From a virus, in IMG/VR virus record IMGVR_UViG_3300005617_000028, positions 32,001-96,000 of that record: a stretch of 64,000 bases of DNA, one strand, 5' to 3'. This document shows positions 1 to 64,000 of the stretch, piece by piece. Position numbers and translations under genes: made by a program. A model generated the notes under the pieces. That model saw only the letters and a list, made by a program, of their open reading frames with translations. It did not search any database and had not been told where the DNA came from. The first letter of the stretch is position 1. Every line of letters starts with the position of its first letter.

Positions 1-363
1 CTGGTCTGCCTGGTTGGGCACGATGGCCCCCGCTCTGGGCCAGCCGGCAACGAGCGCTTCGCCCTGCTCGCCAGCGTGGCACGTGGTGCCCTTGCCCGCC
101 GAATAGGCGTAGGACCGCGAACAGAGCAGGCAGAAGATCGGGTAGAAGCCGACCAGGTTCTCCACGCCCAGGGTCATGTTGTCCAAAGCGACCTCTGGGT
201 CTTCGATGTGGTACACCGCTGCCGTCGACCATAGGTGCTGCTCGCCCGGCGCCCGCGGCCCCAGCCGGGCCGCCAGTTCGCGCATGTCGACCAGCCTGGT
301 GTCGCTCATGTCGACGTCCTGCTCCGGCCCGACGAACACCTTTGGCTGTTGATCACTGACCAC
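1..363 (-). CDS. Hypothetical protein (runs off window start)
   Basis: Open frame from GTG at 363 (VVSDQQPKVFVGPEQ...FCLLC) to the window edge. Confidence 0.55.
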   Translation of the reverse strand, partial: MVSDQQPKVFVGPEQDVDMSDTRLVDMRELAARLGPRAPGEQHLWSTAAVYHIEDPEVALDNMTLGVENLVGFYPIFCLLCSRSYAYSAGKGTTCHAGEQGEALVAGWPRAGAIVPNQADQ

Positions 364-441
364 GTTCTCACCCCCCGCACCTGTACCCGGCTTGGTGGAT
401 CAACGAGTGCCCGGACGGTGGGTCACGGCGCCATCAGTACC

Positions 442-816
442 TCACAAACCAGGGCCCATGACGCGGTCATACTCCGTTGACATTCGCTTCAGCTGTTGGG
501 CCTCCGCGGCGTCACGAGCCGCGTCCAAGGCGACCAGTACTGGATCTAATGTGTACTCGCCGAGTTTGATGGCTGGGCTGCAGAAGGCACAGGGCCTCGG
601 GTTAGCTGCCCGGAGTACCGCGAGTGTTGGGGCCGCTTCAATGCGTCGGCGTTCGCTGCGTGGTCCGCGCCGAAGATGGCCACACCCCGTGCGATGCAGC
701 CGGCCCCGCTCCAACTTGGTGGCGTCGTCACCCATAGCCGCGAGGTAGGTGACCACAATGCCCTCTGGCAGAGAGACGACGATGTTGGTTGGGTCAAACT
801 GGGGGTTGGGCTTCAT
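442..816 (-). CDS. Hypothetical protein with putative Zn-binding H-x3-C...C-x2-C (Ada-like) motif
   Basis: LHRTGCGHL...PCAFCSP; ATGA overlap with the stop of the upstream gene at 813-816. Confidence 0.65.
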   Translation of the reverse strand: MKPNPQFDPTNIVVSLPEGIVVTYLAAMGDDATKLERGRLHRTGCGHLRRGPRSERRRIEAAPTLAVLRAANPRPCAFCSPAIKLGEYTLDPVLVALDAARDAAEAQQLKRMSTEYDRVMGPGL

Positions 817-1358
817 GATCGAGCGCGGGCGAGTACGGCCGCCACGTCGACACCCGGCTTGCACGACCCGCAGTCCACCGGAGGTCGTCGCCGTCGCAGG
901 AGCTGCCTGTTTGGTGTCGCGGTGATGTACCAGCATCGGTCAGTGGCCTGACGGCCTGTGTATGACTCAATACGGTGCAGGTGGCCACAGGAGGCGCGAT
1001 GAAACTTAGCGGCCTCAATGACGTTCCCAGGCCCGACCCGGTAGGCCAGACTGACGCCGGTGGGCAGAGGTACGCCCAGCTGTCTCGAAAGCTCCTCTTC
1101 CGGCAGAGGCGCAGCTCCCGCCCAGGGATCGCCTGTTACTAGCTCCCACGCCATGACCAGTGTTTCGTGCCGCAGTACTTCAGTGAGTCCTGCAATGGCG
1201 ATGCCGAGCCCCGCCCCAGGATCGCTGCCAGGCGTGCGGGCCTCCAGCGCCGCCTTGTTGATCGCGTCAACCTCAGAAACCTTGTCTTCAATCGCACGGG
1301 CGAGCCGCTGTATGCCCCCCAGGTGGTGGCCCGTGGTCGGTCGCTTCTCAGTAGCCAT
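813..1358 (-). CDS. Hypothetical two-domain protein (N-domain paralogous to 3669..3941, C-domain paralogous to 442..816)
   Basis: ETLVMAWELVTGDPWAG and FHRASCGHL...CGSCKP motifs. Confidence 0.65.
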   Translation of the reverse strand: MATEKRPTTGHHLGGIQRLARAIEDKVSEVDAINKAALEARTPGSDPGAGLGIAIAGLTEVLRHETLVMAWELVTGDPWAGAAPLPEEELSRQLGVPLPTGVSLAYRVGPGNVIEAAKFHRASCGHLHRIESYTGRQATDRCWYITATPNRQLLRRRRPPVDCGSCKPGVDVAAVLARARS

Positions 1359-1451
1359 ATATAGGCCGACTGTCGGGAACGGGCGAGATGTCCATAGTTC
1401 ATGATGCTAGACAGCGGGTGATCACTGGCACCATCGGCCAACCGGATGAAG

Positions 1452-1763
1452 ACCCGCAGGTCAAGGCACCTTTCGAGAATATCAAGCCCACAACCGAGGG
1501 TGCGTTGAACACCGGGAGGCCGCTGCCTGATAGCGCGCCCGGCAGGATTCGAACCTGCGACCAATGGATTAGAAGTCCATTGCTCTATCCGCTGAGCTAC
1601 GGGCGCCTGAGAGGACAGTAGGTCATCGATATACTAACCAACCCGCCCCTATCGGGCGAACAGCTAACTCTACCTAGGCCGAACGGATGTCTTGTCCCCT
1701 CGCCTGTCCCCAACCTTGAGCCATCGCTGCCCGTCAGTGTTAAATAGGCTCTGACCTGCGGGT
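1452..1763. repeat. 12-bp inverted repeat flanking the tRNA (ACCCGCAGGTCA 1452-1463 / TGACCTGCGGGT 1752-1763); candidate recombination accessory or arm-type sites
   Basis: Exact reverse complements; role inferred from position near the integrase. Confidence 0.6.
1534..1606 (-). tRNA. trnR: tRNA-Arg (anticodon TCT), CCA not encoded
   Basis: GCGCCCGTAGCTCAGCGGATAGAGCAATGGACTTCTAATCCATTGGTCGCAGGTTCGAATCCTGCCGGGCGCG: full cloverleaf, GTTCGAATC T-loop, anticodon loop CTTCTAA. Confidence 0.97.
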
Positions 1764-1789
1764 TTGTGGCCAGTTTGGACATGACTGAA

Positions 1790-1801
1790 GGATTAGAAGT
1801 C
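1790..1801. other. Candidate att core: 12-bp copy of the tRNA anticodon arm
   Basis: GGATTAGAAGTC identical to 1566-1577 and containing the 7-nt anticodon loop; about 200 bp upstream of int. Confidence 0.65.
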
Positions 1802-2003
1802 GTGTTAAGGTAACGCAGTGTGACCGGACAAAATGGGGCAAGACGTTACGAACTCCCATTGATTAACGTGCGTGCGCTACGTAGGGTTACGGCGTTTTAC
1901 CCCCTTTTCCACCGACTGTCTCCGCCTGCCCCCTCGACAGGGGACGGTGAACGTGGGTATGGTCCACCCCCGTTCCACCGAGCAGGTGTGTGAGGCGTAA
2001 CCC

Positions 2004-3284
2004 ATGGCATCCATCGAAAAGCGCGGTTCTTCTTTCCGGGTCGTCTGGCGGCATAACAGCGCCAAGCAGTCCACGACATGGCCCAATGAAAGACTTGCGT
2101 GGCAGGCCCGGCGGCTGGTTGAGGGCCGTGAGCACCGCGTCACGCCCGATGAGGTCTACGAGATCGTCGGCGGTGTTGAGATTGCTCCGCGCCGGCAGTC
2201 GGTTCTCACCTTTCGGACGTGGAGCGAGATGTGGATGGCCGCTCTGGTACGGCCCGGGGATTCCACCCGAGCCAACTACCAGGCGCAACTCGACCGGCAG
2301 ATACTGCCCGCCATCGGCGAGCTTGCCTTGGTAGACGTTGACGCCATCGCTGTGGCGACGCTGGTCAACAGCCTCAAGGTCAAATTTGCCAACACCACCG
2401 TCACCCGCTACTACGCCGTGCTGTTCCAATGCCTGAATTTCGCGGTCAAGATGGGCAAGATACCCGTCAACCCGTGCTACCAGATCAACTTCAGGCGGGA
2501 CGAACCCGACCAGCTCGACACCAGCGATGAAGATGACGACCACGTCTACCTGACGCTCCAGGAGTACGAACAGATCCTGTCCAACATCCACCCGGCCGAT
2601 CGACCCCTCGTGGAATTCCTGGCCGGGACCGGTTGCCGGATCTCTGAGGCCACCGCGGTAACCGTCTCGGCAATTCGCCTCCACGGCATCGGGCCGCAGG
2701 ATCCAGCTCCCGTCGTGCGTATCCAACAGACTCACAAAGGCGACGGGTCGGGCGGCCGCCGGGTACTGGGTATCCCCAAGGGACGCCGCCGCCGGTGGGT
2801 ATCACTCGGCCAACGTGTCCTTGAGGCCATCGCGCCCGTGCACACTGATCGGAACCCGACAGAATTCCTGTTCACCGCCACAAGGGGCGGCCCCATCAAC
2901 GCCGACAACTGGCGGAATCGGGTCTGGGACAAGGCAGTCGGCGAAGCCCGTCGGTGTCCGCAACACCCTCCCGCACTGCCGCCCCAACCAGTGCGTGGCC
3001 CTCGCCGCCAATGGACCCCCGATGAGGTTTCCACCTGCAACTGCCCCGGCGTCTTGTCACGCCGTCCAACACCCCACGACCTCAGACACTCACACGCCTG
3101 CTGGTTGCTGTCTGAGGGCCACGACCTGCTGTTCGTGTCACGCCGGCTTGGGCATGCCAGCGTCAGCCTGACCGAGCGGGTCTACGGTGGTATCACCCGT
3201 CAGCGTGATAATGAGGCAGCCACGCTGATAGACCGCGCAATGGGAGCTGGGACGCGGCAACGGCGCCTCCTCAGCTCGGTATAG
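2004..3284 (+). CDS. int: Tyrosine integrase
   Basis: N-terminal arm-binding-like MASIEKRGSSFRVVWR; catalytic motifs TGCRISE, HDLRHSHA, LGHAS...RVYG. Confidence 0.95.
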   Translation: MASIEKRGSSFRVVWRHNSAKQSTTWPNERLAWQARRLVEGREHRVTPDEVYEIVGGVEIAPRRQSVLTFRTWSEMWMAALVRPGDSTRANYQAQLDRQILPAIGELALVDVDAIAVATLVNSLKVKFANTTVTRYYAVLFQCLNFAVKMGKIPVNPCYQINFRRDEPDQLDTSDEDDDHVYLTLQEYEQILSNIHPADRPLVEFLAGTGCRISEATAVTVSAIRLHGIGPQDPAPVVRIQQTHKGDGSGGRRVLGIPKGRRRRWVSLGQRVLEAIAPVHTDRNPTEFLFTATRGGPINADNWRNRVWDKAVGEARRCPQHPPALPPQPVRGPRRQWTPDEVSTCNCPGVLSRRPTPHDLRHSHACWLLSEGHDLLFVSRRLGHASVSLTERVYGGITRQRDNEAATLIDRAMGAGTRQRRLLSSV

Positions 3285-3332
3285 ACCGGGGAAGGACCCG
3301 GAGCCAGCGGTGAGGAGAACCACCCGGTGGAA

Positions 3333-3581
3333 ATGCCCAAGCTCTACACCCTGGCCGAGGTCGCGCAGAACACCGGGCTGTCCCTGCGGGCACTCGCCGA
3401 CGGCGCCCGCGCAGGCAAGTTCGCCCACGTCCACCAGGGCGGGCACCGCTACATGACCATCGAGCAGGTCCACCAGCTAATCCAGGTATCCACAGTGACA
3501 CCGGACCCCATCCCCGACGACCTGGCGCCGCTGCGCCGGCGGTTGATGCAACGGAGCTTGCGCAACCAGGCCGGGGGATAA
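3333..3581 (+). CDS. xis: Excisionase-like HTH protein
   Basis: KLYTLAEVAQNTGLSLRALADGARAGKF winged-HTH pattern directly downstream of int. Confidence 0.75.
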   Translation: MPKLYTLAEVAQNTGLSLRALADGARAGKFAHVHQGGHRYMTIEQVHQLIQVSTVTPDPIPDDLAPLRRRLMQRSLRNQAGG

Positions 3582-3668
3582 GGCAGCGGGTCGGCATGGC
3601 CGTTTAGCGAAATGTCCCCTACCTGGCGGTTGATGACCGGGGGTGGCTGGACCCGTAATCTGAGGATC

Positions 3669-3941
3669 ATGAAACACCCCCTGGTGGAGGGCCTTGAGCC
3701 CGCTCACGTCCTGGACGAAACGTCGCCGGTTGTTATGGCGCTCGTGTCCGCCATCGAGAAGTGGGCCGCGGAGATCGAGTTGATCCGCGTGCAGCGGGAG
3801 GAATCACTTTCCTCGGTCATCGTTTACCTTCGCCGGCTCGATGCTGAGCGCGATGGGCTCATCATCGCCTGGGAGATCATGACGGGCCGAGAGTGGGAAG
3901 GCCCGAGCCCGGACATCGCCCCGCACCCGCGGACCGGCTGA
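3669..3941 (+). CDS. Hypothetical protein (paralog of the 813..1358 N-domain)
   Basis: LVSAIEKWAAEIE...GLIIAWEIMTGREWEG; GAGG RBS. Confidence 0.6.
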   Translation: MKHPLVEGLEPAHVLDETSPVVMALVSAIEKWAAEIELIRVQREESLSSVIVYLRRLDAERDGLIIAWEIMTGREWEGPSPDIAPHPRTG

Positions 3942-4066
3942 AACTGTACGGAAGGATCTAGCCCTCGGGAAACCGCTGCCGGGTCTGCTGATTCATGCCG
4001 CGATTCTCCTCGGGGTCGGAGATCTCCTCCGACACCACACCGACCCGACAGCGGCCGACAGTTTCA
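3939..4066 (-). ncRNA. Candidate structured RNA element (about 128 nt)
   Basis: Nested stems TGAAACTGT/ACAGTTTCA, CCGCTGCCGGGTC/GACCCGACAGCGG (the mismatch is G-U on the minus strand), GTCGGAG/CTCCGAC. Confidence 0.45.
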
Positions 4067-4127
4067 ACGAGCACGGTCCGCGTGGGGATACCGGTTTTGT
4101 CTGATCTGAGCTGCTACGGTCCGACTC

Positions 4128-4550
4128 ATGGACGGGGAGTGGGTGGATCCGGGGACGGTACCGGCTGTCGAGCTGGCGGTGGCTGATCGGAACTGGGCTA
4201 TCGCGCAGTTGGTTGTGGACAGCCTGGTGCGGGACCTCAAACAACACCGCGCCACCGGGTGTACCGAATGGACGTGCCCGGGAACAGCCGGGCGGGTTCT
4301 GGTGGAGATGGACGACGCCCAGGTCCACATGCTCGCGCGGGCCGCGCTGGAAATGCTTGCCCGACCGCTGGCGACGTTGTGGACCGGCGTCAAGAATCCG
4401 GACTGTATCTGCGAGTGGGAACCTGATCCTGCCGGTGGGTTCGCGATGACCTGGATCGATCCGACCTGTCCGCTGCACGGTCGTGGGCAGCCAGCCGACT
4501 TCTGGACGCTATCGGGCGGCCGGGTGGGTCAGCGCACCAGCTCCCACTGA
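4128..4550 (+). CDS. Hypothetical protein, Cys-rich C-terminus
   Basis: 140-aa ORF; PDCICEW...DPTCPLHG. Confidence 0.55.
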   Translation: MDGEWVDPGTVPAVELAVADRNWAIAQLVVDSLVRDLKQHRATGCTEWTCPGTAGRVLVEMDDAQVHMLARAALEMLARPLATLWTGVKNPDCICEWEPDPAGGFAMTWIDPTCPLHGRGQPADFWTLSGGRVGQRTSSH

Positions 4551-5179
4551 AGGCAGCAGCGGCCATCCTTCGTCTGGTGGACGCAGCGGATCAGCCCGTG
4601 CCGGGCCATGTCCCGAACGACGTACCGGACCGGTGTCAGCATCACCGGCGTGGCGCCGACCTCCCGCCACAGATCCATGATCGAAAACCCATCCGTGGTG
4701 GGCCGCTGCTCAATCCACTCCACCACCCGTTCGTACCGGGCGAACTGCTTACTCATCCGCGCCGCCTCGCTGAGGTGAGGCACCACGGTAACGCCGCAGG
4801 CGTAGCAATGCGTCTGCTGGTACAACCCAGCCCGGAAAGTGTGTGGTTTCTCGTCCGTCCCGAGCACGTCGCGAAGGTGCTTCTCATACGACTCGACGGC
4901 GTCGGCCGCCTGGGTCATGTTCCAGGCTCCGTCCACACCGAGGAGAAGGGCGATCCCGGGTTGGTGGTCGCCGGGGTCGTAGGTGTCCGCGTTGTTCCAC
5001 ACCTCGTACAGGTGCATGAGCGCCCGGACCGCGTCCAGGGACATCCCCATGGACCGTTGATCATGGCGGGTGAGAATGTCGGCCAGGAGGCGGACCATCG
5101 GTGAGTTGCGGCTGTGCAGCTTGCCGGTGTGTTTGTCGAGCAGATCGATCAGGTCCTGCGGTATCTCGTCTGGTGTCAT
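4529..5179 (-). CDS. Hypothetical protein
   Basis: 216-aa ORF with GAGG RBS and normal composition. Confidence 0.6.
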   Translation of the reverse strand: MTPDEIPQDLIDLLDKHTGKLHSRNSPMVRLLADILTRHDQRSMGMSLDAVRALMHLYEVWNNADTYDPGDHQPGIALLLGVDGAWNMTQAADAVESYEKHLRDVLGTDEKPHTFRAGLYQQTHCYACGVTVVPHLSEAARMSKQFARYERVVEWIEQRPTTDGFSIMDLWREVGATPVMLTPVRYVVRDMARHGLIRCVHQTKDGRCCLQWELVR

Positions 5180-5191
5180 AGCCGCTGAACC

Positions 5192-5554
5192 TCAGTGCCC
5201 AGTGGGCGTACCGGTGTCCGCGTGGAGGCGGTAGTCGGCCAGCAGGTCGTCGAGCGCCGTGCCGTAGTGGTTGTAGGGGGCGTACCGCTCCCGCATCCGC
5301 ATGATCCACTGCTCGACCGGATCGCCGCGGCGGGCGTCGGCCTTGATCGCCTCCTGCAGCGACCACATCTGCGCGTTGTCCAGTCCGTCCGGGTGGTCGT
5401 CACGACTCAGGTACCACTCGTATGCCTTGGCGACCTGCGCCCAGACATCGAGGCCGGTCGCGTAGCCGTCGGCGGCCAGCGCCGCGTCGTTCAGGACTGG
5501 CAGGGGCGTGTCGCCTGCGTCGGCGGCGTATTCCTCCGGCGAGACTGGCTTCAT
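5192..5554 (-). CDS. Hypothetical protein
   Basis: 120-aa ORF, AGGAG RBS. Confidence 0.6.
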   Translation of the reverse strand: MKPVSPEEYAADAGDTPLPVLNDAALAADGYATGLDVWAQVAKAYEWYLSRDDHPDGLDNAQMWSLQEAIKADARRGDPVEQWIMRMRERYAPYNHYGTALDDLLADYRLHADTGTPTGH

Positions 5555-5626
5555 CGCTGACGCTCCTTGACAGTTGATGTATCAATCCCCTGATGCCAAC
5601 TACCGGCGCGACGGGCCCTGTTGCGT

Positions 5627-6163
5627 TCAGGGGGCCAATGGGCGGAGCCGGCGGATGTAGGACGGCTGCCAGCTGATTCCGATGACCGCGCCCTCGGCGT
5701 TGACCGCCGTGTCGTACTGGGACAGCCACATCAGCGAGTACGGCTCAGCCGGCTTGCCGGCCGCGCTAGCGGAGTCCGCAGACGGTACCCACCCGCCGCA
5801 GTCGCAGCCGGGCTTGTCGCAGGACAGCACGCTCACGTCGAACGCCGTGCTCCGGTAGTGGCTCATCTGGCCCGATGCCATCGGGCAGGCCGCCGCGGAG
5901 TACCGGGCGCACTCCGGGTGCATGGCGGGCTCACGGCTCCAGCCCGCCTCAAGCTCGCTGGGCGTCACCAGCGCCACGCACGGCTGCTCCAGGCGCTGAC
6001 CGTCGATCTGGCAGCGCTGGTCGACCACACAGGCGTTTCGCCGGCTGGTGTGGACGTGGCCGAGGACATGGCGGCCGTCGCCGGAGGCCACCGAGATGTA
6101 CGGCACCACCAGGCCGCCGCTCAGTGGCCGGCCGAGCAGGCGGGCGGGAATGTCCGGCATCAT
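5627..6163 (-). CDS. Conserved actinophage-type Cys/His protein
   Basis: GLVVPYI...RCQIDG...EPAMHPECARYSAAACP pattern. Confidence 0.65.
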   Translation of the reverse strand: MMPDIPARLLGRPLSGGLVVPYISVASGDGRHVLGHVHTSRRNACVVDQRCQIDGQRLEQPCVALVTPSELEAGWSREPAMHPECARYSAAACPMASGQMSHYRSTAFDVSVLSCDKPGCDCGGWVPSADSASAAGKPAEPYSLMWLSQYDTAVNAEGAVIGISWQPSYIRRLRPLAP

Positions 6164-6249
6164 CCAGGTATACCCGATCGGGTGAACCTGCACGTCAAAG
6201 GCGCGCGGAGCCGGTCTGAGCGAAAAAACGGAGGCCGGGCAGGTAGTTG

Positions 6250-6753
6250 CTGGTAGTGACGCGACAAGCAGGTCGCACACTCCACTGAGGACGCTGAACC
6301 GTGGACCCATGACCGTACGGCGCTGGCATCCGACAACTGCCCCGGCGGAACGCCGGTAATCAAACCCAAGGCCATCCGGTCCTGGACCCTCAGAAGGTCA
6401 CCTTTACCGGACACCCGAGCAACGGCGCAGTCGTGTAATGGCGAGCCCGGGGCGACACAGGTGGAAGAGACCTGTGGGCTGGAGACGAAAACGAACCGTC
6501 TCCAGTTCTTGACGCCGTTGCTGATCCCGGCCTCGCGGGCTGTGGTGTAACGGCCACAGCAGTCAGGTGAAGCAGCCTGACTGTGCCCGGTGTGACACGG
6601 CCTAAACGCGCCGAGTCAGCACTCTCTCCACCAAGCTCTATGGCATAGCCATGCCCAAGATCGAACCGGGGGGGGGTGTTCTCCAACCACTCAGCTCCCA
6701 GCGGCCAAGCCGAGGCAAGTCAAAAGCACAAGACACTCCACGGTTGGAGCGAA
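6250..6753 (+). ncRNA. Candidate large multi-domain structured ncRNA (about 500 nt)
   Basis: More than 12 nested stems in an intergenic gap, e.g. AGCAACGGCG/CGCCGTTGCT, CTGGAGACG/CGTCTCCAG, CAGTCAGG/CCTGACTG, CTCCAACC/GGTTGGAG; G-U pairs favour the + strand. Confidence 0.7.
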
Positions 6754-6791
6754 CTAATGGTGAACCATGCCCAAAACCGCGGCGGGCTGTG

Positions 6792-7253
6792 ATGGCTCTC
6801 ATCTCCGCTCGTGAGTTCCGGCAGCAGGTGGCCGCCTGGGCCATCAAGGGCCAACGCAAGTTCGAGGTTACCTGCCGGCAACGGTGTGGCCACGACCTCG
6901 TCGTCCGGCTCCGGGTCAACGGTGGCCTGAGCGAACTGGAGCAGGCGGAAAGCCAGCGGTGCGCTCAGTGTTCGGAGCCGGATCCGTTGGGACGCGAGGT
7001 GGTCTATGGGCGGGCCTACGAGGAGGCCAACGCCCGCGCCGCGGAAGCCGGCTTCCCCGCGCTGACCGGTACGCGCAAACAGGTTGGCTGGGCGAACGTG
7101 CTGCGGCTGCGGGCGGTGCGGCTTCATGGCCTTGACGCCATCAAAGACAGCGTGATGGACCGGAAGGAAGCCACCTGGTGGATCGCCCACCGCGACCGCC
7201 TCCGGGATCTGGTTCCGCCGGCGTGGGCGACCGAGTCAGCGGGTCAGCGGTGA
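6792..7253 (+). CDS. Conserved MGE hypothetical protein
   Basis: FPALTGTRKQVGWA...ATWWIAHRD motif typical of a phage/plasmid family. Confidence 0.65.
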   Translation: MALISAREFRQQVAAWAIKGQRKFEVTCRQRCGHDLVVRLRVNGGLSELEQAESQRCAQCSEPDPLGREVVYGRAYEEANARAAEAGFPALTGTRKQVGWANVLRLRAVRLHGLDAIKDSVMDRKEATWWIAHRDRLRDLVPPAWATESAGQR

Positions 7254-7476
7254 AAGCGGCGGCTGTGCGCACAGCGGTGGGCCGGGTCGGTACCGCGATG
7301 GTCACCAGGCACGCGGACCGCCCAGCGGTGAAGCAGACGGCGGATCGGCTGTGCCCGGTGTGTTTCCAGTTCGCTGGTCTGCCGTGTCGGCGCATTGTGT
7401 CCGCGCCCGGCGCTCGAAAGCTCCGGTTCCGCGGGCAGCTGCTGGAGGTTCACCCTGAGCGGTTGGGAGGTCAGCG

Positions 7477-7716
7477 GTGATCACGCATCCGGCCGCGCCC
7501 GATGTCCGGCCCCACCGGAGCGCGTCGGCGCCCGGTCAGGAGATCACCATCCACACGGACGGCAGGGTCCTGGTGTGGCGCCAGATCGGCTGGCACGGCG
7601 GCTCCGGCGCGTTCTACGCCCTCGGCGAGGACCCGTCGCGGTTTGAGCGGGGCTCGTTCCGGCCGCTGTGGATTCTGGCGGACAACGAGCTGGACGAGTC
7701 TGACGTGTTCGGATGA
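7477..7716 (+). CDS. Hypothetical protein
   Basis: GGAGG RBS, GTGA/ATGA overlaps on both sides. Confidence 0.55.
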   Translation: MITHPAAPDVRPHRSASAPGQEITIHTDGRVLVWRQIGWHGGSGAFYALGEDPSRFERGSFRPLWILADNELDESDVFG

Positions 7717-7955
7717 AGATCAGGGGTGTGGAGATCAACGTGACCGTGAAACTGCCCAAGCCGGATCTGGCGTTTGTCGACCGGTACGCCGCCGCCCGCG
7801 GGCTGACCCGCTCGACGGCGGTGCAACACGCGGTCGCGCAGCTCCGCACCGTCGAGCTGGCCGGCGAATACGAGACAGCGTTCACCGAGTGGCGAGATTC
7901 GGGTGAGGCGGCGGCGTGGGATGCCGTGGTGGCGGACGGGCTGGCCGGCTCATGA
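7713..7955 (+). CDS. mazE: RHH antitoxin, MazE9-like
   Basis: INVTVKLP...TRSTAVQHAV...EYETAFTEW...WDAVVADGL resembles mycobacterial MazE9; overlaps toxin start. Confidence 0.85.
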   Translation: MKIRGVEINVTVKLPKPDLAFVDRYAAARGLTRSTAVQHAVAQLRTVELAGEYETAFTEWRDSGEAAAWDAVVADGLAGS

Positions 7956-8302
7956 TGGCCCGAGGAACGGTCTGGCTGGCCGCGCTGCCGGCGGGCGCCG
8001 ACGGCGAACAGAGCCAGATGCGGTCCGTGGTGGTGGTCAGCAACGAGGCGGCCAACGGCACAGCGCAGCGGCTGGGCCGCGGTGCCGTGAGCGTGGTTCC
8101 GCTCAGCCCGGACGTGGACCACGTGATGTCCTTTCATGTGCTCCTGGACGCCGGGACGGTCGGGCTGCCGTACGCCACCAAGGCGCAGGCGGAGCAGGTC
8201 CGCACCGTCGAGGTGAGCCGGTTGCTGCGGCGGCTGGGCGCATTGACGCCGGCGGCCCGGCTGCAGCTGGACGCGGCCCTGCGGCTGCACCTGGGCCTGT
8301 AG
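7952..8302 (+). CDS. mazF: PemK/MazF family endoribonuclease toxin (MazF9-like)
   Basis: RGTVWL...RSVVVVSN...RLGRG..SVVPL...KAQAEQVRTV...LDAALRLHLGL. Confidence 0.9.
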   Translation: MMARGTVWLAALPAGADGEQSQMRSVVVVSNEAANGTAQRLGRGAVSVVPLSPDVDHVMSFHVLLDAGTVGLPYATKAQAEQVRTVEVSRLLRRLGALTPAARLQLDAALRLHLGL

Positions 8303-8312
8303 GGGCCGAGCT

Positions 8313-8588
8313 GTGCCGGCTTGGACACCACCGCCGCTGCGGGCCCACCCTGAGCGGGCGCAGACGACAATCCGGGTGGATGTGGCGCGGCGGGACGGGC
8401 TGGCGCAGCTGGCCCGGGAGCTGGGCGGGGTGAGCCTGGATGAGGCGCTGAAGGTCCTGCTGTTCCGACACGACGTGAGCCGGGCAGTGGCCAGCCTGGA
8501 GGCCGATCCGGCGGCGCTGGCCGACTACCGGCGTCAGGCGGCCGCGCTGGCCGAGGTTGACGTAGCGGTGGTCGACCCGATCTGGTGA
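8313..8588 (+). CDS. Orphan antitoxin-like RHH protein
   Basis: TTIRV...RDGLAQLARELGGVSLDEAL...DPAALADYRRQAAALAE resembles actinobacterial MazE-type antitoxins; no toxin follows. Confidence 0.6.
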   Translation: MPAWTPPPLRAHPERAQTTIRVDVARRDGLAQLARELGGVSLDEALKVLLFRHDVSRAVASLEADPAALADYRRQAAALAEVDVAVVDPIW

Positions 8589-8602
8589 CGACCGGGCGCG
8601 CA

Positions 8603-8702
8603 CGAAGGCGGGCAAGCGGGTGTGGGGGAACCCCCCGGCCGGCTGCCCGCCTTCGCGGTGGTGAACCCTCGATGGCTTTGGGAGGCCGAGGGCTCCGCCA
8701 CC
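8603..8702 (+). terminator. Tandem long hairpins (terminator or small structured RNA)
   Basis: CGAAGGCGGGCA/TGCCCGCCTTCG (8603-8655), then GGTGG..CCCTCG/CGAGGG..CCACC. Confidence 0.5.
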
Positions 8703-8775
8703 CTAGCAACAATGGGTGATATTGGCGTCACAGGACGCGCCGGTGCGGCACCGGCGCCATAGATACACATCCTGC

Positions 8776-8805
8776 TTGACGTACGTACAGCGCATAGGGT
8801 ATGTT
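8776..8805 (+). promoter_or_regulatory. SigA-type promoter of the cassette family
   Basis: TTGACG-N18-TATGTT with ACGTACGT overlapping the -35, as in the 42-54 kb array. Confidence 0.6.
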
Positions 8806-9109
8806 CGTCTAGTAGGACAGCACCGAGACGGACGGGTGAGGGAACATGAAGCGTTGTGACGCACAGGATCCCGACCGGCCACGTTCGGCCGATCAGCCGG
8901 CTCCGCCGTCGAACCGGACCGCGTAGGTTCACGGTGCACCTACTCGACTACGCCGCCGTATCTGGGCCGGCTGCTCTGCCGTCAACCATGGCACTCCCGG
9001 CCCAGCTGGGCTCTGCGATGGTGACGGTACGCGGACGCTGGCGAGGCGTGAGGGATGCGCGGTACGGCGCGCTCCCCACCTCAGTCGGTCCAGTAGGAAG
9101 GCGGCTTCG

Positions 9110-9517
9110 ATGCCCCTCATGTCACTGACCCCGCGCCGTAACGGGCGCCTGATGATGACGGTGCGGGTGGCGCATGACCTGGGCGGCGCCCAGTTGGCCG
9201 CGGTGTTGTGCCGGTACACGAATGTGTGGGACTCCTATGGCCCCGGCGTGTGGGAGAAGCCGCCCACACCGGGCCAGGAGTTGAGCCGTACTCAGTTCAC
9301 CGATCTGATCCGCAAGGCGCTCACCGCCGCCGGCAACGGGGCCTTCCTGTCGGAGGACGACTGGTCCACCGACTACACCGCTCACGAGGCGACCCTGATC
9401 GCCACGTGGGCTGTCGCTCAGATCAGCCGGCTGTATCCCGGCCTGGCCGCTGAGTTGGCCGTATGGCTGAAGGACTATCAGCCGCCGGAGCACACCGACG
9501 AGGACGAGGAGCTATGA
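9110..9517 (+). CDS. Hypothetical protein
   Basis: 135-aa ORF, acidic C-terminus. Confidence 0.6.
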   Translation: MPLMSLTPRRNGRLMMTVRVAHDLGGAQLAAVLCRYTNVWDSYGPGVWEKPPTPGQELSRTQFTDLIRKALTAAGNGAFLSEDDWSTDYTAHEATLIATWAVAQISRLYPGLAAELAVWLKDYQPPEHTDEDEEL

Positions 9518-9639
9518 GCGCGGAGTGGGGACGGCCGCCGCTCACCGGATGGTCACCGGACCTATGGCCGTACCGACTACAGGAAGACAGCGGCGTAGCC
9601 GCCCCGGCCGCCATCCACGACCGCCGGCAGGGCTGACCG

Positions 9640-10431
9640 GTGGACCTCGCACCCTACGACGTGATCCTCGTCAGCAGCTCCGGCGGCAAGGACTCGCAGG
9701 CGATGCTCACCCATGTCGTCCACCTGGCCGACCAGCAGGGCATAGAGCGCAGCCGCATCGTCGTCGTGCACGCCGACCTCGGCCGGGTCGAGTGGGCCGG
9801 CACGGTCGAACTGGTACGGGTGCAGGCGGCCTGCTACGGCCTGCGGGTGGAGGTGGTGCGGCGAAGCGAGGACCTGATCGACCAGATCCGCACCAGGCAC
9901 AAGACCCTGCGCGCCAAGGGAGACACCACTACGCCGGCTTGGCCGTCCTCGGCCGCCCGGTACTGCACGAGCGACCAGAAGACTGGCCAGGTCGCCAAGC
10001 TGATGACCCGCATGGCCACCGCGTACCGCGCCAGCGGCGGGCGGGGCCCGATCCGTATTCTGAGCTGTCTTGGCTTCCGCGCGCAGGAGTCGGCCGCCCG
10101 AGCCAAGCGACCCGCGCTCGGCGTCGACCCGCAGACCAACGGGCGTCGGCAGGTGACACGATGGCTGCCCATCTTCGACTGGTCTGTGGAGCAGGTGTGG
10201 GCCACGATCCACCGGTCCGGTCTGCCGTACCACCCCGCCTATGACGCGGGCATGCCTCGGTTGTCGTGTTGCTTCTGTGTGCTGGCCGGCCGGCGTGACC
10301 TGGTCCTGGCGGCCCGGCTCAACCCCGAGCTGGCGCGTGAGTATCTGGCCTTGGAGGAAGAGGTCGGGCACACCTTCAGACTCGATCTGAGCATGGCCAC
10401 GATCGTCGCGGACGCGCTGGTCGCCCTATGA
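9640..10431 (+). CDS. PAPS reductase family (PP-loop, Cys-cluster) protein
   Basis: SSSGGKDS PP-loop, YCTSDQK, GFRAQES..R, WLPIFDWS, HPAY..GMPRLSCCFC. Confidence 0.9.
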   Translation: MDLAPYDVILVSSSGGKDSQAMLTHVVHLADQQGIERSRIVVVHADLGRVEWAGTVELVRVQAACYGLRVEVVRRSEDLIDQIRTRHKTLRAKGDTTTPAWPSSAARYCTSDQKTGQVAKLMTRMATAYRASGGRGPIRILSCLGFRAQESAARAKRPALGVDPQTNGRRQVTRWLPIFDWSVEQVWATIHRSGLPYHPAYDAGMPRLSCCFCVLAGRRDLVLAARLNPELAREYLALEEEVGHTFRLDLSMATIVADALVAL

Positions 10432-10805
10432 CCACGAACACAGCGAAAGGCAACGACGTGACGACAGACAGCCACCGCATGCAACAGGTCGACATGACCG
10501 ACGAACAGGCCCTGGCGCTCGGCGGCCGTAGTTCGACCGGCGACGACGGCACGGTGCGGTTCTACTTCGAGGAGCGAATCTGGCACGAGTGGGCCGTCCT
10601 GTTGATCTCGCGATACCACCAGTCGGGTCGGGTGGCCGAAGGACGGTTGGGCGGCTGCCGCATCACCAGAAGTCAGGCCGAGGCGTACGCACAGGGGAAA
10701 GTCTTCGCCGCCGACGGCAAGCTCTGGTTTGAGGACACCGACCCGGTCATCGAACAGCGCGTCCGCGATCACCTGACCGGGTTAGGACAAGCGTGGAGCA
10801 ACTGA
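10428..10805 (+). CDS. Hypothetical protein
   Basis: ATGA-coupled ORF. Confidence 0.55.
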   Translation: MTTNTAKGNDVTTDSHRMQQVDMTDEQALALGGRSSTGDDGTVRFYFEERIWHEWAVLLISRYHQSGRVAEGRLGGCRITRSQAEAYAQGKVFAADGKLWFEDTDPVIEQRVRDHLTGLGQAWSN

Positions 10806-10996
10806 TGCAGCCCACGTCGCGGCGCGCCTGCCGGACCCACCGTCCGCAGTGGAGGGTGCGGGTCCGGGAAGCTAACTATTCTGCCTTCAATGGCGGTCAC
10901 CGGACGCCGTCGGCGTACTCGGAGGTGGTGTGCCAGACCTGCGGCCGCTGCTGGCGTACCAGGGCGGCCTACGTGGCCACGCTGGAGGATCTATGA
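10805..10996 (+). CDS. Small Zn-ribbon phage protein
   Basis: NYSAFNGGHRTPSAYSEVVCQTCGRCWRT. Confidence 0.6.
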   Translation: MQPTSRRACRTHRPQWRVRVREANYSAFNGGHRTPSAYSEVVCQTCGRCWRTRAAYVATLEDL

Positions 10997-11283
10997 CCAT
11001 GTCGGTGCGGGCGTGGTGCCTGCGGCTGAAAGAGCAGCTGCCCGGGTGGCATTTCTGGTACAGCAGCGGGTCCGGGTCCGGCTGGTACGCGGTTCCCGCC
11101 CCGGCGGACATGGCGCACGCCGAGACGCTGGAGCTGCCGAACCGGTTGGGCCCGTACCAGGCGCCGGGGGTGCTGCGGGAGGCGTGCCGGGAGCGGTACG
11201 GCTGGGATGAATTCTGCGGGAACTGCGGGGTGGTGGCCCGTGACTGCGGGCACCGTGGGCCCGAAACCCGGGCGAGGGCCTGA
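10993..11283 (+). CDS. Hypothetical protein
   Basis: ATGA-coupled; C-terminal CGNC...CGH. Confidence 0.55.
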   Translation: MTMSVRAWCLRLKEQLPGWHFWYSSGSGSGWYAVPAPADMAHAETLELPNRLGPYQAPGVLREACRERYGWDEFCGNCGVVARDCGHRGPETRARA

Positions 11284-11363
11284 GCGACCCCGGTCGAGCG
11301 GTCCAGGTTGTCGACACGAACGGGCGAGCCATGATCGGCGCACATAGGGCCTAGCCTGGGCGG

Positions 11364-11924
11364 ATGCAGGTCTACCGGGTGGGTGCGCTGTTCAGCGACG
11401 AGCGCCAGTCGTGGCCGCAGGGCTCCCACCTGTGGATGGATGAGACGGTCCGGTTCGCGGTGTTTCTGCACCACCCGCACCCTCGTGAGGTCGATGCCAT
11501 CTACCGCGGCGCGGCGAAGTTCGCGTGGATCGACGAGCCGCTGACCGGCTACCTGGCCTACCGATTCGGCGAGATGCCGTGGTCTGACGCGCCGTTCAAC
11601 CCGCAGCGGCAGGCGGCGGCCGCGCCGTTCGCGATCCCCGAGCAGCCCCGGGGCACCCATCTGCTGGTGCACATCTTCCTGGTCGGCGCCGGCGACGGCG
11701 TGATCCAGGCGATGCGCTTGGTCACCTGGCCGGCCCATTTCGTCAACACGGTCCGGCGTAGCGTGGCGCGGCTGGCGGCCCAGCCCTATTCTGACGTGCG
11801 CGCCCGGGCCGCTGAGGACCAGCACTGGGCGCAGTTCAACGACGGCCCGGCGGTGGCCCGCCTGGTCCGGGAACGGGCGGCGGCCACCTGTACAGGCGGC
11901 ACGGAGCTGCCCGCGATGGAGTAG
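11364..11924 (+). CDS. Hypothetical protein
   Basis: 186-aa ORF, GC3-rich codon usage. Confidence 0.65.
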   Translation: MQVYRVGALFSDERQSWPQGSHLWMDETVRFAVFLHHPHPREVDAIYRGAAKFAWIDEPLTGYLAYRFGEMPWSDAPFNPQRQAAAAPFAIPEQPRGTHLLVHIFLVGAGDGVIQAMRLVTWPAHFVNTVRRSVARLAAQPYSDVRARAAEDQHWAQFNDGPAVARLVRERAAATCTGGTELPAME

Positions 11925-12039
11925 TCCCACCCAACCCATTGACCGCCCTTCGATGAACGGGTCCCCGAGCGGGTGACAGCGCCGGGCGTACCCGCGCGAG
12001 TTGGCTGGTCAGGGCCGGGTGGTTTGCCATCCTGACAGG

Positions 12040-12216
12040 ATGTGGATCAGGTCCGGCACGGTGCAACGTCGGCAGGCGTTCGTCGCCGCGCTGGTCGCCT
12101 TCGGAATGGGCTACATCATGGCCACCTACGCCCAGCTGTACCACTGGCCGTGGTGGTCGGCGCTGGTGGTCGGCCTCGGCGCGATGGCCTACATCGCCTG
12201 GCTGGTGGACCAGTGA
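12040..12216 (+). CDS. Small two-TM membrane protein
   Basis: Two hydrophobic stretches (AFVAALVAFGMGYIMA; WWSALVVGLGAMAYIAWLV). Confidence 0.5.
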   Translation: MWIRSGTVQRRQAFVAALVAFGMGYIMATYAQLYHWPWWSALVVGLGAMAYIAWLVDQ

Positions 12217-12453
12217 CCGCGGGCAGCTGTCAGCGTGAGGGCCACCGGTACGCCGCCGAGCTTGACGACACCGGCGCGCTGTTTCTGGGCGGCTCAGACA
12301 TGGACCCGCACCCGGACGGGGTGTTCGAGGCGGTGTGCGCCCGGCGTGGCTGTCAGATGCACCGGTACCACACCTGGTCCGCCGGAGTGCTGATCCACGA
12401 AACCCTGCGGGATGACCCCGCTGCCCTGAAACCCATGTTGGGAGAACCGTTTC

Positions 12454-13113
12454 ATGCTTGACACCGTCAAGGCCCCGGTGGTGCAGGGCCTGGTGGAGCA
12501 GATCGAAATCAACGCTCAACGGCGCGGGTGGAATTCGCCGCCCGGGTTCTACGTCATCTACGACGCCAACGACCGGGAATCCGATGAGGCGTACCGGACT
12601 CTCCTCCCGCCGCAGGCCGCCACCGGTGAATGGCCGCTGAGCCGGCCGCCCTACATCGCCCGGATGGTGTTCCGTTCGGCTTTGCTGTTGCCCAACCCGG
12701 TGCACGCGCTGTACTGGTTGGCGCTCATCTTGAGCGAGCCGAGAATTCCGGGGCACGCCGCCGCGAAGGAGATGATCGCGATGCTGGGCCAGCCGGGTCT
12801 GGTCGCACTGGCGCTTCGGCACGAGGGCTGGGGCCAGGCCGCATCCACCCGGCAGGAGATGCTTGCCCGCATCCCCGGCCGCCCCTTCATGGACCGGCCA
12901 GATTCGAAGGAGTATCGGTTCGTTCACTGTGTGGATGTGACCGGCGCTCACTGTACGGCGTCTCGTGTGCGGGGCCAGACGCCACGGGTGGGGACACCGT
13001 TGGAGGTGATGGGCGCGGTGCCGGAAGCTCTCACCGTGATTCTGGCGGCGGCCACCGGGGCACCGTTGCCGCCCCTGACCTGTGAGCCCAGAGGGTGGGG
13101 AGAACCGGACTGA
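12454..13113 (+). CDS. Hypothetical protein
   Basis: 219-aa ORF, GGAG RBS. Confidence 0.65.
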   Translation: MLDTVKAPVVQGLVEQIEINAQRRGWNSPPGFYVIYDANDRESDEAYRTLLPPQAATGEWPLSRPPYIARMVFRSALLLPNPVHALYWLALILSEPRIPGHAAAKEMIAMLGQPGLVALALRHEGWGQAASTRQEMLARIPGRPFMDRPDSKEYRFVHCVDVTGAHCTASRVRGQTPRVGTPLEVMGAVPEALTVILAAATGAPLPPLTCEPRGWGEPD

Positions 13114-13207
13114 GGGTCGCCTTACGCCGGCGGTGTTAGGGTGTGGGCGAAACCCGGCCCGGAGCCAGCTGGATCACGCGCGCTGTTGAATCCCGCCGAG
13201 GTCGCTC

Positions 13208-13603
13208 ATGTCGAAAGCCACCAGCTGGCCTGCCTATCAGTACCGCGGCACCGTGGTGACCGTCCACGACGGGGACACCTGCACCCTGGACCTGGATCTG
13301 GGCTTTGACGTCAGTCACCGGGCGGTGATCCGCCTGTTGGGGTGCAACGCGATTGAGCTGGCCCAGCCGGGTGGCCGGGAGGCGGCGCGGCATCTGGCTG
13401 AACTGCTCCCGCCCGGCGCGGTGGTGACGGTGGCGACGGTACGCCCGGACAAGTTCGGCGGCCGCTACGACGCCACGGTGACACTGTCCACCGGCGTCAA
13501 CCTGGTGGCGTCGCTCATCGAAGACGGGTGGGCGGTGCCCTGGACCGGGTCCGGCGCCAAGCCGGTACCCGCCTGGCCACGCAAGCCTGCCCCGACCCAC
13601 TGA
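13208..13603 (+). CDS. Thermonuclease (SNase-like) protein
   Basis: VHDGDT..LDLDLGF...IRLLGCNAIEL...DKFGGRY...LIEDGWA. Confidence 0.88.
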   Translation: MSKATSWPAYQYRGTVVTVHDGDTCTLDLDLGFDVSHRAVIRLLGCNAIELAQPGGREAARHLAELLPPGAVVTVATVRPDKFGGRYDATVTLSTGVNLVASLIEDGWAVPWTGSGAKPVPAWPRKPAPTH

Positions 13604-14063
13604 GAGGAATCCGGATGACCGCCACCCTTGACCCGCCCGAGAAGGAGCCGGCCCGCGCCCAGTCGCAGCCCGGCTACGTCTACGTCAACCCGAACGAGGA
13701 CGAGCACGCCGACCCGGCCGGAGTGTCCAGCTCGCCGGAAGACGCCGACGGTTCGTCGGACACCCCGGAGCCCGATCCGGACGACGAGTAGGCCTCAGCC
13801 GTCGGCCGGTGGGGGACTGGGGCAGCGGTGGTCAGCAACCATTACCAGTCCGAACCCGGGCACGCCGAGTATTTCGGTGTCGGCGTAACGCTGCCGCAGG
13901 GTGGCGTCGCCCATGCCCGTGCGCACATCCAGCCACCAGTGGTGTTCGTCGGCCCGTCCCACCACGGTGGCCATGCAGATGACGGGCAGCTGGTTGTTCA
14001 TCGCGGCGCTGATGGTGCCGACGGCCACCATGACCACTGTGCCGGGCCGCAGATAGTTCAGGC

Positions 14064-14513
14064 TCACCACCCGCTCGTGCCGGCCGGCCGAAGGTGGGCC
14101 CGCCGAACCGGTGGGGAGTCACCGCCGCGCCGGTACCCGTACAGGGCGAACTCAGCGTCGGGCAGGTCGACCGTGCGGGGCAGGTCCTGCCACCAGGTGT
14201 CGCGGTGGTCGTTGATGTGTTCGTAGAGCCAGACCAGAAATGGCTCAAACAGTGGGCACACCCGGATCTGGTGGCGGGCCAGGTCGGCCTGGGCCAGGCC
14301 GTGGGGGACGAACACCGCGCCCTCCTGGGTGGCCAGATCCAGCACCCAGAAACTGTCCCCGCTGATGCTCTGGCTGGCGATCAGCGACGGGTACTCGCAG
14401 CCCGGGTACCGGGCCGGCTCCGTCCATTTGATCGCGTCAAACCGGGCCACCACGAATTTGCCCCAGTTGCCTGGGCGGTCGCCGTGTCCCGCTTCGACGA
14501 ATTTCGTCTCCAT
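14064..14513 (-). CDS. Hypothetical protein
   Basis: GAGGAG RBS; NWGKFVVARF...VLDLATQEGA...IRVCPLFEPFL. Confidence 0.65.
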   Translation of the reverse strand: METKFVEAGHGDRPGNWGKFVVARFDAIKWTEPARYPGCEYPSLIASQSISGDSFWVLDLATQEGAVFVPHGLAQADLARHQIRVCPLFEPFLVWLYEHINDHRDTWWQDLPRTVDLPDAEFALYGYRRGGDSPPVRRAHLRPAGTSGW

Positions 14514-14756
14514 CACGTTCCTCCTCAAGCCTTGTAATGGTGAACGAGCCACCGTCACGGAGGCCACACACGATTTCCCCGCGCATGATGGTGGGGCTCA
14601 GATCGGCTACCACCCACACGGCTTTGGAGGCGAGCAGCTTTCGGGCGAAGCGGTGGACGAGCCGGGCCAGATGGTGTTCGTTTGTGGCGTGCAGGACCAG
14701 ATTCGGCACCGATTGGTGGTGGCCGACCCGCTGAAAGGTGATTCGGTACCAGGCCA

Positions 14757-15002
14757 TCACAACCAGGTTTCCACAATGTGCGGTGGATCCTCCGGCGAGC
14801 GCGTCAGGCAGGCGTCCGCGGTCAGCGGCAGCAGCAGTCGGATTCCGGGCAGGGTGGCTGCGGTGCCCAGGATCGGCCCGAACACCTGGCCGATGTCACC
14901 GCCGTACACCTTCACCTCCCGTAGCACGTATTCCGCCCCGGGCACGTCGGTCGGCCGGTGGTAGACGTTGTACATCGTCAGCGGTTCGGTCACGCGGATC
15001 AC
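14757..15002 (-). CDS. Hypothetical protein
   Basis: VYHRPTDVP...RSPEDPPHIVETWL; part of a coupled minus-strand operon. Confidence 0.6.
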   Translation of the reverse strand: MIRVTEPLTMYNVYHRPTDVPGAEYVLREVKVYGGDIGQVFGPILGTAATLPGIRLLLPLTADACLTRSPEDPPHIVETWL

Positions 15003-15023
15003 TCCACAGAAGACAGTGGCGGG

Positions 15024-16049
15024 TCAGTCCTGCCGGAACGGTGGGCACTGGTAGACGGCGGGCATCCGCGAACTGCTCTTCCATTTGACCGCGATCGGGT
15101 CGCCGCTGGCGAAGCGGTACCAGGCCTGCAGCCCCATGCCGAGCTGGGACACGTTGTCGCGCTTCGTCAGGACGGAGCTGGCCGGGATGGCGTTGCGCAA
15201 CAGCACCCGGGCGTCACCGCGGGGGAGTTCGGTGCCTTCGCAGGCACCCCGCAGAAACTGCCATGTCAGTGGCAGGTCGCTGGTGGGCAGCTCCGGAATG
15301 TCGTCGCGGCCGTGGTCGGGGTTGGCCCGCACGATCAGGTAGCACATCGCGCCCGCTGCGGACCCGATGATGGGGGACGAGTCGCGCCCGGCGCGGGCGT
15401 ACTGCAGCGCGGTTTCCAGCAGGCCTGGGTCCTGGTTGGCTACCGCCTCCACATCGCGGGCCCGTACCTTGGGCATGTTTCTGCGCTGGGTGTTGAACGA
15501 TTCTCCGGTGCTGGCGCCGAAGTCGTAGAGGTAGATCAACCGGCAGACGCTGCCGGCCAGGGCCGCATGCCGTACACCCATCACGGTCAACGTGTCGGCG
15601 AGGGAGCGGCCCTTGCCGCAGTCCACATCGGGGAAATTCTCCGGCGGACAGCCGACGGTGACCATCATCCACTGGCCCTTCTCGGTGTCCACAATGGCCT
15701 TGAGGCGCTTCTGGCCGTCCTGCAGCCGGGCGAGCGTGTCGAACGCGATCCCCTGATGGGTGAGGCGGAAGTCGTCCCGGGAGATCAGGTCCCGCCAGTA
15801 CCGCAGCCACGCCGGCGCAGAGGGCCGGTTGCGCACGTTGCGTTCCAGGGCCAGCGCGGCCAGCTTCGGGGTGACGAAGACGTAGCGCGTCTCCATCGAC
15901 CCCCATGGCTTCAGCTTCTCCGTGTGCGGGTCCAGCATCCACCGGATGGTGCGGGCGTCTGGCTCGAATGACTTCACATCGGGTGGCTTCACGTCATGGC
16001 GTTTGCGGGTGATGGTCACCGGGTGCTCGGTCGCGGTGCTCGCCTTCAC
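15024..16049 (-). CDS. DGQHR-related (ParB/DndB-like N-domain) protein, variant DGQKR
   Basis: VTPKLAALALERNVRNRP...THQGIAFD...LQDGQKRLKAIV...VDCGKGRS; GTGA overlap start. Confidence 0.7.
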   Translation of the reverse strand: MKASTATEHPVTITRKRHDVKPPDVKSFEPDARTIRWMLDPHTEKLKPWGSMETRYVFVTPKLAALALERNVRNRPSAPAWLRYWRDLISRDDFRLTHQGIAFDTLARLQDGQKRLKAIVDTEKGQWMMVTVGCPPENFPDVDCGKGRSLADTLTVMGVRHAALAGSVCRLIYLYDFGASTGESFNTQRRNMPKVRARDVEAVANQDPGLLETALQYARAGRDSSPIIGSAAGAMCYLIVRANPDHGRDDIPELPTSDLPLTWQFLRGACEGTELPRGDARVLLRNAIPASSVLTKRDNVSQLGMGLQAWYRFASGDPIAVKWKSSSRMPAVYQCPPFRQD

Positions 16050-16285
16050 GGTGTGGTCGCCCAACGGGCGAACGCGCCGACCAGGGCGCAGGCGTACGCG
16101 CCGGTGCCCAGCCCGATCCCCCCGGCGAACAGCGCCATCAGCACCGGATGTTCGCGTGGCCAGAAGAACAGCCACCGGGGTGTGCAGTCGTGCCCGACCG
16201 GCAGCACGTGGCGGGTGAACCGCTCACCGCATTTGCCGCACACGACATTGAACTGCGAATCGGACGTCTGTGGACTGTTGGGCAT
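16046..16285 (-). CDS. Small membrane protein with CxxC
   Basis: CGKC plus a hydrophobic C-terminal helix. Confidence 0.5.
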   Translation of the reverse strand: MPNSPQTSDSQFNVVCGKCGERFTRHVLPVGHDCTPRWLFFWPREHPVLMALFAGGIGLGTGAYACALVGAFARWATTP

Positions 16286-16287
16286 CT

Positions 16288-16650
16288 CTATTCCTCGATT
16301 CGGTTTGCGCTCATGGGTTGTGGGCCGTGCAACGCCGGATCGTCCGGGTCGTTGAGGCCCAGCCAGCAGTCCTCGTCATGCCAGTGCCCGGCCATACCGG
16401 CCAGCGCCATACAACCGCAGTACGGACAGTGGTACTGCCCGATCGGGTGGCCGATCAGTTCCTCCGGCTGCTCCGGGCATTCGCCCAACAGGGCGAACCC
16501 GAGTTGGTCGGCCAGCGCGGTCAGGTGCCCGTGCACCAGTCGGTGCACGAAACTGGATGCCGTCGTTGCCGGTCCGAAACGCTCCAGTTGCCGGGTGATC
16601 TCGTCCCGCGCGACGATCAGTTCGTCGTGGTGCCGTTGGGCCAGAATCAC
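16288..16650 (-). CDS. Hypothetical Zn-finger protein
   Basis: PIGQYHCPYCG.MALAGM.GH. Confidence 0.6.
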   Translation of the reverse strand: MILAQRHHDELIVARDEITRQLERFGPATTASSFVHRLVHGHLTALADQLGFALLGECPEQPEELIGHPIGQYHCPYCGCMALAGMAGHWHDEDCWLGLNDPDDPALHGPQPMSANRIEE

Positions 16651-16982
16651 TGCTGGTCCAGCCTGTTGTCCTGCCGGCTGTGCGGGGCAGGGTCCTCATC
16701 GGGCAGCAGCGACATGATGGCGTAGGAGCCCAGCTGCAGGCCGAACAGTTCGCCTTTCGCCACGAAGCCGACCCGCTTGACCACCACCCGCCCGGTGTAG
16801 CGGCGCTGACTGCAGCCCGCGTCGTCACAATCGTGTGTGCCGGCCGGGTTGTATTCGCACAGGACCAGGGTGTCCCCGGCCTGGAATCCGCGGCCGTCGT
16901 CCCGGCGGACCTCGAAGGTCTTCTCACCGGACAGGATCCGCTCGAACATCGGCGGGTGTGTCTTCAGTTCATGGTGCATCAT
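16647..16982 (-). CDS. DUF3850 / ASCH-PUA domain protein
   Basis: HELKTHPPMFERILSGEKTFEVRRDDGRGFQAGDTLVLCEY. Confidence 0.88.
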   Translation of the reverse strand: MMHHELKTHPPMFERILSGEKTFEVRRDDGRGFQAGDTLVLCEYNPAGTHDCDDAGCSQRRYTGRVVVKRVGFVAKGELFGLQLGSYAIMSLLPDEDPAPHSRQDNRLDQQ

Positions 16983-17586
16983 CGTGTGTCCTCCACCACC
17001 AGCCGGCCGGTGACCCGGTCACCCGGTACCGGCCCTCAATGTCGGTGTCCCGCTGAAAATCGGCCCGGCCCGGCAGGGTCAGCGAAATCGCTTCCAGCGG
17101 ATCGCCGGCGTAGTCGTGTTCGCGCCAGTGGTAGATGCCGTCTTCCACCACCAGGTAGCAGCCGGTGCTGACCAGCGGCGCGTAGTGGGTGATCTCGGCG
17201 ATGACATGGTCGCGGGAATGGTCGGAGTCCAGGCTCACCATGACGCGCCGGCCGGCCACCAGCGCGGCCACCTGGGCCAGGATGCCGCTGTTGATTGAAT
17301 CCCCGATCAGAGCCACGACGTTGTCGCGCTTGCGGGCCTTGTTCGGCCTGCCGTCGGTGTCGATGGTCACCACCAGATCGACCTGGTTGGCGAACCAGTT
17401 CGCCGATGCGCCGAAGCGGGTGCCGCATTCCACCACCACATCGGGTCGGGTCGCGTCGATGATCTCCGCGTAGCGCATCAGGTCGGCGGAGTCTTTCTCC
17501 AACCCGTCGAATTCGCAGGGCGTGCCGAACGTGGCCAGCGTCAGCGCCAGATCCACGCCGACCGCTGGTTCGAGCAGTGTCACCAC
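16969..17586 (-). CDS. CmcI (cephalosporin hydroxylase / rhamnosyl O-methyltransferase) family SAM methyltransferase
   Basis: RPDVVVECGTRFGASA...VMVSLDSDHSRDHV..E...YAPLVSTGCYLVVEDG. Confidence 0.85.
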   Translation of the reverse strand: MVTLLEPAVGVDLALTLATFGTPCEFDGLEKDSADLMRYAEIIDATRPDVVVECGTRFGASANWFANQVDLVVTIDTDGRPNKARKRDNVVALIGDSINSGILAQVAALVAGRRVMVSLDSDHSRDHVIAEITHYAPLVSTGCYLVVEDGIYHWREHDYAGDPLEAISLTLPGRADFQRDTDIEGRYRVTGSPAGWWWRTHDDAP

Positions 17587-17713
17587 AGGTGCTCCTCAAA
17601 CTTGGTCCGTCAGCATCGTACGGCGCAAAATCCACCGTATCGGGATATTCCGGCCACAACGTGGTAGAAAAGGTTCACGGGTGGTGCGGGGGCCCATCCG
17701 GTCAACGGGGGAG

Positions 17714-17953
17714 ATGTCTGTGATCTGGCTTCGGCAGCTGTTGCTGCGCCTGTCCGGCCACTGGTACTACTCGACCAGCTGTCTGCACGGTCACCACAAA
17801 CACTGCCAGGCCACGGTCGCCATCGATGGCACCGTCAAAGAGCCGGGCCAGTGCAAGTGGTGTGACCAGATGTGCATCTGCCGGTGCCACCGGCCCCGTC
17901 GTCGTCCGTGGAGTGAGACCACGGTGAACCTGCCGGCCGCCGACGCACAGTAG
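17714..17953 (+). CDS. Small Cys/His-rich actinophage protein
   Basis: YYSTSCLHGHHKHC...CKWC...CICRCH. Confidence 0.6.
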   Translation: MSVIWLRQLLLRLSGHWYYSTSCLHGHHKHCQATVAIDGTVKEPGQCKWCDQMCICRCHRPRRRPWSETTVNLPAADAQ

Positions 17954-18006
17954 GGCGGCCCAGGGGTTCAGGACCTGGGCCGCCCATCCCCCGTACGTGC
18001 GTGGTG

Positions 18007-18567
18007 TTACGACACGGACGCGACCCGGGACACGTCGGTCTTGATCCGGGTGCCCTGAAATGACGCCGGCCGGGTGGCCTTGTCGCCGGCCAGGCCGGCC
18101 ACCGCGGTCCCCGTGAGTGTGTCCCCGATGATGGTGATACGCCAGGTCACCTGCAGGGCCGGCGCCGGCTTGCGGGTGCGGGAGGAAGCGTTCAGCTCCA
18201 CGAACGACCCGACGAAGCTCGCCACCCCGGGAACCCCGGTGCCGTGGGTGACCTGCCACGTGCCCAGCCCGATCGAATCGGTGGTGCCGTCCGCGCCGGT
18301 GGCCTGTACGCCGGACGGGTTGGTGCTGATCATGACGCCGCCGGGCAGAAACGCGAACAGGTGTGGCGAGTAGGGCGCCCCGGTCACCTTCACCTGCCAC
18401 GAACCGATGATTGAGGGTTGTCCGGCGTCCGGGACGGCCGTCGGGTGCGTCGACGCCGCCACGGCTGGTACGGCGTGTGTGTCGTGGCTGCTGCAGCCGT
18501 GCAGGCCAAACGACGCGACCACGATCGCCGCCAGGACCGCGCGACGTCCCCATTTGTTCACAACCAC
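18007..18567 (-). CDS. Putative lipoprotein, beta-rich (lipocalin-like)
   Basis: GAGGAG RBS; GRRAVLAAIVVASFGLHGC signal/lipobox; IIGSWQV. Confidence 0.65.
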   Translation of the reverse strand: MVVNKWGRRAVLAAIVVASFGLHGCSSHDTHAVPAVAASTHPTAVPDAGQPSIIGSWQVKVTGAPYSPHLFAFLPGGVMISTNPSGVQATGADGTTDSIGLGTWQVTHGTGVPGVASFVGSFVELNASSRTRKPAPALQVTWRITIIGDTLTGTAVAGLAGDKATRPASFQGTRIKTDVSRVASVS

Positions 18568-18715
18568 AGTGCTGAACTCCTCTGTTGGTAGGTTCCCTGA
18601 TACGAATGCGCACCGTTGCGGCTGTCCGCGAACGTCCGCGCCCGGCGCTGCTGGCGCTGAGCCAGGTACGCCAGATAGCGCCAGGTGACCGTGGCCGGCC
18701 AGCGGTGCACGGGCT

Positions 18716-19084
18716 TCATCGCCGCGGGCCGGCGTCGCCCGCCAGCCACGGCATCCGGTCGGCCGCGTCACGGCGGGCTTGGGCGTACGCCGCGTAGTCA
18801 CTGCCGGCCGGGGCGGCGACCGGGCAGGCGGCCAGCTCCCGGGCCGGCGGTAGCGCCTGGCGGGTGCCGGGCCACACCGGGCCCCGCGCGACCTGGTAGC
18901 CCCGCTGAGCGGTCTGGGAGGGCACACACGGGAACGTCTCCCCGCAGGTGACACAGGTGCGCCCCTGGGTGTCCGGCCGGTGGTCCTGGTCCAGGTACGC
19001 GCACAGCGCCCAGATGGTCGGGTGCGCCCCCGGTGGCGCCACCAGCATCTCCGGGTCGTACCGGGTGTGCTCGTCGCCTTTCAT
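18716..19084 (-). CDS. Small Zn-finger protein of the XRE-divergent cluster
   Basis: HRPD...CVTCGETFPC; GAGGAGG RBS, ATGA coupling. Confidence 0.6.
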   Translation of the reverse strand: MKGDEHTRYDPEMLVAPPGAHPTIWALCAYLDQDHRPDTQGRTCVTCGETFPCVPSQTAQRGYQVARGPVWPGTRQALPPARELAACPVAAPAGSDYAAYAQARRDAADRMPWLAGDAGPRR

Positions 19085-19413
19085 GCATCCACCTCCTCGG
19101 CTTGTTGTCCGGCGAGTTCTTTCTGTTGCCGAGCCTGTTCTTTCTGTTGTCGGTCCTGTTCGTCTAACCACGCCTGCGCTGCCTTGTTGGCTTCGGCGAT
19201 GTCGCACAGCAAGCTGAAAGGTTCATGGGACAAGCTCCCGTCCCAGTAGACCCTTTTCGCGTGGATGAACGTTTCCTTGTCCTCGAAGTAGCGGAGCAGA
19301 TCCCACCGGACTGCGAGCACCTTGATGGTGATGTCACCTGTGCCGTACTTGTAGTGCGGGTCTTTCAGGGTGATGATCATGTTCGGGGCCACGATCCGCG
19401 GCACCGCCGTCAT
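19081..19413 (-). CDS. Hypothetical protein
   Basis: 110-aa coupled ORF. Confidence 0.6.
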   Translation of the reverse strand: MTAVPRIVAPNMIITLKDPHYKYGTGDITIKVLAVRWDLLRYFEDKETFIHAKRVYWDGSLSHEPFSLLCDIAEANKAAQAWLDEQDRQQKEQARQQKELAGQQAEEVDA

Positions 19414-19674
19414 CGCGGGGGTCCTCCGCCCTCCCGGGCGACCCAGGCGGCGAGGGACTTCTGCAGCTGCAGTGCCGCCGCCACCAGAGCGTCAACCGCG
19501 ATGATCGTGTCGCCGTCCGGGTGGGTCGCCTCCAGCAGCAATTCGCACTGTCCGGTATCGATGATCAGAATCGGGGCGGAGCCCTCGTCGACGTACGCGG
19601 TGGTGCCAGCACCGAGCGTTACGGTGATCGCCACCCGGGTCGGATTGGGCCGGGCCAGGGAGGACGTGGTCGGC

Positions 19675-19872
19675 TCATCCACGGAGGGCCGCCGCGGGTT
19701 CGGCGTTGGCGATGATCCTGTTGCGTTCCTGCAGCCGGTCACGGCATTCGGCACACATCGATCCCACGGCGGCGTGGCAGGTCACACACCAGTTGTCCAC
19801 CCGACGCCGGAGAAACCAGCCCATCGTCCCGCCCGCTGCCATTGCCAGGACGGCAATAACCAGGTAACCCAC
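19675..19872 (-). CDS. Small membrane-anchored Cys protein
   Basis: N-terminal TM, WCVTC...CAEC; GGAGG RBS; divergent from the XRE gene. Confidence 0.6.
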   Translation of the reverse strand: MGYLVIAVLAMAAGGTMGWFLRRRVDNWCVTCHAAVGSMCAECRDRLQERNRIIANAEPAAALRG

Positions 19873-20057
19873 AGTGTCCTCCAGGCTTGTATAGGCGGCT
19901 CATGCCGCGCGAAGATCAAATAACCCCCGCGGCCGGGTCGGTGATCTGACTCGGCTCTTTTGCTAGCCTCGGCGTTGTGCGTGTGTGAATCCATACGGTG
20001 CAGGTCTTCAAGTCGTCTTCAACAGGCCATGACTCATTCCCCCGGGAGGTGGCGGCA

Positions 20058-21248
20058 GTGCAGGATTTCGGTGAGGCGTTGCGCAGTCTGCGAACCGCGG
20101 CCGGTCTGAGTCAGGCGGACCTGGCCGCAGCGACGTCTTACGCGAAAAGCCATATCGGGAATGTCGAGACCGGTAAGCGGCAGCCCACGACGGAGCTTGC
20201 GGACGCATGCGACCGGGTGCTGGGTACCTCTCCGCTGCTGGTCATGTTGACCACCAACGGAGGCAGCGACATGAGACGACGCGCGCTTGTGAGCATCATC
20301 GGCACCTCGCTCGGGGCCGGCTTCACGTTCGGTCCGGACACGCTGGCTGAGGTGATCCGTACGGCCCTGTCCCGCGACACGGGCGATGACCTGGAGCAGG
20401 TGGTGGCCAACTTCGAGCGCCGCTATTTCTTGGAACCCACCACCGTGTACGGCACCGACTTGCTGTCCGAACTGCTCATCCTGCGGCAGCGGGTAGCGGA
20501 GCGGCCCGACCCGCGGACCCTGGCGACCACGGCGGTGTTGTCCCAGCTGTACGGCCTGTGGTCGGGCAACCAGGGCAAGCTCACCGCCGCGCACGGCTGG
20601 TACGGCACGGCGGCCGGCCTGGCGGACCGTAGCGGCGACAACCGGGTGCGGGCCGATGTGCGGGGCCGCTCGGTGGTGCGGGGCGTCTACGAGGGCTGGA
20701 GCCTGTCGCACGCGCGACGCGAGATCGAGACGACCCTGGCGCTGAGCCCTACGGTCACTGTGGGCCGACTGGAGGCGCACGCGGCGCGGGTGCACATTGC
20801 CGGCCTGACCGGGGCGGTGGACGAGGGCCGTCAGGCGGTGGCCGATATGTGGCGTACCGCCGAGGCGCTGCCGGAGCCGGACCACCCGGCCACCCACACC
20901 GCCCGCACCGCGCTGTTCGACAACTTCCTGGAATGCCGGGCCGGTACCCCCGCCAGCGCCGAGAGGGCACACACCCGGGCGGTACCGCTGCTGGCGGCCA
21001 CGCCGCTGTGGCTGGCCGACGCGAAGATCTACTACGGCCGGGCGTTGGTGACGGGCGGTGACGTCGCCGGCGGTGTCCGGCTGGGCCTGGACGCGGTCAG
21101 CTCCTACAGCGGGGTGAACCTGCGCGTGCACCAGGTCGGCGTCCGTGATCTGCTGTCGGTGGTCCCGCCCGGCTACGCCAGCGACGAGCTGCACGCCCTG
21201 CGGGCCTACGCCAGCCCGCAGCCCGGCCCGTGGGAGACGCTTCAATGA
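20058..21248 (+). CDS. XRE-family HTH regulator with long helical C-domain
   Basis: FGEALRSLRTAAGLSQADLA...SHIGNVETGKRQPT...CDRVLG followed by MRRRAL. Confidence 0.88.
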   Translation: MQDFGEALRSLRTAAGLSQADLAAATSYAKSHIGNVETGKRQPTTELADACDRVLGTSPLLVMLTTNGGSDMRRRALVSIIGTSLGAGFTFGPDTLAEVIRTALSRDTGDDLEQVVANFERRYFLEPTTVYGTDLLSELLILRQRVAERPDPRTLATTAVLSQLYGLWSGNQGKLTAAHGWYGTAAGLADRSGDNRVRADVRGRSVVRGVYEGWSLSHARREIETTLALSPTVTVGRLEAHAARVHIAGLTGAVDEGRQAVADMWRTAEALPEPDHPATHTARTALFDNFLECRAGTPASAERAHTRAVPLLAATPLWLADAKIYYGRALVTGGDVAGGVRLGLDAVSSYSGVNLRVHQVGVRDLLSVVPPGYASDELHALRAYASPQPGPWETLQ

Positions 21249-21459
21249 CCAGACCCCGCCGCACCACACCCGAACACCGCGACCAGGTGCACGCCGTCCG
21301 GGCCGCCGTCGGGGCCGGGCCGCAGCGGACCTGCCGGCCCGGCATCCGGGGCCACTGTGGCGACCCGGCGTGTGCATTCTGTCAGCGTGACCGTGAGGAG
21401 AGGGCCGAGCTGGCCGAGGACACTGCGGCGGAGTAAGGCACCCGCGTTCACGCAAATGC

Positions 21460-21499
21460 CCCGGAGCCTGAATCCGCCGTCGGGAGGTTCAGGCTCCGG
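21460..21499. terminator. Hairpin terminator
   Basis: CCGGAGCCTGAA/TTCAGGCTCCGG. Confidence 0.65.
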
Positions 21500-21605
21500 T
21501 GTGTGTCCGGGGGAGGCCCGGATGCTGGCTAGGATGAGGCATGCGACATGTCGGATATGACGCTGGCCGGCCCCCCCGTGACGTGCTGGTCGTCAATCCT
21601 GGGCC

Positions 21606-22610
21606 TTGGTAGTGGGCATCCTCCGGGTGAAGGACGGTATCGGATCGTGGGCGACCGTTTCGGTCGACGCGGCCGGACCGACGTCGCCGCAGCTTCTGCG
21701 GTTGAAGCTGCCCGATGGTGTGTGGCTAACTCACGTGGCACCGGACGCCCCAGGCGCCCGGCCGTTGAGGTTGAAGCGCCATGACGGGTCGTGGGTGACT
21801 GTCCTGTATGTGGCCGCCGCGCCGGCGGGCGTGGTTGCCGAGTTGAACTATGCGACGCTCGGGGGCCTGCGCTCCCTGTCCTGGGTCTTGCAGTACCTCG
21901 GCGGCTCCACCCCTACGTGGCAGGTTCAGCTGAACAATGTCACTACGGGTGTGAGTGCGCGCAGCGCGGGTGGTGCGTCATTTGACCGGCGCCGGGTCGT
22001 GTCCTATTTCATTGTTGACTTAAATCCGATTCGTTGGTTGATGGTTCAGGACCCGACCCTACGAAAATATGTGACCATTAATCTTGCTGGTATCGTCGGA
22101 TCAGCGGGTCTGGATATCGTGGACGGTCTCAGTGGTTCGCATTCCACCTTCAACCTCCGGGTACTAGAGATAGCCGAGCCACCCGCGTTTGTGACCGGCC
22201 AGCCTCAAGGCCCGGCCGGCGCACTCGCAGTACGGATCGTCGCATCTGTTTTCCTCAACCGCCTCATCGATGTGCGCGGGATCGTCAACGCCGGCCCGGC
22301 GACACAGTCTTTCGCAGGCGAGGCCGAGGCGGCGGCCGAGACTTTCATGGATCCGGTCGGCGCAGTTCTCAGCACCGTCCAGATTCCAAGCGCTGCACTG
22401 GGTTACTGGACCGTGAGCCGGCCCGTCCCGGAAGCAGAGATGATGACCAGGTCATGTATCGCGTTCGCGATCACTACCGATGTCGTGCCGCTGGATTTTC
22501 CCGAGCGTACGGGCGCCGTGGGTTGGTCAGTGACTGGTCACACCACCGACTATGTGGAAACAATCGGCAGTCCGGTCGTGCGGGCATGTTCCATCACCCT
22601 TTTCGGCTAG
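21606..22610 (+). CDS. Hypothetical beta-rich protein, lower GC than neighbours
   Basis: 334-aa ORF; three N-terminal LR(V/L)K..DG.(S/V)W repeats. Confidence 0.6.
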   Translation: MVVGILRVKDGIGSWATVSVDAAGPTSPQLLRLKLPDGVWLTHVAPDAPGARPLRLKRHDGSWVTVLYVAAAPAGVVAELNYATLGGLRSLSWVLQYLGGSTPTWQVQLNNVTTGVSARSAGGASFDRRRVVSYFIVDLNPIRWLMVQDPTLRKYVTINLAGIVGSAGLDIVDGLSGSHSTFNLRVLEIAEPPAFVTGQPQGPAGALAVRIVASVFLNRLIDVRGIVNAGPATQSFAGEAEAAAETFMDPVGAVLSTVQIPSAALGYWTVSRPVPEAEMMTRSCIAFAITTDVVPLDFPERTGAVGWSVTGHTTDYVETIGSPVVRACSITLFG

Positions 22611-24178
22611 GGTCCGTCGCCGGCAGGTCGTACGGTGCGGAAACCGGCGAAGTGGCCGTTGAGGATGCGGCCCGCCTTTTCGATCAGCGCAGCCGCGGTG
22701 AACGGCTTTTCGATCAGGTTGACATCGCGTTCCAGCCGGCCCTGGGATGCCAGCACCGGCTGGGCGTAGCCGGACATGAACAGCACCTCGATGTCGGGGC
22801 GCAGCGCGATGATCCGCTCCGCGACCTCCTTGCCCAGCATGTGCGGCATCACCACGTCGGTGAGCAGCAGATGGATCTCACCCTCGTATTCGGTGGCCAA
22901 CGCGATCGCCTCCGGTCCGTTGGACGCGGTCATCACCTTGTAGCCACTGCGGCGGAAGATCCGCCGGGTGACGGTACGCAGCGCTTCCTGGTCTTCCACG
23001 ATGAGTACCATCTCCCCGGCCGGAGCCCGCTCGTACGCGACCGGGTCCGTGTTCTCCGGCGTCACCGCTTCCTTGGTGATGGGGATCAGGATGGTGAAGG
23101 TGGTACCCGCACCGGGCTGGGAACGGACCTCGATGGTGCCTTCGGCCTGGGCGACGATGCCGTACACGGTGGACAGCCCCAGCCCGGTACCCAGGCCGTC
23201 GGCCTTGGCGGTGAAAAACGGCTCGAATACGTGACTCAAGATCTCCGGCGGCATCCCGATGCCGGTGTCGGTGACCCGCAGCTGCACATGACGCCCCGAA
23301 TGGAGCAGCACGTCGGTGTCCACATCCACGTTGGCGGTGTCGATGCGCAGGACACCACCCTCGGCCATCGCGTCACGGGCGTTGACCGCCAGGTTGATCA
23401 GGATCTGTTCGATCTGGCCGGCGTTGCCCAGGATCGGCCACAGCCCGTCGGTCAGATCGGTTTCCATCAGAATGTCGGCGCCCAGGGTTCGGCGCAGCAT
23501 GTGCTCCACATCCAGCACCACCGTGTTCAGGTCCAGCACCTGCGGCTGCACCACCTCCCGCCGGGCGAACGCCAGCAGCTGGTGGGTCAGGTCGGTGGCC
23601 CGTTGGGCGGCTCGCTCGATCTGGCCGATGTCGACCACCGACGCCGCCAGATCCGGCTCCGCGCTGGTCAGCTCCTCCACTACGAACGCGGCGTAGTTGA
23701 GGATCACCGACAGCAGGTTGTTGAAGTCGTGCGCCACCCCACCGGCCAGCTGGCCCAGCATCTCCAGCCGCTGGCTCTGGTTAAGCCGCGACTGCAGATG
23801 TTCCCGGTCGGTCAGGTGCTGGGCGTGTTCGGTGTCCATCACCCCCTGGAAACGGTCCTGCGCCGCCTGCACCTGAAGCTGGGCCTGTTCATGTTCCTCG
23901 GCGACCCGCTCCTGGAAACGGTCCTGGGCGGCGTTGACCTGGATCCGCTCGGTGGCCCGCTCGCCGCTCATGGCGTCCTGGAAACGGTCCTGGGCGGCCT
24001 GCACCTCGGCCCGCTCGGTGTCACGTTCCTCACCCATGCGGATCTGTAGCCGGTCATGGGCTTCGCGTACCTGCACCCGCTCGCGGGCGTATTCGGCGCT
24101 CATCTGATCCTGGTGGGGATCAGCGGTAGTGGGCTGCGGTGTGTTGTCGTCCGGGCCGAGTGGAATCGCGTCCGACAT
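22607..24178 (-). CDS. Hybrid sensor histidine kinase / receiver (CckA-like), soluble, N-terminal 22-aa repeats
   Basis: H-box GGVAHDFNNLL, N-box NLAVNARDAM, G1 DTGIGM, F-box FEPFFT, G2 GTGLGL, receiver LLLTDVVMP...KPF. Confidence 0.95.
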   Translation of the reverse strand: MSDAIPLGPDDNTPQPTTADPHQDQMSAEYARERVQVREAHDRLQIRMGEERDTERAEVQAAQDRFQDAMSGERATERIQVNAAQDRFQERVAEEHEQAQLQVQAAQDRFQGVMDTEHAQHLTDREHLQSRLNQSQRLEMLGQLAGGVAHDFNNLLSVILNYAAFVVEELTSAEPDLAASVVDIGQIERAAQRATDLTHQLLAFARREVVQPQVLDLNTVVLDVEHMLRRTLGADILMETDLTDGLWPILGNAGQIEQILINLAVNARDAMAEGGVLRIDTANVDVDTDVLLHSGRHVQLRVTDTGIGMPPEILSHVFEPFFTAKADGLGTGLGLSTVYGIVAQAEGTIEVRSQPGAGTTFTILIPITKEAVTPENTDPVAYERAPAGEMVLIVEDQEALRTVTRRIFRRSGYKVMTASNGPEAIALATEYEGEIHLLLTDVVMPHMLGKEVAERIIALRPDIEVLFMSGYAQPVLASQGRLERDVNLIEKPFTAAALIEKAGRILNGHFAGFRTVRPAGDGP

Positions 24179-24313
24179 GGGTGGTCACCCCTGGTTTGAC
24201 CGCCGAAAGGCGAAGCCCTGGCGTGGGAGCGGTCATCATCCAGGGCGGAAGGTCGGAGGCCGACCAGCGCAGCCAGCGTATCGCCCGGTATGCCCGCCTT
24301 CGCTGCATATCGA

Positions 24314-24353
24314 TGTCTACTGACTAGGCATCGCGGTGTCAATCCGGTAGACT
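24314..24353 (+). promoter_or_regulatory. Tandem 17-bp operators over a leaderless promoter
   Basis: TGTCTACTGACTAGGCA (24314-24330) and TGTCAATCCGGTAGACT (24337-24353); TAGGCA-N17-TAGACT; ATG 6 nt downstream. Confidence 0.7.
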
Positions 24354-24359
24354 GCTGGG

Positions 24360-24767
24360 ATGGTTAAGACGAAGAAGGTTTTCCCCTGCGCGGTGGATGT
24401 CACCCGGGACTCCACCGGGTGGGTGGCCACCTTTGCCGGGGAGGCACCGGTGGGTGGGGGCACGGTACGCGCCGGCAGCCTGGTCAGCCTGCAGGAACGG
24501 GTCCAGGACCTGGTCGCCGAACGGGTCAGGCCGACGGTGGAGGTGGAGTTCACCTACCGGTTCGACTTCGGCCAGCCCCACCTGGAGGGGGTCACCGCCG
24601 ACATCCGCCGGCGCCGCGCGGAGCTGGCCGCCGCCGAAGCCAGACTCTTCGCCGAAACTGATCAGCTGGCCCGGGAACTGGTCGCCGGTCAAGGTCTGTC
24701 GTTCCGCGACGCCGCGGTCCTGCTTGGCGTGTCCCACCAGTGGATCGGCAAACTGCTCGCCGTCTGA
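24360..24767 (+). CDS. hicB: Orphan HicB-like antitoxin with C-terminal HTH
   Basis: VTRDSTGWVATF...TVRAGSL..LQERVQDLV; C-terminal GLSFRDAAVLLGVSHQWIGKL; no hicA adjacent. Confidence 0.75.
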   Translation: MVKTKKVFPCAVDVTRDSTGWVATFAGEAPVGGGTVRAGSLVSLQERVQDLVAERVRPTVEVEFTYRFDFGQPHLEGVTADIRRRRAELAAAEARLFAETDQLARELVAGQGLSFRDAAVLLGVSHQWIGKLLAV

Positions 24768-24809
24768 GACCGTACCGGGCCCACCCCGCACCACCTGTGA
24801 GGAGAACCG

Positions 24810-25418
24810 ATGAGCAGCCAGGCTGCCGACACCACCACCATCAGCATCTTTCCCGAGGAGCTGTTGCTCTCCGCCGGCCAGGTTGAGGGATGGACCGGTC
24901 GGGCGCTCGACGCGGAAGAGCTGGTACGCCTGCGGGCGGAGATCGCCGCCTCCCCGGTCATCCAGCAGGCGGTGGTGGCGATCGTGGCACATTTCACCCG
25001 CAGTCCGGTGGACGTGCTGTGGGAGACGGTGAAGCGGTTGGAGGGGGAGGCCGCCCAGACGGCCGCGGTCGCCGCACTGGTGGAGAGCTACGTCCGTGAG
25101 GTGGCGCAGCCGGCCATCGCAGCCAGAGCCCGACCCACGAATGGCCTCGGTGACAGCGCGGCCGCGCTGTTGGCCCTGGCACCGGGTTGGTGTGTCAGTC
25201 GCACCCTACGGAGCGAGGCGCGAAGCTACGTGGAAGCCTCCGCCTTCGCGCAGGGTCCGGATGGCACGCCGGCTCGCCGTGTGCACCGGGCGCTGCAAAA
25301 CCTGGACCGCCGCTATCTGTTCGACGCCCTGGACGCGCTCGGCGACGAGTGGCTGTCCACTGTGGTGTCCGGCAGCGGCTCCACCACGAACGACAGCACC
25401 GAATCCAACGGGATGTAG
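24810..25418 (+). CDS. Hypothetical protein
   Basis: GAGGAG RBS, 202 aa. Confidence 0.6.
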   Translation: MSSQAADTTTISIFPEELLLSAGQVEGWTGRALDAEELVRLRAEIAASPVIQQAVVAIVAHFTRSPVDVLWETVKRLEGEAAQTAAVAALVESYVREVAQPAIAARARPTNGLGDSAAALLALAPGWCVSRTLRSEARSYVEASAFAQGPDGTPARRVHRALQNLDRRYLFDALDALGDEWLSTVVSGSGSTTNDSTESNGM

Positions 25419-25547
25419 AGCCGGGGAAACCGGCCGACCACCAGGCACCGCTGGGCGGCGGCAACACGCCAGCTCTCCCGCACCGGGTAGTACATCACCT
25501 GGTGATCCTGGTAGGTCACCACCAACTGCACCCGGGCCGCCGGCGGT

Positions 25548-26030
25548 TCAGCCATCTGTGGGCCGCCGGGGCAGGGTCACCCGGCTGGCCAGGTCGCGCA
25601 CCACATCGTCGGCGTACGCCTCATGCCCGGCCAGCATGGGGTCTTCGGCCACCGAGCGAAGCCACGCCCGGATCACCGCCGCCAGGGCCTGGGCCAGTCG
25701 GCTGCCGTCGTCGAGCTTGTCCACCGGCTCGGTACGGGTGTCCCGGTAGATGGCCAGCAGCTCCCCGGCGATCAGCTCAAACCCGTCATCCTCCGGGGTT
25801 TCCTCGAACGCGGCCCGGGCCGCCTTCAACACCTGCCGGGCCGCGTCCTGGTACTCCTGGCGGAACGCGGCGGGGTCACCGCTGCTGCCCGGCCCCGGCC
25901 AGTGCGCATCGGCCATCTCCGGATTGTCGAAGTCGTTGCCCTGGATGGCGGCCATCCGGCGCGCGGCGGCCTGCACCGCGCCCGGGTGGTCTTCCAGGCG
26001 CAGGCGTGTGGGCACAGGGTCCAGGCTCAT
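25548..26030 (-). CDS. Hypothetical protein
   Basis: GAGGAG RBS, 160 aa. Confidence 0.6.
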   Translation of the reverse strand: MSLDPVPTRLRLEDHPGAVQAAARRMAAIQGNDFDNPEMADAHWPGPGSSGDPAAFRQEYQDAARQVLKAARAAFEETPEDDGFELIAGELLAIYRDTRTEPVDKLDDGSRLAQALAAVIRAWLRSVAEDPMLAGHEAYADDVVRDLASRVTLPRRPTDG

Positions 26031-26390
26031 TGGCGGTACTCCTCGGATCTGGGCATATGGTCCGGTTTCCGGATCCTACGGTCACAGGGTCACTGAGTTT
26101 GACGAAAAGTCAGTGAATGGCCACGCAGAGTGATTGTCCGTGGTTAGGGTCTGGACAGACCGGCACGAGGCTGTAGCGACAAGGTCAATCCTGGCAGTCA
26201 CCGGGTGGACCCGATGCCGACAACACCGTCCGTGTCCCCTGTTTGTGCCGCCGGGTGTCTGGACCATGCACCCGGCGGCCACCTCAGCCGAGCCCCCTCA
26301 CGCCGCCGCCCGGTCACCCCAACGTGTGGCGCACACACCCAGAACGGCCAGGGCCTCGCTCCACCCGCGGTGAGCTGCCCATACTGCTAA
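26031..26390 (+). ncRNA. Candidate structured RNA (about 360 nt); strand uncertain
   Basis: End-closing TGGCGGTA/TACTGCTA and TGGGCA/TGCCCA; TCACTGA/TCAGTGA; GCCGCCGGGTG/CACCCGGCGGC; GACCGG/CCGGTC; TGGCC/GGCCA. Confidence 0.45.
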
Positions 26391-26417
26391 CACACCAGCC
26401 AGTCGGGGGGCATCAGA

Positions 26418-26819
26418 GTGGCTAACGAAGCGGCCCTACGCGAGGTGCTGGGCTTCATCGAGCTGCACCTGGACCAGTGGGACCCGGCCCGCTGGGTGGA
26501 CGGCTACTGGGGCGACACCTGCGGCACGGTGGCCTGCCTCGCCGGCTGGACCTACCTGCTGCGCACACGGTCCCCGCAACCCCAGCCGCCGGCCCGCGTC
26601 GTGTTCCATGAAGCCAGCGCCCTGCTCGGCCTGAACCGGTCCCAGGCGGTGGCCCTGTTCGGCTACACCACCGTCATGGAGGACGGCCCGGACAACAACG
26701 GCCTCGGCACCGCCCGCCCACCCACCTTCGCCGAACTGCTGGTGAAAGTGCAGGAGATCACCGGTGTGCAGTTCAAACCCGACGACACCACGGCACTGGA
26801 CGGCGCCCGTGCAGACTAG
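26418..26819 (+). CDS. Conserved actinophage hypothetical protein
   Basis: WDPARW...CGTVACLAGW...ASALLGL...ALF. Confidence 0.65.
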   Translation: MANEAALREVLGFIELHLDQWDPARWVDGYWGDTCGTVACLAGWTYLLRTRSPQPQPPARVVFHEASALLGLNRSQAVALFGYTTVMEDGPDNNGLGTARPPTFAELLVKVQEITGVQFKPDDTTALDGARAD

Positions 26820-27285
26820 CCAGGACGCGGCCGCCTCCGACCCGGTCTACCGCGTACGCCAGAGCCTGGCCCGGGCCCGCAGCCTCAACGCCGCCCTGGC
26901 CGCCCTGTCCATGGCCGACACTCCCATGCTGCGGGAAATCGAAGCCGACTACACCTTCCGCGCCGGCCCCGCCGACACCCTGCGTGAACGCATCGCTGCC
27001 GCCCACCTGCTGTCCCTGGCCGGACGGGGAAACCCCATGGGCGACACCGGCCACGTCACCACCGACCTGGTCCGCCAGTGGGCACACGACACCCTGGTGG
27101 AATGGATGGACGGCTACACCGACTACGTCAAAGAATCCGGCGGCCAGTACCGGCTACGGCCGGTACCCGGCCAACACCTGGGCGCCGACGCCGCCGACGA
27201 ACGGGTCACCATCGAGGTGGCCACCACCGCCGGCGCCGACCGCCGCCACTTCCAGATCCGGGTGGAAGTCACCGAAGTGTCGTAG
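26809..27285 (+). CDS. Hypothetical protein
   Basis: GC3-rich ORF overlapping the previous stop. Confidence 0.55.
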   Translation: MQTSQDAAASDPVYRVRQSLARARSLNAALAALSMADTPMLREIEADYTFRAGPADTLRERIAAAHLLSLAGRGNPMGDTGHVTTDLVRQWAHDTLVEWMDGYTDYVKESGGQYRLRPVPGQHLGADAADERVTIEVATTAGADRRHFQIRVEVTEVS

Positions 27286-27504
27286 CCCCGCGCCGCCGAA
27301 GGAGCAGCCTGTGAACCCCAACCGGAACACACCCACGTCCAACATGCTCTGGCGGCTGCGCGGCGCCGTACGAGCCATGCAGGCGTGCCTCGTGCTCGCC
27401 GACGTCGACCCTGCCCTCACCGAACTGGACCAGGTGCTGCGGGCCAAGCGCGGCTGCCGCCGTTGACCCGCCCGCAAAACAACGCAGCGAGCCGGTAGAC
27501 GTAG

Positions 27505-27732
27505 TGAGCGGCACCCGTTGTGGACACTCCTCCCACGGTGGGCGCCGAGCCGGAGCACCAGCATGACGCTCTGGTAGGCAGGTGGAGTCGGGCGGCGTGA
27601 GCGACCCGTGGAGTCTTGCGCCTCCACGTGGGCTCGCGGGGGAAGCGCGGCCCGTACCACCTGTCCTCGGCTGGAAAGCGGGGACCGGGCCGTTTGATCT
27701 GACGATCAGGGGGGGCGGCCCGGTCCTCCCAC
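27505..27732 (+). ncRNA. Candidate structured RNA / 5' leader of the sigma factor gene
   Basis: Downstream of AAAAC-N12-CGGTAGA; stems GGCACCCGTTGTGG/CCACGGTGGGCGCC, CAGGTGG/CCACCTG, CGTGGAG/CTCCACG, GGACCGGGCCG/CGGCCCGGTCC. Confidence 0.6.
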
Positions 27733-27758
27733 CCCGTCGCGCAGCGGAAGGCTCACCG

Positions 27759-28316
27759 GTGGATCAGAGCGCGCTGCTCGCCCAGTACCGTGGCTGGCTG
27801 CGCACCGTCGCCGCCGGGCTGGTGTCCGACACCCAGCAGCGCGAAGAACTGGCCCAGGAGGGCTGGATCGCGATGTGGCGGGCCACCCAGACCTTCGACC
27901 CGGCCAAGGGCGCCCTACCGGCCTGGCTCACCCAGCACGCCCTGTGGCGCATGCGCGACTGCTCCCGCGACCAGACCTGGACCGGCCGGCCGCCCCGCCT
28001 GATGGGCCGCTCACCGGTGCTCGGTGTGGTTGAAGCACCCTGTTCGGATCATCCGCTGTGGGAGAACCTGGCCACCGCCGACACCGTGGACAGCATCCTC
28101 TGGGCCTACCACCGCGGCGCCATCCTGGACGCCATCGCCCAGCTCAGCCCCAGCCAACGCCGCTACGTCTACCTGCGGTTCTGGCGTGGCCTGCGCGGGC
28201 CGGATCTGGTCGCCGCATTCGGCTACGACCCGCATTCCCTGTGGAATTCCCCCAGAAACGGTGCCCGTAACAAGCTCCGCGCCAGCCTGACCCACCTCGC
28301 CGACGCGGTGACGTAA
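27759..28316 (+). CDS. Sigma-70 family (ECF-like) RNA polymerase sigma factor
   Basis: Region 2 EELAQEGWIAMWRATQTFDPAKGALPAWL; region 4 AIAQLSPSQRRYVYLRFWRGL. Confidence 0.88.
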   Translation: MDQSALLAQYRGWLRTVAAGLVSDTQQREELAQEGWIAMWRATQTFDPAKGALPAWLTQHALWRMRDCSRDQTWTGRPPRLMGRSPVLGVVEAPCSDHPLWENLATADTVDSILWAYHRGAILDAIAQLSPSQRRYVYLRFWRGLRGPDLVAAFGYDPHSLWNSPRNGARNKLRASLTHLADAVT

Positions 28317-28344
28317 CCCCTACCGGATTTGCGGTAGAGACACT

Positions 28345-30867
28345 GTGGCGCACAAGAACTACGGGCTGATCGGCAGCATCGACGAGCTGACCCGGTTCTG
28401 CGACCGCCTCACCCCCGGCGACGGACCGATCTCCTTCGACATCGAAACCGGCTACCTGGGCACCACCGAGCGGGCCAAATTCTCCCTGCATCCGGAAACC
28501 GCCATCGTGGTGGGCATCTCGTTCACCAACTCCACCGACTGGGCCCGCTACATCCCGCTGCGCCACGACGTGGGGGAGAACCTGGACAGCCAGCCGGTGG
28601 CCCGGCTGCTGTGGCCACTGCTGAACAGCGGCCGTGGGGTCGCGCACGGCGCCACGTTCGAGCTACGCCACCTGGCCCGCTGGTTCACCCAGCACCTGGC
28701 CGACGACCCCGAACACGGCCCGGCGGTACGCGCCAACGGCGGCTACTTCCCGCTGCGCTCCGACACCCAGGTGGAGGCGTACCTGGCCGCCGACCACCAG
28801 GAGTTCGGCCTCAAATACCTGACCGAGGCCATCTTCGACCATAAGATGACCGAGCTGGCCGAGCTGTTCCCCGACCTGCCCAAAAACCGGCAGAAGATGC
28901 TGCGGTTCAACACCCTGGAACTGACCCCCCAGGTCATCGACTACGCCTGCGAAGACTCCGCCTGGTGCCTGGCCCTGCACGAGCACTACCACCCGCAGGT
29001 GTGCCGTATGGGCCTGTTCCAGGTGGAGACCGCGGTCCTGCAGGTGGTCTGCGAAATGGAGGAGTTCGGCGTCGTCTACGACTGGGGCTTCATGCGCCGG
29101 GGCGCCGAAGAACTGACCGCGTTCCAGGAACGCTTCAATGCCGAAATCATGACCGAGCTGTCCGAGATGGTCGGCGAGACGGTGGCCATCAACCTGGCCT
29201 CGCCGGCGAAAGTGTCCGCCATCCTCTATGGACAGTTGGGCATGCGCACCTCCGTCTACACCGCCAAGACCCGTGACCTGCCCGCCGACCAGCGCCGGAT
29301 GAGTACCGGCCAGATCGCCCTGGCCACGCTGGCGAAGAAATACCCGGTGGTGAAACGCATCCTCCAGTGGAAGGAAATGACGCGCCTACTCGGGACCTAT
29401 CTGAACTCTTACGAAAAGCAGTACAGTTACGCCGCCGATGGCCGCACCCATCCCCATCACCTGTCCGCGGTGGTGATCACCGGACGATTTGCCGTGGCCG
29501 ATCCGCCGTACCAGCAGAGCCCGAAGATATATCACTTTGATCTGAAAGAGGCCCGCCTCGTTCACGAGGCGCATGCGGAAGCGCACGGCGCCAAATGTCG
29601 CTGCGACGAATACCCGCCGCCGCCCGGGACATGTTTCAAATTCAACTTCCGGGATGCCATCGTCGCGCCGCCCGGGCACTACATCCTTGGCTTCGACCTG
29701 TCCCAGGCGGAGCTGCGCGCCATCGCGGGCGAAGCACAGGAAACCGCCCTGCTCCGCGCGTTCGCCACCGGTCAGGATGTGCACAGCCTCACCGCCGCGC
29801 TGATGCTCAAAATACCCATCGATGAAGTCACCTCCGACTTCCGCGACATGGGAAAGACTTTGAATTTCGCTTTGTTGTACGGCATGGGTGTCAAATCACT
29901 TGCCGACCGGATGGCGATCACTCTGGACGAAGCCCAGTCCCTGTATGACAGCTATTTCCGTGTCTTCTCCAATATCGCCGCGTGGCGGGACAAGCAGATC
30001 CAGCACGGTAAAGCATTCGGCTATGTCACCAGCCGGTTCGGTCGTAAGCTGCCCATCTGGGAATACAAATCAGACAAGCGTTGGATCTACCAGAAAGGCG
30101 ACCGGGCCTGCGTCAACTACCCCATCCAGGGTGCCGCCACCGGGGACATGGTGAAGGCGATGATGGTCCGGGCCCGCATCGCGTTGCGCCGGGCCGGGCT
30201 GCAGGACCGGGTGCACCTGGTGATGAACGTCCACGACGCGCTGGAGTTCTACGTCGACCAAACGGTGCTGCCTCAGCAGGTGATCGGGGTGCTCATGCCC
30301 GCCATCACCATCGACGTACCGGGCTGGCCACCGCTGCATGCCGACTGGCACATCGCCAAACGCTGGGGCAGCCCGGTCAAGATCGAGATCACTGACGACG
30401 GCCGTTACCTGGTGAAAGGCGACTCCGCGGTGCAGGAGCTGTCCCCGGCCGTGGAGGTCGACGACGACACCGGTGAGGAGGATCTGGATCTGGGCGAGAC
30501 GGTCGACGCCGCCGTCATCCGCCAGGCTTTGGCCCTGGTCACCGCCAGCACCGAGGACTCCGCGGCCCGCGACGACGCTGACGGTACGGCCACCGACCAC
30601 AATCCGCGGCGGGTCATCGTCGAACTACCGGAGATGCCGGTACAGGCCGCCTACGGCCAGTTCTGCGCCCTGCTGGCAGAGCGGCCCGGGCCGGATGTGC
30701 TCACCCTGCGCACCCCGGAAGGGGACCTGGACATGGAACTGGAACACGGCACAGACCTGGGGCCCGCCGACGTGGGCGCGGTCGCCATCATCCTCGGCCC
30801 GGTCAGTGTCTTCTACGACGCCGACACCGTCGAGCCGGCTGTGCTGGTGAAAAACCTAGTGCTGTGA
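28345..30867 (+). CDS. polA: Family A DNA polymerase with 3'-5' exonuclease and C-terminal extension
   Basis: ExoI SFDIETG, ExoIII YACEDS, motif A FDLSQAELR, motif B RDMGKTLNFALLYG, NYPIQG, motif C VHDAL. Confidence 0.95.
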   Translation: MAHKNYGLIGSIDELTRFCDRLTPGDGPISFDIETGYLGTTERAKFSLHPETAIVVGISFTNSTDWARYIPLRHDVGENLDSQPVARLLWPLLNSGRGVAHGATFELRHLARWFTQHLADDPEHGPAVRANGGYFPLRSDTQVEAYLAADHQEFGLKYLTEAIFDHKMTELAELFPDLPKNRQKMLRFNTLELTPQVIDYACEDSAWCLALHEHYHPQVCRMGLFQVETAVLQVVCEMEEFGVVYDWGFMRRGAEELTAFQERFNAEIMTELSEMVGETVAINLASPAKVSAILYGQLGMRTSVYTAKTRDLPADQRRMSTGQIALATLAKKYPVVKRILQWKEMTRLLGTYLNSYEKQYSYAADGRTHPHHLSAVVITGRFAVADPPYQQSPKIYHFDLKEARLVHEAHAEAHGAKCRCDEYPPPPGTCFKFNFRDAIVAPPGHYILGFDLSQAELRAIAGEAQETALLRAFATGQDVHSLTAALMLKIPIDEVTSDFRDMGKTLNFALLYGMGVKSLADRMAITLDEAQSLYDSYFRVFSNIAAWRDKQIQHGKAFGYVTSRFGRKLPIWEYKSDKRWIYQKGDRACVNYPIQGAATGDMVKAMMVRARIALRRAGLQDRVHLVMNVHDALEFYVDQTVLPQQVIGVLMPAITIDVPGWPPLHADWHIAKRWGSPVKIEITDDGRYLVKGDSAVQELSPAVEVDDDTGEEDLDLGETVDAAVIRQALALVTASTEDSAARDDADGTATDHNPRRVIVELPEMPVQAAYGQFCALLAERPGPDVLTLRTPEGDLDMELEHGTDLGPADVGAVAIILGPVSVFYDADTVEPAVLVKNLVL

Positions 30868-30906
30868 CAGGCCGCAACCAGCCGCGCCGAGCAGGCAGTA
30901 CATGGT

Positions 30907-31203
30907 GTGAGAGTGCGGCAGGGGTGGAGTGGCGAGGTTCAGCCCAACGTCTGGGCCAAGATCGATGTGGAGCTGGATGACGATGACCTGCGCCGGCTGC
31001 TGCACGCGGCCGGCCTGCCGGGCGTTGCGCCCGCTGACGTACCGACCGAGGTCGCGTTCCAGCTGCTCGACAACGAGGGCGAGCGGTTCGTGCTGGCCAA
31101 GCTGATGACCCGTTACGGCATGGCCGAGGAGCAGGGCCGGCCCCGCATGGTGGAGCTGAACGCCAGCAAGGTGCGCGCGCTCGACCGGCTGCGCTCGCCG
31201 TGA
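30907..31203 (+). CDS. Hypothetical protein
   Basis: 98-aa ORF in the replication operon. Confidence 0.6.
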   Translation: MRVRQGWSGEVQPNVWAKIDVELDDDDLRRLLHAAGLPGVAPADVPTEVAFQLLDNEGERFVLAKLMTRYGMAEEQGRPRMVELNASKVRALDRLRSP

Positions 31204-31691
31204 GCGCCGAGGTGATCGCCACGCTGGAGCGGTTCATGGAGGAGACCGGTCTGCTGCGCACCATGACCGAGCTGCCCCCGGTGGCGGCCACCGTCGGCGA
31301 GGTGCAGGCGTACCTGTTTGACGTACGCCGCCGCCAGGACCGGGTGGAGGAGCTGCTGCGCACCGCGATCCGGATCCGGGCCCGCGCCCACCGGGCCGCG
31401 ACCCGGCTGGACGCCTCCACCAACGACGCCTGGGACAGCGCCGCGGTCCGCGCCCGCTCCGCCGTGGTGCAGCCCGGTGACGGGTTCAGCTCCGCCCGGG
31501 AACGGGCCGCTGAAGCGAATCTGGTCGTGCTCGACCAGCGGGTGGTGGCCCGCCGAGCCGCCGAGCTGGCCCACGTGTGTGACGAGGCGGTGGAGTTTCT
31601 GCGGATTGCGTTCCGGGGTCTGGACGGGCTGCGCTACGACATCACCCAGCTGTTGCGCACGTATCTGCTGGAGACGCACCTGGAGCGGTGA
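31200..31691 (+). CDS. Hypothetical helical protein
   Basis: GTGA-coupled, coiled-coil-like. Confidence 0.6.
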   Translation: MSAEVIATLERFMEETGLLRTMTELPPVAATVGEVQAYLFDVRRRQDRVEELLRTAIRIRARAHRAATRLDASTNDAWDSAAVRARSAVVQPGDGFSSARERAAEANLVVLDQRVVARRAAELAHVCDEAVEFLRIAFRGLDGLRYDITQLLRTYLLETHLER

Positions 31692-31770
31692 GGCCCAGAC
31701 GGGAAAACCGTGTGGTGTGGACGGTAGAGATGGGTGCCGGGGGTACCGGATTTCCGGTAGGGGAGCGACC

Positions 31771-32115
31771 GTGTTGACCGACGACGACAGCTGCGAAGAC
31801 CACCAGGCCGCCGGCCGGCAGCCGCACCGGCTGTGTGTACTGCTGCGCCAGCTCCGGCACGCGGCCAAACTCAGCCTCGCCGACTTCGAAACCCAGTTCG
31901 GCATCAATGTCGGGGCGTACGAACGCGGCGACCGGATGCCACCCCTGGACCGGCTGGAGGCCGTCCTGAGCTGCTACGGCTACGGGCTGCAGGCCGTCGC
32001 TGGCAACACCTCGGCGGTACGCCTGCCCACCGACATCGTGGCCGAGCTGCGGGCCATCGCCGATCAACTGGAGACCGCCCATGATCTGCGCCAGCTGTCA
32101 CACGCAGCCCCATGA
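31771..32115 (+). CDS. XRE-like HTH protein
   Basis: LRQLRHAAKLSLADFE...VGAYERGDRMPPLDRLEAVL; GGGAG RBS. Confidence 0.75.
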   Translation: MLTDDDSCEDHQAAGRQPHRLCVLLRQLRHAAKLSLADFETQFGINVGAYERGDRMPPLDRLEAVLSCYGYGLQAVAGNTSAVRLPTDIVAELRAIADQLETAHDLRQLSHAAP

Positions 32116-32327
32116 CCCGAGCGACTGCGAACACCCGCGCACCTGCCCCTGCCAGCACCGCCCACCCCACCCAGGACAGCAGATGACCTTCCCGATGCTG
32201 GCCAAGAGCCTGGCCACATTCGGCCGGGACCTCCGCGCCCTACTACCACTGCGGTCGAGTACCGCCCGCCCCGACACCGCCGAACCGCCAGACAGCCAGC
32301 AACCGAAACATCCACGGGGGAACCACC

Positions 32328-33491
32328 ATGCCGCAGATTGATTTCACACCGGAAAACAAGCGTGACAACGGGATCGACTTCAACTTCTTCAAACTGAAGG
32401 CGAATGAGACCGCCCGGGTGGTCATGTTGGAACACCCCACCTACGCCTGGGTGCACACCCTGCGTGCGCCGAAGATCGTCAACGGCCAGGCCGTCAAGAT
32501 CCGCAAGGAACGCAAGAACGGTGAGTCCTATGTGGACTTCGATCTGGATTTCATCGGCCGGCCGATGTGTCTGGGGGACCTCGGCATCATCGCCGACAAG
32601 GGCGTCGACCCGGGCAACTGCCCGATCTGCAAGGCGGCCAAGGACGGCGCCGAGGTCAGCGCGCCGGAGCGCCGCTTCGCGGTCAACCTGATCCGTTACG
32701 GGCTCGACCACGGCGGCAAACCCATCATCCCGTTCGCCTGCGCGTGTGTGGTGTGGTGTTTCACCGAGGGCTACTACGACAAGCTGTACAAGATCCAGGA
32801 GGAGCACGGGGAGCTGCGCGGCCGGGACCTGCTGCTCGGCCCGTGCCAGATCCCGGAGAGCTTCCAGCGTTTCGACGTCAACCCCGGCGCCCGCAGCGTC
32901 TGGCAGCTCAACGACCAGATCAAAGAACTGGTGCTGGAGACGTACCGCAACAACCGGGCCGACAACCTGGAACGGGCCTGTGGTCGCACCGCCGAGCGCC
33001 GCTACGTGGAACGGGATCTGGAAACCCTGGACCAGCGGTGGGCGGTGGCCCGCGGTGCCCCGGTACCCGACCCCTCCGCCGCGTTGGCGGGAACCGAATT
33101 CCCCAACCTGACCCAGGGACTCGACGACCTGCTGGGGGCGACGGCAACACCGTTGCAGGCCGTACCGGCACAGTCCGCGCCCGTCCAGCCGGCGGTGACC
33201 ACCGTGACCGCTGCCGCGACACCGGCGGTGGTGGACCTGGGTGGTCTGCTGGACGGGCTCGGCACCACCCCGGCGGCACCGGTAGCGGCACCGGTGGCGG
33301 TATCCCCGCCCCCGGATCTGGCCGCCCTGTTCGCGCCCGGCCCCCAGGCGGTGGAGACGGAACCGCTGTCCTTCGGCGCGCTCGCCCCCGCCACCGCTCC
33401 AGCATCAGCACCAGCGCCTGAGCCGGTACCGGCATCCGCTGCGGCGGAGCCGGCGATCGACTTCGACCAGCTGTTGGCCAATCTGAGGTAG
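32328..33491 (+). CDS. T4 gp32-like single-stranded DNA-binding protein
   Basis: FFKLKANETARV...WVH...CPIC...RRFAVNLI core, Pro/Ala linker, acidic-hydrophobic tail IDFDQLLANLR; replication context. Confidence 0.75.
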   Translation: MPQIDFTPENKRDNGIDFNFFKLKANETARVVMLEHPTYAWVHTLRAPKIVNGQAVKIRKERKNGESYVDFDLDFIGRPMCLGDLGIIADKGVDPGNCPICKAAKDGAEVSAPERRFAVNLIRYGLDHGGKPIIPFACACVVWCFTEGYYDKLYKIQEEHGELRGRDLLLGPCQIPESFQRFDVNPGARSVWQLNDQIKELVLETYRNNRADNLERACGRTAERRYVERDLETLDQRWAVARGAPVPDPSAALAGTEFPNLTQGLDDLLGATATPLQAVPAQSAPVQPAVTTVTAAATPAVVDLGGLLDGLGTTPAAPVAAPVAVSPPPDLAALFAPGPQAVETEPLSFGALAPATAPASAPAPEPVPASAAAEPAIDFDQLLANLR

Positions 33492-33500
33492 AAACACCAA

Positions 33501-33543
33501 CGCCGAGCGCCGGGGAGAACCACCCGCTCCCCGGCGCTCGGTG
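33501..33543. terminator. Hairpin terminator between convergent genes
   Basis: CCGAGCGCCGGGGAG/CTCCCCGGCGCTCGG. Confidence 0.75.
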
Positions 33544-33554
33544 TGCCCGACTGA

Positions 33555-33797
33555 TCAGAGGCCGTCGATACCCGGGTCGAATTCGGGCTCGCCTTCTGCC
33601 CCTCCCGCGTCGTCGGCGGTGGGTTCGGGGCCGGACACGTTGGCCAGCAGGTCCACCGTGCCGTGGAACGTGGTGACGAGGGTCGCGGTGTAGGGACCTG
33701 CCGCGTCGGATGTCAGCGCCGCCCGCAGGTCATCGATCAGGAACTGCTCATCGTCGGCGTTTTCGGCCGTACCGGTGGCATTGAGTGACCAGGTCAT
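33555..33797 (-). CDS. Small acidic hypothetical protein
   Basis: GGAGG RBS; MTWSLNATG. Confidence 0.6.
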   Translation of the reverse strand: MTWSLNATGTAENADDEQFLIDDLRAALTSDAAGPYTATLVTTFHGTVDLLANVSGPEPTADDAGGAEGEPEFDPGIDGL

Positions 33798-33928
33798 TGC
33801 AGGGGACCTCCGAAGCTGGGGAATGTACATCTTGACCGGGTATACCATGAAAAGTGGCTTCAGCCCTCGTTTCCGTGCGGTGGGCGTGCCGAGCTTCACC
33901 TCTAGCCCCAGAGAGCAGCGCGCCGCTC

Positions 33929-34945
33929 ATGGCCACCAAGACCCATTTGGACCTCCCGTTCCGCCAGGCGGCAGGGGACGGCGGCCGTCGCAGCCTCACC
34001 CAGCTGCTGGTCATCCACGCCACCGACAACCCCGGCGCCGACAACCCGAAGACCCAGATCGACGAGGCCGCCGAAAACGAGGCCGGCTACGCCACCCACC
34101 GCCACGACCGGATCTCCGCCCACGCCGTCATCGACGACGACTCGGCCATCCAGACCTTGCTGCTGGACCACGTCGCGTACGGCTGCTACCCCACCGGCAA
34201 TTCCCGCAGCATTCAGCTGGAACTGGCCGGCCGCTCCGGGCATCTGTCCCCGGCCACCATCACCCGCGCCGCCAACCTGTCCGCCATCATCTGCCATCTG
34301 TGGGCCCTGCCGATCCGCAAGGTTGTCCCCGCCGACATGCGCCGGGGTGTCAAAGGCATCTGCGGCCACGTGGATGTCACCACCAGCTGGCATACCGGCC
34401 GCGACCACGGAGCCGACCACACCGACCCGGGCAGCAACTTCCCGTGGACGTCGTTCATCGGCCAGATCCGCCAGATCACCGCCAAGCTGTACGCGCCGCA
34501 CGCGCCGGCCATCGTCCACCCCGCCGCGCCACATCTGGTCGTACCCGCGCCCGCCATCCCGCGCCCGGCGGCCCCCGCCGCGCCGGCCGTGGCGCACCCT
34601 GCCGTACCACACAGCGTTCCGCTGCCAACGGCGCCGACCTACGACACCATCACCACCATCGTCGGTGACCGTCTGGATCTGCTGGCCCGCACCTTCTACG
34701 GTGACCCGGCGAAGGCGGAGCAGATCAAGGCCGACAACCACCTGGTGTCCGACACCCTCACCCCAGGCCAGAAGCTGCGTATCCGCCAGCCCCACAAGCC
34801 GGTGTACCGCGTGGCGCCCGGCGACACCGCCTGGGGCGTGGCCAAGAAGGGTCACCTGCTGTTGTCGGTGCTGACCACGCTGAATCAGCACCGGGTACCC
34901 GACATGAGCAAGCTGCCGGTAGGTATCTGGCTGCGCACCGCCTAA
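33929..34945 (+). CDS. N-acetylmuramoyl-L-alanine amidase with two LysM domains (endolysin-like)
   Basis: LVIHAT, SAHAVID, GNSRSIQLELAG, ICGHVD, HTDPG; Pro/Ala linker; GDRLDLLARTFYG...PGQKLRI and YRVAPGDTAWGVA. Confidence 0.9.
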   Translation: MATKTHLDLPFRQAAGDGGRRSLTQLLVIHATDNPGADNPKTQIDEAAENEAGYATHRHDRISAHAVIDDDSAIQTLLLDHVAYGCYPTGNSRSIQLELAGRSGHLSPATITRAANLSAIICHLWALPIRKVVPADMRRGVKGICGHVDVTTSWHTGRDHGADHTDPGSNFPWTSFIGQIRQITAKLYAPHAPAIVHPAAPHLVVPAPAIPRPAAPAAPAVAHPAVPHSVPLPTAPTYDTITTIVGDRLDLLARTFYGDPAKAEQIKADNHLVSDTLTPGQKLRIRQPHKPVYRVAPGDTAWGVAKKGHLLLSVLTTLNQHRVPDMSKLPVGIWLRTA

Positions 34946-34987
34946 GCCCGAACCGCAAAACAGGGCCCGCTGGCGGTAGAAGACGGC

Positions 34988-35212
34988 GTGATAGACGACG
35001 CGACATTGGACGAGTGGACCCGTTACGCCTATCAGGCGTATGGGGAGAACACCGGCTTCAAGAATTTCCAGGGCAACCCGATGCCCTCCTTCGACGACCT
35101 GACGCAAACCAATCAGGACGCCTGGCGGGCCGCGGTGGTCGGGGTGGTGGGCCTGGCGTTGGCCGCCAACCAGATGCAGCTCACGACCGAGCCCGGCCAG
35201 GACCGTTCGTGA
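34988..35212 (+). CDS. Small conserved phage protein
   Basis: AYQAYG..TGFKNFQGNPMPSFDDL....DAWRAA; leaderless after the CGGTAGA motif. Confidence 0.65.
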   Translation: MIDDATLDEWTRYAYQAYGENTGFKNFQGNPMPSFDDLTQTNQDAWRAAVVGVVGLALAANQMQLTTEPGQDRS

Positions 35213-35501
35213 TCGACGACGCCGAGCAGTATTCGCCGGGCACGCTCACCGAAGCCGAACACCAGGCGATGCAGTTGACCGCGCAGCTGGCCAACGCGCT
35301 GGCGCACATCGTCGGGGATGACCTGACCCGTCTCAACGACCTGCGGGAAGTGCTCGGCCATGTGCACGCCGTTCAACACGCGGTGCTGAGCCAGGCCGCC
35401 GCGCGGGCCTACCCGCACCGTTACCGCCTCCTCGGCGGGGCGCCCATACCCGTCCTGTTCACCGAGAACCGCGAGGACAGCCCCGCCGTGGCGGGCCCTC
35501 G

Positions 35502-36071
35502 GTGACGGTGCTCGCCGTGGACCTGGCCGCCCGGTACTCGGCGGCCTGCCGGCTGGACCTGACCGACGGAACCGTGCTGCAGCAGTGGGATTCGTGGGGC
35601 CGCACCGAAGACGACTTCATCCTGAGCCTGGTCCAGCCGTGGATGGACAGCCCGGGCCAGGCGCCGGCCGCGATGGTGGTGGAGGACCTGCCGCACCGGC
35701 TGCCGTTCGCCGCCCTGGTGAAACGGGTGTGCCGTCTGCAGGGCCGCATCCTGGACCGGATGGGTGATCAGATCGGTGAGGTGGTGTTTCTGCCGCCGGC
35801 GGTGTGGCGCCGGGCGTACGCCGGCCTCAAACGCGGCACCGGTCCCGACGCCGTCGTACCGGCAGCGGCCGAACTGGGCTACCAGGCACCCGGCCTGGCG
35901 CACCGCTGTCTGCGGGCGGGCGACAAGGCGATCGCCCGCAAGGTGGCTACCGACTACTGCGCCGCGTACCTGATCGGCACCTGGGCCGTGGCGACCTGGC
36001 AGAACACCCACACCTTCGACGCCGCCGGCACATCCCGCTACACCGACCCGACCATGAGGAGCGCCACATGA
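35502..36071 (+). CDS. RuvC-like Holliday junction resolvase (RNase H fold)
   Basis: VLAVDLA, MVVEDLP, PPAVWRR, TDYCAAYLI; directly upstream of recA. Confidence 0.7.
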   Translation: MTVLAVDLAARYSAACRLDLTDGTVLQQWDSWGRTEDDFILSLVQPWMDSPGQAPAAMVVEDLPHRLPFAALVKRVCRLQGRILDRMGDQIGEVVFLPPAVWRRAYAGLKRGTGPDAVVPAAAELGYQAPGLAHRCLRAGDKAIARKVATDYCAAYLIGTWAVATWQNTHTFDAAGTSRYTDPTMRSAT

Positions 36072-37246
36072 GCATGGGCGAGGCGCTGAAAGACATCGCC
36101 AAGAAGTTCGACCTACGGGTGGGTCCGCCCTCAGTGATCGTGGAAACGGTGGGCCGGCTGTCCACCGGCAACCTGGCCATCAACCATGTCACCGGCGGTG
36201 GTCTGCCCGTCGGGCGCAGCATCGAGCTGTACGGCGTGGAATCATCCGGCAAGACGACCACCGGCTTGCAGGCCGCCGCCCAGCTGCAACCCAAACTGAT
36301 CGCCGCCGGTAGCACCGAACACATCCTGTACCTGGACTTCGAGCATTCCTTCGACCCCGACTACGCGCAGGCGCTGGGCATCGACCACGAACACCCGACG
36401 TTTCTGCTCGCCCAGCCGCACAGCATGGAGCAGGGCGCTGAAGCCGCGCTGAAACTCATCGAAACCGGCCTGGTCCGACTGTCCATCTGGGACAGTGTGG
36501 CCGCGATGGCGCCTTTGAGCCGGCTGGAAGGTGACTTCGACCAGCGCACCGCCGCGATGAACAAGGCCCGGCTGATGTCCGGACTGATGCTGCAGATGAC
36601 CCCACTGCTGACCAAGTACCGTTCGACCGCTGTCTACATCAACCACCTCATGGAATCCATCGACATGAACGCCGTGCGGTCCAACCTGCCGCCGAAGGTG
36701 ACCACACCGGGCGGTCGGGCATTGAAGTACTACGCCAGTCTGCGGCTGGAGTACCGGCAGTTAGGCAGCACCAAGATCAAGTCTCTGGATTCGCTCACCG
36801 GCGAGATGGCCAACCGCGCCATCGCCTCCGTCATCCGCGTCAAATGCGTGAAAAGCAAGGTGTCCACACCGATGCGGGAAGCCGACGTGTGCGTGCGCTA
36901 CGGCCGCGGATTCGACAACGCCTGGTCGGCGCTGCAGGTCCTCACCGCCCACGGTGTCATCCCGAAAGCCACCGGCGGTTGGTACCGGTTCAATCAACCG
37001 TTGCAACACCCGGACATGGAAACCCCCGGCCGGTCCGGACCGTCCATCCACACCGAGGCGTCGGTGCTCGCCTTCGCCGACGAGCATCCGGAGTGGTCGG
37101 CCATCCTGGTCAGCGAAGCCGAACACCTGCTCGACCAGCTGGGCGACAAGGCGGTGGCCACCACTGACGTGGCCGTGGATCCGCTGGCCGTGGTGGAGGA
37201 GGACGACCCCCTGTCCGGCCTGGCCGCCGACGGGGCCCAGCCGTGA
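36068..37246 (+). CDS. recA: RecA/UvsX-like recombinase
   Basis: STGNL.....GGGLPVGRSIELYGVESSGKTT, YLDFEHSFD, IWDSVAAM, TTPGGRALKYYASLRL. Confidence 0.95.
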   Translation: MSMGEALKDIAKKFDLRVGPPSVIVETVGRLSTGNLAINHVTGGGLPVGRSIELYGVESSGKTTTGLQAAAQLQPKLIAAGSTEHILYLDFEHSFDPDYAQALGIDHEHPTFLLAQPHSMEQGAEAALKLIETGLVRLSIWDSVAAMAPLSRLEGDFDQRTAAMNKARLMSGLMLQMTPLLTKYRSTAVYINHLMESIDMNAVRSNLPPKVTTPGGRALKYYASLRLEYRQLGSTKIKSLDSLTGEMANRAIASVIRVKCVKSKVSTPMREADVCVRYGRGFDNAWSALQVLTAHGVIPKATGGWYRFNQPLQHPDMETPGRSGPSIHTEASVLAFADEHPEWSAILVSEAEHLLDQLGDKAVATTDVAVDPLAVVEEDDPLSGLAADGAQP

Positions 37247-37716
37247 GTACCCGCTATGCCGAACGCACCGAGGTGTCCAGCGACCGCAGCCGGGCCGAGA
37301 TCGAGGCGACCCTGCGCCGCTACGGCGCCTGCGCGTTCGGCTACGCCTGGGAGGACGCCGCCCGCTGCGCCCTGGTCATGTTCGAGATCGACGGGCGCCG
37401 GATCAGGTTCCGGCTGCCGCTGCCCGACCGCCACGATCGGGCATTCACCCACACCGCCAGTCGGCGGCTACCCCGCGACCAGGCGGCCCAGGACGCCGAA
37501 TACGAACGCGCTGTCCGGCAACGCTGGCGGGCGCTGGCCCTGGTCATCAAAGCGAAGCTGGAGGCGGTCGCCGCCGGCATCACCACGGTCCAGGACGAGT
37601 TCCTGGCCCAGATCGTGCTACCGGCAGGGCCCACGGTGGGGGAATGGCTCACACCCCAGCTGGATTCGGCCTACGCGGGCCACCAGCTACCCGCCCTGCT
37701 ACCCGGCTCCGGCTGA
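37243..37716 (+). CDS. Conserved phage hypothetical protein
   Basis: YAERTEVSSDRSRAEIEATLRRYGA...RQRWRALALVIKAKLEAV. Confidence 0.75.
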   Translation: MSTRYAERTEVSSDRSRAEIEATLRRYGACAFGYAWEDAARCALVMFEIDGRRIRFRLPLPDRHDRAFTHTASRRLPRDQAAQDAEYERAVRQRWRALALVIKAKLEAVAAGITTVQDEFLAQIVLPAGPTVGEWLTPQLDSAYAGHQLPALLPGSG

Positions 37717-38176
37717 TGCGCCACCTCATCCCCGACGACGGCGCACCGCACGCACCCACCAGCGAATGCGGCTGCGGACCCACCCTGCGCATGCGCCACA
37801 ACCGCCGAGAGATGGTCCACCACCGGCAGGCCACCCGGTCACCCGGACGGGGTGGTCCGTCACCACAGCGGATCACCACGGTTGAGCAGACCGGTACGCC
37901 GCCACCGGATTCGGGAGAGGACCCGCGATGATCACCCGCCGCCGCCACGTTCAGATGTGCCTGGGATGGATGTTCGCCGGTGGGGGTGCCGCCGCCCTGC
38001 TCGCGTTCGCGGACATGCCGTTTCCCGTCTGGGTGATCGTGTTCACCGGGCTGGCCCTGGGGGTCTGCTATCTGGATGCGCTGCTGCACAAGACGACGTA
38101 ATGACGGGGTGAAACCGGCCCTGCGGTTTTCGGTATTGACGGGGGAACCGAAACTGCCAGGGAAAGCGAGCCCACC

Positions 38177-39301
38177 GTGTCGACAACTGCTGAACAGATC
38201 ACCTCGGAGAAGATGCGCGCCAAACTCCATCCGTTGTCCTACGTCCGGGAAGCGCTGGCCCGCACCGAACCGCTGGCCACCTACGCCTTTTCTGTCGGAA
38301 AAGAGGTCCGCTTCCGCATCCAGCCCGGCTGGCACCACGGGGTGGAGGCCAAAGACGGCCACGAGCTGGTGGACGCCTATCTGCGCATCGGGTCCGGCTC
38401 GGCCGGCAACGAATTTCGTCTCACCAAGGATTCGCTCCTGGAGGCCACCAGCCTGTGCGGGCTCGGCAAGGGGTACGCCTCACGGTGTCCGGCCGAGCTG
38501 GTGGAGCCCCACCTGAACTACTGGTTCCGGGAGGGTCTGGGCGGGCGCCCCATCCGCGACTTCCAACTCCTGGTGGCCGGCGACGCCGGGGCGGCCATCA
38601 CCCGGGCCAGCATCCAACCGTTTTCGAATGTCCGCCTCGTCGACCAGGCCCTGGCCGGTATCGCCGCCAAGTACGGCGAGTCGGAGGTACTGGTCGACTA
38701 CAAATTCAGCCACTCCCTGCGCCGCACCCACGTCCGGCTCATCGTGCCCGAACAGCAGCGGGTCATCCAGCGCACCGGTACCGCCGCCGACGCCTGGTCG
38801 CTGGGCATCCAACTCAACAACAGCCTGATCGGGGCGGAGAGCACCAGCATCTCCGGCTACCTGTTCCGCTGGTTCTGCACCAACGGCGCCACCGACACGA
38901 TGGCCACCTCCGGCGTCTACAGCCGCCGCGGAGCCGGCCGGGAGCAGGAAGTGTACGAGTGGGCCCGCGCCGCCGTAGACGACGTTCTGGGCGGTCTGGA
39001 GCCGGCCCTGGACAACGTACAGGCGATGGTGGACATCCCGATTGAAGGCGAAGCCAACCAGGTCCTCCGCGACGTGTTCCAGCACTACCGCACCCCGCTG
39101 CCCGAGCGGGCCCGCATCATCGAACGCATGGTGGAGGCCGGGGAACTGACCATGTACTCGGTGATGGCCGCTATCACCGAGGTCGCCAACGACCCGAGCA
39201 TGAGCCCCGCCCACGTGGACGGTCTGCTCCGGATGGGCGGCGACTTGCCGCACGCGGCCACCTCCCGGTGCACCGCATGCCGCCGGCTGCTGCCTCACTG
39301 A
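38177..39301 (+). CDS. DUF932-like protein
   Basis: GIQLNNSLIG..STSISGYLFRWFCTNG...TMYSVMAAITEVAN. Confidence 0.65.
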   Translation: MSTTAEQITSEKMRAKLHPLSYVREALARTEPLATYAFSVGKEVRFRIQPGWHHGVEAKDGHELVDAYLRIGSGSAGNEFRLTKDSLLEATSLCGLGKGYASRCPAELVEPHLNYWFREGLGGRPIRDFQLLVAGDAGAAITRASIQPFSNVRLVDQALAGIAAKYGESEVLVDYKFSHSLRRTHVRLIVPEQQRVIQRTGTAADAWSLGIQLNNSLIGAESTSISGYLFRWFCTNGATDTMATSGVYSRRGAGREQEVYEWARAAVDDVLGGLEPALDNVQAMVDIPIEGEANQVLRDVFQHYRTPLPERARIIERMVEAGELTMYSVMAAITEVANDPSMSPAHVDGLLRMGGDLPHAATSRCTACRRLLPH

Positions 39302-39308
39302 GCCCCCG

Positions 39309-42191
39309 GTGAGTCACCTTCTGCGGTATGACCGCGTCATCGGCGAAATCTGCGTCGGCCCGGTCAACGACCGGCCGGCCAACGTGGGCCTGATCCTGAT
39401 GACCCGCCGCCGTATCGGCGGCCTACCCATCACCAGCGGCGGCGCCTGGTTCGAACTCAACCCCACCGAGGCCCGCGAACTGGGCGCCTACCTGGTCCGG
39501 GCCGCCGACGAAGCGGAAGCGGTGCAACCATGATCGAAGTAAACGCCGAACAGCGCTACCGGGAACACGTAGCCGAGGTGGAACGGCACTGGGCCACCGT
39601 GTTACGGCGCAAAGCCATCCACGAAGCCACCGTGACGGCCCAGTACCGGCGCCGGCTACCCACCATCAAAGGCACCAAGCCCGAACAGGTCATTGACGGA
39701 CTGTGCGCCGGGGACACCCAGATCCGCGACGCCAAATCCGGTATCGACCGCAACCAGCGCCTGGCGCTCATGTACGGCATCGGCGCCCTACTGGATCGGC
39801 TGCCACCACTGGACAGCTACCAGCCGGGACGAGTGGGGCACCGTGTGCTCACATGGGACTCAGACGAAACGGTGCGGGACATACCGTGACCGAGACCGAG
39901 ACGCTGTCGTCGTTCGAGATGTGCACCACACCGTGCCGGCGGCGCTGCCACGTGGCCCGCACCGTCAGCCTCAACCGGGCCAAGGACCGACAGGGCCGCC
40001 GTGGCTCCACCCTCTGTGGCCAGTACGCGATAGACGAAGAGTGGGCCAACTCACCACCCGGTCGACGGCTCGTTGTGGTGGTGGCGTTGCCACCGTGTCG
40101 CACGTGCATGCGTGTGGTGCGGACCCGCACCCACGCCCCCTGAACAGCGGTTGTGCTGCACCGACCGCGCGTGTCATGGTCATGGGGACAGCGACTATGG
40201 AGGTTCGAGTCATGATCAGTCAACGCACGCCGCACCCCTCAGAACGCAACCCCTGGCCGGGGCACAACGTACCGGTACCCGTCCGCATCGACGGCAAACG
40301 GGTCCTCTCCGCCATCAAGCTGCTGCCCGCGCCGCGCCAGCCCGCCCACCAGTGGATGGTGGTCACCGAATTCCCCGGGGCCCTGTTCAACCTGCTGCGC
40401 GTGACCTACCGCGACGACCTGTACCAGGTTGCCGACAGCGTCGGTCCGATCGAGTCCTACTCGCAGGCGGTTGCCTGGATGATCCGGGTGGCCCAGTCCC
40501 ACGGAACACCCGCGCAGCTCACCGATTCGACCACGTCATGACCGCCACCCTGGACAGCATCGTGGTGCAACGCGGCGGCGTGTCCTACCAGGTCGACATC
40601 GTCCCCGATTCCTTCACCCACCCCCGCGACTTCGACGACCACCGCTACACCCCGGCCGATGAAGCCAACTACGGGGACGGCTGGCAGTTCGTGTCGGTGT
40701 CGGTCACCCCGGTCGGACATCACCTGTGCGCCGACTTCGATGGAATCGAATACGGGCAGAGCCTGCGCTGGCAGGTGAGTACCGCAGACCTGATCGAGCG
40801 CGCCGACGCCGAAAACTGGTTCGAGGAGGCCCATGCCAAGCTGATCACCGCTACCACCAAGAACCGGTCACGGTGGCTACAGGGCATACGCCGTCTTGTG
40901 GCGGCTGGCCGTAGGGCGCTCGTCAGTATCGTCCGCTGAGCGTGGCCACTGTCGACTGTGGACAACGGGGGAGACGACCATGGCAACCAAGATCACCGTC
41001 ACCGACCGGCCGTGTCCGGACGCTGAACAGCACACCGTGGGCCCGCCCGGATACCTCGCATTCTTCGAGTGGGCCGCGCTCATGAACAAGACGCACCGCC
41101 AGTGCAAATGCTCCGGCTGCGGCTGCTGGATGATCTGGCGGCCACGGCGTGCCACCACGGAGCCACAAGACATCAATGTAAGCTGACCTAGCCGCAACGA
41201 CTACGGGAGTTTGAGTCATGACCGATTCACTGTTTCAGGAACCTGCCGCCGCCGGACCGCCCGAGCCCCCGCGTCTGCGGGGCCGTATGAAACGCCGTTT
41301 CGGGAAGGGCAACGTCTACACCGAGGTGGAGATGGCCGGTCGTCACAAGGCCCTGGAGAAGCAGGGGCGCCACTGCGACGCCAACTCCGGCCGCTGTCTG
41401 CAGGCCGCCACCAGGGCCCTGGAGGTGGTGGAGCTGGACAGCGTCACGGGTGAGCCACACGCCGAACGCGGCGAGCAGCGACGGGTACAGGTGTGCAGTC
41501 AGCACGCACCGATCTACACGCGCAGCTCCCGCTTCCGGGTGATCTCGGAGGAGCGCATCTCCGCGTCCTGAAAAGTCGGCGGCCCCTCCTGGTAGACACG
41601 GGGTGGGGCCGCCGACCTGTAGGGAGAACCGTCGTGACCGCAAACAACCTGTCCGTGTCCCAGGTGACGCTGGACGCCGTACAAGCCACCGCTGTGGTGG
41701 ACCGTCACGTGCATCAGATTGACATCGGCGCCCTGGCCATCCCTGAACAGATTCAGGCTCTCCGCGCGGCGTTCACCAGGGTGAGCGACGCGGGTACGGC
41801 CGGTGGTAGCAGCCAACAGTACCTACAGGCACTGCTGACTCTCGCTACGCGGGCCCTGCTGGCCGCCGAAGCCGGGGAGAACAGCGCAGCCACGGTAGAC
41901 ACGGAAGCCGCCGCACCGACTGAGATACCGCCGGACCCGTATGTCGTGAGCCACCCCGTCTTTGTCCGCAAGCTCGTCGACGCCGCGCTCCAACTGTTGC
42001 TGGCCGAACGCGCGTGCCTTTCTTCCCACCCTGATCCACAGACCGAACGTGCCACGGTGTCTCTGTGCCTGACCGCGCTGGATCTGGTCGCGGAGGTGGA
42101 CCAGCTTCCCCGCGCCGCCCAGCCTGTCGGCTGGCGCCGGTCACACGCCCGCCCGCCAGTAGATTTACGTACACCGAGGGACTTGACTTAA
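39309..42191 (+). other. Run of about 8 small coupled hypothetical ORFs (39309..39533, 39530..39889, 39886..40143, 40212..40541, 40538..40939, 40980..41186, 41218..41571, 41634..42191)
   Basis: ATGA/GTGA overlaps, RBSs, GC3-rich frames; no recognisable families. Confidence 0.55.
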
Positions 42192-42781
42192 GTATGGTCG
42201 CCGCGTTACCATTCCCTGGCCAGGTTGGCTGAGCCGTGGAGGGAGTTCCAATGACCGAGGTCCGCGTTCTTGGCCAGCAGGCAAGGAAGCTCATCGCTGA
42301 GTGCGGTGCCGAGCTGGACGACAATTCCCAGCACGCGCAGCAGCTTGTGGGGTGTGTCATCGCGCCGAGTGGAATCCGGTTCAAAGCCTCGGGCTGCCAC
42401 ACCATCGCCATGAACTACCTGACCGATCGTGCCGCCGGCTGGCGTGCGCTGCTGGCGGACCTGCGCGCGGGCGTGGAGCCATGCGACACACCAGAATGTG
42501 AAATGTGCGACGGCGTTGACCCGGGTAGCGCTGCGCTGCCGGTGGCCGGGCCGGCGAGCCCCACCCGCCGCCGCTACCGCCACGCGCGGTACCACCGGTC
42601 CCGTCCGGACACCACAGCCGTGTGTCCGGACCCAGAGAACTGCCCGCACCCCGGCGCGGTATCCGGCGACTCTTGCGAATGCTGCGGCGCGATCATCCCT
42701 TGACTTCCGCCACCCGGACAAGGTAGGTTCTGTCTACCAGATAGACACCACCGCAACGCAAGGCTTAGGAAAGGTCGGGCC

Positions 42782-43027
42782 ATGAGCGCAACACCCACCG
42801 CGGACGCTCCCAGCGAGGAGCAGACCTGGACCTTCTTCGGGTTCTGGGAGAACGACCGCATCGTCGTACAGTTCGAGACGCCCGGCGAGGTGGACGACGA
42901 CCGCGAAGACGATGGGACACACGAGCAGGGTCTGTGGGCCGCATCCGGCTCTGGCCCGACCATGGAAGAGGCACAGCGGCTCGTCGTTGCGGAGTACGAA
43001 GACGCCGAAGACGAGGACCTGTCATGA
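42782..43027 (+). CDS. Small acidic early protein
   Basis: Behind the promoter at 42700. Confidence 0.7.
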   Translation: MSATPTADAPSEEQTWTFFGFWENDRIVVQFETPGEVDDDREDDGTHEQGLWAASGSGPTMEEAQRLVVAEYEDAEDEDLS

Positions 43028-43551
43028 GCGCCGCTGTCATGCATCCTTACCCAGACACGCTCGCGAAAGCACGAAAGGTAGGAGCGAGTAAGGCCAATGA
43101 TGTTGAGCTGCTGGCGCTCTACTGCGCCGATGTTCTACAGATCATTGTCGGGGCGGTGTCACCTCGACTTGTGTTTGAGGCCGCCCAGCAAAGAGGCATG
43201 ACCGCCCTCGATCTCGCAGCGCTCACACTCTCTGACCCCGCCGCCGTGTCCGAACTGCAATGGGACCTGTCATGAGCGCCGCTAGCGACCTGCGCCGGGC
43301 CGAGGCCGTCCTGACTGAGCTGCTGGCCACCTACGCCAAGCACGGCTGCACCCCGGCCGAGACGGAGGACATGGAATCCGTTGTCAAGGCGCGCCGTAAC
43401 GTCGAATTCCTACGGGGCCGGAAGGGGGGCCGAAGGTGACCGCGAATGTACGCCGGGCTGCCGGGAACTCTTGACTTCCGTCACCGGGACAAGGTAGGTT
43501 CTGTCTACGAGATAGACACCACCGAAATACCAGGCTAGGAAAGGTCGAGCC

Positions 43552-43944
43552 ATGAACGGAAACAGAGAACAGGTCATGACCACCGGTGCCGAATACGCTA
43601 GCTTGCCCGCAGACGAGCGCGAGGCTTTGCTGATGCGGCAACACGGCGAAGCGAGAACCGCCAGCCAGCGGTACGCCGCGCTGCTCGTGCTGGAGGCCGG
43701 GGTAAAGGCCCGCGAATTTCTGCCCTCGGTTACGAAGCTGGCTTTCCGGTTGGGTGATGGAGGGTCAGTGGTCACGCTGCTCACCGCCTACGGGGTCGGC
43801 GGGGAGGTTCTGTGGGACCTCGATGTGGATGAAGAGTGGCCCGACGAAAGCCAGGTCGCCGACAACCTGGAGGCGGCCTATGACGCGGATGTCAGGTGCT
43901 TTAAGCGTGACGGTGACCTGCATTGCATCACCGTCGACTGGTGA
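43552..43944 (+). CDS. Small early protein
   Basis: Behind the promoter at 43471. Confidence 0.7.
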   Translation: MNGNREQVMTTGAEYASLPADEREALLMRQHGEARTASQRYAALLVLEAGVKAREFLPSVTKLAFRLGDGGSVVTLLTAYGVGGEVLWDLDVDEEWPDESQVADNLEAAYDADVRCFKRDGDLHCITVDW

Positions 43945-43997
43945 CACCATCCCGTCACTCGTGTACGCAGTTTCTGACTAAGGAGTTTCGAGTCATC

Positions 43998-44723
43998 ATG
44001 AGTAATGTCAACCCGCCCAGCTACACCTTTGAGGAGCCGATCGGCACGATCCGTGTCGACGTGCTCACCGCCGAGGAGAACGACAGTCGTCGGCTCGCGC
44101 CGGAGCTTCAACCGCGTATCCGTGTGGACGCGACGCTGACCGTTCGCGGTGTGGCTTACCGCGTCTTCGCCAAATACCGGTGGGAGCGGACCGGTCACGC
44201 GGTCTATTCCCACGGCAATCCGACCGGCGCCCATACTTATTGGCAGGAGATCGACAGTCAGTACACCCGTGTCGACTCCGGTAAGCGGCCTGACTACAGC
44301 ACACCTACTTACCGCACTCTGTACGACACAGTGTGGCGCGTGCTCGGCCGGCTGGTCGCCGACCATCCCGAGTGGCAGCATGCCTCTCTGGTGGCCCGGC
44401 TGCGGAAGTTGGCCGCTGAGTCTGAGCAGACCGCTGCATCGGCCCGGTACCAGTGGATGGAAGCCACCACCAGGGCGGCCGCGCTGCGCGGCGAGCTGGC
44501 CACCGCCCTACTCGACCACAGTGCCGGGGTCAGCGGTGTGTGTCAGCACTGCGACCAACCAGTACGGCTGTCGGTCGACCCGTCGGTTCCCTGGGTGCAC
44601 ACGCAGACTGGTAACGGTTACTGCGACGTGTACGTACCCGTAGATGCGGTCATGTTGGCCGGCACGTCCGGCCGTACCGAGGCCAGCCCGTTGGCACAGA
44701 GCATTCAGGGAGAGCAGTCATGA
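43998..44723 (+). CDS. Hypothetical protein
   Basis: AAGGAG RBS; C-terminal CQHC..WVH...C. Confidence 0.65.
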   Translation: MSNVNPPSYTFEEPIGTIRVDVLTAEENDSRRLAPELQPRIRVDATLTVRGVAYRVFAKYRWERTGHAVYSHGNPTGAHTYWQEIDSQYTRVDSGKRPDYSTPTYRTLYDTVWRVLGRLVADHPEWQHASLVARLRKLAAESEQTAASARYQWMEATTRAAALRGELATALLDHSAGVSGVCQHCDQPVRLSVDPSVPWVHTQTGNGYCDVYVPVDAVMLAGTSGRTEASPLAQSIQGEQS

Positions 44724-44953
44724 CAGTCCGAGGCGTGTTCCTGGTAGGGCTGACCGTTGCGGTCGGCGGGCTGGGCCTGGTCTTCTTCCCGCCCCTGGTC
44801 GTGGTCCTCATCGTGGCGCTCTGCCTGAGCCGGTTACGCCGGACCGCCAAGACTGGCAGTTGACAGGGCACCTGACCAGCGACTATGTTCTGTCTACGAG
44901 CTAGACACCCCGCCGAAGGCTAAGCACCTTCCAGCCACATAAGGACGGACATC

Positions 44954-45208
44954 ATGGTAGTCATCACTGCCCGCACCGATCTCGCGCCTCTCACCGGCGT
45001 ACGGGTGCGCATCCAGAACACAGTGCGCGGTGAGCGGTTCACGCGCTACGGCGTGTTCACGGAGTTGTGGCACAGCGACGGCGCCCGGACCGGCATGGGC
45101 CCCCACGCTGGTGGCTACCTCACCGAGGAGCCGCACGGTTCCTGCCGGGGCGGCAATACGGCGTTCTGCCTGGACTACAACGACTCCACTGTGGAGGTTG
45201 CGCGATGA
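44954..45208 (+). CDS. Small early protein
   Basis: Behind the promoter at 44860. Confidence 0.65.
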   Translation: MVVITARTDLAPLTGVRVRIQNTVRGERFTRYGVFTELWHSDGARTGMGPHAGGYLTEEPHGSCRGGNTAFCLDYNDSTVEVAR

Positions 45209-45684
45209 GCGCGGTCGGGAGTCGGGTTCGTCTGCTCGCCTGGGGCTCGGACGAGGCACTGCGGGAAGACAGCGTGCCGCACGGCACCGAAGGCACCGTG
45301 GTCGCGGTAGAAGACGACGTCAACATGATTCACGTCCGGTGGGACACCGGCCTAGAGCTGGGGCTGATCCCCGAACACGACCGGTGGGAAGAGGTGGCAC
45401 CTTCGGTGACCGAGGTCGACCGCATCAGCAAACGCGCTCACGTGGCCGCGCTCCGGGCCGGGAACTTCTGCTACATCTACTCCGGCTCTGACCGTACCGA
45501 GGTCGCCGAGCGCGCCCGTACGGGGGAAGTGGGGATGACCGCTGCCAACCTCGATACCGAGGTGACCTGGCTACAGCCGCAACACTTCCACGAGACCTAC
45601 CAGCGGCTCTGTGACGCGGTCGGCTACCGCAACGTATACCTGATGCCCAGTACCGAGGGGAACGGCGCGGAGGCTGGTCCGTGA
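45205..45684 (+). CDS. DUF4314 (SH3-like) domain protein
   Basis: GSRVRL...VPHGTEGTVVAVEDD..MIHVRWDTGLELGLIPEHD. Confidence 0.8.
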   Translation: MSAVGSRVRLLAWGSDEALREDSVPHGTEGTVVAVEDDVNMIHVRWDTGLELGLIPEHDRWEEVAPSVTEVDRISKRAHVAALRAGNFCYIYSGSDRTEVAERARTGEVGMTAANLDTEVTWLQPQHFHETYQRLCDAVGYRNVYLMPSTEGNGAEAGP

Positions 45685-45961
45685 GCCTGTTTCCTACCCC
45701 ACAGGACTACGCAGCCAACCCGCCCGGTAGCTGGACGATACAACGGCTGACACGCCGTCTGTACGCGCTCTGCGCGAGGGACGGCCGGGTGCTGGCCACC
45801 TACCCGCGCCGTGGTGACGCGGTCCGTGACGCAGACAGGATCAGAGCACAGTACGACCAGGAGAGACGCGCGACCACCGTAGACACTCGCTCTTGACTTA
45901 GGTCTACCGCCCGGTGTACCTTACGTATGTAGGCAAACGAGCGACACCAGGAGGCGCCACC

Positions 45962-46192
45962 ATGAACGATCAGGTACCCGCCAAGGAACCGACGGTAACC
46001 GTAAGTCTTCCGCGCAGTTACAGACTAGTCATCGAGTGTGGTGCGCCGGGCGAGAACATCGATGGTGCCGTGCGGCAGGCTACCGCCTGGTTGTGCGACA
46101 GCATCGACGAGAGTGGTGAGCATGACTTGACCGTAACGGTGACCGATGAAACGGGCGAGCTTGTCGCTCAGCACCAGTATCAAGCTCATTAG
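45962..46192 (+). CDS. Small early protein
   Basis: AGGAGG RBS within the duplicated module. Confidence 0.7.
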   Translation: MNDQVPAKEPTVTVSLPRSYRLVIECGAPGENIDGAVRQATAWLCDSIDESGEHDLTVTVTDETGELVAQHQYQAH

Positions 46193-46292
46193 GGACGCGC
46201 GTGTCCACCGTAGACACTCGCTCTTGACTTAGGTCTACTGTTTGGTGTATCTTACGTATGTAAGCAAGCGAGCGACACCAGGAGGCGCCACC

Positions 46293-46565
46293 ATGAACGA
46301 CCAGGTTTCCGTTACCGAGGTGGTCGACCTGTCCGACGAGCTGACCGGCGAGGCCGAACACATCCGCGATAGCGGCGTATCCACCGAGGCCGAGGTCCAC
46401 CGGTTCTGGCACCGCATCAACGGGCCGGCCGAGGAGGTCGGGTGTCCGTGGGATGCTTGTCACAATCCGCGGGATGACTACGACGGGCCGGCCTGGTGTG
46501 GCCAGTGGATCGACTCGGCCGACTACTGCTCCGGCGACCACGGCGCCGAACAACAACCGTTCTGA
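46293..46565 (+). CDS. Small early Cys/His protein
   Basis: AGGAGG RBS within the duplicated module; shares the MNDQV start with 45962. Confidence 0.7.
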   Translation: MNDQVSVTEVVDLSDELTGEAEHIRDSGVSTEAEVHRFWHRINGPAEEVGCPWDACHNPRDDYDGPAWCGQWIDSADYCSGDHGAEQQPF

Positions 46566-46601
46566 GTCCGCACAACCGTTGAGGCTAGGGAGAATCAAGC
46601 C

Positions 46602-47225
46602 ATGAAACCGCTCACCACACTTGCCGCCGAGGTTGACCAGATCCGCGAAACGCTGTTTGGTATCGCCCGCGCGCACCGCTCGGTGATCCCACCGGCCGAG
46701 GTCGTCGCGACCGAGGCGGCAACGCTGGCCCAGCAACTGGGCGAGGTCATCTCCGCGCTCCTGGCGCCTGCGGGCCTGCTCTCCTCTGTGGAGTGGACAG
46801 CGGACCTGGCAGACGCGGAGGTCGCCACGCTCGACGACCAGAGCCGAAGGCTACTCGCCAACGCGCTACGTGAGGCGTGGAATGACAAGCAGGACTGGGC
46901 AGTCCTGGACAAGGTACGGGGCCGCATCGCTGGCAAATACCCGTTCGCGGATGCGCGCGTGGTTCTGTTCACCGCCTCGGAGTGGGACAACGGGTGGTAT
47001 CTAGATGACACTGCCGCCGTCTTCTTCGCGGACGGTACCTCGGATTCCAATGTGGATTTCGGGTGCACCACGGAGCTAACCGAGGGACACGGCAGCGTCG
47101 GGCCTGATTCAGCGCTGGCCGTCAACCTCCGCACGGGTGAGATGTTTTTCGACGATTACCGCGCCAACGTCACCGAGAAAATGTGTGAGTGGTTGGGACT
47201 TGCGGAGCTGCCGCCGAGCGCGTAA
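46602..47225 (+). CDS. Hypothetical protein
   Basis: Conserved leader AATCAAGCCATG; SEWDNGWY motif. Confidence 0.7.
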   Translation: MKPLTTLAAEVDQIRETLFGIARAHRSVIPPAEVVATEAATLAQQLGEVISALLAPAGLLSSVEWTADLADAEVATLDDQSRRLLANALREAWNDKQDWAVLDKVRGRIAGKYPFADARVVLFTASEWDNGWYLDDTAAVFFADGTSDSNVDFGCTTELTEGHGSVGPDSALAVNLRTGEMFFDDYRANVTEKMCEWLGLAELPPSA

Positions 47226-47277
47226 GGTCCTGTCTATCAGCTAGACACCGCACACCGAGGCTAAGGACAATCAAGCC

Positions 47278-47661
47278 ATGACAAGCATCATCGACAGTGA
47301 GCCGACCCATATCCGGCGTGACCGGTCCATCGAGTTTCAGTGGCCGGTACGACCGGGCAAGTGTGACAGTCTCGACGGCCAGGGAACCGTGCACGCCGTT
47401 CTGTACGTGTCACACGATGGCGACGTCAAACGGTTCCGGGCCAGCACGCACCCGGCCACCATCTACCCGAACGGCGTAACCAGCATGGAGATCTCCCTGC
47501 TCGCGCAGGGCTTCCGGTTCAGTGAGTCCACGCCGCGCTACAGCGTGAAAGCGTTGGAAGCGTTCGCGCTGCGGGCCGTCGCCGCGCTGCGTACCGCGTA
47601 CGCCGCTGGCGACACTAAGGTACTGGCGCTGTTTGACACGGAGCCGGCAACGGCAGAATAG
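47278..47661 (+). CDS. Small early protein
   Basis: Behind the operator at 47231. Confidence 0.7.
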   Translation: MTSIIDSEPTHIRRDRSIEFQWPVRPGKCDSLDGQGTVHAVLYVSHDGDVKRFRASTHPATIYPNGVTSMEISLLAQGFRFSESTPRYSVKALEAFALRAVAALRTAYAAGDTKVLALFDTEPATAE

Positions 47662-47747
47662 ACAAGGGCTTGACACGCAGCCCCCGACCACATAGATTCT
47701 GTCTATCAGCTAGACACCGCACCACCGAGGCTAAGGAAAATCAAGCC

Positions 47748-48062
47748 ATGGCACAGCAAGTGGTAACCCTGCCCGACTCGTTGATCAACGCAATCCGGGT
47801 GGTCTGCGCAGACACGGACACCGATCCGGGCGCAGCGGTTGAGGCCGCGCTGCTCATCACGTACGGATACGCGCTGTACCGGGCAGCCGATTCGATCGAG
47901 CCGACCAGCATCGTGATACCCAAGGCGCAGTGGCTACAGATCGCTGAGATGCTGGTCAGTGGTCGGGGCCCGGCGGTCGACCGCGCAAACCTCGGACTGA
48001 CGTGGATGAACCTCGGGCCATCATCGGCCGACGCTTACAGAAGTGGGCAGGTTCCGGCATGA
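47748..48062 (+). CDS. Small early protein
   Basis: Behind the promoter at 47670. Confidence 0.7.
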   Translation: MAQQVVTLPDSLINAIRVVCADTDTDPGAAVEAALLITYGYALYRAADSIEPTSIVIPKAQWLQIAEMLVSGRGPAVDRANLGLTWMNLGPSSADAYRSGQVPA

Positions 48063-48255
48063 GTGACACACGAGTCAAGTTGGCCGCGCTGCGCAAGGCG
48101 AGCGAGGGACCGGACCCGTACGCCGAGGCGGATGCGGACCACACGCCGGTCCGCACGGTGCCGGGTGAGGATGGTTTCGAGTGTGGCCGGTGCGGGCTGG
48201 CCATCACGGCCGACGCGCGGAGGCACGGACACATCGCGGACGGGAAGTGAGCACC

Positions 48256-48486
48256 ATGAGCGGAGCCACCACACAACGGTGCGTCAACGACGATCCGTCC
48301 TGCCGGGGCCCGGTGGAGCTGCGCACGGCGCTGTCAGGTACGGGTACGCCGTTCCCGCGCTGCGAGCTGCACTGGCAGAAACGGCTAGACCTGGAAGAGG
48401 GGTTGCGCGAGCGGTATCCGGTGCACCCGCCAGCGGGCTGGTCGCCGGCCGACATTGGCGAGAGCTGGAGTGAGGAGGACTACTGA
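48256..48486 (+). CDS. Conserved small actinophage protein
   Basis: CRGPVELR.ALSGTG.PFPRC..HW..RL...RYP...GESWSEEDY. Confidence 0.7.
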   Translation: MSGATTQRCVNDDPSCRGPVELRTALSGTGTPFPRCELHWQKRLDLEEGLRERYPVHPPAGWSPADIGESWSEEDY

Positions 48487-48797
48487 TGTTCTACGTGACG
48501 ATTGTTCGTGACAGTAGGCAGGTTGGGGTACTGGCCGGGCCTTTCAACTCGGCCGAAGACGCGCAGCCGTGGGTGGAGCGCACCCGCGTCGCAGCGATCG
48601 CGGTAGACCGGTGGCCACACTTCGACGCTTTCGGCGTGTCGCACATCCCCGGACGGGGCGCGCCCGGCCGTCTCAACGCTCGCCTGGGGCTGCTGCCGGC
48701 CGGCTCGGTCGGGTACCGGGTCTGGCGACAGGGACCGGTCACGCACGCTGCCTCACATGAGGCCGCCGGTACCGTGCGTTCGGTACCGTCCGTCTGA
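48486..48797 (+). CDS. Hypothetical protein
   Basis: FYVTIVRD...LAGPF...PGRLN; TGATG coupling. Confidence 0.65.
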   Translation: MFYVTIVRDSRQVGVLAGPFNSAEDAQPWVERTRVAAIAVDRWPHFDAFGVSHIPGRGAPGRLNARLGLLPAGSVGYRVWRQGPVTHAASHEAAGTVRSVPSV

Positions 48798-49129
48798 TGG
48801 ATGACGAGGAGGCCGGCCGGCTCGCGCGGGAAGACGGCTACGTGACCTGTGACGAGTGTGGGCACATGATGGAGCGCCACGACACCACGGGCTGTCAGAC
48901 GGCGATTGACGGCGGTTGCCCGTGCCAGGTACGGGTTACGCAGACGGAGATCCGCGCGATACGTGTCCGGTACGGACTGCCGGCCCGGTTCGACCGCAAC
49001 CTCTTGATGCCGTAAGCCACCTGTAGCGCAGACAGGCTACAGCGGCGCGCGACAGCGCTTGACGTAGGTACACCGACGGGTGTACGTTCACCACATCAGC
49101 AAAGCACGGCTACGGAAAGTTGGAGCCAC

Positions 49130-49696
49130 ATGCGCAAGACATGGAATCACGTACCGCCGGAGTCCACCCAGCCCTGTCCCGATGACAATATGAGTATGTG
49201 TGTGATCGGACAGGTCGGAGTCTGGCACGGTGACCGGCGGAAGCTCATTCACACGGAATCGGCTATGGAGATCGCCGCATGGTGGCAGGGTCCGCGCTCG
49301 CCCGGACTCACCGCGTTTGCCAGTACCGGAACCATCACGCCGGACCTGCTACTGGAAATCGCCGCCGCGCGTCGCACGGTGACCGGTGCCGACGGTGACG
49401 ACCTGGACGCGCTGGCGGCCTACGTGCGCGCCGTGGTGATCCTGACAGGCGACGACGCTGCCTACCACGGCGCAGAGGAGACGTGCGACCATTGCACCGA
49501 TTCCGGTTGCCTCTACATGGCCAGCGCGATCACGTTCACAGTCCAGGTGGAGGTAACGCGCGGTTCCGGCCCGTGGCAGGTTACGTCGGCAGTAGCCAGC
49601 GCTCTTGGTGAGGCTATCGCCAACGCGGGCGCCGGAGTTTTCTCCGTGCTGGGTTCTGAGTACTGGACCACGGGCGTACGGTCCCGCCGTGCCTGA
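49130..49696 (+). CDS. Hypothetical early protein
   Basis: Behind the promoter at 49059. Confidence 0.65.
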   Translation: MRKTWNHVPPESTQPCPDDNMSMCVIGQVGVWHGDRRKLIHTESAMEIAAWWQGPRSPGLTAFASTGTITPDLLLEIAAARRTVTGADGDDLDALAAYVRAVVILTGDDAAYHGAEETCDHCTDSGCLYMASAITFTVQVEVTRGSGPWQVTSAVASALGEAIANAGAGVFSVLGSEYWTTGVRSRRA

Positions 49697-49899
49697 TGAG
49701 GTTTGGATCAACGAGTCGCGCGCCGAGATGTGCGAGTGCGGTTGTGACACTGACCTACATGACGTAGTGGAAGTCGATGTTTTCTGTCCCAACTGCGGTG
49801 TGTGGTGCGCGGATGTGAGGGACATCGCTTGACACTGTGAGTACGACAGGCTAGCTTGTGTCTAGCAGGTAGACAGAACGGCTACGGAAAGTAGGAGCC

Positions 49900-50271
49900 A
49901 TGGAAATTCTCGCTTACCACAACGCACGGTCGAACGACGATCGCGATTTCGCCTTTCTCACACACAAGACGGGTGAGCCGGTAGTCCTGGTCTTCCGCAC
50001 CGAAATCCCGGATCAGGATGATCTCGCGGCGTGCGAGTGGGCTTTCCACCTGCTCAACGTTGGCCATGAGGCTTTCGGTACGCCCGATCCGGCAGCCATC
50101 GAGTACCGCGCACGCGGTAACAGGTCACTGTCGGTTGGCGACGTCGTTTCGGTTGACGGTCGGTTCTACGCGGTTGCGTCGTATAGCTGGGCGCCGATCG
50201 ACAAACCGCCGATGGTCGAAACCACTGCGCCGGGCACTACGCCGATCGCGGATACGGCTCTTGACGGGTGA
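49900..50271 (+). CDS. YodL-like domain protein
   Basis: EWAFHLLN...RSLSVGDVVSVDGRFYAV..W. Confidence 0.7.
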   Translation: MEILAYHNARSNDDRDFAFLTHKTGEPVVLVFRTEIPDQDDLAACEWAFHLLNVGHEAFGTPDPAAIEYRARGNRSLSVGDVVSVDGRFYAVASYSWAPIDKPPMVETTAPGTTPIADTALDG

Positions 50272-50336
50272 TGGGCAAGCAGGCTACTGTCTAGCTAGTT
50301 GACAGGCACAACCCAACGGCTAGGGAAGTAGGAGCC

Positions 50337-50672
50337 ATGGAAACTCGCAGCTACGCGGACGGTACATCGATCACAGTCAAGATGCCGTGGTCGGTGTACG
50401 TGAGCGCACGGGTACTCTGTTCGGACGGCAAGGTGCGCGCCACGGCACGGATTGCATTGACGGCCGACACCTTCTTTTCGGTGCCGTGCGCGGTTAAGGT
50501 TTCCGGCCGGACGGTTTCCGGTTACCTCACAGTGGAGACGCGCGAGGGAATGTCTACCGAAACCACGGATGATCCGGCCGTCGTTAAGTTCATCGCGTGC
50601 GGCAAGAACGCCGACGCGCTGCCGACCGGTGCCTACGTCGTACCCGCCACGGTTTCATCGGCGGTTTCCTGA
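50337..50672 (+). CDS. Small early protein
   Basis: Behind the promoter at 50261; ADTFFSVP motif. Confidence 0.7.
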   Translation: METRSYADGTSITVKMPWSVYVSARVLCSDGKVRATARIALTADTFFSVPCAVKVSGRTVSGYLTVETREGMSTETTDDPAVVKFIACGKNADALPTGAYVVPATVSSAVS

Positions 50673-50987
50673 TGGGCGCCACACGGCAGCGTTTCACGCC
50701 GGCCGAGCGCTCGGCCCTGCTGATCGGCGCGGACATCGAATGGCGCCACGGTTCTCGGTGGTACGCCGGAACGGTTTCCGGCCCGATTACCACGGATGAA
50801 ATCGGTGCGCAGTACGTACCGGTTACGCACACAATCAAGAGCCCAACGGTTTCACCCGGAGGGATGCGCGGTTACCCGAAACAGATTCGCGTGCTGGCGG
50901 TTTGACACGGGTTTCAGCTCTTGACTTAGGTTCACTACGGTGTGTACGTTCATGCCACACAACCAAACGGCTACGGAAGTAGGAGCC

Positions 50988-51428
50988 ATGTCAAGTACCC
51001 GTATCGGCGTAGCGTACGGCCCGATTCACAACGGTCGACAGAACACGTACGCGGTTTACCGCGTCAACGTGGACGCGACGGTAACCGTTGAACACACCGG
51101 TCACCGTGAGGGTACGACCATGGTCGGGCTGCCGTTGGGCGGGCCCGGGTGGCGGCCGCCGACACGGTTCGATAGCGACATCGATCACTTCGTTGAGATC
51201 ACGTTTCTCCGCCACTGTGGCGAGATGCCATCGCACATCGGCTCGCGCGCCATGGCTGGCATCGATCAGGCAACCGACAGCGACGGCGTACGGGTGCGTG
51301 AGTGCACCGGCCGGTACGGCACGCTAGACGGGCCGCACAGTACGTACGGTGCCACGGTCCGATGGGATGATGGCTCGCGGTTCTACGTGGACTCTGCGTG
51401 CCTGTGGCGGGTCCCATCGGCCCTGTAG
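50988..51428 (+). CDS. Small early protein
   Basis: Behind the promoter at 50921. Confidence 0.65.
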   Translation: MSSTRIGVAYGPIHNGRQNTYAVYRVNVDATVTVEHTGHREGTTMVGLPLGGPGWRPPTRFDSDIDHFVEITFLRHCGEMPSHIGSRAMAGIDQATDSDGVRVRECTGRYGTLDGPHSTYGATVRWDDGSRFYVDSACLWRVPSAL

Positions 51429-51440
51429 CGTGGACACGCT

Positions 51441-51471
51441 AGGCCCGGTCGGTACGCCCGGCCGGGCCTTT
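51441..51471 (+). terminator. Hairpin terminator
   Basis: AGGCCCGGTCGG/CCGGCCGGGCCT followed by TT. Confidence 0.65.
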
Positions 51472-51484
51472 GCCGTCGCTGCCC

Positions 51485-51710
51485 GCTTGCACGCTGCCGC
51501 TCGCCTGTCCGCTTGCACGCTGCCGCTTGCACGCTGCCGCTCGCCTGTCCGCTCGCACGCTGCCGCTCGCCTGTCCGCTCGCACGCTGCCGCTCGCACGC
51601 TGCCGCTCGCACGCGCACGCACGCCTGTCCGCTCGCACGCCTGTCCGCTCGCACGCGCACGCACGCTGCCGCTCGCACGCTGCCGCTCGCCTGTCCGCTC
51701 GCACGCTGCC
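51485..51710. repeat. Mixed tandem repeat of 14-bp GCT(C/T)GCACGCTGCC and 12-bp GCTCGCCTGTCC units
   Basis: About 15 units read directly; strongly C-skewed; intergenic. Confidence 0.95.
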
Positions 51711-51813
51711 GGCTCGCCTCGCTAGCTAGAAATTATTGCTACTTGACTCGCCAGAGACGCACAGGCTACTGTCTACCTAGTTGACACCACGGCTACGGAA
51801 CATGGGAGCTATC

Positions 51814-52836
51814 ATGACTGCCGAAATGACTCGATTCGCCCGATCGCTGGACAGTACGGAATTTCAGCCGTTGAACGGCAGGCGTGACCCGTTCGATCTA
51901 CTGTCCAGTGTGAGTGCCAACGTTGGCGACGCACAGACCATGATGGAAACGGCCGGCGTACTCGGTTGGTCGCCGGAAATGATTCCGCTATCCGGAATGG
52001 ATAGCGTCGGCAACATGTACGAAACTCCGGCCAGCAATTACGGAATCGTCGTACCGACCTATCCGACAGGTCCGGCCTATTTCGGTCAGGCTCACAAGGA
52101 TTTCAAATTCATCCGTCCGGAAGCGTTGCATCCGCTGATCGACGCGATTGTCGCGCACGGCAATCCGCTCACGGGGATTATTCCGGGCCCGGTTACCCGA
52201 TTCGTCTTCGATTCTAAACTGATCGACATCACGCCGTATAGCAAGGCAGCGGCTGAGAACATCGGCGAAATTATCCGTGTGCGCTGGCAACTGGACCTCG
52301 GCAACACTGGCAAGAATTCCCTTGTCATTGGCCAGAAGGGTATGCGTCTAATCTGCGCGAATGGGGTGAGTACGGCTTCGTCAATGGGTAGCGTGTCGAT
52401 CTCGCATAGCAATCTCGCGCCGGGCAAGATCGCTGCCACGGTCGATCGGATCATGAGTCAGGGAAACATCGGACTCGATAAGTGGATTACGGACGCTCGC
52501 CAGACGATCAACGCTCGCTTGACACTGGACGGAGCACTCGCACTGTGGGCGGATCTGTTCTCATGGACTGACGACAAGGACGGGCGCGCGCTCACCACAC
52601 AAGACTCGCAGCGTGCGACGCTTACCCAGCTCTGGCGGTCCCCTACCCAGACGATCACGTACCCGGAAACAGCGTGGGCGTTTTTCGGCGCGACAACCGA
52701 ATACCTCGACCATGAGGCGACCGTCCGATTTGGTGGCGACACTCGTGAGCGTGCGCTCGCACGTCGGGTAGTCGAGTCCGCTCCGGCCGTCGAGTCCGTC
52801 AAGAATCGCGCATGGGAGATGGCGCTAGCCGTCTAG
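51814..52836 (+). CDS. DUF932 (TIGR03299-type) phage/plasmid protein
   Basis: ETAGVLGW, FGQAHKDF, MRLICANG, SISHS, TAWAFFGATTEYLDH. Confidence 0.8.
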   Translation: MTAEMTRFARSLDSTEFQPLNGRRDPFDLLSSVSANVGDAQTMMETAGVLGWSPEMIPLSGMDSVGNMYETPASNYGIVVPTYPTGPAYFGQAHKDFKFIRPEALHPLIDAIVAHGNPLTGIIPGPVTRFVFDSKLIDITPYSKAAAENIGEIIRVRWQLDLGNTGKNSLVIGQKGMRLICANGVSTASSMGSVSISHSNLAPGKIAATVDRIMSQGNIGLDKWITDARQTINARLTLDGALALWADLFSWTDDKDGRALTTQDSQRATLTQLWRSPTQTITYPETAWAFFGATTEYLDHEATVRFGGDTRERALARRVVESAPAVESVKNRAWEMALAV

Positions 52837-52994
52837 GCAACGCGCACGGGTGAGGCGAGGGGACAGTCCCCTCGCCTCGCTCTTGTTTGTCATACGTACG
52901 TTGTTCGTTTGACTTAGGTACAGCACGGATGCTAGTTTGACATCTCAACCAAACGGCCACGGATAATCGGGCCCAGAGCAAAGGATCAGCCATC

Positions 52995-53327
52995 ATGGAT
53001 GTCAACGCTACGTGGTCAGAAATTCTCGCCATCCTGTCGCAGCCGATGACATCGGAAAACGCAGACCGGCTCGAAGAGCTTGCCTACGCGCTTGACGGTT
53101 GGCTTGCGCGTGGCGGTTACGCTCCCGGTACTTGGCCGGTAGGCACACTCGGGTACTACCGCCACGCATGCGCTTACGGTGAGTCGGTAGGCATGTCCGA
53201 TGGCGAGTGCGTCACGTACGCCGCATGGTTCGTGGCGGAATGGGCAACCGACATCGACACAGACACGGATCACACTCGCGAGGTAGTGCGCTTCCGTCGG
53301 ATCATGAGCGTCGCCACGGTCGTCTAG
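52995..53327 (+). CDS. Small early protein (C-domain paralog of 53754..54155)
   Basis: RHACAYGE..MSDGEC.TYAAWF...HTREV. Confidence 0.7.
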   Translation: MDVNATWSEILAILSQPMTSENADRLEELAYALDGWLARGGYAPGTWPVGTLGYYRHACAYGESVGMSDGECVTYAAWFVAEWATDIDTDTDHTREVVRFRRIMSVATVV

Positions 53328-53344
53328 CCCGTACGCCGCAACGC

Positions 53345-53381
53345 GGAACCGCGCCACCCAAACCATGGGTGGCGCGGTTTC
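53345..53381 (+). terminator. Hairpin terminator (duplicated at about 54175-54208)
   Basis: CGCGCCACCCA/TGGGTGGCGCG followed by GTTT. Confidence 0.75.
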
Positions 53382-53444
53382 TGTATCTGCCCTACATCTG
53401 TAGTCTGTTTGACTTAGGTACCCTCGCCACGGTACCGTGCGCCT

Positions 53445-53654
53445 ATGAGTCGTGATACCGCAGAGAACCGCGCCGCGTACGTCCGTGGTTGGGCTGCGTC
53501 CGTTCGCCACGCAGAAGGCGCCTTAGAACGCGCCGATGATCGTGGCGAAATCGGCGCATGGTACGACGGATATCTCGACTACGCAGCCGATCGGCCGAAG
53601 TGGCACACGCTGCGTTGCCTAAGCGATAACCACGACACGTGCGACACGCCTTAA
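53445..53654 (+). CDS. Small leaderless early protein
   Basis: ATG 6 nt after -10 TACCGT. Confidence 0.65.
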   Translation: MSRDTAENRAAYVRGWAASVRHAEGALERADDRGEIGAWYDGYLDYAADRPKWHTLRCLSDNHDTCDTP

Positions 53655-53753
53655 ATCTGTACCTCGTTTGACTTAGGTACTCTCGCCACGGTACGTTGAC
53701 ATCTCAACCAAACGGCCACGCATAATCGGCCACGCGCTACGGAGGTTCCACCC

Positions 53754-54155
53754 ATGGTCAGCTACTCCACAGATGAGATGATCAACATTCTGCGTTCCGG
53801 CCACGGCTACTCGCCAGACGACGTTACGTCGGTCCTAGATCAACTCATCTCGGCCGGACTGGACACTGTGACCGAGAATGAGGCTAGCGGCTACACGTTC
53901 ACTGTCGATGAATTGCGTACCGCGTTGCTGCAGCTCATCGCACGGGTACCTATGGCGCTGCAGTCGTGGCTTTGGCGCCACGCATACTACTACGCCGAGG
54001 TAGTTCATCACATGTACGCCGATGAGTGTGAGGCGTACGCGGAGTGGTTCACGCTGCGATACGCCGACCCGTTGACACTGACCACGGCTATCTGTCACTC
54101 ACGCGAGGTTCCGGTATGGCGCGCCACGGTACCGACCATGGTCACGCTCGGCTAG
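53754..54155 (+). CDS. Small early protein (C-domain paralog of 52995..53327)
   Basis: RHAYYYAE..MYADECEAYAEWF...HSREV; GGAGG RBS. Confidence 0.7.
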   Translation: MVSYSTDEMINILRSGHGYSPDDVTSVLDQLISAGLDTVTENEASGYTFTVDELRTALLQLIARVPMALQSWLWRHAYYYAEVVHHMYADECEAYAEWFTLRYADPLTLTTAICHSREVPVWRATVPTMVTLG

Positions 54156-54279
54156 CCGCTTACGCCGCAACGCGGAACGCGCCACCCAACCATGGGTGGC
54201 GCGGTTTTCGTATGTCCGGCCGACGTGACCACAGAAACAGCGCTTTCCGCCGACTTCCCGATTCTCCCAGAAAAGCCAA

Positions 54280-55200
54280 GAGGCCCGTAGAGCCGATCGC
54301 TACCCGTTGTCTGTCGGGATGGTAAGCCCATCCCTGCCTACCCTGCCCGATCGCTGCCCTACGGACACCACAGAGGCTCTGGCGACCCATCCTCCGGACC
54401 ATGGGTCCCCAACCGATGATGTGACCTCTGTACCGTCCGGCTACTCGTGGCCAACTCGGCCAATCATCAGGGAACCGCGTGCGCTCACGTACCCGTACCG
54501 CGTAGCCGGCTAACCGTCGGGACCGCTTACGTACCCGTGCGACTGTGAACCGCTAGCCGGTACCCGTACGGTCAGCACACGTGGCAGTCACCTTCAGTTG
54601 GGGCTTACTGTCAGAATCGCTGGCCACGCTCATTCGCACGCTGATCGATCCGAGCATGTCCGGCTAGTCCGAGCCTGACTGTATCGCGTCCCAGAGTCCA
54701 TTTCTGCCAGATCGACGCTACCGGCTCAGAACGGCTACAGGGTCCACGGGTACCAACTTGGCATGCTGGACCGCGTATGGGCCTCTGTGGCTGTCGCAAG
54801 CCCTACCGTGGCGCGGTTCGTACCCTGCCAATCGGGAGCGTGGCTTGCCATTCTGAACATGGGTGACCGATCGGTCGGGTACGTGACCTAGCGTCCGATA
54901 TTGTCGGCAATCCCTTACGCCGCAACGGATGTAGCCTCGCCACGACGCTTGCGCTCCATAAAGGACGTTGAGTGGATCATGCGAAAACGCTAGTTGATCT
55001 TTCCTACCCGATCCAGCACCAGACAAGATCAACCCATGCCCGAAAGCCCGATCACGCTGATCCGTGGGCACCTATGATCGGGCAGGCTTTCGGGCAGGGT
55101 CGGAACAGGACCTATCGGCTGCTAGAGCGACGCTTGCCATGGGTGCCCAGAGGTACGCTTTTGGGCATGGCTATCTGTGCGCAATTCCTGTAGCGTCACG
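54280..55200. other. About 0.9 kb largely non-coding, hairpin-rich segment
   Basis: GGGATGG/CCATCCC, ACAGAGG/CCTCTGT, CCGGCTAC/GTAGCCGG, GTTGATCTT/AAGATCAAC, TGCCCGAAAGCC/GGCTTTCGGGCA. Confidence 0.55.
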
Positions 55201-55249
55201 GGTAGCGCGCACCCATCGGAACGCGCACCGGTCACGGAAGTAGGGACCC

Positions 55250-55399
55250 ATGGACGAACAATGCGAGTACGGGGACTGTGTCTCAGAGGACGGCTACGGC
55301 ACGTGCGAGGGATGCGGCCACCCGATGTCGGTTGATCACTCGCCTGTGAGCGTGCGCAGCACGTGCGAAGACGCTCCCTGTTGCGGATGTTGCTCATGA
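55250..55399 (+). CDS. 49-aa Cys-rich phage peptide (not in the ORF track)
   Basis: MDEQCEYGDC...CEDAPCCGCCS; leader GGAAGTAGGGACCCATG resembles the cassette leaders. Confidence 0.65.
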   Translation: MDEQCEYGDCVSEDGYGTCEGCGHPMSVDHSPVSVRSTCEDAPCCGCCS

Positions 55400-55590
55400 G
55401 CGCGACACGGCACAGTTGCGGCGGGCCCGTGTTCGGTCGCCTCACCGATGGTTGCCCGCGTTGCGACGAACTGAGGGATGGCGCCACGCCCATCAAGGTC
55501 ACGTGGTACGACGCGCCACGCTACAGCGGCGGGCCCGTGCACCGGTGCTCGGGTACCTGCCCTAGGACGTGCACCGGTGGTGACTGGTGA
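55396..55590 (+). CDS. Small Cys-rich actinophage protein
   Basis: HSCGGPVFGRLTDGCPRCDEL...CTGGDW; ATGA coupling. Confidence 0.7.
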   Translation: MSATRHSCGGPVFGRLTDGCPRCDELRDGATPIKVTWYDAPRYSGGPVHRCSGTCPRTCTGGDW

Positions 55591-55609
55591 GCCGCTAGCG
55601 CGTACGCGC

Positions 55610-55639
55610 ACGGGCCCGAGGAGCGCTCCTCGGGCCCGT
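55610..55639. terminator. Perfect 30-bp palindrome (terminator or cruciform)
   Basis: ACGGGCCCGAGGAGCGCTCCTCGGGCCCGT is its own reverse complement. Confidence 0.75.
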
Positions 55640-55807
55640 TCGTGCGTCCGGACCATCGGCTGATCGGTCGGCAAATTCTGACCGCTCGGCCTATTGACTT
55701 TCCGCATATGGGGGTATTCGGACATGGCTCCGGCCGGGTCAAATTTTTTCCGCCTGGCTACGTAGCCCAAGAATTTTCTGGAATTTCTACGGATTTCCCA
55801 GAACCAT

Positions 55808-56036
55808 CAAGATCCACTAAAGACCGGCTAACAAGATCCACTAAAGACAGCGTGCGGTGAGGCTTCCCCGTACGGAGCCCGCGGTGAGCCCCGCCGGTGA
55901 GAGCCTCGGTACGAACACCAGACGGCGCCGGCGAGCTAACAAGATCCACTATCGGTAGCAACACGGGGATTTTGCGCGCAATCAAGATCATCTGGATCCT
56001 GGCTCCGCGGGCTGGCAGAAACTCGGATCAAGATCG
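55808..56036. repeat. Direct repeats CAAGATCCACTA (x3) plus CAAGATC partial copies (x2)
   Basis: Full copies at about 55808, 55832, 55940; TCAAGATC at about 55982 and 56028. Confidence 0.8.
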
Positions 56037-56236
56037 TTTTTCAGGATTCCGCTACGGGGTACCAGCGCCGACACTTTGACGGGGGAAAGGGGCCCCGCGG
56101 AGGTCTACCGGGAGGGGTCCCGGTAATGTGGGGGCGAAGCCGGGCAAGATACCGCGAAACGACACCGTAAAACGGCCTGAGATGGCCGTAGAGCCACGAA
56201 AACGGCTCCGGGGTGGTGACGGGAAGGGTGTGGGGC

Positions 56237-56602
56237 ATGGCGGAGGTGCGCGCTTTGGTGGCGGTGCCCGGCCAGGAGGTGAAGATGGCCCGCTTCGTGC
56301 CGTCACCGGGGGAGTTTCTGAACATCGTCGGCGGGGAGGTCCACCGGATCGGCCCGGAGGTGTCCCAGGCCCTTTCCGGCTGGCACGGCTACGTCAACGC
56401 CCGTGGCGGTTCGGAGAACGCCCGCTTCAACGTGGTGGCGACCGCGCTGGCCCGGGCCGCCGGCGGCTGGCCCGACGACGTGTTTCTGGGCACGGCGGTG
56501 TTTCTGGGGGACACCCCGAGCCACCCGGAGGCGGACATCCCGGAGCGGCTGCTGGCGTTGGGCCTGCGGATGGGGCTGTGGCGCTCCCGGGAGGCCAGGT
56601 GA
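56237..56602 (+). CDS. DUF3846-like protein
   Basis: NIVGGEV...YVNARG....FNVVATAL...DVFLGTAVFLG...DIP. Confidence 0.7.
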   Translation: MAEVRALVAVPGQEVKMARFVPSPGEFLNIVGGEVHRIGPEVSQALSGWHGYVNARGGSENARFNVVATALARAAGGWPDDVFLGTAVFLGDTPSHPEADIPERLLALGLRMGLWRSREAR

Positions 56603-56814
56603 GGCCCGCGGACGGCCCGACGGCGGCGGGTCCCGAGCCCCACGGCGCGTTCGTGTGCCCGCTGTGCGGCCGGAGTTCAGCCAATCCGCGGGACCTGGCG
56701 GAGCGGTACTGCGGCGGGTGCCACCGCTTCGTCGACGACGGCGTCCCGGACGACCCCGTGGCCGGCCCGCCAGGGCCGCTGACAGCCCCGCAGCCGGCCC
56801 GGGAGGCGACGTGA
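56599..56814 (+). CDS. Small Zn-finger phage protein
   Basis: FVCPLCGRSSANPRDLAERYCGGCHRF. Confidence 0.65.
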   Translation: MRPADGPTAAGPEPHGAFVCPLCGRSSANPRDLAERYCGGCHRFVDDGVPDDPVAGPPGPLTAPQPAREAT

Positions 56815-57103
56815 GCCCCCCGCTGTCCCGCGACGGTGACGACGCGCTGGTGGCGTCCACGGGGCCGCTTCGGCGGGCGGTGGCGGCGAAGCTGTCCGCC
56901 TCGATGACCAGGACGCTGGCCGGCTGGACCAGCTGGGCCCTGGACGCGGCGCTGAGCGGGGTTCACGGCTGGCTGCTCAGCGACGACGTGGTGGCGGTGG
57001 TGACGTCCGCGCTGGACCGGGCCGAGGGTGAGAACGAGTCCGTCACCAACACCCAGCGGGCCGGCTACGTGGTGGCGGCGCTGGCCCGCTGTCTGGCCCG
57101 CCG

Positions 57104-57487
57104 GTGAGCCCCCAGCCGGACCCGGCGACCGCCCAGGAGGCCCGGCTACGGGCCCAGCTCGGCGACGCGCTGTGCCGGATCCAGCGGGCCCACCTGGCCG
57201 TGGCGGGGCGCCGCTGGGTGTCGGTGGCCAGGCTGCTGGCGGCGCTGGACGGCCCGGTGGCGACGCCGGTCCCCGCGGACCCGCCCGCGCCGGGGCTGAG
57301 CCTGAGCGCCGCGTACGAGGAGACGCCGTGGTGGGCCCACCGGGAGGGTGTTCCGGTCGGTGAGGTGGTGCTGCGGCTCAACGCGGCGGAGGTCTGCCGC
57401 TGGCCGTCGGCACCGCCCGGCCCGGGCGACGACCTGGCCGTGTTCATCGGCGAGAAGCTGGGCCGGATCCTCGCCGCGGACGGCTAA
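57104..57487 (+). CDS. Hypothetical protein
   Basis: GTGA-coupled ORF. Confidence 0.5.
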   Translation: MSPQPDPATAQEARLRAQLGDALCRIQRAHLAVAGRRWVSVARLLAALDGPVATPVPADPPAPGLSLSAAYEETPWWAHREGVPVGEVVLRLNAAEVCRWPSAPPGPGDDLAVFIGEKLGRILAADG

Positions 57488-57959
57488 TCGACGGCTAGTG
57501 ACGGCAAAATTAGCCGTCCCGGACGCGGAAACGTGCGGTCGGCCCGGGTTTTGCCGCCAAACCGCCCACAGTCGCCGAACCGGCCCGCTAATCTGGACCG
57601 CGAGGCGCCGTCCTACGGCCCGCCTACCGTGTCGAGCACCGACACCCGCCAGTACCGCTGCACCAACCGCAGGGCGGTCCGCCGCCCACCCGCCAGGACC
57701 GCGGAAGCCGACAGAGCTAACCTCCGTCACCCGCAACCCCAACCCACCGCAACATGACCGGTCTTTGCGACGGCAGCCACAGCCCCTCAGCAGGGTGAGG
57801 TATCAGTCCGACAAACACGCACCAAGGCCGGCGTCGAGCACCGCAGCGGGACCGGGTCGAACGGAGCCACACAGCACGGCACGCCTTCGGGTGTGTGGCC
57901 CGGCGTGGATTCTTCATAGCGGGCCCGGCACGACAACGCAGCGTCCTACGGGAGACCGG

Positions 57960-58187
57960 ATGAGCGTGGCACCGCCCGACGGCGGAACCCCGCCGACCGA
58001 GCCCCCACCGAAGGTGGAGACGACCCTCACCGTCAACGAGGCGCTGGCCAATGCGGCCCGGTTGTTGCGGGCGGCGGAAATGGAAACGAATCTGGCCCTC
58101 ATGGAGCGGCTGGAAAAGCTCGCCGACTCGTGGACCTCCATCGCCGGCATGCTCATCTCGGCCGCCGAGCTGGGGGAGCCGGATTGA
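57960..58187 (+). CDS. Small helical protein
   Basis: GGGAG RBS; EALANAARLLRAAEMETNLALMERLEKLADSW. Confidence 0.6.
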   Translation: MSVAPPDGGTPPTEPPPKVETTLTVNEALANAARLLRAAEMETNLALMERLEKLADSWTSIAGMLISAAELGEPD

Positions 58188-58426
58188 CGTTGGCGACCCA
58201 CCGTTTCGTCAGGTAGGCCGAAAACGGCCGACAAGTTGGCGCCGGTCTCCAAAACGGCGCTGAATAGCGTTGTCAGGTCGCGTTCAGACCTGTGGCGAGG
58301 CCTCGAATTCGGTTTTCACCGTAACCGGGGCCAGGAATACCGCGCCCATGTCGAATGACATGGGCCAATAGTGTGCGGCCCCCGGTGAGTCGGGCGTCGA
58401 ATGTGACGCCGTCGTCGTCCGCTCAA

Positions 58427-58699
58427 TCAGGATGGCGGCGCCGGGCGCGCCCGCCACAGTTCCGCCGGGTCGACCTCTTGCGCGGTGGCGTCCTCGTCGG
58501 CCAGTGACTTGACGACCCCCGGCTCGGACAGGATGTCCAGCGTCTCCTGCAGTGCGGCCAGGGCTTCCACGGCGAGGATCACCACGGTCGGTACGCCGTC
58601 CTGGGTAATCGCCACCCGGTCCTCGGTGCCGGCCACGTCGGCGACCAACGAGGACAGCTGTTCGCCGGCCTGGGTGAGGGACACGGTTGCCACAATCAT
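58427..58699 (-). CDS. Orphan Phd/YefM family antitoxin
   Basis: VSLTQAGEQLSSLVADV..TEDRVAITQDG.P..VIL.....ALQETLDILSEP; no toxin ORF downstream. Confidence 0.85.
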   Translation of the reverse strand: MIVATVSLTQAGEQLSSLVADVAGTEDRVAITQDGVPTVVILAVEALAALQETLDILSEPGVVKSLADEDATAQEVDPAELWRARPAPPS

Positions 58700-58797
58700 G
58701 CGTGAACCCTAGCTGCTAGGCGACCCAGGTCTACACGTGTTTCCTGGACCCTTCGGCAATCCCGGGTGACGGGTCCCGGGGCGTCTACGCTGGCGGG

Positions 58798-59166
58798 ATG
58801 ACGCTGCGACACGAGGCCGAGGCCGCGGTGGGTTTGGAAGACACGGTCAAGGCGGAAGACGGCACCGTCCACCACATCCGCTTGATCTCCAATGTGGAGG
58901 CCGGATGGCGCTACGAGGTGTTCTCCGCCGATGAGCGGCTGATCGGGTTCCTGTTCCTGCACCGCTGCGACGTCCCCGGCGCGCAGTGGCGCCTGGCTGT
59001 GCTGGACGTCGACAACGAGACGGTGTGGAACCCTCCGGGGGTGGAAGGCCAGCCGAGACTGTCGGTACCGGGGTGGGCCGCGTCTGCTGGCTGTCAGGCT
59101 AGCGCGTTCGAAGCGCTGATCGAGCTGCGGCTCTGGATGAGCCGGCCGGTGGCGATTCCGACATAA
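58798..59166 (+). CDS. Hypothetical protein
   Basis: 122-aa ORF. Confidence 0.55.
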   Translation: MTLRHEAEAAVGLEDTVKAEDGTVHHIRLISNVEAGWRYEVFSADERLIGFLFLHRCDVPGAQWRLAVLDVDNETVWNPPGVEGQPRLSVPGWAASAGCQASAFEALIELRLWMSRPVAIPT

Positions 59167-59236
59167 CACCCGGGGTGGCGTTGGGTCGGTTGGCCTGGTC
59201 GGGCCTATTCTGACGTTTCGGGGAGGGAGGTGCGTT

Positions 59237-59797
59237 GTGACGATGACTGAGGTTGGCCGCCTGGCGGTGCCCGCTCGGCCCCTGTCCGTGGAGGACTGGC
59301 TTGACCTGGACGTGGACGGCGAGCTGGCCAAGCGCGTCGAGCTTCAGGGCGGGGGCCTGATCATCATGGCGCCTCCGGTGAGCGGCCACGCGATGGTGAT
59401 CAGCCGGTTGATGGGCTGGCTGCTGCGGGCCGGCCTCGAACCCAACCGGGTGCTGGCCGGTGTCGGCCTGATCACCGGTCCCGCCACCGCCCGGATCCCC
59501 GATCTCGTGGTGTTACGGCGGGCGCCCAGTGCGCGGGTCCGGGCGTTCCAGCCCGGTGACGTGGTCCTGGCGGTGGAGGTGGTCAGTCCCAGCACCGCGG
59601 CGCAGGACCGCCAGGTGAAGCCCGACGAGTACGCGGCCGCCGGCGTGGAGTGGTTCTGGCGGGTGGAGGGCGCCCACAGCCCGGATACCGCGATGGTGCA
59701 TCCGGCGCACCGCATGCGGGTCGGTCTGGATCCGCTGGACCCGCTGCCGCTGGCTGCTGTTCTGGTGGACGACCCGACCCGGCTGTTCGGTGGCTGA
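59237..59797 (+). CDS. Uma2 family PD-(D/E)XK endonuclease
   Basis: RVELQGG.LIIMAPP..GH, RIPDLVV, LAVEVVSPST...DRQVKPDEYAAAGVEWFWRVE. Confidence 0.92.
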   Translation: MTMTEVGRLAVPARPLSVEDWLDLDVDGELAKRVELQGGGLIIMAPPVSGHAMVISRLMGWLLRAGLEPNRVLAGVGLITGPATARIPDLVVLRRAPSARVRAFQPGDVVLAVEVVSPSTAAQDRQVKPDEYAAAGVEWFWRVEGAHSPDTAMVHPAHRMRVGLDPLDPLPLAAVLVDDPTRLFGG

Positions 59798-59971
59798 CGC
59801 GCCGACGCAGCGGGCGATACGAGCGGACGACCGGCTGCGGTGCGACGTTGTACGTAGGTAATGGGTTGGCGCAGCTGCTCGCGGCCGGCTGGACGTGGCA
59901 GGACGGTCCGGGCGACCTTGTGGCCGGAAAGCGGATCAGGTACCTGCGGGCGCCCCACGTACGCTGCTGAA

Positions 59972-60223
59972 ATGGATCACGTAGCGCCCATCGGGCAGGT
60001 CCGGCGCAGGCTGGCTGGTGTCGTGGAACGCGCCACGCGACATGAGTCCACCATCATTACTCGGAACGGTGTTGAGGTCGCCGCGGTGGTGCCCGTTTCG
60101 TTGTTGCGGGAGTGGCGTTTGTGGGAAGAGCAGCACGTTTTGGCCACGGCCGCTGAGCGGGCGGGTGAGTCGACGTATTCCTTGAATCAGGTTCTCGCTG
60201 AGGTGGCAGGTACTGAGACGTGA
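59972..60223 (+). CDS. Orphan Phd/YefM family antitoxin
   Basis: PIGQVRRRLAGVVERA...STIITRNGVEVAAVVPV; the next ORF is not RelE/PIN-like. Confidence 0.85.
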   Translation: MDHVAPIGQVRRRLAGVVERATRHESTIITRNGVEVAAVVPVSLLREWRLWEEQHVLATAAERAGESTYSLNQVLAEVAGTET

Positions 60224-60465
60224 AGGCACCCACGTGCGCGCAGTGTGGCGCGGCTGATCAGGAGCTGCGACCGTACGGCCCGGGCGGCTCGATGACCTGT
60301 TTCGACTGTGCGATGGCCAGCCCGGAGCGCATGGAGGCCACTGGGGCCGCGTTCGGCGCGCTGCTGGCGGCGGCCGAGGCGGTCAGTCCGGTCGGTGTCG
60401 CTGTCGTCGGCCAGGAGTCCGGGCCCGCGCCGTACGAGCCGGAGGCCACCCAGACCTGCGGCTAG
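60220..60465 (+). CDS. Small Zn-finger phage protein
   Basis: CAQCG...ELRPYGPGGSMTCFDCAM. Confidence 0.65.
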   Translation: MKAPTCAQCGAADQELRPYGPGGSMTCFDCAMASPERMEATGAAFGALLAAAEAVSPVGVAVVGQESGPAPYEPEATQTCG

Positions 60466-60737
60466 TCGGTCGCGACACCATCCGCCGTTGTACTCGCGTC
60501 AATAACCGCCCTCGTCCGGATTGCTAGGAGCTGGCCGACGCGAGCGCGGCTCATACCCATCACGGCGGCGATCTGGGCATGGGTCATGCCGGCGGTGACC
60601 ATGTCGTTCATCGCCTCGCGCCGCAGTGCTGACAGCTCACCGATGACTGTCTGGTGGTAGTCGATCAGTGTGCTGGCGCGTACGGCCCGTTCGGCCGGGT
60701 CGATGAGGCCGCTGAGCGTGTCGAGTGGGTCGTCCAC
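60462..60737 (-). CDS. Small HTH DNA-binding protein
   Basis: LRREAM..M..AGMTHAQIAAVMGMSRARVGQL. Confidence 0.75.
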   Translation of the reverse strand: MDDPLDTLSGLIDPAERAVRASTLIDYHQTVIGELSALRREAMNDMVTAGMTHAQIAAVMGMSRARVGQLLAIRTRAVIDASTTADGVATD

Positions 60738-60958
60738 GGGGCCAGGCTAGTCCCGGATTCGAGGTCCGGCCAAGGGGGGTTGCGTGCTGTCTGGCGCCAA
60801 CTCCCGGGCCGGTTCCGTGGTCGCCACCACGTGTCGCGCCAACGTGGTCTTGCCACCATCGGTGGTGTGGCGTCCGCCGTCAACGCCAGACACGGTATTA
60901 GGCTGTTGACCTGCGTAAACAAGAGCTGTTCGGCCGCTGTCGCGGGCCGGGGGTCGTG

Positions 60959-60974
60959 TAATACGCTCGTATTA
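60959..60974 (+). promoter_or_regulatory. Palindromic operator at the start of the RHH gene
   Basis: TAATACG-CT-CGTATTA overlapping the ATG. Confidence 0.55.
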
Positions 60975-61279
60975 TGACCAATGATCGTCGCCCCGCTGGT
61001 GTACCGGAGCCGCTGGGCCTGTCCGGCCTGTTGGCCCTGGATCGTGAGGGCTTTCTGGAGTATTACCGGGCTGGCGGGGACATGAGCGCGTTGACTCCGT
61101 TCACCGCTGCGTGGCGGGACACCGCGGACGACACGATGCGAGTCATCACGGTGCGCCTGCCTCGCATCCTGCTGGGCCGCTTGGACAAGCTGGTCGGCGC
61201 CCGCAACCGGGAGGGCCGCTCCGGGCTGATCCGGACTGCGATTGAGGAGTACCTGCACCGACTGGAGTCAGGCCTGTGA
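60974..61279 (+). CDS. CopG/RHH domain protein
   Basis: VITVRLPRILLGRLDKLV.....GRSGLIRTAIEEYL. Confidence 0.8.
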   Translation: MTNDRRPAGVPEPLGLSGLLALDREGFLEYYRAGGDMSALTPFTAAWRDTADDTMRVITVRLPRILLGRLDKLVGARNREGRSGLIRTAIEEYLHRLESGL

Positions 61280-61527
61280 CCAGCCCACAGCGTGAAGACC
61301 TGGTGCGTCAGGCGCGCGAGCTGCGTCGCCGCATTGACCGCCTGAACGCCGACTTGGTGGCCGCGTACGCCGAGCGGCGCGAACTGATGCTCACGATGGA
61401 CCAGGTGATGACCCGACGCGCTTCTGCTGCCGTCTGGGGCCTGTCCAATGTGGCTGTCACCCACACCGTCAACCGTGACCGGTTCGGTCGCGCATCCGCT
61501 AGCCCACCCACCGAAGGAGAATCCTGA
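61276..61527 (+). CDS. Small helical/HTH protein
   Basis: GTGA coupling; TRRASAAVWGLSNVAV. Confidence 0.55.
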   Translation: MTSPQREDLVRQARELRRRIDRLNADLVAAYAERRELMLTMDQVMTRRASAAVWGLSNVAVTHTVNRDRFGRASASPPTEGES

Positions 61528-62117
61528 TGGCTGAGAAGGTGGGCTATGCCCGGGTCAGCACCAAAGACCAGAACCTCGCCCGCCAGCTGAGCGCGCTCAC
61601 CGCGGAAGGCTGCACCCGCATCTTCCAGGAGAAGAGGAGCGGTAAGCGCGGGACCGAACGGCCCCAGCTGGAGGCCGCCCTGGACTACCTGCGGGAGGGT
61701 GACACCCTCGTGGTCACCGAGCTGGCCCGGCTGGGCCGTTCGACAAAGCACCTGATCGAGCTGCTGCTCACCTTCGGCATGCGGGGCATCAACCTGCGCT
61801 CGCTCAACGGCGCCATCGACACGACCACCGCGATGGGCCGTCTGGTGTTTCACATCGCGGCCGCGTTCGCCGAGTTCGAGCGGGACATCATCGCCGAACG
61901 TGCCGATGAGGGCCGGGCCGCGGCGAAGGAGCGCGGCGAAACCGGTGGCCGGCCGCTGGCGGACCCGCGCAAACTGGAGGCCGCGCGGCTGCTGGTGGAG
62001 GGTGGGATGTCGCAGAAGCAGGCTGCGTACCAGGTCGGTATCGGCCGGACCACGCTGGCCCGGCACGGCATCCGCACCCCGGTCGTTGGCGCACCGGATA
62101 GCGAAGCCGCCGCCTGA
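61527..62117 (+). CDS. Serine recombinase (resolvase/invertase) with C-terminal HTH
   Basis: VGYARVSTKDQNL, RPQL...LREGDTLVV.ELARLGRS, AEFERDII.ER, GGRP, SQKQAAYQVGIGRTTL. Confidence 0.95.
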   Translation: MAEKVGYARVSTKDQNLARQLSALTAEGCTRIFQEKRSGKRGTERPQLEAALDYLREGDTLVVTELARLGRSTKHLIELLLTFGMRGINLRSLNGAIDTTTAMGRLVFHIAAAFAEFERDIIAERADEGRAAAKERGETGGRPLADPRKLEAARLLVEGGMSQKQAAYQVGIGRTTLARHGIRTPVVGAPDSEAAA

Positions 62118-62491
62118 TGGTTCCGCCGGACGGGTGGGACCGGTACGCGGCGGCGTTGGCGGAGCGGTGCCCGGAGTGCGGCGCCGCTCGCGGTGAGCCG
62201 TGCGTCTACATGCCGGTGAAGGGCGTCGACTCCGCGTTCGTCCACTACCTGTCGGCCGCGCGGCAGGCCCAGGTCGCCCGGGTGGGCACGCCCACCAAGC
62301 GCCCGCACAACGCCCGGCTCAACCGGGCCAGCGATCGCGTCTACCGGGCCGCCCGACGACACCAACGCAATACGGTCACCCAGGCCAGCGCCGTCCGGCG
62401 CGCCGCCGCCCGGGCCGAGGTCGAGTTCGACCGCCGCGAACACCAGCGGCTGCGGGCCTGGCTCGTGCGTAACGCTGGGCTGTTCCGATAG
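62117..62491 (+). CDS. Zn-finger hypothetical protein
   Basis: CPECGAARGEPC...PHNAR. Confidence 0.6.
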   Translation: MVPPDGWDRYAAALAERCPECGAARGEPCVYMPVKGVDSAFVHYLSAARQAQVARVGTPTKRPHNARLNRASDRVYRAARRHQRNTVTQASAVRRAAARAEVEFDRREHQRLRAWLVRNAGLFR

Positions 62492-62511
62492 CAAGACACA
62501 CCTGCGGGTGC

Positions 62512-62552
62512 TGTTTAGCGATTTGACAGTTGACCTGTGTAGCCGCTAAACA
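62512..62552 (+). promoter_or_regulatory. Tandem 17-bp operators over a leaderless promoter
   Basis: TGTTTAGCGATTTGACA (62512-62528) and TGTGTAGCCGCTAAACA (62536-62552); TTGACA-N18-TAAACA; ATG at 62558. Confidence 0.7.
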
Positions 62553-62557
62553 TCATC

Positions 62558-62953
62558 ATGAGCTACGGACCCCATCTTGTGCGCGTCTGGCGCGAAGACG
62601 AAGGCGGCTGGTCGGCCGCTGCGGTCGACGTCGATGGCGCCTTCACCGCCGGCGACAGTTTGGCCGAGGTGGAACGCCAGATCCGGGAGTCCATCGCGGC
62701 ACGATTGGATCTTCCGCGCGGCGCGGAAGCTGATATGACCGTCACGTTCGAGGTCAGCATCGACAACGGTGGTCCTGTTGACCAACTGGTCAGCACCGCC
62801 CGCGCCGCCCGCGAAGCCGCCACCCGGGCCGCCGCAGCCACCGAGGCCGCGGTGACCGAGCTACGCGGGCGTGGTGTGTCTGTGCGGGACGTCAGTCGCC
62901 TCGTTGGAGTGACCCCTGGGCGTGTTTCCCAGCTGGGGAGAGGCGCGGCGTGA
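62558..62953 (+). CDS. hicB: Orphan HicB family antitoxin with C-terminal HTH
   Basis: REDEGGWSA..VDVDGAFTAGDSLAEVERQIRESIA; GVSVRDVSRLVGVTPGRVSQL; no hicA adjacent. Confidence 0.88.
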   Translation: MSYGPHLVRVWREDEGGWSAAAVDVDGAFTAGDSLAEVERQIRESIAARLDLPRGAEADMTVTFEVSIDNGGPVDQLVSTARAAREAATRAAAATEAAVTELRGRGVSVRDVSRLVGVTPGRVSQLGRGAA

Positions 62954-63227
62954 GGCTCGGCACCGCGCGCCAGACCAAGGTGTGCGCGTCCAACGGTGAC
63001 CGGCTGTGGCGTACCGCGATCGTCGGGGCGGTCGCCATGGGGGTCACCTGCGACTGGTGCGGCAGCGCGGGTGGCCTCTGCCGGCTCTACGCCTACAACT
63101 GGGGTCACCGGGTGAATTCGTTCTACGCCAGCAAGAGCAATGGCTGGTTCTGCTCGTTGCACTGTTGGGGCCAACGACACGGCTTCACTGACTTGTAACG
63201 TGCAGACAGCACACGGAGAAGTAGCTA

Positions 63228-63482
63228 ATGGTGAATGAGCCGCGTAGTAGGTTTCACGTTGTCGCCTTCGTTACCACAAGGTTCGAGATTGACGTGGACG
63301 CCAGAGACAGCGCTGACGCGGCCGTGGCGCTGGGCGACATGATTCGCAGCGGCGAGCTGTGGCCAGCTGTGGACCGAACCGAACTCGGTATCACCGATCT
63401 TCGGGTGCAGCGGTGTGATGATGAGGCTGACGGCGTTACCCAAATGGACGCCCAGCTGTTGGACAAACAGCCCCCGCCGTGA
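63228..63482 (+). CDS. Hypothetical protein
   Basis: GGAG RBS, 84 aa. Confidence 0.55.
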   Translation: MVNEPRSRFHVVAFVTTRFEIDVDARDSADAAVALGDMIRSGELWPAVDRTELGITDLRVQRCDDEADGVTQMDAQLLDKQPPP

Positions 63483-63506
63483 GTAGCAACCATAGGGCAG
63501 CAGACA

Positions 63507-64000
63507 TTGCGCACCTTCCAGTTTGCCGAGAGACACCCACCGGGTGACGGGCCGTGGCGGGATGAACCCGACAAGGCCCAGTGGGTCGACGAGAAGACCG
63601 GGCTGGACTGCCTGATCGTCCGCGGGCCATTCGGCGCGTTGTGTGGCTATGTCGGCCTGCCGCCGGAACATCCGTGGCACGGCGCCGGGCATAAGATGAA
63701 GCTGCTCGCGAAGGTGAGGGTGCACGGCGGCCTCACCTTCGCGTCGTACTGCCAGGAGGGTGCGGAGGACGGGCCGGGCGTATGTCATGTGCCTGAGCCG
63801 GGGCGTCCTGAACACCCCTGGTGGATCGGGTTCGACTGCTGTCATCCCTATGACCACCAGCCTGGTCTGCACTCCGTGCTGGCTTTGGTGGGCATTCAAA
63901 CGGCGTTGGCGAAGATGCAGACCTACCGCACCTTCCACTACGTCCAGGTGCAGGTGACTCGCCTCGCGGCTCAGGCCGCTGCCGCAAAGCCTCGACGGGG
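63507..64000 (+). CDS. Conserved phage protein (runs off window end; start uncertain)
   Basis: GPWRDEPDK..W...GLDCLIVR..FGALCGYVG.P.EHPWHG...VHGGLTF...WWIGFDC.H. Confidence 0.7.
   Translation, partial: MRTFQFAERHPPGDGPWRDEPDKAQWVDEKTGLDCLIVRGPFGALCGYVGLPPEHPWHGAGHKMKLLAKVRVHGGLTFASYCQEGAEDGPGVCHVPEPGRPEHPWWIGFDCCHPYDHQPGLHSVLALVGIQTALAKMQTYRTFHYVQVQVTRLAAQAAAAKPRR

What the first reader, a model, noticed from the sequence alone, without database searches (positions are those of the whole stretch)
6250..6753. Candidate ~500-nt multi-domain structured ncRNA
Seen: domain 1 closed by CTGGTA-GTGAC (6250-6260)/GTCAC-CTT-TACCGG (6397-6410) with GCGAC/GTCGC, CTGAGG/CCTCAG, GACCG/CGGTC, CCGGCG/CGCCGG and a possible alternative pairing TCCAC/GTGGA. 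Domain 2 closed by ACACC/GGTGT with AGCAACGGCG/CGCCGTTGCT (6418-6522), CACAGGT/ACCTGTG, CTGGAGACG/CGTCTCCAG, GCTGTGG/CCACAGC, CAGTCAGG/CCTGACTG. Then the G-U-rich AGCACTCTCTCC/GGGGGGGGTGTT and CTCCAACC/GGTTGGAG. It starts just after an AAAAC..GGTAG promoter-like motif. I do not recognise RNase P, tmRNA, intron or riboswitch signatures. Established: phages carry large ornate RNAs of unknown function (GOLLD, ROOL). Inference: possibly a new class.
Basis: partly seen in the sequence, partly recalled or inferred. Interest (0 to 1): 0.85.

Follow-up and report, generated by a model that had tools for sequence, protein, structure and literature searches.

The report
Orphan hairpin-rich non-coding gap, actinophage
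A 625-base gene-free stretch in a large virus of soil actinobacteria folds into an unusually dense cluster of hairpins, most likely as RNA, but no relative of it was found anywhere, so calling it a new RNA class remains unproven.

Summary
The stretch lies in a 625-nt non-coding gap (6167-6791) between two divergent genes of a 129-kb actinophage-like virus record. Only part of it is more structured than chance. The core 6412-6600 has z -4.7 on + and -3.6 on - (0 of 200 shuffles each), lower than all 129 background windows sampled from the same genome. "Domain 1" (6250-6410) and the 3' tail (6681-6791) are within chance.

Indirect signs favour a + strand RNA: unpaired bases are 41-45% A against 12-13% U, one G-U helix folds only on +, and no + strand terminator stands before the next gene.

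It matches no Rfam family, even at E<=10. No homologue was found by blastn, nhmmer, a covariance model or motif scans. The searches covered about 220 fetched loci, 14 virus records (9 of them PolA relatives) and two 401-genome samples of Actinomycetes. No RNA run holds it.

Covariation and transcription are therefore untested. The gap sits in a roughly 21-kb accessory region that the nearest relative lacks.

Verdict: a real, unusual, lineage-specific structured non-coding element, probably a long leader RNA. "New ornate RNA class" is neither shown nor refuted.

The parts
6167..6791 (.). Non-coding gap between divergent genes
   Evidence: GC3 periodicity is lost over 6180-6790, and A is 21-26% against T 12-17% on +. 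No Pfam hit in the internal ORFs or open stretches scanned. Single copy in the 129-kb record.
6412..6600 (+). Structured core, the only part clearly beyond chance
   Evidence: MFE -95.2 kcal/mol against a shuffle mean of -73.3; z -4.69, 0 of 200 shuffles. The - strand gives z -3.60. This is below all 129 background windows of the genome.
6418..6522 (+). Multi-branch domain: a 10-bp closing helix around hairpins at 6431-6444, 6456-6476 and 6477-6507
   Evidence: I4 is 10/10 bp. Helix pairing probabilities are 0.92-0.99. z is -5.81.
6536..6589 (+). Twin hairpins (6541-6558 and 6559-6584) closed by CGGGC/GCCCG
   Evidence: z is -4.79 on + and -3.30 on -. Pairing probabilities are 0.78-0.96. G-U or U-G pairs extend the stems on + only.
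6619..6679 (+). G-U-rich 11-bp helix (GCACUCUCUCC/GGGGGGGGUGU) around a small hairpin
   Evidence: z is -2.03 on + and +0.10 on -. It contains the only G/C run of 8 or more in the genome, G9 at 6668-6676. One contig of run X6 (depth 2.5) reads T>G at 6677.
6231..6239 (+). 5' arm of the long-range 9-bp helix GAGGCCGGG/CCCGGCCUC
   Evidence: I9 is 9/9 bp. Pairing probability is 0.83.
6526..6534 (+). 3' arm of the long-range 9-bp helix
6250..6410 (+).
   Evidence: The helices exist, but z is -1.89 (+) and -1.43 (-), and the whole-gap MFE uses other pairings. Not beyond chance.
6223..6228 (.). A6 tract (U6 on the - strand) at the left edge of the structured stretch
   Evidence: It is one of only two A6 runs and one T6 run in 129 kb. 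On the - strand it follows the 9-bp closing helix.
6165..6190 (.). 26-bp palindrome, operator-like, at the start of the leftward gene
   Evidence: I2 has 13-nt arms, 85% complementary, with no spacer. On the - strand a TTGACG lies 20 nt upstream of TATACC and the ATG (read; inference).
5627..6166 (-). Left flanking gene: 179-aa Cys-rich protein of unknown function
   Evidence: 34 proteins at E<=0.001, one of them its own cluster at 100% identity; 9 of the 11 invariant columns are Cys, Pro or Gln. No Pfam or PHROG hit.
6792..7253 (+). Right flanking gene: 153-aa protein (CGH..CxxC..LPxLxGSxKQVxWAxxIR..WWIxNR family)
   Evidence: Coding periodicity starts near 6790. Of the 68 proteins at E<=0.001, 67 are remote homologues and one is the protein itself. 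Weak phrog_16123 hit.

Best explanation
The gap most likely encodes a lineage-specific structured RNA read from the + strand. Its most probable form is the long 5' leader of the rightward operon that starts at 6792 (153-aa protein, small ORFs, RHH-MazF pair).

The functional part would be the roughly 190-nt core, 6412-6600. It consists of a multi-branch domain closed by a 10-bp helix, followed by a twin hairpin. It may be extended by the G-U helix 6619-6679.

Inferred mechanism, not shown: the hairpin cluster is a cis-acting platform, for protein binding, processing, stability or antitermination, that sets how much transcription or translation reaches the accessory genes downstream.

Shown: the stretch is non-coding, its folding is exceptional, and its composition is strand-asymmetric.

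Inferred: that it is transcribed, which strand is read, its role as a leader, and its mode of action.
For: - Non-coding.
- Core z is -4.69 (0 of 200 shuffles), below all 129 genome background windows, whose minimum of -3.39 is the tRNA window.
- Four perfect hairpins lie in 128 nt; 1 of 1000 shuffles reaches that count.
- The hairpins have different arms and 7-9-nt loops, and they nest inside 5-, 9- and 10-bp closing helices. That is an RNA-like hierarchy, not an operator array.
- Strand evidence: z is better on + for every significant piece (whole gap -3.28 against -1.99; core -4.69 against -3.60). Helix 6619-6679 folds only on +. Unpaired bases are 41-45% A and 12-13% U.
- Leader rather than stand-alone RNA: no + strand terminator-like site in 6000-7000, and the last structured helix ends 112 nt before the ATG.
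- The genome's own terminator-like hairpins look different: 11-14-bp stems, 3-5-nt loops and T-rich tails.
Against: - No homologue was found in any search, so there is no covariation.
- Nine related phage records (PolA 38-62% identical) show neither the element nor a model match. In the five closest that were also checked for the flanking genes, only one holds a partial copy of the left gene.
- No canonical promoter lies on either strand, although this phage does use TTGACT-N18-TAGGTT promoters elsewhere.
- Perfect Watson-Crick palindromes fold equally well on both strands and as DNA; the - strand core still has z -3.6.
- Weak promoter-like hexamers next to both flanking start codons (read) would leave the core outside both mRNAs.
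- Domain 1 and the tail are within chance.
Confidence: 0.4

Rival explanations
1. It has no dedicated function. It would be a hairpin-rich spacer in a fast-changing accessory region, for example decayed palindromic or MITE-like insertions or leftovers of recombination joints, tolerated because it lies between two promoters.
For: - Orphan status in every search listed above.
- It lies in about 21 kb (record 25.3-46.0 kb) with no collinear counterpart in the nearest relative G410.
- A 9-bp perfect inverted repeat brackets 286 nt.
- Domain 1 and the tail are within chance.
- No promoter or + strand terminator was found.
Against: - The core's z of -4.7 lies outside the whole genome background.
- The element is single-copy in the phage, and no copy was found in either 401-genome sample of Actinomycetes. 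A mobile repeat would normally recur.
- The A over T asymmetry, concentrated in unpaired positions, is not expected of neutral DNA.
- I saw no target-site duplication on reading the flanks.
Confidence: 0.25
2. It acts at the DNA level, or through RNA together with DNA. It would be a replication origin or a regulatory region. One such reading is an RNA-primed origin like the roughly 600-bp non-coding, transcribed ori of extrachromosomal cluster A mycobacteriophage prophages, or like a ColE1 RNA II-type primer extended by the phage's own Pol I-type polymerase.
For: - Wetzel et al. [quoted passage not shown]
- The Alma ori (613 bp, 62% GC) has the same gross features as this gap: 4 perfect hairpins of at least 7 bp, and z -4.6 and -4.4.
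- The phage encodes a family A polymerase.
- The genome's only G9 run lies at the 3' side of the + strand structure. The link between G-rich RNA and stable R-loops is recalled knowledge.
- A local turn of cumulative GC skew lies about 2.5 kb away. This is weak.
Against: - No sequence or covariance-model similarity to the Alma ori.
- This phage has an integrase and no ParB_N or ParA-type AAA_31 match, so it does not need a prophage plasmid origin.
- No iterons or tandem repeats.
- No AT-rich unwinding stretch: GC is 59-64% in 240-nt windows lying within the gap.
- The GC-skew profile of the genome is multi-phasic and uninformative.
Confidence: 0.2
3. It is a structured RNA read from the - strand. 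It would be either an independent ncRNA or an attenuator-type leader of the leftward operon, ending at the U6 tract (6228-6223) that follows the 9-bp closing helix.
For: - On the - strand the closing helix GAGGCCGGG/CCCGGCCUC is followed by CG and then UUUUUU, and runs of 6 A or T are very rare in this genome (3 in 129 kb).
- Both terminator-like sites in 6000-7000 are on the - strand.
- The - strand core still has z -3.60.
- The U6 tract lies 57 nt upstream of the start of the leftward gene.
Against: - z is weaker on - for every piece.
- Helix 6619-6679 is lost on - (z +0.10).
- Unpaired bases would be 41-45% U and 12-13% A, which is unusual for structured RNAs (general knowledge).
- The helix before the U6 tract is long-range, with 286 nt inside it, not a local terminator hairpin.
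- No - strand promoter was found to the right of the core.
Confidence: 0.15

Closest known systems
GOLLD and ROOL large ornate RNAs (Rfam families; Weinberg et al. 2017, PMC5737381, passages read)
   Same: A large non-coding element in phage or prophage DNA with a tRNA gene in the neighbourhood (tRNA-Arg 4.6 kb away). It has several hairpins and at least one multistem junction, and its function is unknown.
   Different: - No match to either covariance model, even at E<=10.
- The host clade is Actinomycetes-like and the DNA is 62-66% GC.
[quoted passage not shown]
- GOLLD and ROOL are defined by widespread, covarying homologues. This element has none.
RNA-based replication origins of extrachromosomal cluster A mycobacteriophage prophages (Alma, LadyBird, RedRock, Gladiator, Et2Brutus; Wetzel et al. 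2020, PMC7157519)
   Same: - A non-coding stretch of about 600 bp in an actinophage, placed in the lysogeny module.
- About 62% GC, 4 perfect hairpins of at least 7 bp, and z about -4.5 in Alma, against 4 hairpins and z -3.3 to -4.7 here.
- These origins also diverge fast: 41-71% nucleotide identity among the five (Table 4).
   Different: - No sequence or model similarity.
- Those origins sit beside parABS in integrase-less phages. This phage has an integrase and no ParA or ParB match.
- Their transcription and replication function were shown by experiment. Nothing has been shown here.
ColE1 RNA II primer (recalled from general knowledge, not looked up)
   Same: A structured RNA of about 500 nt with several stem-loops, whose G-rich part helps form a persistent RNA-DNA hybrid that DNA polymerase I extends. 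Here a G9 run follows the structure and the phage has a Pol I-type enzyme.
   Different: No antisense RNA I-like partner, RNase H site or origin has been identified. The resemblance is purely by analogy.
Cis-acting antitermination RNAs of phage early operons (lambda nut, HK022 put; recalled, not looked up)
   Same: Hairpins placed between an early promoter region and the first genes of a phage operon.
   Different: Those elements are about 15-70 nt with defined motifs. Here the core is about 190 nt, no boxA/boxB-like motif was recognised, and no downstream terminators were mapped.

Membership tests
Any Rfam 15 family (including GOLLD, ROOL, HEARO, OLE, raiA, riboswitches, ribozymes, RNase P, tmRNA, introns) | A match to the family covariance model | tested here: not met
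   At gathering thresholds over the whole window, only the tRNA at 1534-1606 matched. At E<=10 with permissive filters on 6100-6900 there were 0 matches. ARAGORN found only tRNA-Arg.
GOLLD / ROOL | Homologues in several taxa with covarying helices | tested here: not met
   No homologue in any search.
GOLLD / ROOL | Located in a phage or prophage, often near tRNA genes | tested here: met
   The window is part of a virus record. A tRNA-Arg lies at 1533-1606 and an integrase at 2004-3284. The context is loose, at 4.6 kb.
RNA-based prophage replication origin (Wetzel et al. 2020) | A non-coding region of about 600 bp with no required ORF | tested here: met
   A 625-nt gap without coding signal.
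RNA-based prophage replication origin (Wetzel et al. 2020) | It lies beside parABS in a phage that lacks an integrase | tested here: not met
   An integrase is present. PF02195 (ParB_N) and PF13614 (AAA_31) gave 0 matches in the 129-kb record, while the controls did match.
RNA-based prophage replication origin (Wetzel et al. 2020) | [quoted passage not shown] | not testable with these tools
   No RNA run holds the stretch. Replication needs an experiment.
RNA-based prophage replication origin (Wetzel et al. 2020) | Sequence or structure similarity to a known member (Alma ori) | tested here: not met
   blastn against the phage collection gave no match. Model R1 gave no hit on L146, the Alma region. 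Only gross statistics are alike.
Protein-coding gene or pseudogene | Codon periodicity or homology in some frame | tested here: not met
   No GC3 periodicity. Pfam found nothing at E<=10 in 8 of the 12 open stretches of at least 50 aa listed, apart from one 13.7-bit noise hit. Three short blastn hits, all to 6518-6549, fall in two genes of unrelated translated sequence and a third whose product was not examined.
Operator / iteron array (DNA-binding sites) | The same motif repeated several times | tested here: not met
   The four hairpins have different arms. There are no tandem repeats and only 2-copy short direct repeats. CAGGT/ACCTG occurs 7 times in the gap, against a genome mean of 2.8 per 625 nt and a 99th percentile of 8. 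The palindrome 6165-6190 is a separate, operator-like site.

The most novel reading that the evidence does not exclude
The core 6412-6600, with the flanking long-range helix and the G-U/G9 helix, is a genuine new structured RNA carried by an accessory island of a family of roughly 125-140-kb actinophages. It would be either a trans-acting ncRNA or an RNA II-like primer or origin that works with the phage's own Pol I-type polymerase. Its relatives would be hidden in contigs that I could not fetch, namely those encoding the 57-81% identical Cys-rich proteins P0003-P0009.
Probability: 0.15. Interest if true: 0.6.

Novelty: new member of a known kind. Interest (0 to 1): 0.3.

Why it matters
If it is transcribed and functional, it would add an actinophage example to the short list of large structured phage RNAs. 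It might also be a second, unrelated case of RNA-based replication or expression control in actinophage lysogeny modules.

As things stand it is one orphan sequence. Its value is as a well-delimited candidate: the 190-nt core is the part to test.

Tried and rejected
Known RNA families: Rfam and ARAGORN gave nothing.

Sequence homology:
- blastn against the phage and plasmid collections gave none.
- blastn and nhmmer against the 88 loci L002-L089 gave a best E of 0.09 over 22 nt.
- The first five handles (two bacterial genomes, three virus records) gave a best E of 0.04.
- A class-level sample of 401 genomes gave 2 hits (E 3.7e-4 and 7.3e-4). An order-level sample of 401 genomes, overlapping the first, gave 1 hit (E 7.3e-5).
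- All three hits fall on the same 27-50 nt (6505-6554). Two lie inside coding sequences of unrelated translated sequence: one translates ..YTTAREAGIDFFDHADIYG.. and another ..TAREADISN... I did not examine the protein context of the third. I read all three as chance.

Covariance model R1 of 6412-6600:
- No hit below E 0.1 in window + L002-L100 (best 16.2 bits) or in the 33 loci (best E 0.69).
- In the 25 loci the best new hit has E 0.11. L131 also scores there (27.2 bits), but it is the hit found again.
- Five virus records carrying the Cys-rich gene gave a best E of 0.11.
- The 9 PolA-related records gave a best E of 0.16.
- Of 151 Actinomycetes genomes, one gave a hit at E 0.004 per genome. 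It lies inside a 449-aa ORF and most of the model is deleted in it, so I read it as chance.

Motif scans of IMG/VR: these returned 14 and 21 loci, none with an R1 hit at the motif.

Route by flanking genes:
- The 153-aa protein, the integrase and PolA, each used as a single query, gave no close relatives in viral contigs.
- The Cys-rich family gave 20, 68 and 30 loci. Among the 23 loci examined, the gene usually sits inside a co-directional operon.
- The 153-aa family gave 32 remote loci.

Route by phage relatives: 9 PolA-related records were found. The element was not detected in any of them. Of the five closest, 1 has a partial Cys-rich gene and 0 have the 153-aa gene.

Sequencing runs: 8 were listed and 6 hold part or all of the stretch. 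All are DNA from rhizosphere metagenomes; no RNA holder is listed. The contigs that lie on the gap in X3, X4 and X5 are identical to it, and the X6 contig differs at one base, T>G at 6677 (depth 2.5). That leaves no useful variation.

Operator idea: the half-site of the 6165-6190 palindrome, and the motifs GGTGAACC and CCATGCCCAA, do not recur as a set in the genome. CAGGT enrichment is mild.

Internal duplication: GTGTAAYGG occurs at 6433 and 6545, and GCCCGGNGNGACAC at 6445 and 6585. Both motifs are unique to the gap, but the order of the modules differs and my rough odds do not exclude chance.

Promoters: none was found. A k-mer search of upstream regions instead turned up the TAGACAC operator modules elsewhere in the genome.

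Origin of replication: GC skew is uninformative.

Other leads: ESM Atlas on the 153-aa protein returned only unnamed clusters. Look-ups of earlier findings gave no relative.

The contigs of the closest Cys-rich homologues (P0003-P0009, 57-81% identical) could therefore not be inspected, although that was the most promising source of covariation. Supplementary files of the papers were not seen. Fig. S1 and Table S1 of PMC7157519 may bear on the structure of the ori RNAs.
Full report
WHAT AND WHERE. The window is bases 32001-96000 of a 129,139-bp IMG/VR virus record, which CheckV estimates to be 96% complete. The DNA is about 66% G+C.

The record carries phage genes:
- a family A DNA polymerase at 28345-30867, a UvsX-like recombinase and an endolysin;
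- a sigma factor;
- a tyrosine integrase at 2004-3284, with a weak HTH_17 excisionase-like ORF behind it;
- tRNA-Arg(UCU) at 1533-1606 on the - strand.

The finding lies in a gap between two divergent genes. On the left is a 179-aa Cys-rich protein (5627-6166, - strand). On the right is a 153-aa protein (6792-7253, + strand), followed by small ORFs and an RHH/MazF pair at 7713-8302.

The start of the left gene is fixed by an alignment of the protein with 32 of its homologues. The start of the right gene is fixed by the onset of codon periodicity and by its homologues. The gap is therefore 6167-6791, or 625 nt.

The gap is non-coding:
- The GC3 signal of 0.8-0.9 seen in neighbouring genes collapses to 0.54-0.70 in all three phases between about 6180 and 6790.
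- Three internal ORFs or ORF extensions have no Pfam hit.
- Of the 12 stop-free stretches of at least 50 aa listed, I scanned 8 at E<=10. The only hit was a 13.7-bit noise match.

Folding is unusual:
- The gap holds four perfect hairpins (7, 9, 7 and 8 bp; loops of 7-9 nt) within 128 nt. Dinucleotide shuffles average 0.39, and 1 of 1000 reaches four.
- Among 152 such hairpins in the genome, this is the tightest cluster.

The signal is not spread over the claimed 500 nt. With 200 shuffles per piece:
- The tail 6681-6791 has z -0.22.
- The core 6412-6600 has z -4.69 (+) and -3.60 (-).
- Its two parts have z -5.81/-5.44 (6418-6522) and -4.79/-3.30 (6536-6589).
- The G-U helix 6619-6679 has z -2.03 on + and +0.10 on -.

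As a genome-specific control I folded 129 windows of 189 nt spaced 1 kb apart, on the + strand with 30 shuffles each. Their mean z was -0.37, the sd 1.10 and the minimum -3.39. The lowest window is the one containing the tRNA, and none reached -4.

The core is therefore a real outlier, but the well-supported structure is about 190-270 nt.

RNA OR DNA, AND WHICH STRAND? Perfect palindromes fold on both strands and as DNA, so these statistics alone cannot decide.

Evidence for an RNA-type architecture:
- The hairpins have unrelated arm sequences and long non-palindromic loops.
- They nest within 5-, 9- and 10-bp closing helices with pairing probabilities of 0.78-0.99.
- There are no tandem repeats or iterons.

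Evidence for the + strand:
- z is lower on + for the whole gap (-3.28 against -1.99) and for each significant piece.
- The 11-bp helix 6619-6679 has four G-U pairs and exists only on +.
- G-U pairs also extend two of the perfect stems on +.
- The gap has A 23% against T 15%, the strongest A over T bias among the 19 gaps I tabulated.
- Predicted unpaired positions are 41-45% A and 12-13% U. This is the usual signature of structured RNAs (general knowledge).

Evidence for the - strand:
- Both terminator-like sites in 6000-7000 are on -.
- On -, the 9-bp closing helix is followed by CG and then U6.
- Runs of six A or T occur only three times in 129 kb.

No canonical promoter was found on either strand. 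TANNNT occurs 0 times on + and once on - in 6050-6850. Yet the phage has clear TTGACT-N18-TAGGTT promoters with TAGACA operators elsewhere.

On reading the sequence, TTGACG-N20-TATACC lies just upstream of the leftward ATG and spans the 26-bp palindrome 6165-6190. This suggests a repressible, near-leaderless leftward promoter, which would leave the core outside the leftward mRNA. That step is inference.

No + strand terminator separates the core from the ATG at 6792. If the core is read on +, it would therefore be a leader rather than a free-standing RNA.

SEARCH FOR RELATIVES. This was the main effort, and it failed throughout.
- No Rfam family matched, even at E<=10.
- No blastn match in 50,697 phage or 72,556 plasmid records.
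- The element is single-copy in its own genome.
- Through the Cys-rich protein (34 proteins at E<=0.001, one of them its own cluster) I fetched 20 viral, 68 genomic and 30 metagenomic loci. None shows nucleotide similarity to the gap (run on the first 88 loci). In most of the 23 loci inspected, the gene is preceded by co-directional genes rather than a gap.
- The 153-aa protein was alone in the word-indexed search. It has 67 remote HMMER relatives plus itself, 68 proteins in all at E<=0.001. The 32 viral loci that encode relatives have no match to the model.
- The single-sequence covariance model of the core (64 base pairs) found only itself (236.6 bits). Elsewhere it gave nothing better than 16 bits in the fetched loci. 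It gave nothing in five virus records with the Cys-rich gene.
- In 151 Actinomycetes genomes, R1 gave one 27-bit hit. About 0.6 such hits are expected by chance across 151 genomes. The hit lies within a 449-aa ORF and lacks most of the model.
- PolA homologues show that this phage belongs to a clade found on contigs of about 120-140 kb, with PolA 55-68% identical. Nine IMG/VR records of that wider group (38-62% identity) were found. None has a DNA or model match.
- Of the five closest of those records, only one has a partial Cys-rich gene and none has the 153-aa gene.
- tblastx against the nearest record, G410, shows collinearity on both sides: own 13.4-25.3 kb with G410 0.2-18.9 kb, then own 46.1 kb with G410 20.0 kb. 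Nothing collinear exists for own 25.3-46.0 kb. The tRNA, integrase, gap, toxin-antitoxin pair and PAPS reductase thus form an accessory region of about 21 kb.
- blastn of the gap against two samples of 401 Actinomycetes genomes gave three short hits, all to 6505-6554. Two lie inside coding sequences of unrelated translated sequence, and I did not examine the protein context of the third. I read them as chance.
- The DNA occurs in six rhizosphere metagenome runs. The contigs of X3, X4 and X5 that lie on the gap are identical to it, and the X6 contig differs at one base, T>G at 6677 in a low-depth contig. No RNA run holds it.

COMPARISON WITH WHAT IS KNOWN. GOLLD and ROOL share the phage and tRNA context and the unknown function (PMC5737381, passages read). 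Membership fails on the model match and on the existence of covarying homologues.

The nearest functional analogue I found in print is the RNA-based origin of extrachromosomal cluster A mycobacteriophage prophages (PMC7157519; outline, abstract and sections 7, 10, 11 and 15 read). [quoted passage not shown] They diverge quickly, with 41-71% identity among the five studied.

The Alma origin (JN699005 26448-27060) has the same gross statistics as this gap: 613 bp, 62% GC, four perfect hairpins, and z -4.6 and -4.4. There is no sequence or model similarity. This phage also has an integrase and no ParA or ParB match. It may work in a similar way, but it is not a member of that group.

The comparisons with ColE1 RNA II and with the nut and put elements are recalled from general knowledge only.

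VERDICT. There is a real structural outlier of about 190 nt, inside a genuine 625-nt non-coding gap.

My probabilities for the readings are:
- + strand structured RNA, probably a long leader of the rightward accessory operon: 0.40.
- No dedicated function: 0.25.
- DNA-level or RNA-primed origin, or a regulatory region: 0.20.
- - strand RNA: 0.15.

"New class of large ornate RNA" is not supported by any comparative or expression evidence, and it cannot be excluded. Interest is modest at 0.3. The element is an orphan, but it is well delimited and cheap to test.

Noticed in passing
window 42742, 43513, 44902, 47242, 47711, 49870 (+ strand); also 50293 and 51775 (- strand): A repeated promoter-operator module: TTGAC(T/A), about 18 nt, TAGGTT/TATGTT/TAGATT, then an inverted repeat (G/C)TGTCTA-N5-6-TAGACA(C/G). 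It looks like one repressor's operator set in front of many small genes.
   Followed up: no
window 6165-6190: A 26-bp palindrome, CAGGTATACCCGA/TCGGGTGAACCTG, overlaps the start of the Cys-rich gene. It lies between a - strand TTGACG and TATACC. It is probably the operator of the leftward promoter.
   Followed up: partly
window 6668-6676 and 6223-6228: The only G/C run of 8 or more in 129 kb (G9) and one of only three A6/T6 runs bracket the structured stretch. One low-depth contig of run X6 reads T>G at 6677, which would lengthen the G run.
   Followed up: partly
G000 record 25.3-46.0 kb (window about -6.7 kb to 14 kb): About 21 kb holding tRNA-Arg, integrase, the gap, RHH-MazF and a PAPS-reductase-like gene has no collinear counterpart in the nearest relative G410 (PolA 62% identical). 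It appears to be an accessory lysogeny and moron island.
   Followed up: partly
window 5627-6166 (-): A Cys-rich protein family of 165-210 aa. Invariant columns include CQ, C, Y, CP, C and CxC. It is found in prophage-like regions of many Actinomycetes (68 GTDB species loci) and in 3 mycobacteriophage records (Sparky, Farewell). It has no Pfam or PHROG family. Neighbours include amidoligase, GATase, DprA-like and RusA genes.
   Followed up: partly
window 6792-7253 (+): A 153-aa protein of an unnamed family with the motifs CGH..CxxC..LPxLxGSxKQVxWAxxIR..WWIxNR. It has 67 remote homologues, some of them in longer proteins. It has only a weak phrog_16123 hit.
   Followed up: partly
window 49016-56212: A 7.2-kb stretch in which no ORF passed my GC3-based filter. 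It holds the genome's strongest terminator-like hairpins: 11-14-bp stems at 52852, 53347, 54178 and 55610, two of which share the arm CGCGCCACCCA.
   Followed up: no
window 6277-6303 and 6733-6769: A bipartite direct repeat, ACACTCCAC...TGAACC(G/A)TG, occurs near the 5' side of the gap and again just upstream of the 6792 start. The 9-mer AACCGTGGA (6297) is complementary to TCCACGGTT (6737) (D11, D12, I11).
   Followed up: no
window 7713-8302: An RHH antitoxin-like ORF (weak RHH_1 hit) overlaps a PemK/MazF-like toxin ORF (E 8e-16) in the rightward operon downstream of the gap.
   Followed up: no
PolA homologues of window 28345-30867: Several PolA homologues in the clade are 1110-1460 aa long and carry PF14528 (LAGLIDADG_3), which suggests inteins. 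The window's own copy (840 aa) has none.
   Followed up: no
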